64,000 nt of DNA from Prasinococcaceae sp. CCMP 1430 (lineage: Eukaryota; Plantae; Prasinodermophyta), in contig RQSC01000031.1 of assembly GCA_013416795.1 (NCBI GenBank), positions 1 through 64,000 of the forward strand. The letters are read 5' to 3'. Positions 1 to 64,000 of this stretch are shown piece after piece. Made by a program: the position numbers and the translations under genes. Positions within the stretch are counted from its first letter, which is position 1. Each line of letters opens with the position of its first letter. The notes beneath the pieces are model-generated. The model was not told the origin of the DNA. It saw only the letters and a list, made by a program, of their open reading frames with translations, and did no database searches.

Positions 1-221
1 GCGCCGCCGAATTCGAACGCGCGCCGCGCGCGCGCGCGGGACGCGCCGCGCCAGCCTGGGCCGCGGGCGGTTCGAGTTTAGGTTTCGAGGCGGGAACGCA
101 GGTATGAGGTTTTGAGAATCCAGGGTCCGTAATGAGGCGCGAAGCTCCGCCGAGCGCGCGCGTTCGAACGAGCGGCGGGCGCCACACCGGGCGCGCGCGG
201 CGGGGGGCGGGGTGGTGGTGG

Positions 222-225
<4 letters not shown>

Positions 226-254
<29 letters not shown>

Positions 255-400
255 GACTGTGTGTGTGTTTACCCTGTGTGTGTGTGTGTGTGACTGTGTG
301 TGTGTGTACCCTGTGTGTGTGTGTGTGTGTGTGTGTACCCTGTGTGTGTGTGACTGTGTGTGTACCCTGTGTGACTGCGTGTGACTGTGTGTGTGTGTGC
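226..400. repeat. Degenerate (TG)n microsatellite with TGAC/TACCC interruptions
   Basis: Directly visible GT dinucleotide tract. Confidence 0.9.
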
Positions 401-442
401 GGGCGCGTGCAGAGGTGCGGAGGGGCACCGGCGGAGGGGAGG

Positions 443-1522
443 ATGGACGGCGGCGGCGGCGAGGCGGCCGCGCGGCGCGCGGCGCAGCTCGCGAAGATGC
501 GCGCGGCGCTCGCGCGCAGCGGAGGCGCGCGGACGCGGCGCGCGCCGGGCGCGCGCGGAAAGCGGCCGCCGACGCGGAGCGGCTGCGCCTGCGCCACCTG
601 GAGCAGCAGCGGCAGCGCGCAGCGCAAGAGGCCCTCCGAAAGGAGCGACGCCGCGCGGAGCAGCGCGCGCGCGAATGCCGCGCGCTGCCCGTCGATGTGA
701 TGCCGCTCGTCATGCGGCACATGCCGTGGCACGACCTGCTCGCCGCCGCCGCAACGTGCAAGTCGTGGAGGGACGGGGCGAGGTGCGGCCCTCCCGCGCC
801 CGCGCGCGCCACATGTGCCCGGCCACGCCCCCAACGATGCGCGCGTGCCCCTGCGCTCTCTCTCTCTCTCTCTCTCTGCCCTGCACGCTGACGCGCACGC
901 GGCATGCACATGCAGGATCACGGCGCGCGACGGGTCCGTCGGCGTGCGCTGCGGGCTGACGGGAGAGCTGGCGCGCACCTTCGCCGAGGGAGGCTCGCTC
1001 GAGGCCCTCGCCGCAGCGCTCCGCGACACGCACGGGCGCGAAGTGGCGCGAGCGCAGGCTGAGACGCGAGCGCTTGTGACAAAAGCGAAGACGCTCTCGC
1101 GCCGCGGACAGGTGCGTTCGGCCGGACGACGACAGAGCGCGCGTCCCCAAACCATCGGCGGCGGCAATCCAGCTCTCGCCTGCTCGCTCCCACCGCTCCG
1201 GCGGCTGACCCATGGCGGCCGCCTCGCGATGCGCGCGCGCGCAATCCCTCTCTCGCGTGCGAACACGCGCCCGCAGCACGTTCAAGCCCTCCACCACCTC
1301 AGCCGCTCCGTGGCACGCATCGGCAGCGTAGTGCCCAACTCGCGTATGCACTACGACGCGAAGCGTCGTCTGAAGAGTGTCAGAAAGCACGCCGACCTGC
1401 AGGCGAGGCTCCACCGCGCCAAGAACAGGCTCTTCAACGGCGGCCACGACGGGCTCGACGGGCTCGGGGAAAATACAGCGATGGCCGACGGCGGGATGGG
1501 GTCCGGCGAGGTCTACGAGTAG
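443..1522 (+). CDS. F-box-like protein, 3 exons (443-782, 916-1111, 1277-1522), with an apparent frameshift at about 510 in a (GC)n tract
   Basis: LPVDVMPLVMRHMPWHDLLAAAATCKSWR fits the F-box consensus. GT-AG introns join the frames of ORFs 391 and 815. The ATG at 443 is out of frame with the F-box unless the GC repeat is corrected. Confidence 0.6.
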
Positions 1523-1925
1523 AGCGCGCCCGAGTCGCCGACGTGGCCTTGTACGATCTTGCCAGAGGGAGAGCGCCGCCAAGCAGCGACAGCGCGCGCA
1601 TAGCGCGCGCGTGCGCATGCCTTGGACTGTACATGGAAAGCGCTGTTTAATGCGTGCCGGTCCGCGAGAGCGCGGCGCAAGGCTGCTCGCGAGTTTCAGT
1701 CGTCGATAGGTGCTTGGTACAGAAGGGCTGAGGGGCCCGCCGTGCCGTCCGTCCCGGTGGCGGCAGAGGTCGCGACGGCCACGGGCGGGCAGCCCGCGCC
1801 CACAGCTTGGGCGGGTGTGGGCGGGGTGATGCGTGTGTGGGGAGGGGGCGTGCATGAGGGGGCAGAGGTGGTTTCGTTGGCCTTCCGTCCACCAAGTGGA
1901 AGCGACCGCGTCCGGGAAAATACCG

Positions 1926-2928
1926 TCAATGATACCAGTCCGACTCTGAGGATGCGGACGACGGCGACATCGGGCTGGCCGCGTCGCCATTGTTGTCGAC
2001 GAGATTGATCACGCCCTCGGCCATCTCCTTGTCGACGGCGCTCGTCACGAACATCTCCTTGTGCAGCTCGTGCGGCGCCGACGCCAGCACGGCGTCCGAG
2101 ACGCGGCCCTCGAACTTGGTGAAGTTGCTCACGAAGAGGCTCGCGAGGCGGTCCGCCGCCGCGTCGTAGGCGGCACCGTCCTCCCACGTGCCTCGCGGCG
2201 CGAGGAGCTCGGAGGGCACGCCAGGCACCTCCGTGGGAACCTCGAAGCCGAACCTCTGGTCGGTGACGAACGTCACGCCATCCAGCTTGCCCTCGAGCGC
2301 GGCATTGAGGAGAGCGCGTGTGTGCTGGATTGAAAAGCGCTCGCTCTTGCCGTAGCCCCCGGCCACCCAGCCGGTGTTGAGCATCCACACCTCGGCGCCG
2401 CTGGAGCGCAGCTTGGACGCCAGCAGGTCGGCGTATTCCGCCGGGTGGCGAGGCATGAAGGGCGCTCCGAAGCACGCCGAGAAAGTCGCCTGCGGCTCCT
2501 TGATTCCCACCTCGGTCCCCGCCACCTTGGAGGTGTAGCCGGACATGAAGTGGTAGCTCGCCTGCTCGGGCGTCAGGCGCGCGAGCGGCGGCAGCACGCC
2601 GAAGGCGTCGCAAGACAGGAAGACCACGGTCGCCGGCGTCTCCGTTGCGAGCCCTGGCGCACGGTTGGGGATGTACTCGATCGGATACGAGCCGCGCGTA
2701 TTTTCGGTGAGCGAGGTGTCCTCGAAGTCAGGCTCGCCGGTCTCGTCCAGGACGACGTTCTCGAGGATCGAGCCGGGCATGTGCGTGGTGGCGTACACCA
2801 GCGGCTCGGCCTCCTCCCTGAGGTCGATGAGCTTTGCGTAGCAGCCGCCCTCGATGTTGGTGACGCCCTCGTCCGACCACGCGTGCTCATCGTCGCCGAC
2901 GAGCTCGCGGAGGGGGTCGGCGCTGAGC

Positions 2929-2960
<32 letters not shown>

Positions 2961-3845
2961 GACCGCCGCTCCGCCCTCCTCGCCGTCGCGCGGCGCGGAG
3001 CAGCTGGCGTGCAGGGGCATGACTCCCTCGGCGGGCAGCCAGTAGTTCATGGCGGTGAAGACCGCCTTCTTTATCTCGCCGGCGTACTCGGTGCCCGCGA
3101 TGAGGACCACGCCGCCCTCCAGATCGAGCGCCACCAGCGCCTCCGAGTTGATGCCATCGGCCGCGCCGTCCATCTCGAGCGTCGGCGCGTGCAGCACCGT
3201 GAGGCGCGGGACGTGCGCCTGGAGCGCCTCGGCGCTGGACGGGCGCTGCAGCACGTTGCGCGCGAACGACGCGTGCCAGGGGGACTCGCTCACCACGCGC
3301 ACGGGCACGCCCTCGGTGCCCGCGGCGCCGCCGGCGCGCAGGTCCTGCACGTGCAGCTCCGCCGCGTGGTGGCCGAGGTGCGCGCAGACCTTGTCCTTGA
3401 GCGCCTCGAAGGTCTCGCGCTCCATGGGGTTGTTGGCGCCCCACCACACGTCCACGGCGGGGTTGCCATCGCACACGACGAACTTGTCGTCGGGCGAGCG
3501 CCCCGTGCGCGCGCCCGTGCGCGCGAGCAGCACCCCCGACGCGGTCAGCTCGGGCGAGCCGATGACCTGCGGGTGCGCGAGCGCGGCCGCGTACAGCTCG
3601 GGCCACTCGAGGTTCCAGGACACGTCGGAGGCCGCGGCGGCCGCCGTGTCCCCGATCGAGCTCTGGAGCGGGCACGCCTCGGAGCGCGTGCCGCCCACGC
3701 CGAGGAGGGGCAGCTCCGAGCGGCGCTGCTGCTCGACGAAGGCCGCCGTGCGCCACGCCGCCACGCTGCCGCCGTCCGCGCGACGCAGGGCGGGCACGCC
3801 GTACTTACAACCGTTCAACACCCCTTCGTGGCAGCAGCGTGCGCG
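1926..3845 (-). CDS. pckA: Phosphoenolpyruvate carboxykinase (ATP), 5' end obscured by N-gap 3846-3903
   Basis: TGRSPDDKFVV, IAGTEYAGEIKK, P-loop GLSGTGKTT, GDDEHAW, NIEGGCYAK, RGSYP, YHFMSGYTSKVAGTE, FSACFGAPF, NTGW. Confidence 0.97.
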
Positions 3846-4554
3846 NNNNNNNNNNNNNNNNNNNNNNNNNNNNNNNNNNNNNNNNNNNNNNNNNNNNNNN
3901 NNNTCCCCCCCCGCCGCACCCTCGGCGTCGTCGTCGCGCGCCGGCGCACCCGCGCGAGCGAACGCACCGCGCACAGGTTCGGGTTCAAATTAGGGTCTGT
4001 ACCACACATCACGCCGAACGCCGCCCCCGCCCGCGGGGCGCGCGTACCCCAAACGCGATCCCGCGCTCGAACGCCCGCGCTGCCGGCGCGTTCCCCCCCC
4101 CTCGGAAAACACGTTTTTTTTTTTTTTGGTGTGCGTCGCCCCGAAGCGCGGCCACCCATCAAAACGCATCTAAAAATAAAACAATTTCATGCGGGGAAAT
4201 GAAAATGCTTTGACTGGCAGGCTGCCGCGGCGTTCGAGGGGGGGCGCGCGCGCGCGGCCATCGAAACGCACCGCGCGTCCGGGCGCCCGCGCCGTGACAC
4301 GCGCACACACGGTCATCGAGGCCACGGGAGACTACTCCATGCCCGCGCATGCATGTCGGCCATTTCCTATCAAAATCAATGCGAACCGCCGTCGCCGACG
4401 GTTTGGGTGTAGTCTTTGGGGTTAGGTTTTTGGATGTAGGGTTTGAAGAGCGTTACGGAGCTACCGGCGGAGGGCGCGGCGTGCGGCGCCGGCGGCGGCG
4501 CTGACGGCGAGGCACGCGAGGGCGGACTCTGCGCTGTACTGCTGGAGGTATAAC

Positions 4555-5710
4555 ATGTACGGCGAAGGGGTCGTGCCGAGCGGCGTGGGCGCGTGGTCCT
4601 CCGTGAGCCCATCTCTGTTCCACTCGTGCGGCATCGCGCAGGCCGACGGCGCGCTGCACTGCTGGGGATCGAACACCGACGGGCAGACGGACGTGCCGAG
4701 CGGCGTGGGCGCGTGGTCGTCCGTGAGCACCGGAATGTACCACACCTGCGGCATCGCGCAGGCTGACGGCGCGATGCGCTGCTGGGGATCCCCCTCTGAC
4801 TACGACGACTACGGCCAGGCGGACGTGCCGAGTGACGTGAGCGCGTGGTCGTCCGTGAGCGCCGGAATGTACCACACGTGCGGCATCGCGCTGGACGACG
4901 GCGCGCTGCACTGCTGGGGATCTAACGGCGAGGGCCAGACGGACGTGCCGGTCGTTGTGAGTGCGTGGTCCTCGGTAAGCACCAGGGAATGGCACACGTG
5001 CGGCATCGCGCAGGCCGACGGCGCGCTGCTCTGCTGGGGACTCAATGGCAACGGCCAGACGGACGTGCCGAGCAACGTGAGCGCGTGGTCCTCCGTGAGC
5101 GTCGGGTCGTACTTCACGTGCGGCGTCTCCCGGGACGACGGCGCGATTTACTGCTGGGGCGACGGAGAATACGGCCAGACGGACGTGCCGAGCTGGCTGC
5201 CGCCGAGCCCGCCGACGAGTCCTCCGCCGGCGGCCAGCCCGCCGTCGAGCCCGCCGCCGTCGAGCCCGCCTCCGTCGAGCCCGCCGCCGTCGAGCCCGCC
5301 TCCGTCGAGCCCGCCTCCGTCGAGCCCGCCTCTTCAAAACCCGCCGCCCAACAACCCGAACTCTCCGCCGCCCCTCGTTGTGGATGCCACACCGCACTCC
5401 GTGAGCGCCGGGCGCTCGCACACTTGCGGCCTCGCGCACGCCGACGGCGAGCTGCGCTGCTGGGGCCACGACGGCTACGTTCACGTGCCGCACGATGCGG
5501 GGCGCGACAACACCTGGTCCTCCGTGAGCGCCGGACTCTCCCACACGTGCGGCGTCGCGCGGGCCGACGGCGCGCTCCAGTGCTGGGGGTCCAACTACGC
5601 GGGCCAGGCGGACGTGCCGAGCGCCGTCCGCGCGTGGTCCTCCGTGAGCGCCGGAGGGGCCCACACGTGCGGCGTCGCGCGGGCCGACGGCGCGCTCCAC
5701 TGCTGGGGGT
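4555..5710 (+). CDS. RCC1/BLIP-II-like beta-propeller repeat protein with a Ser/Pro-rich linker (partial, runs into N-gap)
   Basis: About 8 roughly 40-aa repeats WSSVS.G..HTCG.A.ADGAL.CWG.N..GQ.DVP, split by an (SPPPS)n linker. Confidence 0.8.
5198..5331 (+). repeat. 15-nt coding tandem repeat encoding (SPPPS)n
   Basis: Repeated CCGTCGAGCCCGCC(G/T); protein SSPPPSSPPPSSPPP. Confidence 0.9.
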
Positions 5711-5727
5711 NNNNNNNNNNNNNNNNN

Positions 5728-6151
5728 CCCACGCCAATGAAATGGACGGGGAGGCCGAATTTGCGCGCGATGGCGACGAGGATGCCGCCGCGGGCGGTGC
5801 CGTCGAGCTTGGTCATGACGAGGCCCGTGACGCCGGCGCGCTTGCCGAAGATGTCGACCTGGTTGAGTGCATTCTGTCCCGTGGTCGCATCCAGCGTCAG
5901 AAGTGTGGCGTGCGGCGCGGTCGGGTCCACTTTCTTGATCACGCGGATGATCTTTTCGAGCTCACCCATCAATTCGTCGCGGTTCTGCAGCCGCCCGGCC
6001 GTATCGATGATCAGGATATCGCTATTGGCGTCGGCCGCTTCAACCATCGCGTCGTAAGCCAGTCCGGACGCGTCAGAACCGGCGGCGCGGGCGACGACAG
6101 GCGCCCCCGTACGCTGTCCCCAGACCTGAAGCTGCTCGATGGCGGCGGCGC
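5728..6151 (-). other. ftsY: Bacterial-type FtsY (SRP receptor GTPase) internal fragment, alphaproteobacterial-like; probable contaminant or chimera
   Basis: AAAIEQLQVW...DTAGRLQN...LDATTGQNAL...TKLDGTARGG...LPVHFIGV. No introns or (GC)n tracts. Flanked by an N-gap and an abrupt switch to host-type sequence at about 6151. Confidence 0.85.
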
Positions 6152-6544
6152 AAGGAAAAAGCCCGCACAGCGAGGCCCGGCGCCGCGCGCGGGCGGCGGC
6201 AAGCACAGCGTGCGGGTCGCGGCGACCAGCAGCAGCAGCCCGGTAAGCCGCGCGAGGCGCGCTTGCGCGCACCGGGCTCCCCCCCTCCCCCCTCCCCCGC
6301 GCGGGCGCGCGCGACGCCCGCGGTGTGGCCCGCGCTCGCAGCAGCAGCAGCGCCCGCACGTCGCTCGCTCGCGGCCGCGCTCAACACCCGCACAGACCCT
6401 ACCCTAAACATGCCCTCAAATCCGGCCTTCGAAGCGCACCCGGTGCGAAACGCGTGGCGAAATCCGGGGCGTCGAGGGGGCGCACGCGAGCGCGGGCACA
6501 CTGCCACTCCGCGCTCCGCCAGCGCCGCGCCGCCGCCGGCCGCC

Positions 6545-6634
6545 ATGGCGCTCATGACCGTCTACAACACCTTCATGAAGCGCAACTCCATCTACCTGGG
6601 CTTCGTCATCGGCGGCGCGCTCGTCGGCCAGATC
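6545..6634 (+). CDS. QCR9: Cytochrome bc1 complex subunit 9, first exon only (rest lost at gap 6740-6756)
   Basis: MALMTVYNTFMKRNSIYLGFVIGGALVGQI matches the QCR9/UQCR10 N-terminal pattern (M.RNS.Y...I..GA); followed by a GTGAGT donor. Confidence 0.75.
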
Positions 6635-6802
6635 GTGAGTCCTGCGCGGCGCCGCGCGGCGCCGCGTGCGCTGCGGCGCGCAGGCCAGCACGGGGCGAAC
6701 CCTACATCCACGACTGGGACGCGCGGGGCTCGGGCTCTGNNNNNNNNNNNNNNNNNGCGGCGCGGGCGGCGCGGGCTGCGCGGGCGCGCGCAGCGCGCGC
6801 AC

Positions 6803-7105
6803 CTTGAAGTACCTGAAGAACGGCGCGCGCACGAGCTCGGAGAGCGTCGGGTGCAGCACGCGCTCGTTGAGGTCGTCAACAGTCGCGTAGTCGCAGCAGC
6901 AGTCGCCCACCTCGCCCTCCAGGCCGATGTTGGACACGGGGCAGCCGCACGACTCCTCGCCTTCGGGACCCTTCGCGGCGGCCGCCGCGACGGGCGCCGC
7001 CGCCGCCGAAGCCGACGCGGCCGCGAGCGCGGCCGCGAGCGCGAGCGCGAGCCCGGGATGGCAAGATCGCCGGCGCGGGCGCGGGCGCGCGCACGCCGCC
7101 GCCAT
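6803..7105 (-). CDS. ERO1: ER oxidoreductin 1, first exon (signal peptide plus N-terminus)
   Basis: Hydrophobic leader, then GEVGDCCCDYATVDDLNERVLHPTLSELVRAPFFRYFK, the conserved ERO1 N-terminal block; GTGCGC donor. Confidence 0.88.
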
Positions 7106-7330
7106 CGGCTCCGCCGGCCCGATCGCGCTTCCAGTCACAGACAGTCACGCACGCGAGAGAGCTAGAGAGAGAGCGCGTCGCCCTCCTCGTCCCAACGACA
7201 GCCAACACCCCCAGCAACCCCCCCCGCAGCCCACCCACCAATCAACCCACCCACCCATACAACTTGTCGCGGTTTCGCCCTCGCGCTCCGCAGCCCGGCC
7301 GCCACCGTCGGTGGAAAATTCGTGGTGTAC

Positions 7331-8968
7331 ATGCACGCGGCCGGGCAGACGAAGCGGGTGTTCGTGCGCGATGGCGACAAGGACGTGCTCGCCGAGACCT
7401 ATATCGCCATGTTCTACATCAACGAGGGCCGTCCCGTGCCCGAGGGCGTTGAACCTGCCACGCTTGAGCTCTTCATGAAGGATCCCAAGCATGGCGTGTA
7501 TTACGAAAACTTCATGTCCAACCACGTGTTGGAGGGTTCCGAGATCGCGGTCAAGGATCCCTCGAGGAAGGACATTCCTGTTGCGTCCTTCCAGGGCGAG
7601 GCACTCGCGGTGCTCTTCGGCATGAACGCCGAAGAGGTGCTTTCGAGCACCTCCAAGCAGGCCGCTCTGGCCAGGATGGCGCTTGCTGCCGCGGGAGAGG
7701 ACGACCCCGAGGCGGAAGGCGTAGGCGGCGGCGGGGCGCAGGGACAGGAGCAGGGCGCGGACGGCGCACCAGACGCTCGGAGGGGGGAGGGCGACGTGGC
7801 AGGGCAGGGGGCGGCGGACGGGAACAGCGCGCTCGGGAGCGAGGCGCTGAGGTCCGAGGTGCGCAGAGTGGCGGGCGACCTGAAGGGACCCACATTGCGC
7901 GAACGCATTTGGATCACGCTCGACGATCCGCAGAGCTCGAAGCTGGCAGCTGGAGTCACCCTTTTTACGCTGGCGCTTATCATGCTCTCCACGATCACGT
8001 TTTGCCTCGAAACGCTGCCGTTCTTTTACGAGGAGGAGACAAATTTCGACTCCAAGTGGTTCGTCATGGAGGCGGTTTGCATCGCGTTCTTCACCGTGGA
8101 GATCACCATGCGCCTCCTCACGTGCCCAGCCCTTGGACCGTACTTCAAAGACACGATGAACATCATCGACATCGTGGCTGTGTTGCCCTTTTACATCGAG
8201 GTGACGGCCAGCTCTGCGTCGATCCCCGGGCTGAGCGTCCTGCGCGTGATCCGCCTCGTGCGCGTGTTCCGCCTGCTCAAGATGTCCAAGGGGTCCATCA
8301 CCGTGTTTGCGTTGACGATGAAGCGCTCGGCGCGGCCGCTCTACATGCTTATCTTCTTCACGCTCATTGCCATGGTGGTGTTCGGCTCGCTCATCTACTT
8401 CATGGAACGCGGCGCGTTCGACTCGGACGTGCAGCAGTGGATGCGGACCGTCGGATACGAGTGTCCCCTCATCGTCGAGCGTGACGAACTCACCGCCGCG
8501 GACAACTCGTGGACAATAGATGACCGTGTGGCTGCTCTAGGGGAGGTGCCTCCGCTCAGTCTCAAAGAGAGCTCGTGCGTGTTCGTTCAGACGGTCAGGG
8601 ACGCGGAAGGCGTCGTCCCAACCGAGGGCCCGTTCGAGGCGGAGTACTCCTGCCAGTTCACCTGGAAGCGCAATAGCGGGTGCGTGTCCATCAAGGAGGT
8701 CACGCCGTTCGAATCGATCCCCACAAGCTTCTGGTGGGCGCTAGTGACAATGACAACTGTGGGGTATGGTGACATGTGGCCCGTCTACTGGTATGGCAAG
8801 GCGCTTGGCATGATCATCATGCTCAGCGGCATCCTGGTCATCGCGCTGCCCATTACCGTCATCGGTGCGAACTTCGCCGAGGTGTACAAGGAGGCGATGA
8901 TCTACCAGGACAACAAGGTGGCCCAAAGCAGCGGGCGAAGCAGCGGGCGGCGAGGCGCCGCGGCGTAG
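7331..8968 (+). CDS. Voltage-gated K+ channel (6TM, Shaker/Kv-like, no T1 domain), single exon
   Basis: S1 after LDDPQSS, MNIIDIVAVLPFYI, S4 RVIRLVRVFRLLK, pore SIPTSFWWALVTMTTVGYGD, S6 ALPITVIGANF. Confidence 0.93.
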   Translation: MHAAGQTKRVFVRDGDKDVLAETYIAMFYINEGRPVPEGVEPATLELFMKDPKHGVYYENFMSNHVLEGSEIAVKDPSRKDIPVASFQGEALAVLFGMNAEEVLSSTSKQAALARMALAAAGEDDPEAEGVGGGGAQGQEQGADGAPDARRGEGDVAGQGAADGNSALGSEALRSEVRRVAGDLKGPTLRERIWITLDDPQSSKLAAGVTLFTLALIMLSTITFCLETLPFFYEEETNFDSKWFVMEAVCIAFFTVEITMRLLTCPALGPYFKDTMNIIDIVAVLPFYIEVTASSASIPGLSVLRVIRLVRVFRLLKMSKGSITVFALTMKRSARPLYMLIFFTLIAMVVFGSLIYFMERGAFDSDVQQWMRTVGYECPLIVERDELTAADNSWTIDDRVAALGEVPPLSLKESSCVFVQTVRDAEGVVPTEGPFEAEYSCQFTWKRNSGCVSIKEVTPFESIPTSFWWALVTMTTVGYGDMWPVYWYGKALGMIIMLSGILVIALPITVIGANFAEVYKEAMIYQDNKVAQSSGRSSGRRGAAA

Positions 8969-10473
8969 CGGGCGCCACGCCATGCCTGCGCGCAGGACGA
9001 CTTGAGGACGCTGCACACATGTTACATTTTGCCGCGGCTTCTCGAGGACCATCCCACGCGCCTCGCGCCACGTCTCGCAAGCGCCGTGGCCTTGGCGCGC
9101 TCCAGCGCCTGAATCTGCGCTCGCAGCGCCATTGCGTGCGCCTCAAGCGCGGCCTGTGGCGACGTGCGCGTACATGCGCGCGCGCACACGTGTCAGCTCC
9201 TGGGGGCGTGCACCTGCGCATGCGCGTGCGCGAGCTGGAGGGGTTCGCGCACCGACCTTGCCCTCGATGCGCACGCGTTCTTGTTCGCGCGCGCAGGTGC
9301 AAACGCACGCACGCCCCAAACATGCGGGCGGCTCACCAGCCGCTGCGCGGCGCGCGCGCTCATTGGCTCGTTCGGCTGCGTGGCGTGGCGACAGCAATTG
9401 TGGCGGGTGCTGCCGCGCGCATTCACTGGCTCGTCCTGACATGTCCAGCCACGTGGGGAGCGGCGGTTGAAGCTCTTCGCTGCTGGCGGAGCTCATGGTC
9501 GCGCGCGATGGCCACGCGGGCAGCGCCTCGGCAGCTGCGCGCGTGAGGGAACGCGTCTGACGCGCCGCGTCCGCGCCAGACAGCGTCTCGAGATCAACGC
9601 CCGCAGACTGGGGCTCGCGCACCGTGTTTGTCGTCGCTGGGCGGCCCCTGTGCAGAGTGCGCGAACGCAGGCGGCCCGGAGGAGGGCGTCCAGAGCGTGC
9701 ACGCGGGCGTCAGCCGAGCGTGCACCGGTTGGTAAGACGCAGAGCCCGCCCTCCCTTCCTCACGCCCACGTACACGCACCTCATCCGTAACGGACGCTCT
9801 GTTTGCACCCCCCTCCACGCCCCCTCCGCCGAGCCCACGTCGGGGCGCGCGCGCGAGGCCGCGTGCGCCTGCGCGGCGCGGCGGTCGCGCGCGAGCAGGA
9901 CCTCTTCCACCGACGCGGTCCCGAGCAGCCGGATCCGCGCCGACGCGACCGCGGGCGGCGTGCCGTCCTGCACCCGCCGCGGGCTCTCCAAGTGCATCAT
10001 GGCGGCCACGCCAGCTCGCTCGCCCTCTCGCTCGCTCGCTCGCCGGCGCGGACGGACTCCGCCAGCGCAAAGAGGTGCGCGCGGCCGCGCCTCGGCCCGG
10101 TGGGGGGGGGGGCGCACACCGGAACGGGCGCGGTCGCCCCCGTTTTTTTTTCCCCTTTTTTCGCAGGGACCACTCCGAGCCTAAAAAAAATAGCTCGGGT
10201 GCGCCGGCCTGTTTACACCTGGTTCGAATCACAGATCCGCGATCACAAACCCCCTTGCCGGGGTTTCCGCCTCGAGGCGAGGGGTCAGCTCGGCACACCG
10301 GAAATACAAATACACGTTCAGTTCTACATTTGTATACCCCATCCGATGGCAACCAACGCCTGCTGTCACTCCCGTCGCTAGAGTTACGGTACACATCATG
10401 AAACCGAAACATCTCTGTATCATTATGAATGCGTGATAAAAATGGTTGGGATGTAGGGTTTATACATACTATT

Positions 10474-10543
10474 GTACGTACATGTACAGTACATCCTACG
10501 TATGTACGTGCGGTACAAAGTACGTGCCGTCTGCTGTAGGTAC
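10474..10543. promoter_or_regulatory. Cluster of 8 GTAC motifs (candidate SBP-box/CuRE elements)
   Basis: GTAC at 10474, 10478, 10484, 10489, 10504, 10513, 10520 and 10540 in an AT-richer intergenic patch upstream of SDH2. Confidence 0.4.
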
Positions 10544-11205
10544 GTGCAACGGCGCGTGCGTGCCTGTGCGCGTGAGGCCCGCCTCGGTCGGATGGGAGCC
10601 CGGCGGACGCGGCGCCACATCAGCGGCGTGGCGAGCGAGCTCCCCCGCAGCGAAGCTTCCGACCTGGCGGACCGACCCACAGATCGACCCGGCCAGCCCA
10701 GCAGCAGAGCAGACGGACGGACAGACGGAGAAGAGGGCGCTCGTTTGATCCACGCGTCGCGTCGCGTTGGGGCCGTTTGTGACTGGCTGATCAAAAGGGA
10801 GCTTCTTTTTTGAAGTGGGGCGATATTTCGTCGTTGGAGAACCCTAAGTCGGTGCGCGCGCGTCGCGGGGCTCGAGGGGGGTCCGATGCGATTTGACGTG
10901 TGAGAGTGTCTCCCGTGGGGGAGTCTTACGCGCGCGCGGGCGGGCGCTGCTGCTGCTGCTGCTGCTGCGGCGCTGCGGGGGCGGAGGGGGAGGGTGTGGG
11001 GGTGTGGGGGTGTGGGGGGCGTCACTGGGCGCGCCGTGCGTGCGTGCTGCCTGTTGGCGGGGGTGTGGAGGTGGGACGGAGGGCGAGCGCGGCGTGATGG
11101 CGGCGAGGGCGGCGGCGGCCGCGCGCGCGGCGCTCAGCCCGCGCTCGCCGCGCGCGCCCGCCCCCCGCGTGCGCGCTCCCGTCCGCGGCGCGCGCCACGC
11201 CACAG

Positions 11206-12151
<946 letters not shown>

Positions 12152-12447
12152 GCCGCGCCTCACACACACACCCCATGCGCCGTGCCTGTTGCGCGCGCGC
12201 GTGTCATTTTTACAGTTAAGGACGTCCTGATAATTGTTGGGTTGGTACACTCCTCAGCTGAAGCACCTCTTGCGCACTGCACGTGGCTGTGGGCACTGCA
12301 GACACGCGCGCGCGTCCCAGGGAGGCAATACAATCTTTGTACACACATGCGGCGCTAGGCATCGCACAGGTTGCACACGCGTCGGAAGCTTTGCCCCTTC
12401 CCCTCGCAGACGCGTGCTCGCCGGCGCGTGCGAGCGCCCGCTTGATT

Positions 12448-13473
12448 CTACTCCACATGCCCGCCGGCAGAAGCACGTGCGTCCGCCTCGGCCGCCGCCA
12501 CGGCCGCCGCTGCGACAACCGCGTCCTCGCGCGCAGCGGCGAGTGCGGGGGCAATCACGCTCTCCGATGCGCGTACGAGTGCGGCGGTGAGCTCCGACGC
12601 GCGGTGCACGCGCTGCACGGCGCCGCCCGACGCAGCCTGCGCCTCCGCAGCCTCCCTCTCCTCGTCGATGACCAGCCGAGCGAGCGGTGCTGTGCAGGGC
12701 GCGAATGCGGCACCAGGCGCGACCGCCGCGTCGGGCAGCACTCGCAGCGGCACCTCCACGTGCCCGGCCCCTCCCGCAGGATCCGCCGCAAAGCAGATGA
12801 GGTGCACACGTCCGGCGCTGACGCTGGCACTCGCCTTGCCTGCGGAGACCGAGCGCGCAGGGCCGGGTAGGCCGTCAGCCATGCCGTCACGCAACCAAAG
12901 CTGCTCTCATCGGGCGCGCTGGGCTCGGAAACGTCCACACGAATGCAGGCGCACGAGCATGCGCGACGCACCGTCAATGTGCGCGCCGCCGCAAGTTGGC
13001 AGGGTCGCAAGTACACCGTCTGCACGCGAGCTCGCTGCCGGCCCGCCGCGCGCGCCCGGGTGCGGCACTGCGTTGAAGACCGACGCTATGAGCGCAACGA
13101 AGCACGGTTCCATCTGCTCGTAGAGCTTCTGTGTGGCGACGTCCTGCCAGCTGGGCTGCACGGTGATGCGCGGGTGCGAGTGAAACCATCCGACGACGCG
13201 ACACCCCGCGGCCTCGGCCGCGGCAGCCGCCGCTGCGAGGCTGGGCGCATCGACCTCGACGCGATCCTCGCGTCGCTCCGCTCGAGGCTGCGGCACGATG
13301 GACCACACGCGCGCACGCGGCCCACCTATGCCAGCGCGCGGTGCCTCCTCAACATCGCCGAGCAGCACCGCCATGACCTCCTCTCGATCGGTCGTGAGCG
13401 CGTGCGCGAGAAGCGACGCGTACGCGCGGCGCGCGACCACCACCTCGCTCAGCGCCGAGTGACTCGTCACCAT
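12448..13473 (-). CDS. BRCC36: BRCC36-like JAMM/MPN+ deubiquitinase (exons 13473-13017, 12839-12448)
   Basis: HALTTDREEVMAVLLG, RREDRVEV, VVGWFHSHPRITVQPSWQD (JAMM HxHx7Sx2D). The spliced length of 849 nt is in frame. Confidence 0.88.
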
Positions 13474-14503
13474 CGCGTCTTCCGCCGACGGGCCAGCACG
13501 CCGCCGCTCGCCGCCACCGCCGCTCGTCGTCGCTGCCGAGCGCGCGCACGCGCACGCCACCGCGGCATCCCCTTCGCCTCCCCAATGCCAACTCTCCTAC
13601 AAGGATTCCACAAATATTGGATTCATTGCAATGGATTCCACACCTTTGAACACACAAACACAAGCATGCACGGCCAGCGCGCAGCACATTTTTCCCCATC
13701 GGGCGTGGAGGCGAAATCGTGATTGGGCGGGGGACTGGCTGCCGCCGTGACCTCAGTCGTGTGCGACGTCGGTTGTGATAGTGTGAAGATAGTTTCACAT
13801 ACGTTTTGACCACGCTGAGTTCATAGAGCCTTTCCTTTGCGCGGGGGGGGAAGGGCTGGCAGGCACATCAGACAGTCAGTAGTACTCTCTAGTCAGATGC
13901 CAACTACTCTCCAGACCAACTCAAAGCTTGGCCTGGCTAGCTACGATCGATCGATCGGTCGGTGCGTGTGGGTTGGGGCCTCCGCTGCTGCATGCCTGCC
14001 TGCCTGGACCCCCGACTGTCTCTGACCGACTGCCTGACTGACTGCCGCTGCGACCCGGCCGGCTGGTGGGGCGCGCGCGCGCGCGATCCCGATCCGCCCG
14101 GATCGGATCCGGGCGCGATCCGGGCGGCGCCTCGCGACCGAATTCCCCATCCTCATCATGATCAGTCAGTCATCCGCATGCGGGCTGGCGGGCGCTGGCT
14201 GGCTTTTGCTTTATTGTATGAGGTATGATTCGGTCGCGGTGCGTTCAGGTTGAATGTGACGCGCGGCGGCCGGCGGCCGGCCGGGCGGCGCGCGCGGACG
14301 CCGAGGCCGCCGAGAGGGAGGACAAGCTGCGGAGGACCGCCGAGCATCCTGCCGCATTGGGGCACGCCCCACGCCGCGCCCTCGCGTGGGCTCGTGCCGC
14401 GGCGCGATGCCTGGCGCTCCCCCGGGATGCGCCGCGCCATCCCCCCACCGTCGCGCGGCCCCCAGTCGTCGCGAGCCCGTGCTGACCTCTGCGCTTTCCC
14501 CAG

Positions 14504-14584
14504 GGTGTGTCCAAGGCCTTCGACGCGGCGTGGGAGTCGACCAACCGCGGCAAGCTGTACGCCGACATCCCGACACTCGGGAAG
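14504..14584 (+). CDS. Isolated 81-nt exon of an unidentified gene (GVSKAFDAAWESTNRGKLYADIPTLGK)
   Basis: CTGAC branch, pyrimidine tract and CAG before it, GTGAGC after it, strong GC3 codon bias. Confidence 0.4.
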
Positions 14585-15449
14585 GTGAGCGTGCGGCCAT
14601 ATCGTCCTCTGGACGCGCAGGCACTCGCTGGCTGGCGTGCGGGCCGAGACCAGCCCCTTTGCCAGTGTACATGTTTCGTGCGTGTCTGACCGTCGCCCGC
14701 AATTCTGGCCGGACCGCCCCTGGCCTGGCTTGCCTCCTCCCGCTTGTGCACGCGCCCTCACACCCTGGCGTGCTTCACCTTCCTGCTTGCTGGCGCCCCA
14801 CTACTAGTACGACCCCGATGCCTAGGCGTTGGCCAGCGGCGCCGCTGCGTAAGGCGCCCACCCATTTTTGTAGCTTCCCGCGGCAGTCGCGCGGCTCTCC
14901 GCCCACGCTGCGCCCGGCTCACCGCCCCGCGCTGCGCCGCCAGGCGCTCGGGCGCGCAACGCAGGGGCTCGCTCGCGCTCCACCCTCCGCGGCCACAGGG
15001 GCGCCGACGCCCGCGGCGCCCCTGGCTGCCTCCTGCCCCGCCCCACCTCCCCCAGCCCCCTCCTGCCTGAGCACAGCGCTGCCTCGCGCCCGCCTGCACA
15101 AGCTGGCACCGAGCCGCGCCGAGCGTCCATCAAAACGCATTTCGATACGTCAAAATGAATGCGTTTGTTGCGTTTCGTGCGTGTGCGCTGTTAGCTGGGC
15201 AGCGCAGTGGTGGGTGTCGGGGGGGTGTTGGAGAGGGGAGGGGGGCAGTACGAGGGGGAGGGGCGCCACAGCGCGCGCGCTCAGCGCCCAGCGCCCGACG
15301 GCTCAGCCTGAGGAGGAGCCCGAGCGGCGAGGCAGGGCGCTCGAGGCGAACGGCCGGCGCGCTCGGGGCCGCGCGTCGGCCCGCGACCGCGGGGCGGCGC
15401 CCGAGCGCGCGCGCGCGCGCGCGCAAGGGCACGGAGCCGGTGGCAAGCG

Positions 15450-17104
15450 ATGGCGCCGGCACCGGCGCCGCACTGTGAGCTGCTCGTGCTCCACGCAGAG
15501 CTGCTCACGATGCGCGGCGGCGGCGGCAGCGCAGCGGATTCGGCCGGCCTCGGCTACGTCGCGTGCGGAGGCCTTGCCGTTGACGCCGCAGGCGTGATCG
15601 TCGGCGTCGGAGACGCGCGCACGCTGCGGGAACGCTTCACCGCCGCGGTCACTCTCGACGGTGCGCGCGCGCCGTTGCGCGCGCGCGTGGCTCTTCCTTG
15701 ATGTGCGAAGCGCGGCGCGACCATCCTCGCTAGCTTCGAGCTGCGGGCGCTAGTGTCTGACGCGCGCAGGACCGCACGCGCCGTCGTCTGCGTGCAGTGA
15801 GCGGGTGCGTCGTGATGCCGGGTCTCGTCGATGCGCGCCTTGAGTCGCGTCACTCCATCAGTCGCGCGGCCGCTGGCGATGCTGAACGCGATGGTGTAGA
15901 CCCGCTTCCGCACAGCGCAATGCTCTGCGGCGCGCAACTCGCTGTGCTCGAGGGCTTGCGCGCAGGCACGACCACGTTCTGTGACGCCGGGCCGCCATTC
16001 CTCGGTTGGGCGGAGACGTATGCCGCCGCGGGCGCGCGCGCATGCCTGGCAGTTGATGTGAGCGCAGGTGGCGCCGGGCAAAGCGGTGGAGGGGGGGCGC
16101 ATGCAGGTGCGGCTGACGCAGCGGCCGAAGCTGACCTTCGGACGGCGGCGTCGTTCGCTGCGCAATACCATGGCAGTAGCGGCGGGCGTATTCAGTGCCA
16201 GCTTGCCCCATGTGCAAGTGCGTGCACTCAGGCACAGCTCAACGTTGCCGCGCGTGCTGCCAAGGCGTACGGAGGAGGGCTGCACGTGGCCGTGTGCGCG
16301 CCCGATGCGGAGGTCAACCTGCGCAACGATGCATTGCACGCTCAAGTAGCGCGGCCGGTGGGGGCACTCGACGCGAGTGGGGTACTGTCGCCGACGCTTT
16401 TGGCAGCGCACCTCACACGATGCACTGTTGAGGAGGCAGCCACGGTTGCGTTCAAGAGCGGGCGCATGGTCATTTGCCCAACCCAGGCCGCCATTGTGGA
16501 CGGGAACATCGGGCCGGTGAGGGAGTTCCGAGCGGCAGGGGGCGCGTGCGGTCTGGGAACCGGCGCAGCGAGCCACGGTTGCGGACACAATCTGTGGAAC
16601 GAAGCGCGCGCGGTGGCCCTGGCGGCGAAACTTGATGCGCGAGATGGCTCGGAGGCGCCCGCCACGGACGTCCTGCGAATGGCAACTGTCGAGGGCGCGC
16701 GCGCGTTGGGCCTAGCGGACAGGGTTGGCATGCTCGACGTGGGCATGCAAGCTGATTTCATCGTCCTTCGGCTGGACTCGCCCTCCCTGCTGCTTTCGCG
16801 ACCTTTGGCACATACGATGAGAAGTGACGAGGGCGTCAATGGCAGCCGGGGAAACGGAGAGGGACGCCGCAGCAGCGAAGGCGGTTCTTTGACGCCGAGT
16901 GCGGTGATCGAGCGCGAGCATGCGCGCGCGGCGCTCCTCGCGCGCGCGATACTGTGGAACGCTGGCGCTGAGAGCGTGTCGCACGTCTTCGTGGCGGGAA
17001 AGGTGGTGAAACGCTGCGGGAGCGTGCTGACAATGGACGAGGGCAAGGTCATCACCGAGGCACAGCGGCAGGCAGACAGGCTGCAGCAGTCGCAGACAGT
17101 GTGA
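15450..17104 (+). CDS. Amidohydrolase-fold protein (MtaD/GuaD/AtzA-like) with degenerate metal ligands (exons 15450-15660, 15798-17104)
   Basis: VVMPGLVD, GTTTFCD, MVICP, DVLRMATVEGARALGLADRVGMLDVGMQADFIVL, VSHVFVAGKVV. Confidence 0.82.
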
Positions 17105-17158
17105 CTTGTAATGTTGTACATACATAAGTGTATTTTATCTGCCATCAGCACATGCTGC

Positions 17159-18651
17159 TCATTCGCCGTCCGACGAGAAGTCCTCCATGTCCAGCGGCGG
17201 AGGGAGGTTGCTGGCGACCGCGCCACTGCCTGAGGCACCCCGCGCGCCGGCTCCGTCATCACCGGCAGTCTCGCATGCCATCATCTCGGGGTACACGAGT
17301 GGTACCGACGCGTCTCCGTCCATCAGCGCGCGCGCGTTGGCCACGACGAAATGCACGCACTGGAGCAGCGTCGAGCGTTCCTTGCGAATCTCGCTGGCAA
17401 GGAGGCGTTGCAACAAAGTGTAAGGGCGCGGCTTGCTCCCAGCCTGCTGACCTCGCCCGCCGTCGCGCCCGCCACGGCCGCGCCCGCGGCCGCTGAGTGC
17501 ACGCGCGCCGCGCAGGGTGAGACGTCGTCAGTGGGCGCGCCGACACGCCCGCACGCGCAGGCACGCACGAAGCTTCGCGAGGGAGGGCGCGAGGGAGCGC
17601 GCGGACGCAGCAAGCCCGCGACGTACCCGTTGCCCCTGCCGCCTCGACCACCGCGGCCACCTCTCCCACCTCGACCCGCCAGTGGCTGGCGCTCGGTCGT
17701 GGCTGCAGTCGCCGTCGCGGGCAGCTCGCCCTCCTCCGATTCGGTCACCGGCGGACCCGTCGGTGCCTCGCCCGGCGGCGCGTCACTGTCCGAGTCGGAG
17801 CCGTCGCTGCCGTACGAGCACAGCGCGGCCAGACCTGCCGGCTTCGCGGTCGTGTCGGCCTCCTTCTGCGCCCTTGCGCGTTTGTCGTCGGGCCCCGTCA
17901 GCTTCTGCTGCTGCTGGCGCTGCTCGAGCGCCCTATGCTTGTGTTTGCTCTGCTGCTTGTGTTCGCCACGCTCAGAGCGCTCGACCCATCGCACGAGATT
18001 GTCGTCCCCACCCCCGACGGCGATGCCCAGGGCGCGCTGCTGCTCGAAGACGCGCCGCAGCTGCTGCATGCGGCGGCGCTTGGCATCCGGGCCGGTGTCA
18101 CCGCCGCCACTGCTGAGCGCGCCCGCGGCCTCGGCGGCTCGCGCCTCCGCCTTGCGCTTTGCCGCCGTCGCGGCGGTGGGGTAGTTGCGCTTCCTCTCGT
18201 CGCGCCACCTGGCGACCTCGACCGGGTCCTGGCGCGCCGCGAGCTTCTTGAGCGCCGCCGCCTCCGCATCGGTCCCGCCGCCGGCGCCCCGATGAGCGTT
18301 CTTGCGATGCTCTTTCAGCGCGTGGCCGCTCGCCTCGAACGTGCAGCCATCGACGCCGCACGGCTCGTGCGTGCGCACGTGCGACGTATACGCCTTGGCC
18401 GAGGTGAAGTCGCGGTCGCACGCGTCGCAGCGATGCGCCCGCTGCTGCTGCTGGCGCTGCTGCTGCTGGCCGTGCTGCCACTGCCGCTGGCCGTGCGCGT
18501 GCTGCTGCTGGTGTGCCGAGTACGCGTATGCGCCGCCGTACGCGCCCGCATGCGGCAGCCCGTGGTGCGCGGGGCCGGCGCCCGCTCCCGCATACACTCC
18601 ATGCGCCTGCGCTCGCGGCGGCCGGTAGAGCGCCGCGAGCGCGGGCGCGCG
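17159..18651 (-). CDS. NUFIP1: NUFIP1/Rsa1-like snoRNP assembly factor (exons <18651-17627, 17492-17159; start in gap)
   Basis: Two C2H2 fingers (CDACDRDF..YTSHVRTH; CGVDGCTF..EHRKNAH), EVARWRDERKRNYPT, RGG tract, C-terminal LLQRLLASEIRKERSTLLQCVHFVV. Confidence 0.82.
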
Positions 18652-18769
18652 NNNNNNNNNNNNNNNNNNNNNNNNNNNNNNNNNNNNNNNNNNNNNNNNN
18701 NNNNNNNCCCCGCCGCGCGGGCGCGCGGGCGCCCGCCGGCGTGGGCGTGGGTGCGGGCGCGCTTCTCTC

Positions 18770-18800
<31 letters not shown>

Positions 18801-18974
18801 GTCTGTCTTTCGCGCGGCCGCCCCCCGCGGCGGCCGCGGCCAGCGCGCCCGTGTGCAGCGCTTCGCTCTGTTGACCGCTGCCGTAGCTCAGGTCGGCACG
18901 CAGGCAGCGAGCGCCCCTCTGCCCTGGCAGAGAGGGGCAGCCGTGGTCCCTGAGGCGCGGGGCCCGCGGTGAGG

Positions 18975-21900
18975 ATGGGGATTCTCCGGAAAAAGAAGGG
19001 CGGCAAGGCCAACGGTGACGCGGCGGGCGGCAGCAGTGCGGACGGCCCAGCGCTCGCTCCGGATGGCGCCCGACGCGGCAAGCGAAAGTTCTCCATGGTG
19101 CGACGTTTGCAGCTTGTCGCGCGCTCTACTGCGCTCGCGCGCTCGCGCGCGAGCGCGCGTTGGCGCTGCCACTTGCTTGCACGCCGCGTGTCCAGCCGGC
19201 CGCCGTCGCGCCCCCGCAGGCGCCACAAAACATAGCCGCGCATGCACACGGCCTCTGCTGACAGCGTGCTCGCACCGTGCCCGGTGAAGGGCGACCACAT
19301 CGCCCCCGACGAGGATGCTGCGATGGATTTCTACCGAGCCAACCACGCGTTCGTCACAATCGACGGTGAACCGCAGCTGCTGCCCATGTGCATAGGCAAC
19401 GCCGACCTGGGCGCGCACTTCGGCACAGGGGTCGCGTGCTACTTCCTCGCGCTGAAGTGGCTGCGCAACGCCATGTTGATCATGTTCCTGGTCAACCTGC
19501 CCGTCATCATCATCAACAACGCCGCCAAATATAAGTCGAGCATCTCCTTGGTGGTCGACGCCGCCAAGTGCGCCAGCGCGCAAATGGATGAAGCCACAGG
19601 TGCTGGTGACGGGTCCAACGAACCAGACGCAGAAGAAGAGGCAACAATTCTGGGCGACTCCTCGGTGGATGATGCTGCCCTGCAGGACGCCTGTGAGACC
19701 GCCAACGGCACTAGCACGTACAGCGAGTTGATATCGACGGCGTTGGACACGTTCACGCTCGAGAGCACCACCTTTGCGCTCTTCGACAGGCCAAACCCCA
19801 ACGCAGTCATCCCGGAGTGCGCGGCGGAGGGAGTCGAGTGCCCCGAGATCGTTCAGTTTTTTGGCTACGAGGCCACCAAGGAGGACGTCCTGCTCGGCGC
19901 GGCGCTGCTCGACACCCTCGCGACCTTATTCTTCATCGTCCTCACGGCAGTGTTTGCAGCCAAGATTCGTTCGCTCGTCAAGAACGTCGACGAGGACGTC
20001 ATCGAGATCGCCGACTACACGGTGTACGTCAAGGGGCTCCCGTCCAATGTGGCCGACCCTGAGGAGGTGCGGTGCTTTTTCGAACTGAAGTTTGGCAAGG
20101 TTGCCGACGTTCAACTCGCCAAAGCAGACGGCCCACTGCTCAAACTTTACTTCTCGCGCGGGAAACTGAAGCTCAAGCTGGACCGCATGCTGGGCAAGTT
20201 GGCCGACAAGGGCAAGGACCCAACGCCCGCATGCGACAAACTGGCTGACAAGATTCAGAGGCTGGACGCGAGCATCACCAAGCTGCGCGCACAAAAGTCC
20301 TTCAAATGCGTTGGCGCATTCGTGACGTTTGAACGCGAGCACTCGTACATGCGCTGCCTGAAGCAGTCGCCGCGTGGGTATATTGCCCGCATGAAGCTCA
20401 AGCCAGAGCACAGATTCAGGGGCGAGCACACCTATGTGGTGACGCCTGCCGACGCCCCCACAAACATCCTGTACGAAAACCTTGATGTTGGGGAAAAGGA
20501 ACGCCTCCTTCGCCGTTGCTTCACCAACGTGGTGTCGATTGGCCTTCTGCTGATCTCGTTTGCTGTCATATACGCCCTCACCGAGCTCCAGGACCAGCAG
20601 CAGGACACGCAGCTGCGGCTCCGCGCGTACTCACAGTACTACACCGGCACGCTCGGCTACGAGTGGAACGCCGACGAAGCGCAGGAGAACGCCGACTACT
20701 ACAATGCGTGCCCGCAAGTCAAGGAGGTGAGCTCGTGCAGCGCACAAGCGCGGGCGGTCGCGCCTGCCCGCCTGTGATTTTCGTGTGAGAGCGCACCCGC
20801 CCGCGTGCGCGCATGCGCGCCCGACCAAGTCGGCTCCTGACATCGCCAGCGCATGCGCGCCCATGCGCGAGGCAAGGACTGTGAAGGCACCCTCGGTGCG
20901 GACGAGGCGCACTTCACCGCGGGCGTACTCTTTGAATTCCCCGAGAATCACGGGTTCCTGCGCGCATTCACACCGCAACGCGCAGCCAGCAGTCCGGACG
21001 CCACAGCGCTCGCGGACGACGAGCTTGCGATGCACCGCGATGATGCTCTCCTCACCCTCGTGTCCAACTACGAAGGCAGCCTCGCCGGCAAGGATGCCCT
21101 GGCAATGTGCTACGACTGTTACTGCAGAGATATCCTGACGAGCAACGGCACGAGCGTGCTGTTGAACGACCAGTACCGCACCGAGTGCTACAGCGTGTTG
21201 CAGAATGTGGTCAAGCAGATGCTCGCGACATATGGCGCGCTGGTGGGTGTGGTGGTCGTCAACGCGCTCTTGCGGGTGCTGCTACAGGCCATCGTGGCGA
21301 TGGAGGGCCACGAGACCCAGAGCAAAGTACAGAGCTCCATTTTCATGAAGATCTTTGTAGCACAATTCGTCAACACGGCGATACTCACGCTCGTTATTAA
21401 CGGGCACGTCGAGAGTGTGGTAACGCCTATTTCTGTTGGAACTGTGTCCGTCTTCGACGGCACGTACCCCGACTTCAACAAGGAATGGTACAAGACGGTC
21501 GGCATCCAGACGCTGCTGACGCTTTTGATCACTGGCCTCCTTCACGTGTTTGCTTCGCTCGGGGTGGCCTTCCTGGCGGTGATGAAGCGCTCCTTCTGCG
21601 TTCGGAGGAAGTACTTCACACAGCTCGAGATGAATGAGGCGCACCTTGGCCCGGAGTACCGCTTCGCCGTGAAGGTGAGGACCGCGCTGGACGCCAGGAG
21701 CGAGGGTCAGTATGGGCCCTCGTGCGCCCGCCCGTCGCTTTGAGTCGTACGCGGGCGCCCACGTCGTTACGTGCGAGCTAACACGTGTGCCTGCATGCGC
21801 ACACGCCGTCTCGTGAATCCCTCACTCCGCAGCATGCTCAGATGGCACTCCTTCTGATGCTCACTATGACTTACTCGAGTGGAATGCCACTCATGTACTT

Positions 21901-23128
21901 TTTTGCATTCATTGGGTTTGGCCTGGCGTCATGGGCCGAGCGCGCGTGTCTCTTCCGCACCTGCAGAATGCCGCCACGATATGGCGAAGAATCGGCCAAG
22001 TTGGTGGTGGGCATGATGATGACAAGCGCGATGTGGCACATGTCATTCGGCGTGTGGATGCACTCGTACTTCGAGACTAGGCGCGTCGACGAGGTGGCAG
22101 GGTCGCTCACGGAGAGTCTGGGCATCGGGACCGGCGTGGCCGACACGGTCAACTCGCTTTCGCAGTATCGCGAGAGCCTGGGCATTGAATTGGACAGGGA
22201 GGCAGCGGAAGTCACCCTCGATAAGATGATCGGGCGCGCGTTGCAAGTCAATGGCTTCCCGCTCTTCTTGTTGCTTCTTTTGTTTGTCGTGCTGCGTTTC
22301 GTGCTGGTGGAGCTCGTGTTCGGCACGCTGGGCGTTTTGCTCCGCCGAGTGGTGTGCTTCTGTAAGGAGCAGGAAGCCGAGGAGGTTGATTACGAGGGCT
22401 TGCCGCCCTTCTCTGAGGCCAAGGCAGGCGGCAAGACCCATGGTCTGGCCACGTACGACTTGCGGGAGCATCCCAAATACAAGGCAGCTTTCTACGAGAC
22501 GACCGAGGACGTCATAGAAAAAGAGGGTGACGTGGGCCTCGACGAACTCACCAACCTGATCACATCAAGTGCGTGCGCATGCGCGCGCGAAGCGCTACCC
22601 TGCACGCGCGGCCTTTGTTTCTGCTGGCATTGGCGTCTGCACATTGGATGCCTGCTCATTGTGCGCCTTCCTGCATGCGTGCGTGCGCGTGCTCTTGGCA
22701 TGATTAGCGCACATGCTCGCGATGCTGACTGCCTCGTGCGATTTCCGCCTGCAGGCCAGCCACGTGCCGGCGGGCCGGGCAACGGGCGTGGGCGGGGTCC
22801 AGGGGCCTTTGGCATGGGCAGCGGTGGCGGTGGCGGTGGCATGGGCATGGGCATGGGGATGGGCATGGGCATGGGCGCACTAGATGCGCCTCACGGCATG
22901 CACATGGGCGATTACGACGGCGGCTACAACGGCGAATACGACGACGGCTATGGTGCGCATGGCGGTCGAGGTGGTGGTAGGGGCCGGGGCAGAGGCCGTG
23001 GTCGCGGCCGTGGACGAGGGCGCGGTAGGGGGCGCGGTCGCGGGCGTCAGAGGCCTGCGGTTCCTTTCAACGGCTGGGGCGACCGACGAGACGCGTACGC
23101 GCCGTACCCATACGACGGGTACGAGTGA
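18975..23128 (+). CDS. OSCA/TMEM63 (CSC1-like) mechanosensitive or Ca-permeable channel, 5 exons (about 18975-19097, 19290-20726, 20877-21674, 21833-22568, 22755-23128)
   Basis: Multi-TM; DYTVYVKGLP, AFVTFE, APTNILYENL, IFVAQFVNTAIL, TYSSGMPLMY, RMPPRY; RGG-rich tail. Confidence 0.75.
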
Positions 23129-23566
23129 TCGCCATGTTCGCGCTCGCGCAGGTATTCATTTGAATTTCTCTGAATAACGAAAATGTTGTACGCGGGCGCG
23201 ATTGGCGCGAGGCAGGCGCGCAAGCCGGTGGAGATGGGCTGGGCATTCGGCTAGACGTCTGGGACGCTGCCTAGCTCAAGATGCTTCGAAGTACTTCGGT
23301 GGGGAACACTGGGGATTGGTGGGTGAAGTTTGGGGCTGCGGGTGGGGTGGGTTCGGCGCGCCGTCCGCGGCGCGCGCGCGCGGGGTGGGGGGGGGTGGGG
23401 GGGGGGGCACCCAACCCCCGTCTGCGTCACCTATGGTACTTACGAGGCGGGAGCGCCGGCTCGTTGGTCGCGGGCCGGTGACGCTAGCGGCACGCCGCGC
23501 ACGCACACACTTTCCTGGCCTCTTTGCGGGTCAGATTCAGGGCGTGACCGAGGTGATCGGCCGGTT

Positions 23567-25785
23567 CTACGCACGTGCCTCGACCACCTTCTCAGCCGCC
23601 ACAGGCTTGCCCAGATCCTCGTCCTTGTCGTCGGCGATGATCTTGGGATCCTTCGGGAGGATGAGGTTGAGGAACATCGCCAAGAAGGTGCCGATGCAGT
23701 AGGGAGTGTTCAGGAAGATCAGCACGCCGCTGCGCCAGGCCTTCTCGGCTTTGCTGCAGTCGGTGCACGGCCAGAAGTTCGCGGTGAAGGCGCTCGCGCG
23801 GAAGTCGCCGAACATGTAGGGCACGATGGCCACGCCCATGCCAACGCCCATCGCCACGGCCAGGATGAAGCGGTTGCGGCGGCTTTCCAGGTCGGCGCTG
23901 GACACGACGCGCAGGCCCGAGACGAAGACGTTGCAGACGAGGAAGGTGGTCATTCCACCGAGGACTGCCGAGGGGATGCTCGAGATGACGCCGGAGATTT
24001 TGGCGATGATGCCCATGAAGATGAGCCAGCCGCCGCAGGCGATGCCCGCGTGGCGCGAGGCGCACTTGGTGAGGGCGATCACGCCGTTGTTCTGCGAGAA
24101 GGTCGTGTTGGGCATGCTGGTGGCGATAGCGGAGAAGAAGGAGCAGATGCCGTCCGACAGGAGACCACCCTGGATGGACTTTCCGTAGTTCTCGGTGTCC
24201 AACTCGAGGCTCGAGCTCTCGTACGTGGCGCGGATGTCGCCGATGGACTCGACCGTGGTCACCACGAAGCAGATGAGCAGCGGGAACACAGCGGGCCCGT
24301 AGAAGCCAAGCTTGAAATTTTTCACCCACAGGAAGGTAATGTCCTCGGCGGAGTCAATATTTGCAGACGTCACGTAGCGGTCGCAGACCTCGATGACCTC
24401 GCCGTCGTCGTTGGTCGTGTCGTAGCAGTGGCGCGAGACGCCCGCGACAAAGTAGCCGAAGAGCAGCGCGATGACCACGTTACAGTTCTTCATGAAGGGC
24501 GAGCCGAAGAGCTCGATGATCACCAGCATGCACATGACGGAGAATCCCAGCCCGACGAGCTGGGCCGAGCCGAAGCCGAGCGAGGTCTCGCCTGAGGCGC
24601 ACATGGGGCTAGGGACGGGGCTGAAGGCGGCGTCGGCGAGCTGCCCGTGCTGCTTCCACGCCATGTCGGCGCACACGGCGCCGCCTCCCCAGTACTTCAT
24701 GCCCGTGCCCGTGAGCGAGACGCCGATGAGCATGACCGTGATGCCCGACACGATGGGCGGGAAGGCCTTCTTGAGCTGGAGGGGGGGGATGAAGCTGAGG
24801 AAGATCTCCAGGAACGCGCACACCATCACCGTGCCGAGCATCCTGCCGTAGGCGTCCATGCCCGAGTCGCCGTCGGCCTTCATCTGCCCGATGGCGGCTT
24901 GGAAGACGGGCAGGAAGGTGAAGCTGGTGCCCACCACGCTGAGCACGCCCGTACCGAGCTTGAAGCCCCCGGGCAGCGGGATCTGCACGCAGTTCACGAT
25001 GGTGCACAGCCCCGACACGATGAGGCTCGCCGCAATGGCGTACTCGTGGAGGTCCGTGCGCGCGAACGGGAAGCCGTCCACCGAGAACTTCATCACCACC
25101 AGGGGCGGAGTAATCAGGCCGCCCAGCCTGTGATGATCAGCGGGTGGGTTTGGGCGCGCGCGGGGGTACGATGTGTGGGTGGGTGGGTGTGGTGGTGTGG
25201 TTGTGGTGGTGGGGATCAGGGGAAATGCGGGTGGGTTGGTGAGGGGGGGGGGGGCGAGGCGGCGCCGCGGCGAGGAGCGCCGTGGCGAGGAGCGCGTCAG
25301 CGAGCGCGTCAGCGGCCAGCCCTCCGGAGCGCGCGAGCGTCGCGCCCGCACGCGGTGCCACGGGCCGAGCGCCCATGCGCGCTGGGCCGCGGGCGCGAGC
25401 AATCGAACGCGCGAACGAGCGTGCGCGCGCGCGCGCGCGCGCGCGCGCGAACGACGCACATTGCGAAGGCGTGCTGCAGGCCCATCAGCAGGGCGAGGAA
25501 GACGGGCATGGCCTTGTTGGCGCCGAAGAAGGTCATCGTGCGCTCCGTCCGCGACCACGGGACGCTGGGCATGAACAGCTTTGCGCGCGCGAAAGAGAGG
25601 GAGAGTCAGCCACGCGTCACCGCGCGCGCCCGCGAGCGAGCGAGCGCCCGCGAGCGCAGGCGAGCGCAGGCGAGCGCGGGCGAGCGCGCAGCCCCCTCCC
25701 CCCCAGCGGGCCGCGCCCGCGCGTGCTTGCGCACACGCACCGCCCCGTAGTCATACTTGCCGAACCACTCGATGGGCTTCGCCAT
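23567..25785 (-). CDS. Nucleobase-ascorbate transporter (NAT/NCS2), UapA-like uric acid/xanthine permease (exons 25785-25741, 25578-25460, 25127-23567)
   Basis: GLQHAFAMLGGLITPP, GTSFTF, NAT signature FSQNNGVIALTK, VLGGMTTFL. Spliced length is 575 codons. Confidence 0.92.
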
Positions 25786-25913
25786 GGTGGAGGTCGCAGG
25801 CGCCGCGCGCCTCCTGGGGAGCCGGCCGGAGCGCCGCGTGCGCTGTGTGCCGCGCCGACCCCTCGCCCCGCTCCGCAATTCGCGCGCGCGCCACGCGCGC
25901 GCACGCGCCGCAC

Positions 25914-26174
25914 CTTCAACACGGCCTCTCTGAGTCTCAAAACATGGTACACGGCGCCCTCGGCGCCCTCGGAGCCCTCGGCGCCCTCGGAGCCCTCGGA
26001 GCCCTCGCCCTCGCCCTCATCCCCCCCCTCGCCCCCGCCGGCCCCGCGGGCGCCGCCGAGGCGCCCCGCGCCGTCGCGCTCCCACACCTGCACCGAGCCG
26101 AGGAAGTCGTTGGCGACGACGCGCGCGTCGCCGGCGAAGGCCGCGCCGTAAAAGCCCTGCAGGTTGGCGACCAC
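25914..26174 (-). CDS. Isolated 87-codon exon, WD40-like blade (weak ELP2 resemblance) plus acidic EG repeat
   Basis: AG/GT bounded; ANLQGFYGAAFAGDARVVANDFLGSVQVWER. Confidence 0.3.
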
Positions 26175-26268
26175 CTGCGCGCGCGGGCGCGCGGGCGCGT
26201 GTGTGTGAGCGTGCGCACATGCGCGAGCGTTGACGCGCGAGCGCACACACACGCACACGCACATGCAA

Positions 26269-26475
<207 letters not shown>

Positions 26476-27124
26476 CGCGCGCGCGCGGCGGTTGGGGCGC
26501 GGTGGACTGCGCGCAGCACCCTTCCGACGGCCCGCGCGCGCGCGCGCGCGCGGGGGAACGCGAAACGCTCCCGCAAAGGTGGACGCGCGGATTCGCGGGT
26601 CGGATCCGCGAAAACGCGCGCGCGAACGAAAATTCGCGGCCGGGCGAACGAACGAACGCTCGCCCGCGGAAGGAACGAACGCGCGCGCGCGCGTCGCCGT
26701 CCCCCGCGAAACGACCGCCGCGGCCGAACCGCCGAACCGCGAAACGACCTTTGCGCAACCCAAGGGGCGCGCCCCTTACGATCTGACGAGCCACAACGAA
26801 CCCACCACCCAACGGAATCGGCCAGATGAAACTGCAACGCGGAGTCGTAGGGCGACGCCCACCAACGAGGCGGAAGGCATGCACAGACAGAGTGGCGAGA
26901 CCACGCGTTCGAAAAATCGCTTCGCGCCCTCTCCACGGCTGGACTGGCGGTGGCTGGACTGGACGGGCTGGCGGCATGGCCGATCGCAACGGCGCCGCCT
27001 CTGCGCATCGCGCGCGATATTTGGGGATGTGTGTGCCGCGTCAGCGCTCGCTCGCGCGCTCGTCGGTCGGTCGGTCGATCGATACATCCAACCGACCAAC
27101 CAATCGCCACTCTCCTCTCTCTCT

Positions 27125-27245
27125 GCCTCCTGTCCGTCCGTCTGCCTGTCTCTGTCTGTCTCTGTCCTCTGTCTGCTCTGTCCGTCCGTCTGTCTGTCTG
27201 TCTGTCTGTCCATCTGTCAGTCCGTGTCTGTCTGTCTGTCTGTCG

Positions 27246-27279
<34 letters not shown>

Positions 27280-27310
27280 CCGTGTGTCCGTCTGTCTGTC
27301 TGTCTGCCTG
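27125..27310. repeat. (GTCT/GTCC)n tetranucleotide repeat (a similar tract lies at about 18765-18810)
   Basis: Directly visible. Confidence 0.9.
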
Positions 27311-27923
27311 CCCGTGCCCGCGGCCGACGCGGCGGGGTGCACCCCGAATTTGATCCACGCCAGGCGCGGTCGAAGTCGAGCGAGTCGCGGCTGGCTGGCT
27401 GGCTGGCGTGCATCCTGATGGGCGGCTGGCTGGAGCCGACCGAAAAGGTCGATCGAAACAGGCCTCGCGAAAAACAGGCACATGGGAATTCGTCCGGAAA
27501 TTCCATCAGAAATTCCCCACAAAAAAATGGCAGGGCGTTGTTGGTATCGCGCGGTCGGTCTGCGGGAAGGCGCGGCGCGCGGCGCGCGGGCCGGGCCGGT
27601 GCGCGCCAGCGACAGGGAGAGAGAGAGAGAGAGAGCGGCTCGCCAGCCAGCCGGCTGCGGGAGGGGAGCCGAGAGGGGACAAGGCGCCTGCCCAGGTGGC
27701 GACCCGCCCCAAGCCAGCGGCGCGCGGGGCGACGTGAGTCGGTGGCGCGGCGCGGACCGGGCCGCGGGCCGGACGGCCACGCTGCCGCGCGTGCCCGCGA
27801 CTCGCCTGCTGCGCGGGGGCTGGGCCGCGCGCCGCCGCGCAGCGCGGTCCGGTCGCAGCTACAGGTCTCGTCATTTAACTAAGGGAGATCGCAGACGCGC
27901 CCGCAGCCCAGCGCCTCCGCCCA

Positions 27924-29060
27924 CTAGAGTGGCGCGAAGAACGCCAGCAGGCCGTACTCGCAGTAGAAGATCTTCCATATGAAGGCGTAGAACCTCTTGA
28001 TGGCCTCCTGGCTCCAGTCGGCGGCCCGCAGGTTGGCCACGGCGGCGGCGATGAAGCCGCAGATCGCCAGGTGCCACGTCGACATCCAGCCGTGGAAGGC
28101 GCCGGGCAGCACGTACGGCAGCGCCGCGGCGCCGCCGTAGAGGGCGAGCAGCATGCCCGCGGCGATGTAGGACATGCGGGCCGCCCCTAGCCGCACGGCG
28201 AAGGACTCGATGCCCGCCCGCTTGTCGCCCTCGATGTCGGGGAGATCCTTCGAGATGGCGATGACCGTCGCGAAGGACGTGACGAAGGTGGTGGCGAAGA
28301 GGATCGTGGGGCTCCACACGAAGGGCAGGCCCATCGCAGCGCGCGCGGCGCAGTACACGCCGAAGTTGAGCAAGAAGCCGCGCACGGTCGCGATGATCAT
28401 GAACGCCAGCACCGGGAAGCGCTTGAGATAGAAGGGCGGCACCGAGTACACGGTGCCCAGCGCCAGGCCGAAGGCGTACAGCCCGGAGATGACCGGGCCG
28501 AAGTTGACGTGCGCCAGCATGAGGCCGGCGGCGGCGAGCGCGGCGCACAGCACCCAGGCGGTCGCCTTGCTGAGCTCCCCGGCCGCGATGGGGAGGAAGG
28601 GCTTGTTGACCTTGTCAATCTCCACGTCGTATATCTGGTTGATGCCGACGATGTACCCGTTCCCGCAGAGCAGGCAGAGCACGCCGAGCGCCGCGCGCGG
28701 CAGCAGCGAGCTCACGTCGGCGAGCGCCGCGGGGTTCTCGAGCACCGCGCGCAGCGTGACCGCGCTGCTCCCCAGGATGGTGCCGCGAATGGTGTGCGGC
28801 CTGAGGAACTTCCAAAAGGCCGCGCGGAAGCGCTCCATCCCCTGCACGTCCGCCCCGAGCACGCGACCGCCCTCCACGCCGCCGCGGTTGGCGTCGGCGC
28901 CCGCGGCGGCGGCGCACGTCGGTGTCCTCGCCCTCGCTCCCGCCCTCACCCTCGCCGTGCCGCGCGCGCGCGCACAGCGGCGTGTGGCGGCGCGCCGTCG
29001 CTGCGCACTGCCTCGAATCTTATCCGGCTCCCGCGGCGCACGGGCCGCGCTGCTGGCCAC
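27924..29060 (-). CDS. HST: Homogentisate solanesyltransferase (UbiA family, plastoquinone synthesis); start codon uncertain
   Basis: FWKFLRPHTIRGTILG, CGNGYIVGINQIYDVEIDKVNKPFLPIAAGELS, YSVPPF.LKRFP, KDLPDIEGD, FYAFIWKIFYCEY. Confidence 0.93.
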   Translation of the reverse strand: MASSAARAPREPDKIRGSAQRRRAATRRCARARGTARVRAGARARTPTCAAAAGADANRGGVEGGRVLGADVQGMERFRAAFWKFLRPHTIRGTILGSSAVTLRAVLENPAALADVSSLLPRAALGVLCLLCGNGYIVGINQIYDVEIDKVNKPFLPIAAGELSKATAWVLCAALAAAGLMLAHVNFGPVISGLYAFGLALGTVYSVPPFYLKRFPVLAFMIIATVRGFLLNFGVYCAARAAMGLPFVWSPTILFATTFVTSFATVIAISKDLPDIEGDKRAGIESFAVRLGAARMSYIAAGMLLALYGGAAALPYVLPGAFHGWMSTWHLAICGFIAAAVANLRAADWSQEAIKRFYAFIWKIFYCEYGLLAFFAPL

Positions 29061-29335
29061 GTGCGCTTTGACCTCCCCCACACCACCACCCCCAAAACAC
29101 GCACCGAGGCCAAAGCCAACGATACCAGTTTTTAAAAGCAGTTTGGAGTGTCGTTACCACGTGCGCTTTGACCTCCCCCACCACACCCCCCCAAAAAAAC
29201 GCACCGAGGCCAAAGCCAACGATACCAGTTTTTAGTCTAAAAGCAGATTTGAGTGTCGTTACCACGTGCGCTTTGACCTCCCTCCCCCAGCCAGGCCGGC
29301 GCAAAGGACACACACAACGCGCGATACCAGTTTTA
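29058..29335. repeat. About 100-105 bp tandem repeat x3 (third copy diverged), each starting CACGTGCGCTTTGACCTCCC
   Basis: CACGTG at 29058, 29158 and 29263; shared GCACCGAGGCCAAAGCCAACGATACCAGTTTTTA block in copies 1 and 2, GATACCAGTTTT in copy 3. Confidence 0.9.
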
Positions 29336-29633
29336 GCTTGGCTGTGTACGGCAGTTCCACGAACAGGGAATATGCGCCGCTCCGCGACCTCCCTCCTCGC
29401 GCCCGTGCGCCTGAAACCGAACTTTCCGCTCTTCCAAATGCTCGCGAGATGATCTGTTTTGAACGAACATCGCGGGGTTTTCTGCGGCGCGCTCCGCGCG
29501 TTTTGTGTCGTCGTCCCGCGTGGCGTGGCGGGCGGCGGCTGCGCGTGCGGCGGCGGGGCCCCGGCGGCGGCGGNTACGAGCCGAGAGCGGGCGAAGAGCA
29601 GCCGGGCGCGGCGCGGGGCGGCGCGGCGCAGGC

Positions 29634-31786
29634 ATGGCGGGCGTGGGCGCGCGGAAGCCGCCGGTGGTCCCAGTGCCCGGAGGCGCGCCTGACGCAGGCC
29701 AGGAGACCACGCCGCCGCAGGGGACGCCGGTGGCACGGCTCAGGAGGATCGACACGCCGATGGCCGCAGCCTCCGTCGGGCGCACGTTCGACGGCGCCGC
29801 CGGGGGCCTGGACGGCGGCGCGCAAGGGGCCGCGGGCGGCGGTGGCGTGGCGGCCGGCGCCGCGGCGCCCCCGCGGCACCGGCGTTCCTCGAGCGGATAC
29901 GCGTTCCCCTTGCTCGGCAGCATGGCGCGCATGGGCAGGGGCAGTATGGGCAAGACGACGCGAATGACCCCCAACAAGTGGTCCTTCGACGACCTCGCCA
30001 CCAAGGTGTACGGCGACGCCGCGCGTGCGCCGATGCAGGGGCCGGGCGCCGTGGGCTCGTCGGTCGGCTCAGTCGGAAGCAGCGGCGGCGCAGGCGCAGG
30101 CGGAGGCGGCGGAGGCGCCAATGGGAGCGCGGGGGTTGGCGGCTCGGTCGCGGCGCCGCGCCAGCGCACGTGGCTCGTGTTCGAGTCCAGCGGCGCCGTG
30201 CGCAAGTACTCGGCGGAGAAACACCGCCTCGTGAGACGACTCGCAGTGCCCGCGCGCGACCTTCGCGTGCTCGATCCGGCGAGCCACACCCCCGCGGCCA
30301 TCCTCTGCCGTGAGAAGGCGCTGGTGGTCAACCTCGGCTTCATTCGCATGGTGCTCTGTGCCGACGAGGCCTACCTTCTGTACTCAGGCTTCGACCAGCT
30401 GCAGTCGAGGCAGGTGCGCGCGTTCGCCGAGAGGCTGCGCGTGCAGCTGGAGGCACGCGCGGAGGTGAGCCACCCGGCCGTCGCTGGCGCGAACCGCGAC
30501 TCTGGGTACGCCTCCGATGGCGACCTGAGCGCCGGCCGTGGCGGCAGGCGCTTTGGTGGCTACAGCTCCGACGCCAGCGACGTGTCGGCGTCTCCCGCGA
30601 AGCAGGTGCGTAAGTCGTCCGAACCTGACTGCGACCAGCTATCCCCCGGGGACGACGGAGGCATCGAGGCTGAGCTGCTGCTGGGGAGTGCTGCCCTTGG
30701 CGCGATGGGGGGGCACGACGGCAGAGCGGGGGATGGGCGCGACTCAAGTCGCGACAGCGAGATGAGCAAGTTCGGGGGCGGCCTCTTCCGCCAGCGTCAG
30801 CAAAACTTCTTCGAGTTCCGAGTGCTCGAGTCCGCGCTTGAGCGCGTGGTGAGTGACCTCGAAAACGAGACGGACGAACTCGAGCGCCTGGCGTATCCGG
30901 CGCTCGATCAGCTCACCTATGATGTCACAAGCTCCAACCTGGATAGTGTACGCAAGATCAAGGGCAAGATGAACCGCCTGCACAATCGCGCGACGCAGTT
31001 CCGCGATGAGCTCGAGCAGCTTCTGGCCAATGACGACGACATGAACGAGATGTACCTCACGCGCAAGCTGGTAGCGGAGGCTGACGAGCCGCTCTCCACG
31101 CCTTTCGGGGATGGTGACGAGCGCTTCGGCGGGTCCGACTCGGAAGACGAGGGCAGTGTTCGGGGGGGCGTTGGCGGAAGTGGTCGAGGGGGCGCCTCGG
31201 CGCAACGGTTGCTACACGAGGGCAAGCTGCAGCAGCAGCCGCAGCAGGTGTACGACGTGGAGGAGATAGAGGACCTGCTGGAGACATACAACGAGCAGGT
31301 GCTGGCCTGCGTGTACAAGCTAAGCACGCTGCGCGAGTACATCGATGACACAGAGGACTACATCGCCATCATGCAGGACTCTCACCGAAACAGGCTCATC
31401 CAAATGGACCTCATGATCTCATGCGGCACGTTCTGCCTGACGGTAACCGCGGTGGTGGCGAGCCTCTTCGGCATGAACATCCCAAACCCGCTCGGAGGGC
31501 TGCTCAATGGCGACGACGAGGATTGTGCGTTTGCGCGTGCGCGCTCTCGCCAGCTGCGCGCCCAACCGCGATGTGGCGCCTGTTGGCACGCGTGGTGCCC
31601 TACATCGAGCTGCGCTCTGCTCACTGGCGCGCACTTCGCCTCTGACACCACCGGCCCGGCCATGCACGCGCACATGGACGTGCAGACTCACGTTGGTACG
31701 CCATCACGTGGTCCTTCATTGCGCTAGCGCTGGTGGTGTTCGTCGTGCTTGTCTACGTCGCCAAACGGCGTGCGGTGCTCCGATGA
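29634..31786 (+). CDS. MRS2: MRS2/CorA-family Mg2+ transporter (exons 29634-31524, 31686-31786)
   Basis: ARDLRVLDP, AILCREKALVVNL, FEFRVLE, DMNEMYLTRK, IDDTEDYI, LFGMNI (GMN motif), spliced second TM. Confidence 0.93.
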
Positions 31787-33149
31787 ACTTGCCGCGCGCG
31801 CGCTGCACGCACGAGCTTCGCGGCACGAGGAGCGGCCGCGCGCAGGGGCTATCTGGGAGCGCGCCCGTCGGCGCGGCGCCCAACGAGTCTGTCAACACGT
31901 AAGCCCGCACTGTTCAGTGACACTCCCCTCGCCATAGCCATCGCGCGCGCGCGTTCCGACGTCCGGGGCTCACGCGCGTTTCTCCCACCTCGGCCCTCCC
32001 GACCAGCCCCGCCCGCGGGCTTGGTGAGAGCCCAACGGTCCTTGACAGGGTGGGTGAGTGGATTGCGTGCTGCCACGTTTTTCCACGCGCGCTCTGCTGG
32101 CATGGGATGCGAAGGGGCGCGTGTCCCGAAATTTACATGGAGAATTCATATCAAAACCTCGGCTCGCGAAGGGGCGCGGGCACGCTCCGCCCGCGCGCGC
32201 TGGCTGTCGCTGTCACCCACTGCTTGGTGTGACCGGCGCGGCGGGGCGCGTGCGAGCGCGCGCGCGCAGAGAGGGGAGGGGAGGGTATGTCACCCATAGC
32301 GCCATCAACCGAGCGTGCTGGCCGTTCCGAGCGCGCCAGGGCGCATGGTGTAGGGTCTGCGCACGCGCGGGCCCTTGCGCACGAACGCGGGCAACCGTTT
32401 TCTTGTTTCGACGCTGTCGCGGCCTGCCTGCTCGCCGCGGGATATTAAGGATAATAAGGATATTAAGGATATCGCGCGGACGTTTAGGACGCAGAGAGAG
32501 GGGCTGGCGTGGATAAGCATGCGTAACGTCAGCGCTGCGAGAGAAACGGTCGCAGCGCGAGCTGGCGGGCGCCGGTTCAGCTGCCTGGGTCGGCATGGGA
32601 ATGAATGAGCGGTTACAAATTCTGCTGTTGCATTCTGCGGCGGGCGCGCACGCGCGCGCGCGCCCGCAGCGCAGGCGGGTGGATGCGTGCATGCACGGGC
32701 GCGCGGGTGCACAGGTGCCACTGTGCGCATTGCGAGCACGTGCATTCCACTGCCCGCGCTCATCAGGCGCGTCCCCGCCCACATCGCTTCCACACTCTGC
32801 ACCGAGACGCCTACTTGCAGGAGCACATATGCCTGGGACCTTGGCCGCCGCCCTCGAGGCGCAGGCCGAAATGCACGATGCTGCTTTCGCCGTTACTGCT
32901 CCTGCGAATGCCATCGCTGAGGAGGTGGTCAAGGTGCGTGCGCGTGCGCCCCGCGTTGAGCGCCAGCGCGTGCACACGCACTCACGCGCAAATGCAGACA
33001 CTGCCCGCGTATTGCGAGGTTCAGCGATGGGGACAAGCAAGTCATCGCATCCCCGAGTCCATTCCAATTTGCGTCGAGAACGTGACTGACGCCCGAAGGC
33101 CAACGCGCCAACGCGCTTACCACTGCGCTTGTAGCCCGAGCTCGGTGAG

Positions 33150-33969
33150 ATGGACATCGGCGAGGACTTCGTCGCTGTGAGAGACTCAGATATCAGTGGT
33201 TCCTCTGATGATGGTGCGGGCAGCGACGACGGGGCCGTGCTGGTGACGAGCCCGAAGAAGCGCCCCGCGACCAACGCCCCATGCACACCGGAGAAGGCCA
33301 CGCGCGCGCGGACTGGAAGGTTCACGCAGAGGCTACTGTTGCCGTCCACTCCGCCGAGGCAGCTCTTCGGCTCGGACCCGTACGTGGGCGCCCACATTTC
33401 CGACGCCCCGCCTCGCATTCGAACCGCCGCGGCCGCGCCCCGTGAGCTTGGCCCGGTCAAGGTGCGTATCATACACGCGCAGACCGACAAGGCGACGCTC
33501 CAGATGAACTTTTCGCAAGATGACACCATTCGCAAGGTCAAGAACGACATAGCCAGCGCGGTTGGCGCGCCGGCTGCGGCCCTCATGCTCACGTTTGGTG
33601 GTCGCGTGCTCGGCCGCAGACACAGGTGCGACTGCGCATGCATAGATCCAGACTTTGCGCGCAGTCGCGCTAGGCATGCGCGCATCCAGCGAGCGACGAG
33701 ACAGATTGGACGGCGTGTTGACCCATCGACTTGATTTGTGCTCCTTCCGCACGCTCGTGCCGACCTCCAGGCACGATTACCTCCACGATGAGGCCGTCAT
33801 GACCCTTGGGGACTACCGCGTCTTCCAGTGGTTGGCGCGCTTTCCGGACTGGGTACTCGACTGCGACCTGATGGTGGACACCCCCCCTGAACTTGCTCTC
33901 ACGGAAGATGCGGAGGTCACCACGGCGGACACCGATCCTGGCATCGCGCGCGTGGTTGCGCAGATTTGA
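33150..33969 (+). CDS. Hypothetical protein with a ubiquitin-like domain (exons 33150-33625, 33771-33969; further 5' exons possible near 32713-32933)
   Basis: VKVRIIHAQ..TLQMNFSQDDTIRKVKNDIASAVGAPAAALMLTFGGRVL resembles a beta-grasp UBL; in-phase intron. Confidence 0.5.
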
Positions 33970-34272
33970 GGTGCACGCTGTGTTCGGGCGGCCGCAGGTC
34001 CGACTTGGCACGCGGAGCTCTCATCGGTGCGCTGACACTGTGGAGAGAGCAAGAGGGCGCGAACGTCACACTGCGCGACAATGTAAGAGAGGGATTGATA
34101 GAAGGGCGAGCAGGCCAACTTGCGTCACCCCTCTCTGCGCTTGCCTGCGCCGTGCCTGCGCGAGCGCGAGCACGCGCGCGAGTGCGCGTACGAGTGTGCA
34201 TGTAGCACTCCATGAGCTCTCCTGCGTGTCTACTTATAGATTGATGCAAGGGGTGCGGGCCTGCGTCCCTCC

Positions 34273-35004
34273 TCAGATCCTGAACGCCCTGTAGTGGCCT
34301 GGCCCCCCGCCGCCCATGTACGGCGAGTACGGCCTCACCGAATTGTACGACGGCAGCTGGCGCAGGCTGGCGTCTCCCCCCCTAGCGCCCCCACCGCTGC
34401 CGCCATAGTACTTGCGGGACGCGCCGCTGGCCGTCGACATCGCCGTGCCAGGGCGCGACGGCAAGTCGCCGAGGAACGCGCTGGGCGCATCGACCTGCAG
34501 AGCGCGCAGCCCGCCACTGAGCACGTAGATGTTGTCCACCCCCTTCTCGAAACACAAGTTTGCCGCGGGGCCGGCCACGCGCTCGTCATTGTCCACCAGA
34601 ATGATGGCCGCGCCCTCGCGGTTCTTGTAACGCAGCACCTCGGCGCTGAAGGGGTGGCAGCTGTGGGTGAAGAGCGTGGCGGGGTACGAGATGGAGCCGC
34701 GCGCGTGGCCAGCCTCGTACTCATCTGTCCCACGCACGTCGAGCACGAGGTACTCGACCGCCTCCTCGGCGAGCATGCGCGCAAAAGTAAGCGGCTTGAG
34801 GCGCTTGAAGTGCTCGCCACGGAGCGCGCGGCCGGCGCGCGAATTTTCGGACCGCTTCAGCGCCTTCGAGAGCGTGAGGCCCGTATCGAGCGAGCTCTTG
34901 ACGCGGTCATATTTGTGCGAGGTGTAGACGCGCCTCTGCAACACATCCTTGTCGCCGATGCCGCGCGAGCTTGCGCCGATGTTGCGCGACGACGGCAGCA
35001 CCAT
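34273..35004 (-). CDS. CEP41: CEP41/TSGA14-like rhodanese-domain ciliary protein
   Basis: KYDRVKSSLDTG, FKRLKPLTFA, LVLDVRG..EYEAGH, YKNREGAAIILVDNDER, GVDNIYVLSGGL. Confidence 0.85.
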   Translation of the reverse strand: MVLPSSRNIGASSRGIGDKDVLQRRVYTSHKYDRVKSSLDTGLTLSKALKRSENSRAGRALRGEHFKRLKPLTFARMLAEEAVEYLVLDVRGTDEYEAGHARGSISYPATLFTHSCHPFSAEVLRYKNREGAAIILVDNDERVAGPAANLCFEKGVDNIYVLSGGLRALQVDAPSAFLGDLPSRPGTAMSTASGASRKYYGGSGGGARGGDASLRQLPSYNSVRPYSPYMGGGGPGHYRAFRI

Positions 35005-35413
35005 GGCGGCCGACCTCCTCTCCCCACAACCCCCACCCCCACCACCGAACGCGCGCGGCACGCTCCCCCTGCGCGCGTCGCCTCCCTCTTTCTTTCCCCC
35101 CTCACCCGGCGCCCCGCCGTCGGCGCCGCGCGCCGCGCGTCCTATGCCGCCCCGCGGACAGCCCCGCGCCGCCAGCACTCGCGCGCGCGCACGCGCTCGC
35201 CGCGCGGACATCGCGCTCCCCGACGCCCGGGCACAGGCATGCGCCCCCCTCTCGTCGCCCTTTTTTTTTGGCATTCTTTTTCTTCACGCGGGATACGCCC
35301 ACACCGGACGGCCAGCGGCGGCGGCGCGTGAGCTCTGCGGGGTGTGAGGAAGGGGGGGCGGGGGGCGGCGCCGTCGGCGACAGGCTGCGGCGATGGGCAC
35401 GGCGAGCGCCGCC

Positions 35414-37213
35414 TCACTCGACGCCTCGCTTCGCGAAGAACGCGGCCACGCTGCGCTGCTTCTTCCCCGCGTTCGGCGGGTGCGACGCGCGGGCGCGCTT
35501 GCCGCCAACGGGATGGCCGGCGCCGCCGTGCGCTGTAACTCCCTGCTGAGGCGGCCCGCGGCGCTCGCGCTCGATCTGCGCGAGGAGCAGCCTTTGCTCG
35601 GCCATGTCAATGGCGCTCAGGTCAAACGAGCCCGGCGAGGGAGCCTCAGTCGCGGTCGGCTGGCCATCCCGCGGCTGCCGCGGCGCGTGCGCCTGGCTGG
35701 CGGGCTTCGCGGGACGTGGGGCCTCTCTCATCTTGGCGGCGAAGCTCATCAGCGTGGGCTGGGCTGTGTCGACGCTCTCGAATCGACTCGCACCCACGCT
35801 CATGCACGTCACCTCGAGTGGGGCGCGAGCTGGCCCCAGCGTCGAAGAGGCCCACCTGCGAAGCGCCTCGGCGCACGGCTCTGCGAGCGCCGCGACGGCA
35901 AACTCCTGAGAACCGCCCTTGCGGGGAGGGAAGGGCAGCGCGCGGCTGCACCAGCCGCCCTTGTTGGTCACGGCAGGCGAGCGCCAGCCGACGTTCAGCG
36001 AGCGTGGCTCTCGGCCCTTTTTGAGCTCGTCCCGAAGCCGGGCTGCCAGCTGCCCCGCCAGTTGCGCGAGCCAGTGCTCGACGGGCTCCCAGCTGCGCAG
36101 CGTGTTGGGACCGACGAATGTCTTGCTGTAGCCGACCTGTGTTGCAGAGCCTCTGTCCTTGACGGCTTCTGAGTCCTCCCCTCTCGCGCATGCGAGCACC
36201 CACGCGGCAGTTTTGTCACTGCCGCACGCGGCACGCACCCTGGCCTCGCTGACGCGCGCGAGCTGACCCGCCGTGGACACTCCGAGCTCTCGTATCAACA
36301 CCTCACCGAGGCCGCCGCCGAGCCCCCTCAGTCGTGCCAGCGGCAGGTCCTCCAACATCCGGTGGATGCCACCCTCCGGAATCAGCGTTTGTTGGTTCGG
36401 CTTGTGCACCCCGCTGGCGAGCTTCGCGAGGAGCTTGTTGTGCGCAACGCCGCAGCTCGTCGTGAATGTCAGTCGGCGCTCGACCTCCTGGCGCGCCTCG
36501 TACGCAATGGCGGCACCGGCCACCAGCAGAGCGTCGCCAGGCGATACGCACGCGCGCGCGCGCGCAAACAGCGGGCACGCCGAGCTGCCGTGCGTGCCAG
36601 CACTCACGTCGGCACCACCGTGCACGGACACCTGCTCCGCGGGCTGTGGCGCCGCGTATCCGTTTCGCGCCTCCTCGCGACCGTGGTGCCGCGTACGTGC
36701 GCCACCCTCGAGGCCCTCAACGTGCGTGCCAGCTTCGCGTGCGAGAGACACAAGCTGCTCCCAAGGACGCCGCTGCAGCGCGCGGCGCGCGGCGGCGGTC
36801 ACGTCGGCGTACGCCTCGTCAACGCTGGCCTTCTCTATGACGCAATCATCGCCGAAGCACTCAGCCAGCGTTGCCAGCACCTCCTCCCCAGCCTCCCGAT
36901 AGTGACGGATGTCAGCCTTGCCGTGGGCGGTGGGCACGCGCACGAGCGCGAGCTGCGGGCAGTGCGTGCGCGCCTCAGCGCCGCGCATCTGGCGGCGCAC
37001 ACCCGCCGCTCTCGCCTCGTAGCTGACCGCGATGAGGCTGCCGTCGGAGCGGTCGTCGCGGCGTGCGTCCGAGGAGGGGCAGTCTGCGACATGCAGCGAG
37101 CGCGCGTCGTATTGCACGACGGCGAGCGGCACACCGCGCAGCTCTGGCCGCAGGCGCCGCTCGACCGCCACGTAGAACGCGTCTTGGTCGATGTGCAGCA
37201 CCACGCGATGCAT
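35414..37213 (-). CDS. POLH: Y-family translesion DNA polymerase eta
   Basis: HIDQDAFYVAVE, LIAVSYEARAAGV, GKADIRHYREAG, EKASVDEAY, GVAHNKLLAKLASGVHKPNQQT; C-terminal PIP-like QRSVAAFF. Confidence 0.92.
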   Translation of the reverse strand: MHRVVLHIDQDAFYVAVERRLRPELRGVPLAVVQYDARSLHVADCPSSDARRDDRSDGSLIAVSYEARAAGVRRQMRGAEARTHCPQLALVRVPTAHGKADIRHYREAGEEVLATLAECFGDDCVIEKASVDEAYADVTAAARRALQRRPWEQLVSLAREAGTHVEGLEGGARTRHHGREEARNGYAAPQPAEQVSVHGGADVSAGTHGSSACPLFARARACVSPGDALLVAGAAIAYEARQEVERRLTFTTSCGVAHNKLLAKLASGVHKPNQQTLIPEGGIHRMLEDLPLARLRGLGGGLGEVLIRELGVSTAGQLARVSEARVRAACGSDKTAAWVLACARGEDSEAVKDRGSATQVGYSKTFVGPNTLRSWEPVEHWLAQLAGQLAARLRDELKKGREPRSLNVGWRSPAVTNKGGWCSRALPFPPRKGGSQEFAVAALAEPCAEALRRWASSTLGPARAPLEVTCMSVGASRFESVDTAQPTLMSFAAKMREAPRPAKPASQAHAPRQPRDGQPTATEAPSPGSFDLSAIDMAEQRLLLAQIERERRGPPQQGVTAHGGAGHPVGGKRARASHPPNAGKKQRSVAAFFAKRGVE

Positions 37214-37553
37214 CCCGCCGGCGCTGAAGCCGGCGCGGCGCCACCTCCGCGCGCGCGCCGAGGTGTGGCATTCGCGTCGCCGCTGCGCGCTGCTGTTTCC
37301 CTGGACCCTCGTATTCAAAACCACCGGACTGCCGCCGAGCGACTACGCACCGGTGCCGCGCCACAGTGCCACGCGGGGCGCGCTGGACGGCGGGGTGGGC
37401 GGGGTGGGTCTGGAGCAGGCGTGGAAGGGGTCGGACGGGGCCGGGCCGCTCGTGCGGCGCGCCGCGCTCGCCGCCAGTCGCCGCCTGTCGCCGCCAGTCG
37501 CCGCCCCCACCCTCCCCGCATGTCCTGGCACGCTGCGGTGGCTGGCGTCCGCG

Positions 37554-40500
37554 ATGCAGGAGGGCGAGATGGAGGAGATTGAGGAGGGGGAACTGCCCGC
37601 CGAGCGAGGGGGCGAATGGAGTGCGGTGGACGCGCCCGTGCGCACGCCGCCGCCGCCGCCGCCGCCGCCACCTGCGCAGGACTTGCCTGGTATGCACCCG
37701 CTCGGGCAGCACGCGGACGCACGGGGTGGTGTGGGGGCAGCAGGCTCGCAACGGGCCAATCCACAGCTGCAGAGTTTGGCGCGGTTACCCCCTCCGCCAC
37801 CGCCATCGTTCGTCCCGCTTCGACTCCAGCCCAACGCGCCTCGCCCCGCCGGCCCACTGCAAGGACATCCGGTGGCCTCCACCAGCATGCAATCCGTGCC
37901 GCCTCCTTTGCCTCCGCACCCGCCGAGAATGCCGCCGCCAGCTGTACCGCAACAGACAACGGCGAGGCCAACGCCGCCTGCCATGCCGCCTGCTATGCAA
38001 CCGCCCATGCCGCCCCCCACCATGCCGCCAACGCACATCGTACCACCTCGCCCGAGCGTGCCACCGCCCACTGGGCGCTCGCTTCCGCCGCCTCTGCCGA
38101 GCGCGCCACCGCCGCACGCCCCGCCGCTGCCGCTGTCGAATGCACCGCCGCAGCTGCCACCCCCAGGGATGCTGCCGCCCCCAGGGATGCTGCCGCCTCC
38201 AGGGATGCCGCCCCCTCCCGAGCAGCAGCAACAACCGCAGCGGCGCCATGAGCAGCCGCAGCAGCAGCAGTCACAACAACAGCAGCGCGAAGCAGCTACG
38301 GCGCCCGCGCTGCCTGAGGGAGGCGCGGGCGCGGGCGAGGCAATACCATGCAAAAAGAAGAGGCGGCGAGGGACCAAGAAGGCGCGGGGCAGCAGGGCCA
38401 AGAAGACCGCGGAGGAGCCGGCACACGAGCAGACAAATCCACACGCGCAAGAGCAGACACATATAGACAAGGCGCCAGGAGCGGAGAACGAAGGTGCTGG
38501 GACAGAACGGCCGCCTTCGCTTGTGGACCCGACGCAGAGTGGGCTCCCAGTCTTGCCGCTAATGCAACGCCATGGAAATCAAGTCGAGCACGAGCAGCAG
38601 CACGAGACAGATGACGAGAACGCCAGGGCCAGGTATCCCCTTATGGCCCCCACGGCCTCACAGGCGGGCGAAAACTCCCATGCACGTGCGTTGTCATCTG
38701 TGCCGTCTGCGCACCACATGCAGCATCTACCAATGGCAATGTCTGTTGGAGAGCAGCTTCGCGTGCAACAGCAGAGCGTCGGACCACAGGTTGCGCAGGC
38801 GATCGTCACTGCGCCTACTGCTGAGCAAATGCAACTGCCGGCCGAGGATGCGCAGCGGCACCTTAATGAGCTGATGGCGGCAGTGCAGGCCGCGCGCGAG
38901 GCGGCGACAGGCACGCCACAGCAACTTGAAGCGCTGTCGGCGGCAATGGCCGCGGCAACCGCTGCTGCGGCACTCTCGCGACGCGTGGGTGGAGACAATG
39001 CCAATCAAAGCGTTGACAAGAAACGTGCGCGGCCGCCACCGCCACCGCCGCGGCCGCCGCCTCCGCCTCCGCCGAGTGCGCATGCAGAGCTGCTTCCATT
39101 GGAAAGCCGAGAGAAAGCAACGGCGCCAGTGACAACAGCGGACGGGGCGCCTCCCATTGCGCGAGACTTGTTGAGTCGTGACCCGCGCGTGCGTGCACGT
39201 GCCGCTGAGGATTGGAGAGCAAGCAGTGCGTCAGATCAGGATGCGGATGCAGACGCTGGCGCAGGAAAGGAGGCACAAGCTCTGACATCGACCAAGGGCC
39301 CCCCGCGCGCGCCGTCCCCGTCTCTCCCACGATTGCTATCCCAGCGCAAGCTCAGCCTGGTCCTCGACGTCGACCACACCTTGCTGAATTCTGTGACCGT
39401 CGAGGCCCTTGAGGAGCGCGACGAAGGTGTGCTTGCGGAAACCGTGCGACAGATGGCGGCTGCCGAGGCGCAACTTGAGTTCGACCAGCGCAGTTTTTTC
39501 AAGTTCGAGCGACTGGGTCTGTGGACGAAGCTGCGTCCTTACGTCCGCGAGTTTTTGCTGGGGGCGTCGAAGATTGCAGAGCTACACCTGTTCACCATGG
39601 GAAGGACGCAGTACGCGAATGAGGTGGGCAATCTTCTCGACCCGGATGGCGCGCTCTTTGGCGTGGAGCCGCGGCGGCGCATTGTCGGAAGGGAAGGGCT
39701 CGCAGTCGACGCAGAGGGGAAGAGGTCGTGGAAGGTATTCAAGCCTGCCCTGACGCTGACGTAGGGGGCTGATGTGCGTCTTGAGTGCGCCTCTGCTGAC
39801 ACGTGCGCATGCTTGCCGTATGGAATCCTCCGCACCCGTCTGCGGCGCGACCTTGCTTGCCTAAGGACCTTCGCTGGGTGGATTCGGATGAGCGTCATGT
39901 ATTGATCGTCGACGACACCGAAGAGGCCTGGCCAGGTCACGGCGCCAACCTCATCGCAGTCGAGCGTTACTCGTACTTTCCCCCGGACGATGAGGGCCTC
40001 GGCGGTCCTGGCGGTGGTCGAAAGGGTCCCTCGCTCCTGCGTGCAAGCCGCGACGAGTCAACTGCGGATGGCCAGCTAGCAGCGACTCTGTCTCTGCTCA
40101 AGCGCGTGCATGCGCGCGCGTTTGCAGATCTCGACGCCGCTATCGCATCGCGTGTGGGCGCACCTCTGGGGGGCGAGGGCGTCGACGGCGTTGACAGCGT
40201 CGAGGGCGCCCTCGACGTGTGCAGGAGCCTTGGCGAGGAGCGGGCGACGCACCTGGCTGGTGTCGTCGTGCTCTTCTCTCGCCTCATCCCACTTGGCGAC
40301 CCGAATCCTGAGCGCCACCCACTGTGGCGACTCGCGCTCGCGCTCGGGGCGACGGTGGTAGAGCAGGTGTGTTAGCACATGCGCGTGTGCGCGTGCGCTG
40401 TGCTTGCCTGAAGGTGCGCGTGGAGGGATGCGCGCGCGCTAACTTCGCCCTCGCTGTCCCGGCTGCAGGAGTGCCCCGCTGTCACACATGTGGTGACCTC

Positions 40501-40627
40501 GAGCGGGGGCACGTCCAAGGTCGCGTGGGCTCGTTCCACCGGCCGCTACGCAGTTCGCCCCGACTTCCTGCTTGCGGCCAAGATAATGGGTAGGCGCATG
40601 GACGAGGCGGCCTTCGCGGTGAGCTAG
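37554..40627 (+). CDS. CPL3: RNA Pol II CTD phosphatase FCP1/CPL3-like (exons 37554-39734, 39866-40366, 40469-40627)
   Basis: RKLSLVLDVDHTLLNS (DxDxT), TKLRPYVREFL, VLIVDD, C-terminal BRCT (HPLWRLALALGA..VTHVV); long Pro-rich N-terminus. Confidence 0.88.
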
Positions 40628-40813
40628 CGCCAGCCTCGAGGACCGCACTGGGTAATCACGAGCCCCCTCGGGCTGTCCACCAGAATTCGACGCGCCTATT
40701 TTGGCGCGGCGAGCGCGCGGCCGCGGGGTTCCCCGAGAGCGCGCGTGTCACTGCGCGCGCGGCCGCGCGGCCCCCCTGGCGCCGCCCCCGTCCCCAACCG
40801 CGGCAGGGGGGCG

Positions 40814-42784
40814 ATGGGGGACGACGTGCAGCTGCAGCGAGCGATATTTGCATCGCTGCAGTCGCAGCGTGCGCCCGCACCTGCGCCCGCCTCGCGTGCG
40901 CCCGCTGGCGGCGGCGGGCCGCGCGACTCGAGGCTGCCCGGGAGGCGCAGCTGGGCTCCCGCGTCGACGCCGTGGTCGGGCGTGCCCCTTGCCGCGGCAA
41001 TCAACGCGGCCGTCACAGAGGCCGGCGGCGGCGCCCATGGGAGCCAGCGCACTCGACGTGGCGGAACGACCGACCACGCGCCCAGCGCCAGCGGCAGGGG
41101 ACCCGCCGGCGCGGGCGCCGCTCATTCGGGCGGTAGCGGCGGCCCTGCCGGAAGCGGCGACGGCGTGGGCGGCGCGCTCTCGTGGCATGTGTGCGACGGC
41201 TCAGCTGCCGGCGCCGCCCTGTCGGAAGGTGCGCGAATGAGCGGCTCCTTGGCAGGCACCTCCGCGTCCAAGGCGGCGTGCGCCGAGTGCTCACTCGACG
41301 ACGTGCCGCACTCCAGCGCGCGCGAGGCGTTGCGCGCCAGGCGCTACGAGTTGCGCTGTCGCCTGCGCGTGCCACACACGCCACCGGGATCGGATGCTTC
41401 GCCCATGTGCTGGCTGTGCCTCTGGCGCGGCTCAGGCGGCGAGTTGGTCTGCCTGCGGCTCGATTGCGCGCAACGAGAGTGGCTGCTCGAGACGCGGCGC
41501 GGCCCGGCGGGGTCGCGCGTGGGGAGGGTGCTCGCTGAGAGGAAGGACAAGGAGCTTAGGCCCGGCGCGTGGCACGACATGCATGTGCGGGTGCACGCGA
41601 GCTCGGGCGACAGCGGCGGCAGCGGCGGCGGCACTTCTGTGACTGTGCGCACCACAGGTGGGGCCTCCGTGTTCGACGTGCCCTCGATGATGCCAGCCGA
41701 CGAAGTCGCGAGTGCCGAACCATTCGTGGGCGTCGGGGTGTTCAAAGGCAGCGTGCAGTGGAGGGGGTGGGAAGTGACGGCCGCGCAGAGCGGCGGCAGC
41801 GGTGGCGGAGAGCGAAAAGTCGCTCCGTACTCGGGAGACGACCCGCACCTCGTCGAGGCTCTGGAGCGCGACATCCTCGACCGGGAGCTTGGGGTCACGT
41901 TCGACGATATCGCGAGCCTCGAGGATGCCAAGGCGTTGCTCAATGAGGCCGTCGTGCTGCCTCTTATTATACCAGAGGCGTTCACGGGCATCCGCGAGCC
42001 ATGGAAGGGCGTGCTGCTCTACGGACCTCCGGGGACGGGCAAGACGCTGCTCGCGCGCGCGGTGGCGGGCACCGCCGGCTTGACCTTCTTCAACTGCTCG
42101 GCCGCCACGCTGACGTCCAAGTGGCGCGGCGAGAGCGAGAAGATGGTGCGCGCGCTCTTCGGCCTCGCGCGCCACCACGCGCCGAGTGTCATATTCATTG
42201 ACGAGGTGGACGCGCTCGCCTCCACACGCGGAGCAGACGGCGAGCACGAGTCATCGCGGCGCTTCAAGGCGGAGCTCCTCGCGCAGATGGATGGCATCGC
42301 GAGCACGAATGCGCAGGCTGGTGGAGCGGTGGGCGGTGGAGGCGCCAGTGCCAACGTCATGGTGCTGGCGACCACCAACGCGCCGTGGGATCTGGACGAG
42401 GCCCTCCGGCGGAGGCTCGAGAAGCGCATCCACGTGCCCCTGCCCGACGCTCCTGCGCGCGAGCAGGCGTTGCGCATCCACCTGCGGGACGTCAACGTGG
42501 GCGAGGGCGTCGACCTCGGGCGCGTGGCGCGGGACTGCGAGGGCTTCAGCGGGGCGGACCTCAAGGTCGTGTGTCGGGACGCCGCGATGCGGCCCATGCG
42601 GCGATTGGCCTCGGGGAAGACTCCCGAGCAGCTGCGTGCGATGCGCGACGGCGGCGCCCTCTCTCTGGACGCCGCACTCACCGCCGACGACTTCGCGCAG
42701 GCGCTCGGTCGCACGCGCCCCTCCGTCGCGGCCGCGGACACCGCGCGCTTCGCGGAGTGGGCGAAGGAGTATGGCAGCACGTGA
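40814..42784 (+). CDS. Katanin p60-family AAA ATPase with an extra N-terminal beta-rich domain
   Basis: ALERDIL, FDDIASLEDAK.LL.EAVVLP, PWKGVLLYGPPGTGKT, SKWRGESEK, IFIDEVD, TNAPWDLDEALRRRLEKRI, Vps4_C-like end. Confidence 0.92.
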   Translation: MGDDVQLQRAIFASLQSQRAPAPAPASRAPAGGGGPRDSRLPGRRSWAPASTPWSGVPLAAAINAAVTEAGGGAHGSQRTRRGGTTDHAPSASGRGPAGAGAAHSGGSGGPAGSGDGVGGALSWHVCDGSAAGAALSEGARMSGSLAGTSASKAACAECSLDDVPHSSAREALRARRYELRCRLRVPHTPPGSDASPMCWLCLWRGSGGELVCLRLDCAQREWLLETRRGPAGSRVGRVLAERKDKELRPGAWHDMHVRVHASSGDSGGSGGGTSVTVRTTGGASVFDVPSMMPADEVASAEPFVGVGVFKGSVQWRGWEVTAAQSGGSGGGERKVAPYSGDDPHLVEALERDILDRELGVTFDDIASLEDAKALLNEAVVLPLIIPEAFTGIREPWKGVLLYGPPGTGKTLLARAVAGTAGLTFFNCSAATLTSKWRGESEKMVRALFGLARHHAPSVIFIDEVDALASTRGADGEHESSRRFKAELLAQMDGIASTNAQAGGAVGGGGASANVMVLATTNAPWDLDEALRRRLEKRIHVPLPDAPAREQALRIHLRDVNVGEGVDLGRVARDCEGFSGADLKVVCRDAAMRPMRRLASGKTPEQLRAMRDGGALSLDAALTADDFAQALGRTRPSVAAADTARFAEWAKEYGST

Positions 42785-43329
42785 GTGGCCACCTCGGCAT
42801 CGAGGGGCCGCAGCACGCGGGCCACCGGCGTGCGTGGCGACTGCGTGCACGCGCGCGTTCCACGATGCGTGCCACCCCGAGGGTACGTCCCACCTTACGT
42901 CCCACACACGTTGCCCTGAGGAGACTGGAACGTCTGACGCTAAATAAATAAACGCATTGATGACATGAATTGGAGCGTCGTCTTCGGTGCGAAAGCCGCA
43001 GCATCGGTAAGTGGCTTCGTGGCGGCGCTTCTTGTCACACACGTGTGGCTGGCGCGGCGTTGGGTATTTGGGGTAGGGTTTAACATCCCTTGTTCGATGA
43101 ATGCTTTGTGGCGTGATTTCGCGCTGGGGAGAGGTTCGGGGTTGGAACGGTGCCGGCCGGCGGCCCGCGCCGAAATATCTCTTGCGGAATGGGAGCGAGT
43201 GCGCGCCAGAAAGCGGGGGAGTTGGCAGCGCCACAGCGCGCGCGCGCGCGTGCGTGCGCGGCGCGGCGCGGCGGCGAGCAGGCCTGCGATCGGCTGCCCG
43301 GCTACCTGCGGGGAGGGATCGCGGAGACG

Positions 43330-45914
43330 ATGGCGTGTGCAAGGGCGGCCGCGGCCGCGCGCGGGGCGGCGCCCGCGGGGGCGAACGCCGCGGCGCGCGG
43401 CCGCGCGCGCAGTGCTGCACCCGCGGCGGGCGGACGCCGACATGGAGCGGGAGCGCTTCCCAGGCAAGTTTGTCGGCGAGGCGCCGCCCGAGGACATGCC
43501 GCTCCACCTGCAGGAGCGCGGGCGCATCAAGACGCCGTGGGACGACGTCAAGGCAGAACTCGCGGAGAGGTTCGGCACCTCGCCCGAGGCCCTCGAGAAG
43601 GCGGGCACGATCACCGATGAGGAGATGGCCAAGGCGTACACAATGATGAAGGTGCGCAGCCGGGCCGCGGCAAAGGGCAGCGGAGGCTCGGGTGGAGCGC
43701 CCGCGCATTCGAGCGCTGCGGAGATCGAAGCGACGCGCCCCCGAGTGACGGCGTGCGCGCTGACACGCCGCCCGCCGCCAACGGTCCCGCTCCTGGCCTG
43801 CGTTGCCGCAGCTTTGCCGCGAGTTCGAGAACGAGTGCAGCCAGTCTTACATGAAGGGCAACATCCGCGGCTTCATGCACCTTGACAGCGGCCAGGAGTC
43901 CGTCCCCGCGCTGCTCGCCGACTCCATCCGCACGGACGACATCAAGCACTCGAACTACCGCGACCACTGCCACGCGCTCGCCTCGGGCGTGGACCCCGGC
44001 GCGGTGATGGCCGAGCTGTACGGCAAGGACGGGGGCACGTGCCGCGGCACGGGCGGCAGCATGCACATCCACGATCCCGCCACGAACTTCCAGGGCGGCT
44101 GGGGCCTGGTCGCCGAGCAGCTGCCATACGCCGTGGGCGCCGCGCGCTCCATCCACATGGACCGCTGCCTCGGCTACCCGGGTAAGCAGCACCGCCTGCA
44201 CGAGTTCGATAAGATGGAGAAGGATGACCGCATCTGCGTGGTCTTCCTGGGAGATGGCGCCGCTCAGAACGGTCGCATGGCCGAGTGCCTAAACGCCGCG
44301 TCCAAGGAAAATCTGCCGATCCTCTTCCTGGTTACTGACAACGGCCGCGCCATCAACACTTTCACTGGGGACGTTGCGGCCAACCAGGCGGTGTACCGCA
44401 TGGGCGAGCACTATGGTGTCCCGGGCGCGCTGGTGGACGGCCAGAGCATGGAGGACACGCTCAAAGTAGGCCGCGTGGTGATCGACTACGTGCGCAACGA
44501 GGGCCCAGCCATCCTGCAGGTGCACTCCTTCCGCTTCAACGGCCACTCCCCCGCGGACCCCGAGCACGAGCGCAACCGCAAGGAGGAAAAGCGCTGGGCG
44601 CGCAAGGAGGCCGATCCCATCAAGATTTTCAAGGCGAGCGAGGCCGCCACGCGCATCAATATCGAAGAATGCGACGCCGAGGCTGCGAAGATCGTCAAGG
44701 CAGCAATTGACTTCGCCGACGCGTCGCCGGACCCGCCCTCGACGCTCGCGCACGATTTTGAGTACCCTGACCCGGTGACCACCGACTACGCCGCGCGCGA
44801 GCCTGTCGACGGGCTGGCAGTTGCCGAGCTGCTCACCACGAGCGCCAACCCCGCGTACGCGCTCGACGCGTTGCGTGCGACCATCGATCAGCTGCGCGCG
44901 AAGGCGGCAGACAAGTCGCCCAAGGGCGGCCTGTCGATCGGCGACGCCGTCAACCTGGCCATCCTCGAGGAGATGTTGCGCGACCCGACGACCACCATCC
45001 ACGCAGAGGACCTCCAGGCCGGCTCGTCATACAACGTGCCCGCGCACACGCAGCAGGCCTTCGGTCGCATCCGCGCGTGCGATGAGATCATCGACGAGGG
45101 TCACTTCATAGGCAAGGCCATCGGCGAGGCGATGAACGGCTACCGTCCCATTGTGGAGATGATGAACATGAACTTCGCCATCTACGGCATGCCGGAGCTC
45201 TCGTGCGCGGGCGGCATCTACGGGACTACCGGGGGCAAGTTCATCCTGCCCATGACCATAATTGGCGCGGGCGGCACGGCCCCCAACCAGTCGCTTGGCT
45301 CCGAGCACTCGCAGCCGCTCCACGCGTACATCATGGGCTTCGCTGGCCTCAAGATTGTGTCGGCAGCGAGCCCCGACGCGGCCTACGGCTTGGTGAAGAG
45401 CGCCATCCGGGACAATGGGCCATGCGTGGTGCTTCTGCCCGTCAAGATGATGAAGGTGAAGGGCGAATGCGACCTCGACGTCTTCTACCCGCTGCATAAG
45501 GCGCGCTACCTGCTGCGGGCGCCTGACGCCGCGCTGGCCGCCGGCAAGGGCGTGACGCTGCTCACGTACCTGCACGGTGTCAAGGAGGCGCGCGACGCCG
45601 TGGCCGAGCTCGGCGATGAGGCCGGCGTCGATCTCATCGAGTTGACCAGCCTGAAGCCGCTGGACATGCACACCATCCGCGAGTCGCTCTCGCGCACGCA
45701 CCGGCTGGTCATCCTGGACGAGTCGACGCACTCGGGCGGTGTGGGCGCGACCGTGTGCGCGCGCGTCTCGGAGGAGTGCTTCGACGAGCTCGACGCGCCG
45801 ATCATGCGGCTGTGCATGGAGGACGCGCCGGTGCCGTACTCGACGGCCATCGAGAAGGCCGTGGTGAAGCGCCGCTCGGACGTCGTGGAGGGCATCCGCA
45901 GCCTCTTCCAGTAG
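43330..45914 (+). CDS. Fused pyruvate dehydrogenase E1 alpha-beta, plastid-type (intron 43652-43811; apparent 2-nt slip in the transit peptide)
   Basis: Alpha: GFMHLDSGQE, YRDHCHAL, GGSMH, GDGAAQNG...DN (TPP), RFNGHSPADP. Beta in the same ORF: DAVNLAILEEM, GYRPIVEMMNMNF, EHSQ, VDLIELTSLKPLD, DAPVPY. Confidence 0.92.
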
Positions 45915-46789
45915 CTCCGCAGCAGGAGGGGCGCCCCGCCCGCGTCGCGCGATTCGCGACGCGTGCGAGCCCGAGGCTGTCGTGCTGAGCCTGAGGCCGA
46001 GCGCGCGGGGGCATCGCGTCCGACCATTTAACATCCGTTCTGTCTGTACTGCTGCGCCGACGTCCGAGCCTTGCCTGTGCCCTCGCGCTCGTGCCTCCCC
46101 GCGCCCCCGCCCGTGCTCTTTCCACGCGGCCCGTCAGTCCCCTCCCCCTCCCGACGACGCTCGAGGTGTGCGACGATGCGCGAAACGCACCGTGCGCGAA
46201 ACAGATACGATGAACGAAACACTCGGCACACTCGTGTCCACACACACACGGCATCTTTCGGCGAAACGAAACGGCCTCAATGAATCCATTCATATGTCCC
46301 AAACGGCGAAACAGACACGGAAAGGGCCTCAATTCAGAAACGGCCTCACTCAACCACATTCGATTTGCCGTACCGCCACCCAGCTCAACCGAATTCGTCA
46401 CTTATTAATCCGCTGAAGTCTATGGCGACGGCGAGGCATCCGCGCGGGGCATCTCCCCCCGCGCGGAGTAGCAGCGCAGCGCGCGTGCGCGCACGCCCGC
46501 GCGCGGGGCGCCGCGCCAGTCAGCGGCAGCAGCGCTCGCGGCGGGCGCCGGGGTGGTCGCGCTGGCGCCGCAGGCCATCGGGGCGCGGAGGGGGGCGATC
46601 CGGACGGAATGGGGAGCGGAGGTGCGAGCGAGCGCGCGTGCGCCGGCCGCTGACGTGCGAGCACGCGCGCGGTGACACACGCACGCCGCTCGTGCGCAGG
46701 ACGGAGGAGGGCCTCCGCCGCGGCGTTGCTGACAGTCACCCGCGGCCCGCCCGCCCGCGAGCGCCAGCAAGGCCAACGAGCGCTTCGAG

Positions 46790-47749
46790 ATGCCTCCTAT
46801 GCCTCAGCGCTTCCAGGATATTCACACCTACATCCTCAATCTACCAGACCGCGCCGACAGGCGCGAGCACATGCTCGCGCTCATGGAATCGCTGGGCGTT
46901 CCACAGGACAAGTACGAGTTTGTCACGCCACCGGACCCGTCGATAGCGTGCACCGCCGAGGCGTGGCTCGACGGCGCCACCAGCGCGCTCACGAAGGGCA
47001 AGTGCTCACGCGCGCTCGTGGTCAAGCAGGTGTTCGACATCGCGCGCGCGCGCGGCCAGGACTACTTTTTTGTCTTGGAGGACGACATCGTCGCAGCGAG
47101 CCCTCGCGTCAAGTTCAACGAGATGCTCGCCGCCTTCGCCGCAGCTGGCAGCGATGGCAAGCGCCCGCCAGTCTTCCACGCGCTCTTCCTGCAGCCTTGC
47201 TCTGACTGGTGCACCTCGTTGCCCTGGGGATCGGGACGCACCAGCCGACACACGCACCGCGAGAGCCATTCGCACTGCCTCGGAGGCGTGCTGCACTCGT
47301 CGACCACCTCGGCCGATGTCATCAAGCGCATCACAGATACGTGGCACCCCGGCGGCCCTCAGGCCAAGTCCTCCGCGGCCGCTGGCCTGTTCGCCGAGGC
47401 CGACGGCATAATCACGTACGCACTACCCGAACCCGTCTACGCGCAGGACTCGTCGTACGGCACGAACCTGCCGCACGCCAGCCGCGTCGCGCGGATTGTC
47501 AACCAGAACATGATCCCTCAGCACGAGTGCGAGGAGGCGGTGGTGGCAACGGGGATCTTTGTGGCGTCCTCTCTTGTCGCTGTGGCGCTGTGCATCAGCG
47601 CGTGGCGCGCGTGCATCGACACTCGCGTTGCGATCGCGGGTTATGGCATACGCGGCGACGTGGAGTCAGGCAGCACCAACTTTGGCAGTGGCAAACAGGC
47701 GCCGGCGGAGTGTGTACCAGGCCGTAGGCGACATGGTACAGTAGTTTGA
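46790..47749 (+). CDS. Glycosyltransferase family 25-like protein with a C-terminal TM segment (an upstream exon is possible)
   Basis: YILNLPDRADRREHM and FVLEDDI motifs; hydrophobic VVATGIFVASSLVAVALCISAW. Confidence 0.6.
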   Translation: MPPMPQRFQDIHTYILNLPDRADRREHMLALMESLGVPQDKYEFVTPPDPSIACTAEAWLDGATSALTKGKCSRALVVKQVFDIARARGQDYFFVLEDDIVAASPRVKFNEMLAAFAAAGSDGKRPPVFHALFLQPCSDWCTSLPWGSGRTSRHTHRESHSHCLGGVLHSSTTSADVIKRITDTWHPGGPQAKSSAAAGLFAEADGIITYALPEPVYAQDSSYGTNLPHASRVARIVNQNMIPQHECEEAVVATGIFVASSLVAVALCISAWRACIDTRVAIAGYGIRGDVESGSTNFGSGKQAPAECVPGRRRHGTVV

Positions 47750-47784
47750 ACGCGTAATATGCACCACATCATTTTGGTTCAAAA

Positions 47785-50319
47785 TTATGTTGTCTGATCC
47801 TCTGCCACGACGCCCGAGCTCTCGCTGTCGACTGTTGTGACTCGCGTGACTCGCGTGCGGGTTCTGGTGCTGCGGAGCGGAGATGCCGGCGGTGATGAGG
47901 CGGGCGCGCTCAGGGGCCCTTCGCGCTCCTCCTCTATGATCAGGCGTGGCCCGTCGTAGTCCGGAGGAGGGGTCAGCCAATCTGATGCTGTTCTGTAGAA
48001 CGGCCACGGCGAGCTCGCCTGGGGCCAGTCTTCAACCTCCCAAATTGAGTAAAGGTATCCGGCGAAGCAGGACGGGTCGAACTCAGTGGAGGTGACGACG
48101 AGCGGCGTATGGGCTGATGTCGTCGAGGGCATTTCCACAGCTGCAGCGCCCCCGTCAGCACTATTCGCATCCGTCGACTCCATCTGGCCTACCATTTTAG
48201 CAATCTCTGAGCCGCTCTTCGCACGCGTGACGACGCCGTCGCCACCGCGCGGGCGTCGACTTGCAGATTTTCCAGGCGCGCGTCCGTCGCTGACGCCGGT
48301 CTTCGTCGTCTCCGAGTCGCTTTCGACTTCGCCAACAGGCTCTACGTGCGACCCCATGCACGGAGTGCACATCTGCGCGGCGTCCGCCCACTTGATGTCG
48401 CGAGCGGGTTGGCGTTCCTGGTACACTCCTAGCAAGTGGTCCCGGACAGACATGTTGCCGCACATGCAGTTGGTATGGCAGCCGGCGTCGAATCCATCTT
48501 GGCTGAGCTGAATGCCGCCGTTCGGTTTCAGGTGTATCAAGATGCCGGCGTGTTCGTAATTCACGAAGGGCACCCGCGGCACGACATCGTGGCGATTCAC
48601 GACCCGCCAAAGTGTGACGTTGTCCAGCGCGTCGAATGCGTCTGCAAAGCCAGGCGACCCCACCCGGGGCGCCCCAAAGGTCACGACGTATATGTGCACG
48701 CTGTCAGGGAGGATCGCGTGCCGTGCGAGCCTCCAAGCGAGGATTGTAGCCAGCGCGCCGCCCAGCGAGTGCCCTGTGATCCAGAGCTCATGGTTGAAGT
48801 CCGCTGCGCGCTCTCGGAAGAGCTCCGCAAGGCGTGTCTCCAGCTCGAAGGCCACGCCGCCCCTGTAGTACGCGGTGTGGAATCCCTCGTGGATGTGGGG
48901 GCCACTCGTGCCGTGCCGGTTGTCTGCACCCACTTTGAGTATGTTGAGGTCGGTGTACACGTTCGCCAGCGACGCCGTCCCGCGGAAGCTCACGAGCACG
49001 CGCCGCATCGCCCCGTTGATAACGATGGCCGCGTTTGTGTCAATCTCGCTGCGCAATTCCTCGACGGTGTGAATGAAGTGGATCTCTTCCGCCAGGGCCG
49101 CGTTGTTGATCTGCGGCAACAGACGGGTTGCGACGTCGTTGAAAATGCACTCGCGCAGTACGTCCGCGCGCTCGTCCTTTCGCATGGTAGGCTGGGTCAT
49201 GCCTCCCCCTCCTGCCACTCCTGTGCGAGCAGAAGGCGGCGATCCAACGACATTCGATTCCGAGACAGGCTCTGAACCCCCTCCCACCTCTGGGGATTGC
49301 CCGCCAGCAAGAGTAGCACCGTCCGCGCCGCCCATTCTTGCCACAGACAGCGTGGCCTGCGTCTTCTCGTCCTCGGTCGGGCTGGTGGCTGCGGCGCCGT
49401 GCGCGGCCCCGCTTTCGCGTCCAGGAACGACGTTGCTGACCGCACTCGCGGGTGGTACGGTCATGCCTTCGCCGGTGGCTGCCTGCAGGATCGCGTCGTC
49501 TTCCTGCACAGCCTCCTTGAGGCCTTCCTCGAAACCCGTTTCCGCGAGAAAGTAGGCAAGGCGTGCAGCCACGCAGAGAAAGAGCACGACTTCCTTCGGG
49601 GGGATGCCTGGTTGCTTCCCTGCGCGCAGCCCCATTTTTGCAGCGAGGCGCCCGCCGTACTGCTCAGGCCATAGTAGCTTGCGCACGCCAATTCGAATCG
49701 GGTTGACAATGGTAGACAGTAGCTGGGCCAAAAACACCCCGGTGCGGCACGGGCAACAGGCCACGCGAAAGGCCGCAAAGTTGTTGGTGCGGCATTCGTA
49801 GTACAGCTCGCGCTGCCACGGCGCTTTCTTCACGGTGTCCGCCCCCATCGCTGCGGTGCGCCCGAACACCCTCGCGTTTGCCTCCCTGCCAATCACAAGC
49901 TGGGCGCCGCCAGCCACTGCCGCAGCGGCGCCCTCCATGACCGCATCTGCTGCGGCAGCGGCGATGTCGCCAGGCAGCTGGGCGCCCGCCGCCACGCCAG
50001 CTTCGTAGTGCCCGTACGCCGTGCGCCGCCGCATGTATCCCCGGGTCGGAGTGGGCGTGCTCTCGTCCGACCACTCCGTGTCGGAGGACTCGGTAGACGT
50101 CGACGCGGCGACCTCATGGATATCGACTCTGGCGCTGTCCTCTGACTGCTCCGCGGCCGCGTTAGCCCCTTCAGCATCTCGAGCCACGTCGATGGCATGC
50201 GAGGCAGATGGATCAACTTCGTTGGGTGGGGCGCTCGGCTCACCATGAGTGTCCCCACCACGGCCGCTTCTCTCCTCCGCGTCTTCGGGCGGCGCTCTCT
50301 TGGAGCCACGCGCGCCCAT
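47785..50319 (-). CDS. Class 3 lipase with long low-complexity extensions
   Basis: VLVSFRGT, HEGFHTAY, WITGHSLGGALA (GxSxG), VTFGAPRVG, RVVNRHDVVPRVP, DHLLGVY. Confidence 0.88.
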   Translation of the reverse strand: MGARGSKRAPPEDAEERSGRGGDTHGEPSAPPNEVDPSASHAIDVARDAEGANAAAEQSEDSARVDIHEVAASTSTESSDTEWSDESTPTPTRGYMRRRTAYGHYEAGVAAGAQLPGDIAAAAADAVMEGAAAAVAGGAQLVIGREANARVFGRTAAMGADTVKKAPWQRELYYECRTNNFAAFRVACCPCRTGVFLAQLLSTIVNPIRIGVRKLLWPEQYGGRLAAKMGLRAGKQPGIPPKEVVLFLCVAARLAYFLAETGFEEGLKEAVQEDDAILQAATGEGMTVPPASAVSNVVPGRESGAAHGAAATSPTEDEKTQATLSVARMGGADGATLAGGQSPEVGGGSEPVSESNVVGSPPSARTGVAGGGGMTQPTMRKDERADVLRECIFNDVATRLLPQINNAALAEEIHFIHTVEELRSEIDTNAAIVINGAMRRVLVSFRGTASLANVYTDLNILKVGADNRHGTSGPHIHEGFHTAYYRGGVAFELETRLAELFRERAADFNHELWITGHSLGGALATILAWRLARHAILPDSVHIYVVTFGAPRVGSPGFADAFDALDNVTLWRVVNRHDVVPRVPFVNYEHAGILIHLKPNGGIQLSQDGFDAGCHTNCMCGNMSVRDHLLGVYQERQPARDIKWADAAQMCTPCMGSHVEPVGEVESDSETTKTGVSDGRAPGKSASRRPRGGDGVVTRAKSGSEIAKMVGQMESTDANSADGGAAAVEMPSTTSAHTPLVVTSTEFDPSCFAGYLYSIWEVEDWPQASSPWPFYRTASDWLTPPPDYDGPRLIIEEEREGPLSAPASSPPASPLRSTRTRTRVTRVTTVDSESSGVVAEDQTT

Positions 50320-50748
50320 ACCCGCTGGTCCCGTGCCGCCGGCCCCGTTCGCACACGCGCCGTGCTGCGCCGCCGGCGGGCGTGGCACGCGCGTGCGGCG
50401 GCCAGCCGCGGCCGCGGCCGCGGCCGCGCCGCGTGGGCGGTGTGGCCACCACACTGGCTGCGCGGCGCCCCGTCGGCTTGCCTGCCATGTCAGCAGCCTG
50501 ACTGACAGCGGCACGGCACATTCACATTCATCATAATCAATCTCAATCAAAGACAAAAAAGCCTCCTGTATGAAATAGTAGAAAGCTGAGCAGCCATCCC
50601 GTGAGTAAATGTAATGTACTTTTTAACTTCATATGAAGGGCTCGACGTGGAGGCGCCTCGCGGGGTTTGAGCAGCGGGAGCGGGGGGCGGGGCGCCAGAG
50701 CGCGCGCGCTCGGCGCGCTTGCGGCGTGGCAGGGCGGTCGCGGGCACC

Positions 50749-53230
50749 ATGCTCGCGGGCGGGGCGAAAGGGGCACGCGCCGCGCCGACGGCGGCGGCGG
50801 CCGCGGGCGCCGAGGCAAGCGTCGCTGAGGCGGATGCGGCGGATGGTGCTGCAGCCGGAGGGGATGGTGAGAGCGGGCCATCAGCCCCCGATGCACCCGC
50901 GAGCGACGCGCTGGCACCTGAAGTTGCCCGCCGTTGCAACTATGCCATCATCGCGCACCCAGACGCCGGCAAGACGACGCTCACGGAGAAAATGCTCCTG
51001 TACGGCGGCGCGCTGCGCGAGGCAGGCGAGATCAAGGGCAAAGGAGCGGACAAGGCGACCAAGTCCGACTGGATGGACATCGAGCAGCAACGAGGCATCT
51101 CAGTAACGGCAAGCGCGCTCATGTTTGAGGTGCGAGTGTGCGCGCGCAGAGCACGAGCGAGCCGCGCGAGCCGCGCGAGCTGCGCGAGCTGCGCGAGCCG
51201 CGCGGGCTGCGCGAGCGGCGCAAGCGTGTGCGTTGGCTGACCCGAGGGGCTGCGCACTGTCGGGCTGTCGCTCGTGTGCTCGCCCTTCCGTCGTCCGCAG
51301 GCCCGCGGGCGCCAGGTGACGCTGCTGGACACGCCCGGCCACAAGGACTTCAGTGAGGACACGTATCGCTCGTTGGCTGCTGCGGACAACGCGCTCATGC
51401 TCGTGGATGCCGGCAAAGGCCTTGAGCCACAGGTGCGCTCATGGGCGCCCTTGCGCCCCGCGGACGCGCGCGTGTTCCGTGGCGCCCCGTCGTGCACCTA
51501 CGTTCGCGTGCTCGCGCACCCGAGCTGACTCCTGCCGCCTCCCCGCCTGCAGACGCACAAACTCTTCGAGGTGTGTCGCCTTCGCCACCTGCCCATCTTC
51601 ACATTCATGAACAAGCTCGATAGGCCTGCGCTCGAGCCTCTTGAGCTCCTCGAGGAGATTGAGAACGAGTTTGGCATGGCCACGTTCCCCGTGGTGTGGC
51701 CCCTGGGCTCGGGCGACCGGTTCGCTGGCGTCATCGACCGGTTGGAGCGGAGCGTGCATCTTTACACCAAAAGTGGACGCGATGGCAAGTCCAAGGGCGC
51801 CATCACCGAGGTGCTGAGCCTGGACGACGACATGGACCGCATCGAGGAGCTCGTTGATAGCGAGGTGCTCTCGGTAGCGCTGGAGGAGGTTGAGCTGCTC
51901 GATGACGCTGGCGCCGAGCTCGACATGGAGGCTGTGATCGCCGGTGACATGACGCCGGTGTTCTTCGGCGCGGCTATCAACAACTTCGGGATCGAGCTGC
52001 TCCTGGACTACTTCCTCAAGTTTGCGCCGTGCCCGGGCGCCAAGGACACGTCCGCCGGCGTGAGCGTGCAACCAACGCAGGAAGCCTTCACTGGCTTTGT
52101 TTTCAAGCTTCAGGCCAACATGGACAAGCGCCACCGTGACAAGCTGGCCTTCTGCCGCGTGGTCAGCGGCAAATTCGAAAAGGGGATGAAGGCGACCGTA
52201 GCGCGCACTGGCAGGACTTTGTCGATGAGCGCGCCGCAGAAGCTCTTCGCGGAGGATCGCGATACCGTCGAAGTCGCCTATGCAGGAGATGTCATCGGTC
52301 TGAACAATCCCGATGCGTTCGCCATCGGAGACACGCTGTATGCTGCGGGCACGCCCAAGGTACGGCGACACTGCATGATGCCGTCAGCATGCGCGCCCCG
52401 ACGCGCACTCGCACGCCCGAGCCCGCGATCATGCCCGAGCGCGCTCTGACACACGGGCCACCTCCACACGCGCTGCGCGCGCGAATAGGTCTCGTTCCCC
52501 CCGATCCCAGCATTTTCCCCCGAGCTTTTCGCCTACCTACGACTGGAGGACCCCGGCGCGCGCAAGGCCTTCACCAAAGGCGTCGACCAGCTGCTCTCTG
52601 AGGGCGCGGTGCAGGTGCTCAGCGGGCGCAACGAGCTGAGCACGCAGGCGCCCATCCTGGCGGCAGTGGGCGAGCTGCAGTTTGACGTGGTGCTCGACAG
52701 ACTCATGTCCGAATACAAGGTCCGTGGAGTTACTCAGTGCGCGCGTCGCGCGCTTGGCGCTTGTTGCGTGGCGCGAATGGTGGGCTGACCCAGACCCCGC
52801 CCCCGAATCTCCCCGCTTCCCGGTGCGTGCAGGTGGCTGCTCGGCTGGACCGCATGCCGTACACTGTCGCGCGCTGGGTCAAGGAGGGCGGCTGGGAGGC
52901 CGTCGACGCCGCCGGCGACCTCTTCGGGGTGGAGACAGTGCAGGATGTGTACGGGCGCCCTGTGTTGCTCTTCAAGGTCCGTGGCCATTCGCTCTCACTG
53001 CCGTGCCAGTGTCCTCAGCGCGTGCGTCCGCAACACTCGCGCTGACTCTCTCGCGCGCCGACGCTCGCACACGCTCGCGTCACGGGATGCGCGCGTGTCC
53101 TCAGAACGTGTGGGCGGTGAACAGGCTCATGGACGACGCGCCTGAGCTCTACGAGCGCTTGCTTCCGTACTCATTCGCCCCCACAGACGAGGAGCAGGCC
53201 GCGCTGGCGAAAGCACAGAAGAAGCGGTAG
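50749..53230 (+). CDS. prfC: Organellar peptide chain release factor 3, 6 exons (50749-51129, 51301-51432, 51553-52359, 52489-52719, 52833-52976, 53105-53230)
   Basis: [75 protein letters not shown]. Confidence 0.95.
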
Positions 53231-53377
53231 CGCAGCACAGCCGGCAATGCCAGCGATGGTAATGGGTGATTGTCTGTGACAGCAGCCAGGAAATACGCAC
53301 GCCTTTAGAGCGCGCTCAACCGTGGCACCTATGAAGGAGCGAGCGAGCGAGCGCGCGCGCGCGCGAGCGGGCTAGGC

Positions 53378-54355
53378 TCAGCGCTTCCCCCCGACGTTGA
53401 TCTTGGACTGGAGGTAGCCAAGGAGGGCGAACGGGCAAACCTCCTCGCACTGCTCGGCCGTGATCGCAACGCGCTTCCCGCTTTTCTTGAGCGTCGCAGT
53501 GAAGAGCAACGCGCCCTTGCTTGTTGTCTGTCCGTCATACTCGATCCGTTCGATGTGCTCCTTCTCAGCCTTCTTGGCCATCTTCAGCGTCAAGTCCAGG
53601 ATCTTCTTGCACTCGTCAAGGTCGCTGTGCCAGCTAGGCAGTTCCGTGGGAACCACCGGCGAGGGCGTGCGGCGGGGCTTCTTCTTGGTCGCGCCCTTTG
53701 CGGGAGGAGCGTCGGCGGCGCCGCGTTTGCGCTCCTTCTGTGCGCCGTTGCCCGCGCCCTTCGGTGGGCGGCTGCCAGAGCGGCTTGCCTGCTTGAGCGA
53801 TGCCTCATAGGCTGCCACCAGATCGTCGCAGTCGAGGTTCGCCCGAGGTTCCCAGGTGTCCCACTCCGGTCCGTAGCCGACCCATTTTACCTTATAGTAG
53901 CAAACCCTCTTGGTCTTGTTGCCTCGGCGCGCCTTCTCGTCCACGTACCTCTTGTCGAGGATCTTCTCCACCTCGTACTCGCCTTCGACGACCTCACCGG
54001 TGTCCACCTCCGTCGCGAAGCCAGGCGCGCCCTCCTTGACAACGCCCGGCGCTTTCTCTCCGTCGAGCGTAGTCGCTAGCACGACTTTTTTGGCCTTCTT
54101 CGGGGACGACGCCTCACCGTCCTCCTCGCTGGCCTCCTTCTCGCCGCTGCCTCCGTCTCCCGTCGCTGCCCCCTGCTTGTCCCCGCCTTCGCCGCCGTCG
54201 GTCTCGGTGGCAGTGCCGCCGCTGCTGCCGCCCTTCACCCCGCCGGAGGTATGAAAGCTCTTCGAATCGCTCTTGGTCGGGGCATCGTCCGCCTGCCACA
54301 CCGCGTGGGGCTCATCAGCGTCCGCTGAGGGCGCGCCTGCCGCATCCTCAGCCAT
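53378..54355 (-). CDS. HP1/LHP1-like chromodomain protein with a probable chromo-shadow domain
   Basis: [28 protein letters not shown] (aromatic cage), basic hinge, C-terminal [29 protein letters not shown]. Confidence 0.8.
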
Positions 54356-55673
54356 GCCCTCGCCGCCAATCGCCGACTGGCGTCTGGCTGGCCGGCTTTT
54401 GGCGCCTGCGCCGCGCGTCCCGGTTGCACGCCTTTGCCGCGCCGGCAGCTGGCGCAGCGGCCGCGGCCTCTCCTGCGCCGGGTTGCGCAGGGGGAGGCCC
54501 TCGGGGGCACGCGCTCGCACGCGCCGAAGCCGTCTGCTTGCTCCCGCGCGCACTGTGGCGCCCCCCGACCGCGGCCGGTGCCCGCACTCGCGACGGGGCG
54601 CGTGCGCTCGCGAGATCTTTTCCGCCCCGCGCCGTTTCAGTTCCGGGGTCCCTGTGGCGCCCTGCGCGCGAAAAACGCGCGAGCGCGCCCTACGCGCACA
54701 CGCGCAGCCGACCGTGCCCGCGGGCACGGCCTCTCGAGTATGCCAGGAATGAATTCGCCAGAGGCATGCACGGCCATCGTGACATGGCCTCACCGGCTGG
54801 TGGGCAGTTGACTACGATGTGGGTTGCGCATGTCGCGGTACGCCTCTCTACGATAGACGGCCGCCGGCGACGATGTGCGTGCGCCGCGCGTCAACACAAG
54901 GCACGCGTCGACGGAGCGCCCGGCGGTGACCGCCGGCGCTCGAACAAACCGGGCGTAGGGGGCGAGCGTGCGCGGTTGCAACACGCAGACACTTGCTCAA
55001 GAGCGCGTGGGAGCATCACGCAACCGCAATTGGGGTACACGGTCATGTGTGTGGGCGTGGCGGTGCGTACGCCTTTGGGCCACGTCGTCCATGAGGCCAC
55101 GCTCGTGGAGGACACGGCCGCCCTCGCCGACGGCGCGGTCGGCGCCCCCCGCCGGCCGCGGCGGCGTCAACGGCGGGCGCGCGCGCGCGCGCCCCGCACC
55201 GCCGATTCGGATTCGCGGCGCGCAAACGCGAACCGTAAACTGCAGCTGGCACTCACCTCGCAACGCCTTGCGTTCGGAACCACCGGTGTCGACAACGACA
55301 ACGCAAATAGCCTCGCAGCCCGGCGAGCTGTTTCCCGCTCCAAGCCAGCCCCCACCCAGCGCCGGTGCCGCGCGCGAAAACGAAATGCCGCAGAGCCGCC
55401 GGGCGCGGGTCGGAGCAGAGACCCATCGGCGAACCCTCGTGTCTCAGCCCCAAAACAAATGTGAGAGGTGTTTGGGTTCACGCTGCAGCGCCGCCCGCGG
55501 GCGGCACCGGTTGCACGCGCGTCGAGTCGACCCGAACCATTTGCGGTAGGGTTTGCATCGATCGGATCGGAGGGGGGACGCTGCGCGGGGCGACGGGCGC
55601 CCCGCTGGCGGCGCCGACGCCGGCGTTGTGCGTGTCCCCGAGGGGAGGGGCGGAGGGCGCCACACGCGCGCAG

Positions 55674-57000
55674 GGTGACCGGCGCCGGTCCTCCGGGCGG
55701 CACGCCCGGGGCCGCGCGGCGGGTGCGATGCGTCGGCGTGAGCGGCCAGCAGCACGGCCTGGTGGCCGTGGACGGCGACGGTGTCCCTGTGCGGCCGTGC
55801 AAGCTGTGGTGCGACACAGAGTCACGCGCCGAAGCCGCCGAGCTCAGCGCCGCCTATGGTTGGGCCATGGCCGCGGGCTTCACCGCGTCCAAGGCGCTGT
55901 GGCTCAAACGCAACGAGGCACACAACTGGGAGCGCACGCGCACGGTGCTGCTGCCGCACAACTACGTCAACCTCTGGCTGTGCGGCGTGGCCTCCGCGGA
56001 GGCAGGGGACGCCTCGGGCGTCGGCGTCTTGGCCGAGGTCGACGGCGCCGCCGATGGCGGCGCGCGCTACGACGCGGCAAAGTGCGCGGCCGTGGACGAG
56101 CGCTTCCTCGCGATGCTGCCGCCGCTCGCCGGGCACGACGATCTGCTCGAAAGGGACGGCGCGCCCGCGTGCGTGCTACCCGAGGCGCTCGAGGCGCTGG
56201 GCCTCCCTTCGAACGCGCGCATCCGTGTGAGCGCCGGCAGCGGGGACAACATGTGCAGCGCGCTCGGTGCCGGGGCGTGCGTGCCCGGCCGCATGGTGCT
56301 GTCGCTGGGCACGAGCGGCACGCTCTTCGGATGCTCGGAGGCGGCCGTGAGCGACGCCACCGGCACCGTGGCGCCCTTCCGCGACGCAACGGGCCACCAT
56401 CTGCCGCTCCTCTGCCTGCAGAACTGCACATCTGCGCTCAATGAGGTGGCGCGGGGCTACGGCATGCCGCACGAAGAGCTCGCTCGGCTGGCCGCGGACG
56501 AGCCCCCAGGGTGCGGAGGGCTGACCTTCCTGCCGTACGTGAGTGGAGAAAGGACGCCAAACTGGCCACACGCCACTGGCGCGCTGCTCGGCGTGTCGCC
56601 CGGGCTGCTGCGCCCGGGGGCCGTCTACCGCGCGGCGCTCGAGGGGGTGACCTTTGCGCTGCTCGCAGGGTACGACCGCATGCGCGAGCTCGGCGTCGAC
56701 GCGAAGGAGCTCAGGCTCGTCGGCGGAGGCTCGAGCAACAAGCTGTGGAGACAGATCATCGCGGACGCCTTTCAGCTTCCTCTCCGATTTCCGGCAGAGC
56801 CCGAGAGCGCGGCTCTGGGCGCCGCGCTGCAGGCAGCCGCCGCCTTCGCCAGCGCCGGCGTGGGCTCGTACGTGCGCGACAAGGCCGACCCGCCGCTGCT
56901 GCCTGAGTTGGTGGAGCCCGACGCGGCGACCGCCGCGCACTACGCGGCGGCCTTCCAGCGGCACCAGGCGCTCGGCAAGAAGCTCTTCGATGGCGAATGA
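55674..57000 (+). CDS. xylB: Xylulokinase (FGGY family); N-terminal exon not found
   Basis: VGVSGQQHGLV, PCKLWCD, GFTASK.LWL, GDASG, GSGDNM, LSLGTSGT, LPYVSGERTP, RAALEG, VGGGS...LWRQIIAD. Confidence 0.85.
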
Positions 57001-58519
57001 CGAGCAAGGAGGCGTGCAGGGGCCGCCTCCGCGCGTGCAGGTGCCGTGGCTGCGCGTCGTAATAATCCGCCCATGGCTGCCACGCCCATCATTTCTATTC
57101 GAAGAATGAGAGTGCATGCATTCGACGCCGCTGCAAAAAAAAAAACGATCAAATGTGTTGCATCCACGGTGGTGTCAGGGTCAAGACGAAGGCATGTCGC
57201 AGCGGCAGGCAGCCGAGTGCGTCGACACGCGCGCGCGCAGCGTAGTGTGCGGGGGTCCCTGCGGCCCGGGCGCGGCCGCCGCTGCGCGCGCAGGCAGCGC
57301 AGGTCGCGCGGGCACCCCCCCGTCCACATCAAAACGAAACAATGTCTCCACTCCATGATGAAATCACACGAGGGACCCGGGCGCCGGCGAGCGCATTTTT
57401 GCGCGCGCCGGTGTGCGCGTGCGCGTGCGCGTGCGCGCCGCCGCACGCCGCGACGCGCCGCGACGCAGCGGGGGCCCCGCGGCGCGGCGTGCGCTGGTGG
57501 AGGGGGAGGGGTCACATGGCGCGCGCTGCGAGAGGAGAGCGCGGCGAGGCGGGAGCGCGGCGAGGAGACATCGATGGGGTTCTTGACCAAAGTCCAGCTG
57601 GGCGCCATGCGGGGCTGGGCGAAGCGCAGGGTGGCGGCCGTGACCTTACCTAGCGCGCATGTGCATGAAGAGGAGCGCGCGCGGTCCGATCAAGAGGTGC
57701 ACGCCGCAGTGGGCACGGGCGCCAGCGCTGCCTGCGCTGCCAGGGCTGCCAGCGCTGGCGGCGCTGCCAGCGCGGATGGCGCAGGCGCCGCGGCCGGCGG
57801 TTCTGGCTGCGCGCTAGCAGTCATGCCGCCGGCCCTGCCTGCCGCGGTCAAGGCCGGCGGCGCCGCAGCGGGCGCCGGCGACAACGCAGGGATGCACGTG
57901 GGCGGGTGCCCCACGCACAGCGGCACCGCCCCCCATACAATGGCCCCACAAAGCGTAGGGGGAGGAGAAGGCGCCAGCCATGCGGTGGCGGCGCAGCGGT
58001 GTGCCACGGCGCCGCGCCGGGAGAAGGAAAAACAGAAGCAGGACCCTGTCCAGCACAAGGAGCGCTCCTCGCAGGCCAATGACGCGGCGACGAGATGTCC
58101 AAGCATGCGACGCGGCACGAGCTCGCATGCAGCACCGCAGCAACAGCGAGCTGTTGGCAGCTCTGAAGACGATGGTGCCGCGTCCCCCCGATGCGAAGGC
58201 GAAGGCACAAAGAGCAACGAGCGTCGCAAGTGTGCTGAGTTCCTCGCAGAGAGCGGACACAAAGTAGTTGGCGTGTATTGGAGCATACGCCAGCGGCGAT
58301 GGATTGTGCGCATTCCCAAGGGTCATCGCGCGCAGAAGCATCTTGGCTCATTCGTCAAGAAGGCTGATGCCATCGAGCGGCGACTTCGATATGACGATGA
58401 ACGGGAGCGCGCACGGGCGGGAAACCAGAAGCAGACCGCTGTTCAGCGCAAGCAGCGCCCATGTGGCCGCGCGCGCGGTGTGGCCGCGCGCGCGGTGTGG
58501 CCGCGCGCGCGGTGTGGAC

Positions 58520-59400
58520 CTGTGTGCACGGCCCAGGGTGTCGAACGCCAGCGTGTGGAACTGGATGCGGTGGTGCTCGCAGATCTTCGCGTAGCGCTGG
58601 ACGTGGACCTTGTAGAGGTGCTCCAGGCCTGCCGCCGTGGACGGGTTCGCGCCTGCCATGTTGACCTTGGCTGACGGATCCGTGAAGGTGACGTCGAGGC
58701 AGTGTCTGAGTGAAAGCTAGCTATCCGCCCGCAGCGCTGCCGCGTGAGCGGCGCCTGGGGCGGTCGTGTGTGACAAGGACAACGAGATGCATCGCACGTT
58801 CGCGCACCCCGTCTACAGAGACCGCTTCGGCTCCCCACAAGACCTGCTCATGCCTCGCACCACAGAGCGCGGCTACTGCATGGCCTGGTGTCGTCGCTTC
58901 GGGCTTCAGTCGACGCTCGTCTCTCCGGACGCCCCACACGCTCCCTCGTGCCACTCTGCAGCAGGCATCAACGGCGCCCACGCCACGGTCTGCTCGTCGG
59001 CAGCTGGGGAGCGCGCCTACCGCCACAACCGCCTCGTGCGCAACTTCGCGAAGGTCGCTCGCCGCACCGGCTACCACGTGCACACCAACGGCCCCAGCTC
59101 CACCAACTCGTTCGAGTACTCGTTCGGTACTGACGAAAATGGCCAGCCCACTGACCTGCGCTCGNGTTGGTGTCGGTGATGACTAGGTCCGAGCGCAGGT
59201 CAGTGGGCTGGCCATTTTCATCAGTACCGAACGAGTACTCGAACGAGTTGGTGGAGCTGGGGCCGTTGGTGTGCACGTGGTAGCCGGTGCGGCGAGCGAC
59301 CTTCGCGAAGTTGCGCACGAGGCGGTTGTGGCGGTAGGTGCGCTCCCCTGCTGTCGACAAGCAGACCGTGGCGTGGGCGCCGTTGATGCCTGCTGCAGAG
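58520..59400. mobile_element. Fragments of a non-LTR retrotransposon C-terminus (Zn-knuckle-like plus RLE; CRE/R2/NeSL-type)
   Basis: C..H.AH.TVC...RAYRHNRLVRNF...TDLRSDLVITD and HCLDVTFTDP...YK..Y.KIC...F.TLAFDTLG, on both strands. No RT domain present. Confidence 0.72.
58954..59400. repeat. 211-bp inverted repeat (58954-59164 / 59190-59400), with 5 mismatches seen and a spacer containing a single N
   Basis: Read directly: CTCTGCAGCAGG...ACCTGCGCTCG and its reverse complement. Confidence 0.92.
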
Positions 59401-60768
59401 ACTTCAATATGAGGGCCGCGCGAAAGGTACACAGACGCAGATCCCTGCTCAGCCAACGCAGCGCCCATCCGTGGCCAGTGGCGCGGCGACGCGGCGGCCA
59501 AACAAGCGCCGCCGCACGAGCACGAGTCCACCGTCCAAGCAACAGCAAGGGGCCGGCAGATCTAGGCGCGACGGCGCGAATGCAACCGACAGCGAAGATG
59601 AGGGCGCAAGCTGCAGCGAGATCCGCAAGCGAGCTGAGCTCCTCGCGGCAGCAAAGGGCGCAAAGGGTAAGAGAGCGCCGAGAGTACCTGGCGTGTCATG
59701 GCATTCGCCTGTGAAAAAATGGACTGTGTACGCTACTGCTCGTAGTAGTGTAGGGTGCGATTACAATACGAGAAGACGCAAGCGCAAGGTTGCGTAGCGC
59801 GCGTGTGTAAGATCTAGGTGCATGTGTGAGAGCGAGCTATCCACCCGTAGCGCGGCTGCGAGAGCTGCGCCTTGGGCGGTCGTGTGTGTGCACGCCGCAC
59901 GCGCGGAGCACGCATGCCGACGATGAACTGTGCAGGCCGTCGGCTCGTACTGCGCATGGCAAGATGACTCAGTTGCACCTCGGCTACTTTCAGACGAAGG
60001 CTGATGCCATCGAGCGGCGACTCCGATATGATGCCGCACGGAAAGGGAAGCAGAAGGAGACCCCTGCTCAGCGCAAGGGGTCTCCCGCAGAGGCAATGGG
60101 CGAGGCGACGCGACAGCGCAACAACAGTCAATTGACGACAACGCCGCCAGCGCCGCCAGCGCGAGATGTTGGCACCCCTGATCAGGGAGGACAAATTTTC
60201 CAGACTCAATCAGGCACGCGTGATCTCGATGCTTATATGGAGCGGGCGTCGAACTTAGCGGACTCGCTGCAGCGAAGCGCACGTGAGGCTGTTGTGTTGG
60301 GGCAAGAGATGCGCCGCCTGATTGAGGGGCTTCAGCAAGAAAACGATGCCCTGCGAAAGAAGCATCGGGACTTGGAGCAGACGCTGCGACTTTCACACGC
60401 GCGCAATGAGGAAGCTACCTACGTCAATGCGATCGATGATGGCGGATGCGCGCGCACACGCTCTTACGGGTGGCGCTACAGGCGCTTGCGTCTTCCCGCA
60501 CTGTAATCGCACCCTTAGCAGCAGCAGCAGGTGGTGCGCACGGAGACGCAGGTGAAGAGCTCGCATAAGAGGCCGTAGCTAGCCTGGCGAACGCAGCGCT
60601 GCCGTTTGTAGGCCGCCATGGCCGTATGTTGGTTCGCAGCATGATCTTCGTAAGCACACACGCTGCGGAGTGTTGCATCCACGCAGCGCGCTTTGTCGCT
60701 CCAAGCAAGCTTCGCACCCTCCCCACAAGTTGTCAGGACATGTTGCCCTGTGCTCAGGGCGAGTGCGC

Positions 60769-62655
60769 TCACGATCGGATGCCGCACTGGGCCTCTTCCT
60801 CCGCGCAGGAAGCCATCCAGGCAGCAAGGACCTTCTGCTGCTCGGTGAGCCCTCCAGCGAAGTAGTACTCTGCGTGTGTCGGGTCAGCGTCGACCTCCAT
60901 CTCGAGGAGCCACTCAAACTTGTCGTTGCCTTGGCCCATGACTCTGCAGTTTCCGAGGTAGGCGATGGTCGTAGGGCTCTCTCCTCGCCATGTGATCGGG
61001 CCGAAGCATCGAACGCTTGTCCTCTTCTCATGGGCGACACGCATGTAGAGAGAGTTCGGCGTGTGCCTGATGCGTTCAGCGAGGAACCAAAACCTGCGCG
61101 TGTGTGTGTGCGCTGCCGAGCGTGTGCGTGCACCAATGTGCCCACGGGTTACGTATGGTCCATACTCTGGCTTGACAAACGCTCTGCTGAAGAACAGATA
61201 GACTGCACCATCTCTGCCGTTGCCCTTGACCGCGCCGCTGAATGAATGTGGCTCGAGGCCGAGAAGCACCGTCGCCTTTGGGTGCACGAAGGTGTCACCA
61301 GGTAGCCACACATCCTCTGACTGCGAAGTGCCCGTGAGCTTGACTCCAAACTCCTCGTTTGCGCGCAGCAGCGCGCGAGCGTGCACGTCCTTGCGGACCC
61401 GCCCCCCGCAGACCACTCGCGAGTGGTGAATGCGCGACGCACTGGGGTGCGCTGGGTCGAAACGTATGCCCAACAGATCCAGACGAGGCTGCTCCGCCAA
61501 TCTCCGCACAGCGTCTGGGGCGCATCGCGTTCCCCTAAGTTCATGGAGCACGCGTATGATGACACTTATCGCGACCTGCCCTTCGATCAGCGTTGGACAT
61601 CGCCTCGAGTGCTGCACTTGGCGATCCGCACCTGGCATGAGCACGGTGCACCCTCCTTGCGCGACTTCAAACTCGATTCCGCCGCGGCGGCTGCGAAGAC
61701 GCTCGTTGAGACGCAGGCCCGCCTTGCCACCATTCTTGACATACGCGTGCACGATGGGGTATTCCAGCGACACTGAGTCGCCGTCGCTATGGAAATCAAT
61801 GCCTTCGTTCTTATGAGCGAGCGCATGGCCGCGGTACACGTTCAGTTGGACGCACAGCCTATCCTTGGCGGCACTCCAGTCCCACCTGCGCAGTGCGTCG
61901 GACCGAAGGGTCGCTTCGACCAACTTGCGCAGCTCTGGCAAGTCCTCCAGAAAGGCGCTCACCGCGAAGCCCCCCTTGAGGCAGTGCTTGCTTCCCTGCT
62001 CTGGCTGCGACCCATGAAAAAGCGTTTTGCCCGTGGCATACGCGCTCATGAAGTTGAGGCGGCCAAATGGCACGTAAATGCCGCCGACCATGTGGAACTG
62101 CTGCTGGAGGGGCAGCCTGCTCGCCTCGTACGCGCCCACGAGCGCCGCGCACAGGGCTCCGTCCAGTAAGTCAGGATAATGCGCTTCCACGAGCTCGCCA
62201 CTTTTTGCGATGCGAACCAGCCGAGTTCCAGAGTCCATTGCGACGGCGAAGGCCACATTCGCGCTGGCAACGTCGTCGTCGTCTGTGGACGTTTCTGCGA
62301 CGTCCACGTCCGTGAGCGTGTCGGCACTCGCAGACGCAAGCGGCGGCATGGGCGCCGACATCGCTCGCGTCTTCTTCTTGCGCACGAGATGGGCGTCCAT
62401 CTTTCTCGCGGCTGTTGCGCCTGCGTCGCCAGGGCCTGCGAGCGGCCACCCTCTCCGACCGTCGATCGCACGCGCCGCCGCAGTCCTCACGGCGCCCACT
62501 GCTACCGAAAGGAACGAGAAAAAAGCTGCTTTGTTGAGACATGAGGCATACCAGCTGCAGGTGTCCAAGTCGCCGTGGCGCCCTTTTGAGCTCGCGCGTC
62601 GATCGTAGCGATCGCGGCCGTCGTCCAGCACACTCTGATCCCGCGCGCGCTTCAT
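60769..62655 (-). CDS. AlkB-type 2OG-Fe(II) dioxygenase with a probable C-terminal SRA/YDG-like domain
   Basis: QLNVY...FHSDGD...PIVH...VLMPGADRQVQH...AISVIIR, then GDTFVHP..VLLGLEPHSFSGAVKGNGRDGAVYLFFS...NSLYMRVAHEKRTSVRCF...AYLGNCRV. Confidence 0.62.
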   Translation of the reverse strand: MKRARDQSVLDDGRDRYDRRASSKGRHGDLDTCSWYASCLNKAAFFSFLSVAVGAVRTAAARAIDGRRGWPLAGPGDAGATAARKMDAHLVRKKKTRAMSAPMPPLASASADTLTDVDVAETSTDDDDVASANVAFAVAMDSGTRLVRIAKSGELVEAHYPDLLDGALCAALVGAYEASRLPLQQQFHMVGGIYVPFGRLNFMSAYATGKTLFHGSQPEQGSKHCLKGGFAVSAFLEDLPELRKLVEATLRSDALRRWDWSAAKDRLCVQLNVYRGHALAHKNEGIDFHSDGDSVSLEYPIVHAYVKNGGKAGLRLNERLRSRRGGIEFEVAQGGCTVLMPGADRQVQHSRRCPTLIEGQVAISVIIRVLHELRGTRCAPDAVRRLAEQPRLDLLGIRFDPAHPSASRIHHSRVVCGGRVRKDVHARALLRANEEFGVKLTGTSQSEDVWLPGDTFVHPKATVLLGLEPHSFSGAVKGNGRDGAVYLFFSRAFVKPEYGPYVTRGHIGARTRSAAHTHTRRFWFLAERIRHTPNSLYMRVAHEKRTSVRCFGPITWRGESPTTIAYLGNCRVMGQGNDKFEWLLEMEVDADPTHAEYYFAGGLTEQQKVLAAWMASCAEEEAQCGIRS

Positions 62656-63410
62656 CGGATGCGCCCTGTCCGGCCGCTACACCGAGCCCGTGGCGTCGGT
62701 CGACGGCACGGCGCGGCGCGCCGAGCACCGCGTCACTCTTGCTGCGCCAGCCGGCGGCGTCCCTCCCTACGCCCTCCCAATATCTGCTCGGCAGGTTGCG
62801 CGCGCGTGCGTCACTGGCACGCCCGCATCTATCTGCAGGGGCGGCAGCGCGCCGATTGCCTCTCAGTCGCGCGCCCCCTCCGTCGCCGCGCACGCCGCCG
62901 CTCCGCTTCTCCGCGCAGCACCGCCGGCGCGCCGCGCGGCCACTGGCGATACGTACTTCTTCGATGCTTCGATTGCCTCCCGGAAGTCGCGCTCGCGCCG
63001 CCGCGCCGCCGCGCCGCCCGGCTCCTAGGAAGTGATTAGTTAGGGGTCAATTGCCCTCACCGTCGAGAGCGCCATTAAGGGTCAAATCTTACATTAGGGT
63101 TTAAAATCGAATTGTACCGTTCGATGCCTCCTTTGCGTTTGACCACCCCCGGCGGTCGGGGGCGCGTTCCCCCGGCGATGTTGTTGACCGGCGGCGTTCG
63201 AATGCGAGGGGGCGCCCACTGCGGCGGGGGCCCGGGCGCAGGGGGCGCGCGGCACGGGAAGAGGGAGGGCGCGGGGGGTGAGCGGCGCCACACTGGCGCG
63301 CTCGTGTGTGTGTGTTGGCGCGGCGGCGGCATGCGGCGCCGCCCGCCGCCACAAACGCCTCGACCGGCCCGCGGGCGCGCGCCCGCGCGCCGGCGGCGAC
63401 GCCGACCGGG

Positions 63411-64000
63411 GTGGGGCGCGCGGCGTACGAGCACACGCGACGACGGGCGGAGGAAAAGGCGCGCAGGCACAAGGCGGCAGCCACGGGCGGCATTCTCGTG
63501 CGAGTGTACACCGCCAACGCGCGTGGCGCTGGCACCGACGGCGGCGCTATCATTGTGCTGCACTACCAGAAAACTGGGGCGACCGCTAGCGACGACGGCG
63601 CATGCGACTCGCGCCCGCTGCGCCTCGGCGCCGCGAATGACATCGACGCAGATGATGGTGGCGACAGCGATGGCAGCGAGAACATAGGCAGCAAGAAGGA
63701 AGCAGCTGACGCATTGCGATCGTCGTGCTTCGCGCGGGGCTCTGTGCGCACCTTCCGTTTCGGAACGGAGGCGTGCGCGCCGCGCGGAGGCGCCAAGGCG
63801 GTGACGCCCTCTGCAAACGATAGCGACGATGACAGCGCGTCGCCGCTGGCGGCGGGCGTGCGCGCACCCATCGGTCTGACGCTCGGCCTCGACCCGAGCG
63901 GCCTAGACAACTCCTGGCTCGTGGAGCGCATTGAGGTGGTACTCCCCGCCCAGGCAGAGGGAGGCGCGCGTAGCAAGGGCGGCGAGTACAGCATTGGCGG
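63411..64000 (+). CDS. PLAT/LH2-domain protein, partial (open to the window end, so absent from the ORF track)
   Basis: My translation: ILVRVYTANARGAGTDGGAIIVLH...CFARGSVRTF...LTLGLDPSGLDNSWLVERIEV. Confidence 0.72.
   Translation, partial: MGRAAYEHTRRRAEEKARRHKAAATGGILVRVYTANARGAGTDGGAIIVLHYQKTGATASDDGACDSRPLRLGAANDIDADDGGDSDGSENIGSKKEAADALRSSCFARGSVRTFRFGTEACAPRGGAKAVTPSANDSDDDSASPLAAGVRAPIGLTLGLDPSGLDNSWLVERIEVVLPAQAEGGARSKGGEYSIG

Follow-up and report, generated by a model that had tools for sequence, protein, structure and literature searches.

The reverse strand of the window (the whole stretch of 64,000 nucleotides that we analysed) carries at 60769..62655, stop codon included, a 628-aa ORF (P0001; Prasinoderma coloniale, UniRef relative A0A7R9Y1Z3) whose product joins a very divergent AlkB-type domain, modelled with the AlkB fold, complete in its HxD...H triad and predicted to be a DNA/RNA demethylase, to a C-terminal domain that is probably SRA/DUF3427-like. 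A small set of marine picoalgae has conserved this two-domain module, and in two divergent environmental lineages it adjoins or is fused with a C5 DNA methyltransferase. The chances are about even that the product is anchored to methylated DNA as a DNA demethylase, whose target would most plausibly be the 3mC made by DNA methyltransferases (DNMTs). All the features described below lie on the reverse strand.

The gene, its transcripts and its locus

The initial annotation had placed the ORF correctly, and all the motifs that it quoted were found in the sequence. An assembled transcript of 2239 nt (60461..62699), colinear with the DNA, gives the ORF a 5' leader of 44 nt and a 3' UTR of 308 nt, and the green-algal TGTAA poly(A) signal was absent from this 3' UTR. 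The contig (record 6 of run X1, a run labelled only "probable RNA") matches the DNA without a single mismatch or gap and brackets the ORF, and the depth in the flanks is zero. Two records of X2 (11 and 14) agree with this transcript, and pieces of it were also found in the metatranscriptomes X3 and X4. An untranscribed locus had been considered in the initial annotation; what was seen is the colinear contig together with contigs from marine metatranscriptomes that match the ORF.

In the environmental contigs the reading frame was unbroken in seven out of seven cases at around 98% identity, and pN/pS was 0.24-0.54 for the whole ORF and 0.13-0.43 in the domains, values that are based on few substitutions. 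Homologues of the ORF were also found. Therefore, the homologues, the intact environmental frame, the pN/pS values and the bracketing RNA contig together indicate that this is a genuine, expressed gene and more than a chance ORF.

Regarding the locus, the description as repeat-rich held for the 3' flank, whereas the gene itself is single-copy within the window. The gene and around 300 bp of its 5' flank were colinear in 7/7 environmental contigs. The one contig long enough (L006) keeps the FGGY kinase gene downstream of the ORF, and only the AP2/repeat stretch between both genes is rearranged in it. A mobile "island" carrying the ORF is ruled out by the colinearity in the seven contigs and by the FGGY kinase order in L006.

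The AlkB-type catalytic domain

The domain of the AlkB-family Fe(II)/2OG dioxygenases comprises aa 133-385 (61501..62259). Its NxY motif is QLNVY (aa 270-274, 61834..61848), where N272 and Y274 correspond to N120 and Y122 of E. coli AlkB in the hhalign comparison. According to hhalign and the family alignment, the iron ligands are H289 and D291 in FHSD (aa 288-291, 61783..61794), equivalent to H131 and D133 of AlkB, and the distal H349 in QVQH (aa 346-349, 61609..61620), equivalent to H187. AISVIIR (aa 362-368, 61552..61572) is the last barrel strand by alignment and by the model, which extends this strand over residues 361-370. Q270 and Y274 are unchanged throughout the family, H289, D291 and Y274 are invariant across it, and H349 is missing solely in the truncated P0009. 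N272 is retained by nearly all the full-length members, two of them having His or Gln. The family also has two invariant residues of its own, H303 and R351, the latter coming after QVQH.

The fold carries the assignment to the AlkB type made in the initial annotation. With Foldseek, the best 50 matches in the PDB were all ALKBH2, ALKBH3, AlkB or FTO (E around 1e-9, TM by target 0.67-0.72), and among the Swiss-Prot models plant ALKBH2 came first (E 7e-11). The 2OG-FeII_Oxy_2 cluster of the ESM Atlas matched the N-domain with a TM of 0.81 and an rmsd of 2.9 over 206 residues. The AlkB-type DSBH core and the N-terminal extension are both present, AlkB scores above other 2OG oxygenases, and membership of the TET/JBP group is ruled out, a fold of that type not being the best match. 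The N-domain, for which a DSBH with the HxD...H triad had been foreseen, actually models as an AlkB fold with the triad intact. At the sequence level, the Pfam, NCBIfam, PADLOC and PDB searches with P0001 gave zero matches, and the Pfam score for 2OG-FeII_Oxy_2 stayed below the gathering cut-off even in the best relative (P0006, 15.1 bits vs 31.2). The alignment of the 2OG domain paired the right motifs with the single E. coli AlkB sequence in hhalign, at a probability of 4.5%.

The loss of the first Arg of the RxNxTxR strand, also pointed out in the initial annotation, holds by the alignment with E. coli AlkB and by the last strand of the model: A362 lies at the position of R204 and R368 at that of R210, the A362/R204 equivalence being derived from alignment and not from a ligand-bound structure. 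Every family member has Ala, Ser or Gly at the R204 position, so that the strand keeps the second Arg alone. This loss could alter or abolish the binding of 2OG, and a 2OG-anchoring Arg missing family-wide beside an otherwise intact active site is an enzymological oddity.

The lost Arg could also be the mark of a catalytically dead or decaying gene, that is, a pseudoenzyme or a relic near repeats, and the GC3 of the ORF (0.72 vs 0.79-0.86 in the neighbour genes) and the repeat-rich, rearranged 3' flank might be read in the same way. Nevertheless, lineages of around 30% identity share the triad and the other motifs unchanged, the ORF is intact in every environmental contig with the low pN/pS of its domains, and transcripts occur in culture (X1, labelled probable RNA) and in the sea, which makes a dead gene very improbable.

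The C-terminal domain

The second conserved domain covers aa 392-628 (60772..61482) and is a probable SRA/DUF3427-like reader of modified bases, as judged from family conservation, a sub-threshold SAD_SRA match and language-model neighbours. The query contains PGDTF (aa 452-456), GAVKG (474-478) and AYLGN (565-569). The Pfam SAD_SRA profile, the check proposed in the initial annotation, gave no match in the query and a sub-threshold one in the P0047/P0010 cluster only (E 0.0076-0.012, profile positions 10-63; for P0010, 15.8 bits vs a cut-off of 30.7). This match covers PGDTF...GAVRG...GACYMWLS, the stretch that the initial annotation had aligned with the SRA consensus beforehand. The language-model neighbours of P0010, at 0.95 and with 204/256 features shared, were DUF3427, SRA and ScoMcrA-SRA clusters, and all the neighbours listed for aa 392-628 of P0001 fell within the SRA group (SRA, ScoMcrA-SRA, AspBHI_N, DUF3427), where a score of 0.80 is the chance level for a first match; the recognition value of P0010 was under the comfort line.

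The C-domain profile (A3) had a sole match in the PDB, the N-terminal domain of Lon (E 0.5), a domain with a PUA-like fold. The tail of P0047 had zero matches in the PDB, the searches of NCBIfam and PADLOC likewise gave zero, and tblastn of the C-domain against plasmids returned chance matches only. Alignment-based AlphaFold (AF2) solved the N-domain and left the C-domain at a pLDDT of 25-65; with the C-domain at this low confidence, the matches of the fold searches were confined to the N-domain. Single-sequence AlphaFold of the whole ORF reached a pLDDT of 34.

The SRA consensus is characterised by the YDG motif, the GGY-DD stretch and the residues of the flipped-base pocket. In the family, YDG is replaced by (A/V/I)-Y/F-(L/I/V)-(G/A)-(D/N), of the type YLGD/N, and the GGY-DD or SGGY-DD stretch is absent in the query, with a mere hint of it (SPGY...DDG) in P0047. 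The SRA-like character claimed for this region is plausible: the sub-threshold match, the SRA-group neighbours and the order of the elements are in line with it, whereas the classical pocket motifs are not retained.

These results have to be weighed against the alternative that the C-domain is an unrelated, lineage-specific domain, not of the SRA/PUA type, and that the enzyme hydroxylates proteins or is an AlkB-like demethylase of general function, in repair or on RNA. The zero significant profile matches to SRA-type families, the lack of a confident AlphaFold model of the C-domain and the chance-level and under-the-line values of the language model all agree with this alternative. We consider it rather unlikely, because the SAD_SRA match concerned a family named in advance and the predicted motif block, the neighbours of two different members were exclusively from the SRA group, and the conserved elements follow the SRA order.

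Family members and their linkage to C5 DNA methyltransferases

The family amounts to nine 50%-identity clusters in 1.8 billion representatives, all of them from marine picoalgae, and relatives carry fused Tudor, DEK_C or Ulp1 domains. In L008/L013 and in L012, two lineages only around 30% identical to each other, the gene immediately upstream of the module has the same orientation and encodes a C5 methyltransferase with the motifs PC and ENV; in L009 methyltransferase and module are in a single frame. At the loci of the Prasinoderma gene and the Pycnococcus gene, no methyltransferase adjoins the gene. The A6 scan, which reaches close relatives only, matched its patterns in metagenomes and in viral contigs and gave zero relatives in both, the viral result being weak evidence against a giant-virus origin. 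In the word-indexed homologue searches common words dominated, and only the query or the input sequence was given back.

In P. coloniale, 14% 5mC and five DNMT genes have been reported, with 5mC and 5mCG as the predominant marks (PMC11884799). Furthermore, DNMTs produce 3mC and co-evolve with ALKB2 (PMC9246332). The linkage to DNMTs in the relatives and the published 5mC (PMC11884799) lend indirect support to the reading of a modified cytosine and the oxidation of a base.

The same evidence bears on two other substrates. The enzyme might be a demethylase of N6-methyladenine whose SRA-like tail reads 6mA in DNA or RNA and not 5mC, which is what has been predicted for fungal enzymes of the AlkBH3 clade that carry a divergent SRA domain (PMC4738411); the tail without the classical 5mC pocket motifs and the good fold matches to FTO, ALKBH5 and ALKBH1 are in line with it. 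However, the conserved linkage is with a C5 cytosine and not an adenine methyltransferase, the predominant marks of P. coloniale are those on cytosine, and ALKBH3 and ALKBH2 are the best fold matches, so that 6mA is an unlikely target. Action on 5mC itself, by TET-like oxidation or another modification and perhaps with a co-substrate other than 2-oxoglutarate, seems quite improbable to us. An SRA-like reader would indicate 5mC, as would the linkage to DNMTs, and the change of the first 2OG-binding Arg to A362 is family-wide. AlkB-family enzymes weakly oxidise 5mC in vitro, and CMD1, an algal TET homologue, uses ascorbate, which also counts in favour of 5mC.

Proposed function and comparison with known systems

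In the reading that we prefer, removal of 3mC from methylated DNA, the gene product would be a nuclear, Fe(II)-dependent dioxygenase of the AlkB family, with ALKBH3 and ALKBH2, which repair 1mA and 3mC by demethylation, as its closest structural relatives. Its C-domain would be a divergent SRA/DUF3427-type module of the PUA superfamily recognising a modified DNA base. This tail would dock the enzyme on cytosine-methylated DNA, and the AlkB domain would oxidatively remove N-methyl lesions there, above all 3mC, a side product of C5 DNA methyltransferases. We infer each of three elements here, namely the SRA-like tail, DNA and not RNA as the substrate, and 3mC as the lesion.

A more specific proposal, which we put forward tentatively and regard as somewhat doubtful, is that the AlkB domain and the reader module are a dedicated partner of C5 DNMTs, either a 5mC-targeted eraser of the 3mC that these make or a 5mC modifier with a non-canonical co-substrate site. 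This partner would be carried along with DNMT genes, also on an apparent large DNA transposon, and be free-standing in Prasinoderma and Pycnococcus.

Compared with ALKBH3, the fold of the catalytic core is alike (204/211 residues align, rmsd 2.9), and the positions of NxY, HxD, the distal His and the terminal Arg are equivalent in ALKBH3, ALKBH2 and E. coli AlkB. Nevertheless, the identity of the algal family to these enzymes is just 11-16% and the query has no Pfam match. The algal family also differs from AlkB in the Ala/Ser/Gly for R204 and in its own invariants, and from all three in the addition of a conserved C-terminal domain of around 240 aa.

Iyer, Zhang and Aravind had earlier predicted fungal fusions of AlkB (AlkBH3 clade) with SAD/SRA domains (PMC4738411). 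They likewise join an AlkB dioxygenase to a divergent SRA-like domain, predicted to direct a nucleic-acid demethylase to modified bases, and the algal module may be a variant of this fusion type. However, the fungal fusions belong to another kingdom and were compared by description only, no link in sequence having emerged; the algal fusion may be independent and, unlike the fungal ones described, the algal family is linked to C5 methyltransferases, Tudor and DEK_C.

Regarding the SRA/DUF3427 sensors of modified cytosine, namely the SRA of UHRF1 and those of the type IV restriction enzymes SauUSI, MspJI/AspBHI, ScoMcrA and TagI (PMC6765204), a sensor is joined to an enzyme domain as in the algal family. 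The algal tail shares with them the order G-D-x-F, small-residue GxxxG turn, hydrophobic strand, VR strand and Y-x-G-D strand, whereas it gives no significant profile match, has YLGD/N for YDG and has unrecognisable pocket residues. The partner domain is a dioxygenase and not the nuclease of the type IV enzymes, and PUA-type domains fused to oxoglutarate dioxygenases have been mentioned in passing (PMC6765204). The TET/JBP enzymes, including CMD1 of Chlamydomonas, are Fe(II) dioxygenases too; their substrates are DNA bases, the organisms that have them possess 5mC, and some of these enzymes are transposon-borne.

If an ALKBH2/3-like enzyme does carry a reader of modified bases, the correlation between DNMT and ALKB2 across eukaryotes would become a testable mechanism, all the more so where lineages wire the family to the methyltransferase itself. 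A dedicated partnership of the module with C5 DNMTs would amount to a physical coupling of writer and repair, previously inferred only from the co-evolution of DNMT and ALKB2, and it might bear on the reported absence of 5mC-linked hypermutation in P. coloniale. In this alga, a member of the earliest-branching phylum of green plants, 5mC is abundant and the mutation spectrum is unusual, therefore a lineage-specific enzyme for handling methylation would be of direct interest there. Being invisible to Pfam and known from nine clusters only, the family also marks a gap in the annotation of DNA-modification enzymes.

The 72-nt stretch and the N-terminal region

The in-frame intron of 72 nt suggested in the initial annotation did not survive the comparison with RNA. 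A GT...AG pair does exist in frame (61165..61094). However, the contigs of X1, X2 and the metatranscriptome X3 (61073-61222) cross the stretch without any joint, and the ORF of an MMETSP transcript (P0011) retains its 24 residues, which rules the intron out. The segment (61094..61165) is a retained, (CA)n-derived insertion that codes for a disordered loop (around aa 497-521), about 16 aa longer in the query than in P0047 and situated in a low-confidence stretch of the model (pLDDT <50, core around 23-37).

The N-terminal 132 aa (62260..62655) are of low complexity and gave neither a homologue nor a profile match in the homologue and Pfam searches; their pN/pS of 0.66-2.0 comes from very few changes. 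P0011 starts with a different N-terminus from P0001 owing to a difference in the length of a T-run, so that the start codon is putative. The region includes a basic RKKKTR patch, which is possibly a nuclear signal.

Proposed function and novelty of the family

Considering the analyses together, the simplest reading of the family is a repair demethylase that is brought to methylated DNA. An ALKBH2/3-like enzyme would be tied to chromatin readers and to a probable modified-base reader, plus a DNA methyltransferase in two lineages, and in this way an AlkB-type repair demethylase would be delivered to methylated DNA. As reviewed from primary work, DNMTs make 3-methylcytosine by a side reaction and DNMT presence tracks ALKB2 across eukaryotes (PMC9246332). 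A rival explanation is that the enzyme is a 6mA demethylase, as has been predicted for AlkB-SAD/SRA fusion proteins of fungi (PMC4738411). The combination of AlkB and SRA domains was thus already predicted in fungi, and the algal family probably shares it; bacterial PUA-type domains fused to oxoglutarate dioxygenases have also been mentioned in passing (PMC6765204). What is new is a very divergent algal family with an AlkB plus SRA-like architecture missed by Pfam, the loss of the first 2OG arginine throughout the family, and a conserved linkage to, or fusion with, a C5 methyltransferase.

The gene, its expression and its constraint

Translation of the window gave a 628-aa ORF on the minus strand of 60769-62655, exactly where the initial annotation had placed it, and all the motifs quoted there were found at the expected residues. 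The G+C of the surrounding window is 60-73%, with the gene region at the low end (about 61-62%). The ORF has a G+C of 62% and a GC3 of 0.72, compared with 0.86 for the FGGY kinase gene and 0.79 for the chromodomain gene nearby.

Exact-sequence look-up assigned the protein to Prasinoderma coloniale; its 90% cluster includes UniRef A0A7R9Y1Z3, which comes from an MMETSP transcript and is automatically named 'Fe2OG dioxygenase domain-containing protein'. The proposal of an active enzyme presupposed a transcribed locus, and transcript sequences do match the gene. In the sequencing run X1, a 2239-nt contig is colinear with 60461-62699 without mismatches or gaps and brackets the ORF, with zero depth in the flanks on either side; in X2 two pieces together span the same interval, both runs being labelled as probable RNA only. 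Two seawater metatranscriptomes also contain short, near-identical pieces of the gene. The 628-codon frame is kept at about 98% identity, without stop or frameshift, in 7 environmental contigs (ENA, Tara, Logan). Against the window, pN/pS was 0.24-0.54 for the whole ORF, lower within the two domains (0.13-0.43) and higher over codons 1-132 (0.66-2.0), all values being based on few changes.

The first ~130 residues are of low complexity and had no homologues in the sequence searches, and conservation starts near residue 140. The MMETSP ORF from the same alga (P0011) has a different N-terminus because of a single additional T in the T-run at about 62510-62525, which casts doubt on the annotated start and on the first ~40 codons.

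A 72-nt in-frame intron had also been proposed. The GT (61165) and AG (61094) flanking this stretch are present, but the proposal did not hold: the X1 and X2 contigs and a contig of the marine metatranscriptome X3 (61073-61222) read through it with no joint reported, and P0011 retains the 24 residues that it encodes, although a rare spliced isoform could escape assembled contigs. The stretch holds a (CA)n run, makes the protein about 16 residues longer here than its closest relative, and lies within a low-confidence part of the AlphaFold model, mostly without regular structure. Our interpretation is a loop insertion that arose from a microsatellite.

The N-terminal AlkB-type domain

The query was not recognised by the sequence libraries searched, and one relative had a sub-threshold match to 2OG-FeII_Oxy_2. 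An AlphaFold model built on a 25-sequence alignment covered residues 133-377 with pLDDT mostly 70-95. In Foldseek against PDB, the best 50 matches were all ALKBH2, ALKBH3, AlkB or FTO (E about 1e-9, TM by target 0.67-0.72); against the Swiss-Prot models plant ALKBH2 ranked first, and an ESM Atlas 2OG-FeII_Oxy_2 cluster gave a TM of 0.81. The fold-match values were 17.9 for ALKBH3, 17.0 for ALKBH2, 16.6 for FTO and 15.3 for E. coli AlkB, against 12.2 for the best other 2OG oxygenase and 11.6 for NgTET1. Judged by its modelled fold, the N-terminal domain is thus AlkB-type, as originally claimed.

Alignment to E. coli AlkB with hhalign paired QLNVY with LINRY, FHSD with LHQD and QVQH with LFYH. 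In AlkB structures both arginines of the last strand hold 2OG. When the last barrel strand of the model (361-370) was aligned to RYNLTFR at the C-terminus of AlkB, R368 fell at the R210 position and A362 at the R204 position, which bears out the Arg-to-Ala replacement seen earlier. All family members have A, S or G at the R204 equivalent, and therefore the co-substrate site of the family is non-canonical. A candidate to replace the lost arginine is the invariant R351, two residues past the distal His. The co-substrate site bears on another rival, in which 5mC itself would be the target and the co-substrate may be altered.

The C-terminal domain

The C-terminal domain is well conserved (P-G-D-x-F, L-G-x-E, G-A-V-K-G, a VR strand and a Y-L-G-D/N strand). 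Its interpretation as SRA-like is plausible. Profile searches including Pfam, NCBIfam, PADLOC and PDB gave no significant match, and its AlphaFold model was unusable. SRA domains have YDG and pocket motifs, whereas the algal domain lacks them; the rival here is a tail of unrelated function. On the other side, the cluster of the family proteins P0047 and P0010 matched Pfam SAD_SRA at profile positions 10-63, not significantly (E 0.0076-0.012). This match covers the block that had been aligned beforehand, and therefore a chance match to SAD_SRA in particular is very unlikely. The language-model neighbours of P0010 (score 0.95, 204/256 shared features) were DUF3427, SRA (PF18491), ScoMcrA-SRA and AspBHI_N clusters, and those of the query tail, at 0.80 only, were all sets of the same group among those listed. 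The sole PDB profile match was to the Lon N-terminal domain (E 0.5), which has a PUA-like fold. DUF3427 is a modified-cytosine sensing domain in SauUSI-type enzymes (PMC6765204, PMC3141236). We consider it quite probable that the C-terminal domain is SRA/DUF3427-like.

Family members and linkage to a C5 DNA methyltransferase

An exhaustive phmmer search of 1.84 billion representatives found nine clusters only, the named sources being Pycnococcus provasolii and Pseudoscourfieldia marina and the remainder marine metagenomes. Conservation covers a module of two domains, at residues 133-385 and 392-628 of the query. Extra domains are a PTM/DIR17-type Tudor and Sel1 in P0002, an Ulp1 peptidase and Tudor in P0003 and DEK_C in P0006. 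The Pycnococcus gene has no introns and lies among ordinary housekeeping genes.

In the environmental contig L008, an ORF encoding a C5 DNA methyltransferase domain (PF00145 E 1.2e-9, above the cut-off; PC and ENV motifs; weak M.HhaI matches in PDB) lies directly upstream of the P0006 gene on the same strand. Its C-terminal part, Tudor-like in look, recurs in a longer variant, P0039, where it forms the N-terminus. The contig L012 (P0005/P0036 type) represents a second lineage with about 30% protein identity to the first; its methyltransferase (PF00145 E 0.0019, PC and ENV present) is 34% identical to the L008 enzyme (E 5e-51). Both lineages share the gene order of two conserved uncharacterised ORFs, the methyltransferase and the AlkB module. 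Methyltransferase and module are separated by a frameshift in L008:6253-10175 and L013:4744-8764, and by a single in-frame stop in L009:1-2855 and L012:5675-9529, the two parts otherwise sharing one frame in these last two. They are possibly fused in these lineages. No methyltransferase adjoins the gene in the Prasinoderma and Pycnococcus surroundings. The published values for P. coloniale are 14% 5mC (25% at CG), with five PF00145 genes in its genome (PMC11884799).

Downstream of the L008 pair (12181-16413) there are a Chromo gene with a weak Ulp1-peptidase match and a 950-aa DUF7869 gene, a domain without mention in the literature searched. L008 is possibly a large DNA transposon that brings along its own methylation genes.

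Genomic surroundings in the window

Pfam identified an EF-G/RF3-like GTPase fragment (within 51571-57000), a chromodomain protein (53378-54793, minus strand) and an FGGY sugar kinase (55468-57000). In 7/7 environmental contigs the gene is colinear together with its 5' flank, and L006, the one extending far enough, still reaches the FGGY kinase gene, keeping synteny with the AlkB-like gene. Between both genes, the AP2-repeat stretch at 57.5-60.7 kb is rearranged among strains.

At 59745-59944 there is a dispersed repeat, about 200 nt long, that occurs within several unrelated transcript contigs and, in the environmental strains, is inverted and directly after 60712, just 3' of the gene. Most environmental contigs with the gene span only some 2.3 kb and begin at most 50 bp from 62950 (region 62900-62950), so the metagenome assemblies break on either side of the gene, on the 3' side at the repeat. 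A near-perfect inverted repeat at 58954-59400 (211-nt arms, 98% complementary, 25-nt spacer, containing an N) may represent an element that forms hairpins, or else an artefact of assembly. Finally, a tandem array of 120-nt units at 4438-5709 encodes a repeat motif ending in CWG and, from its translated repeats, looks like an RCC1-type repeat protein.
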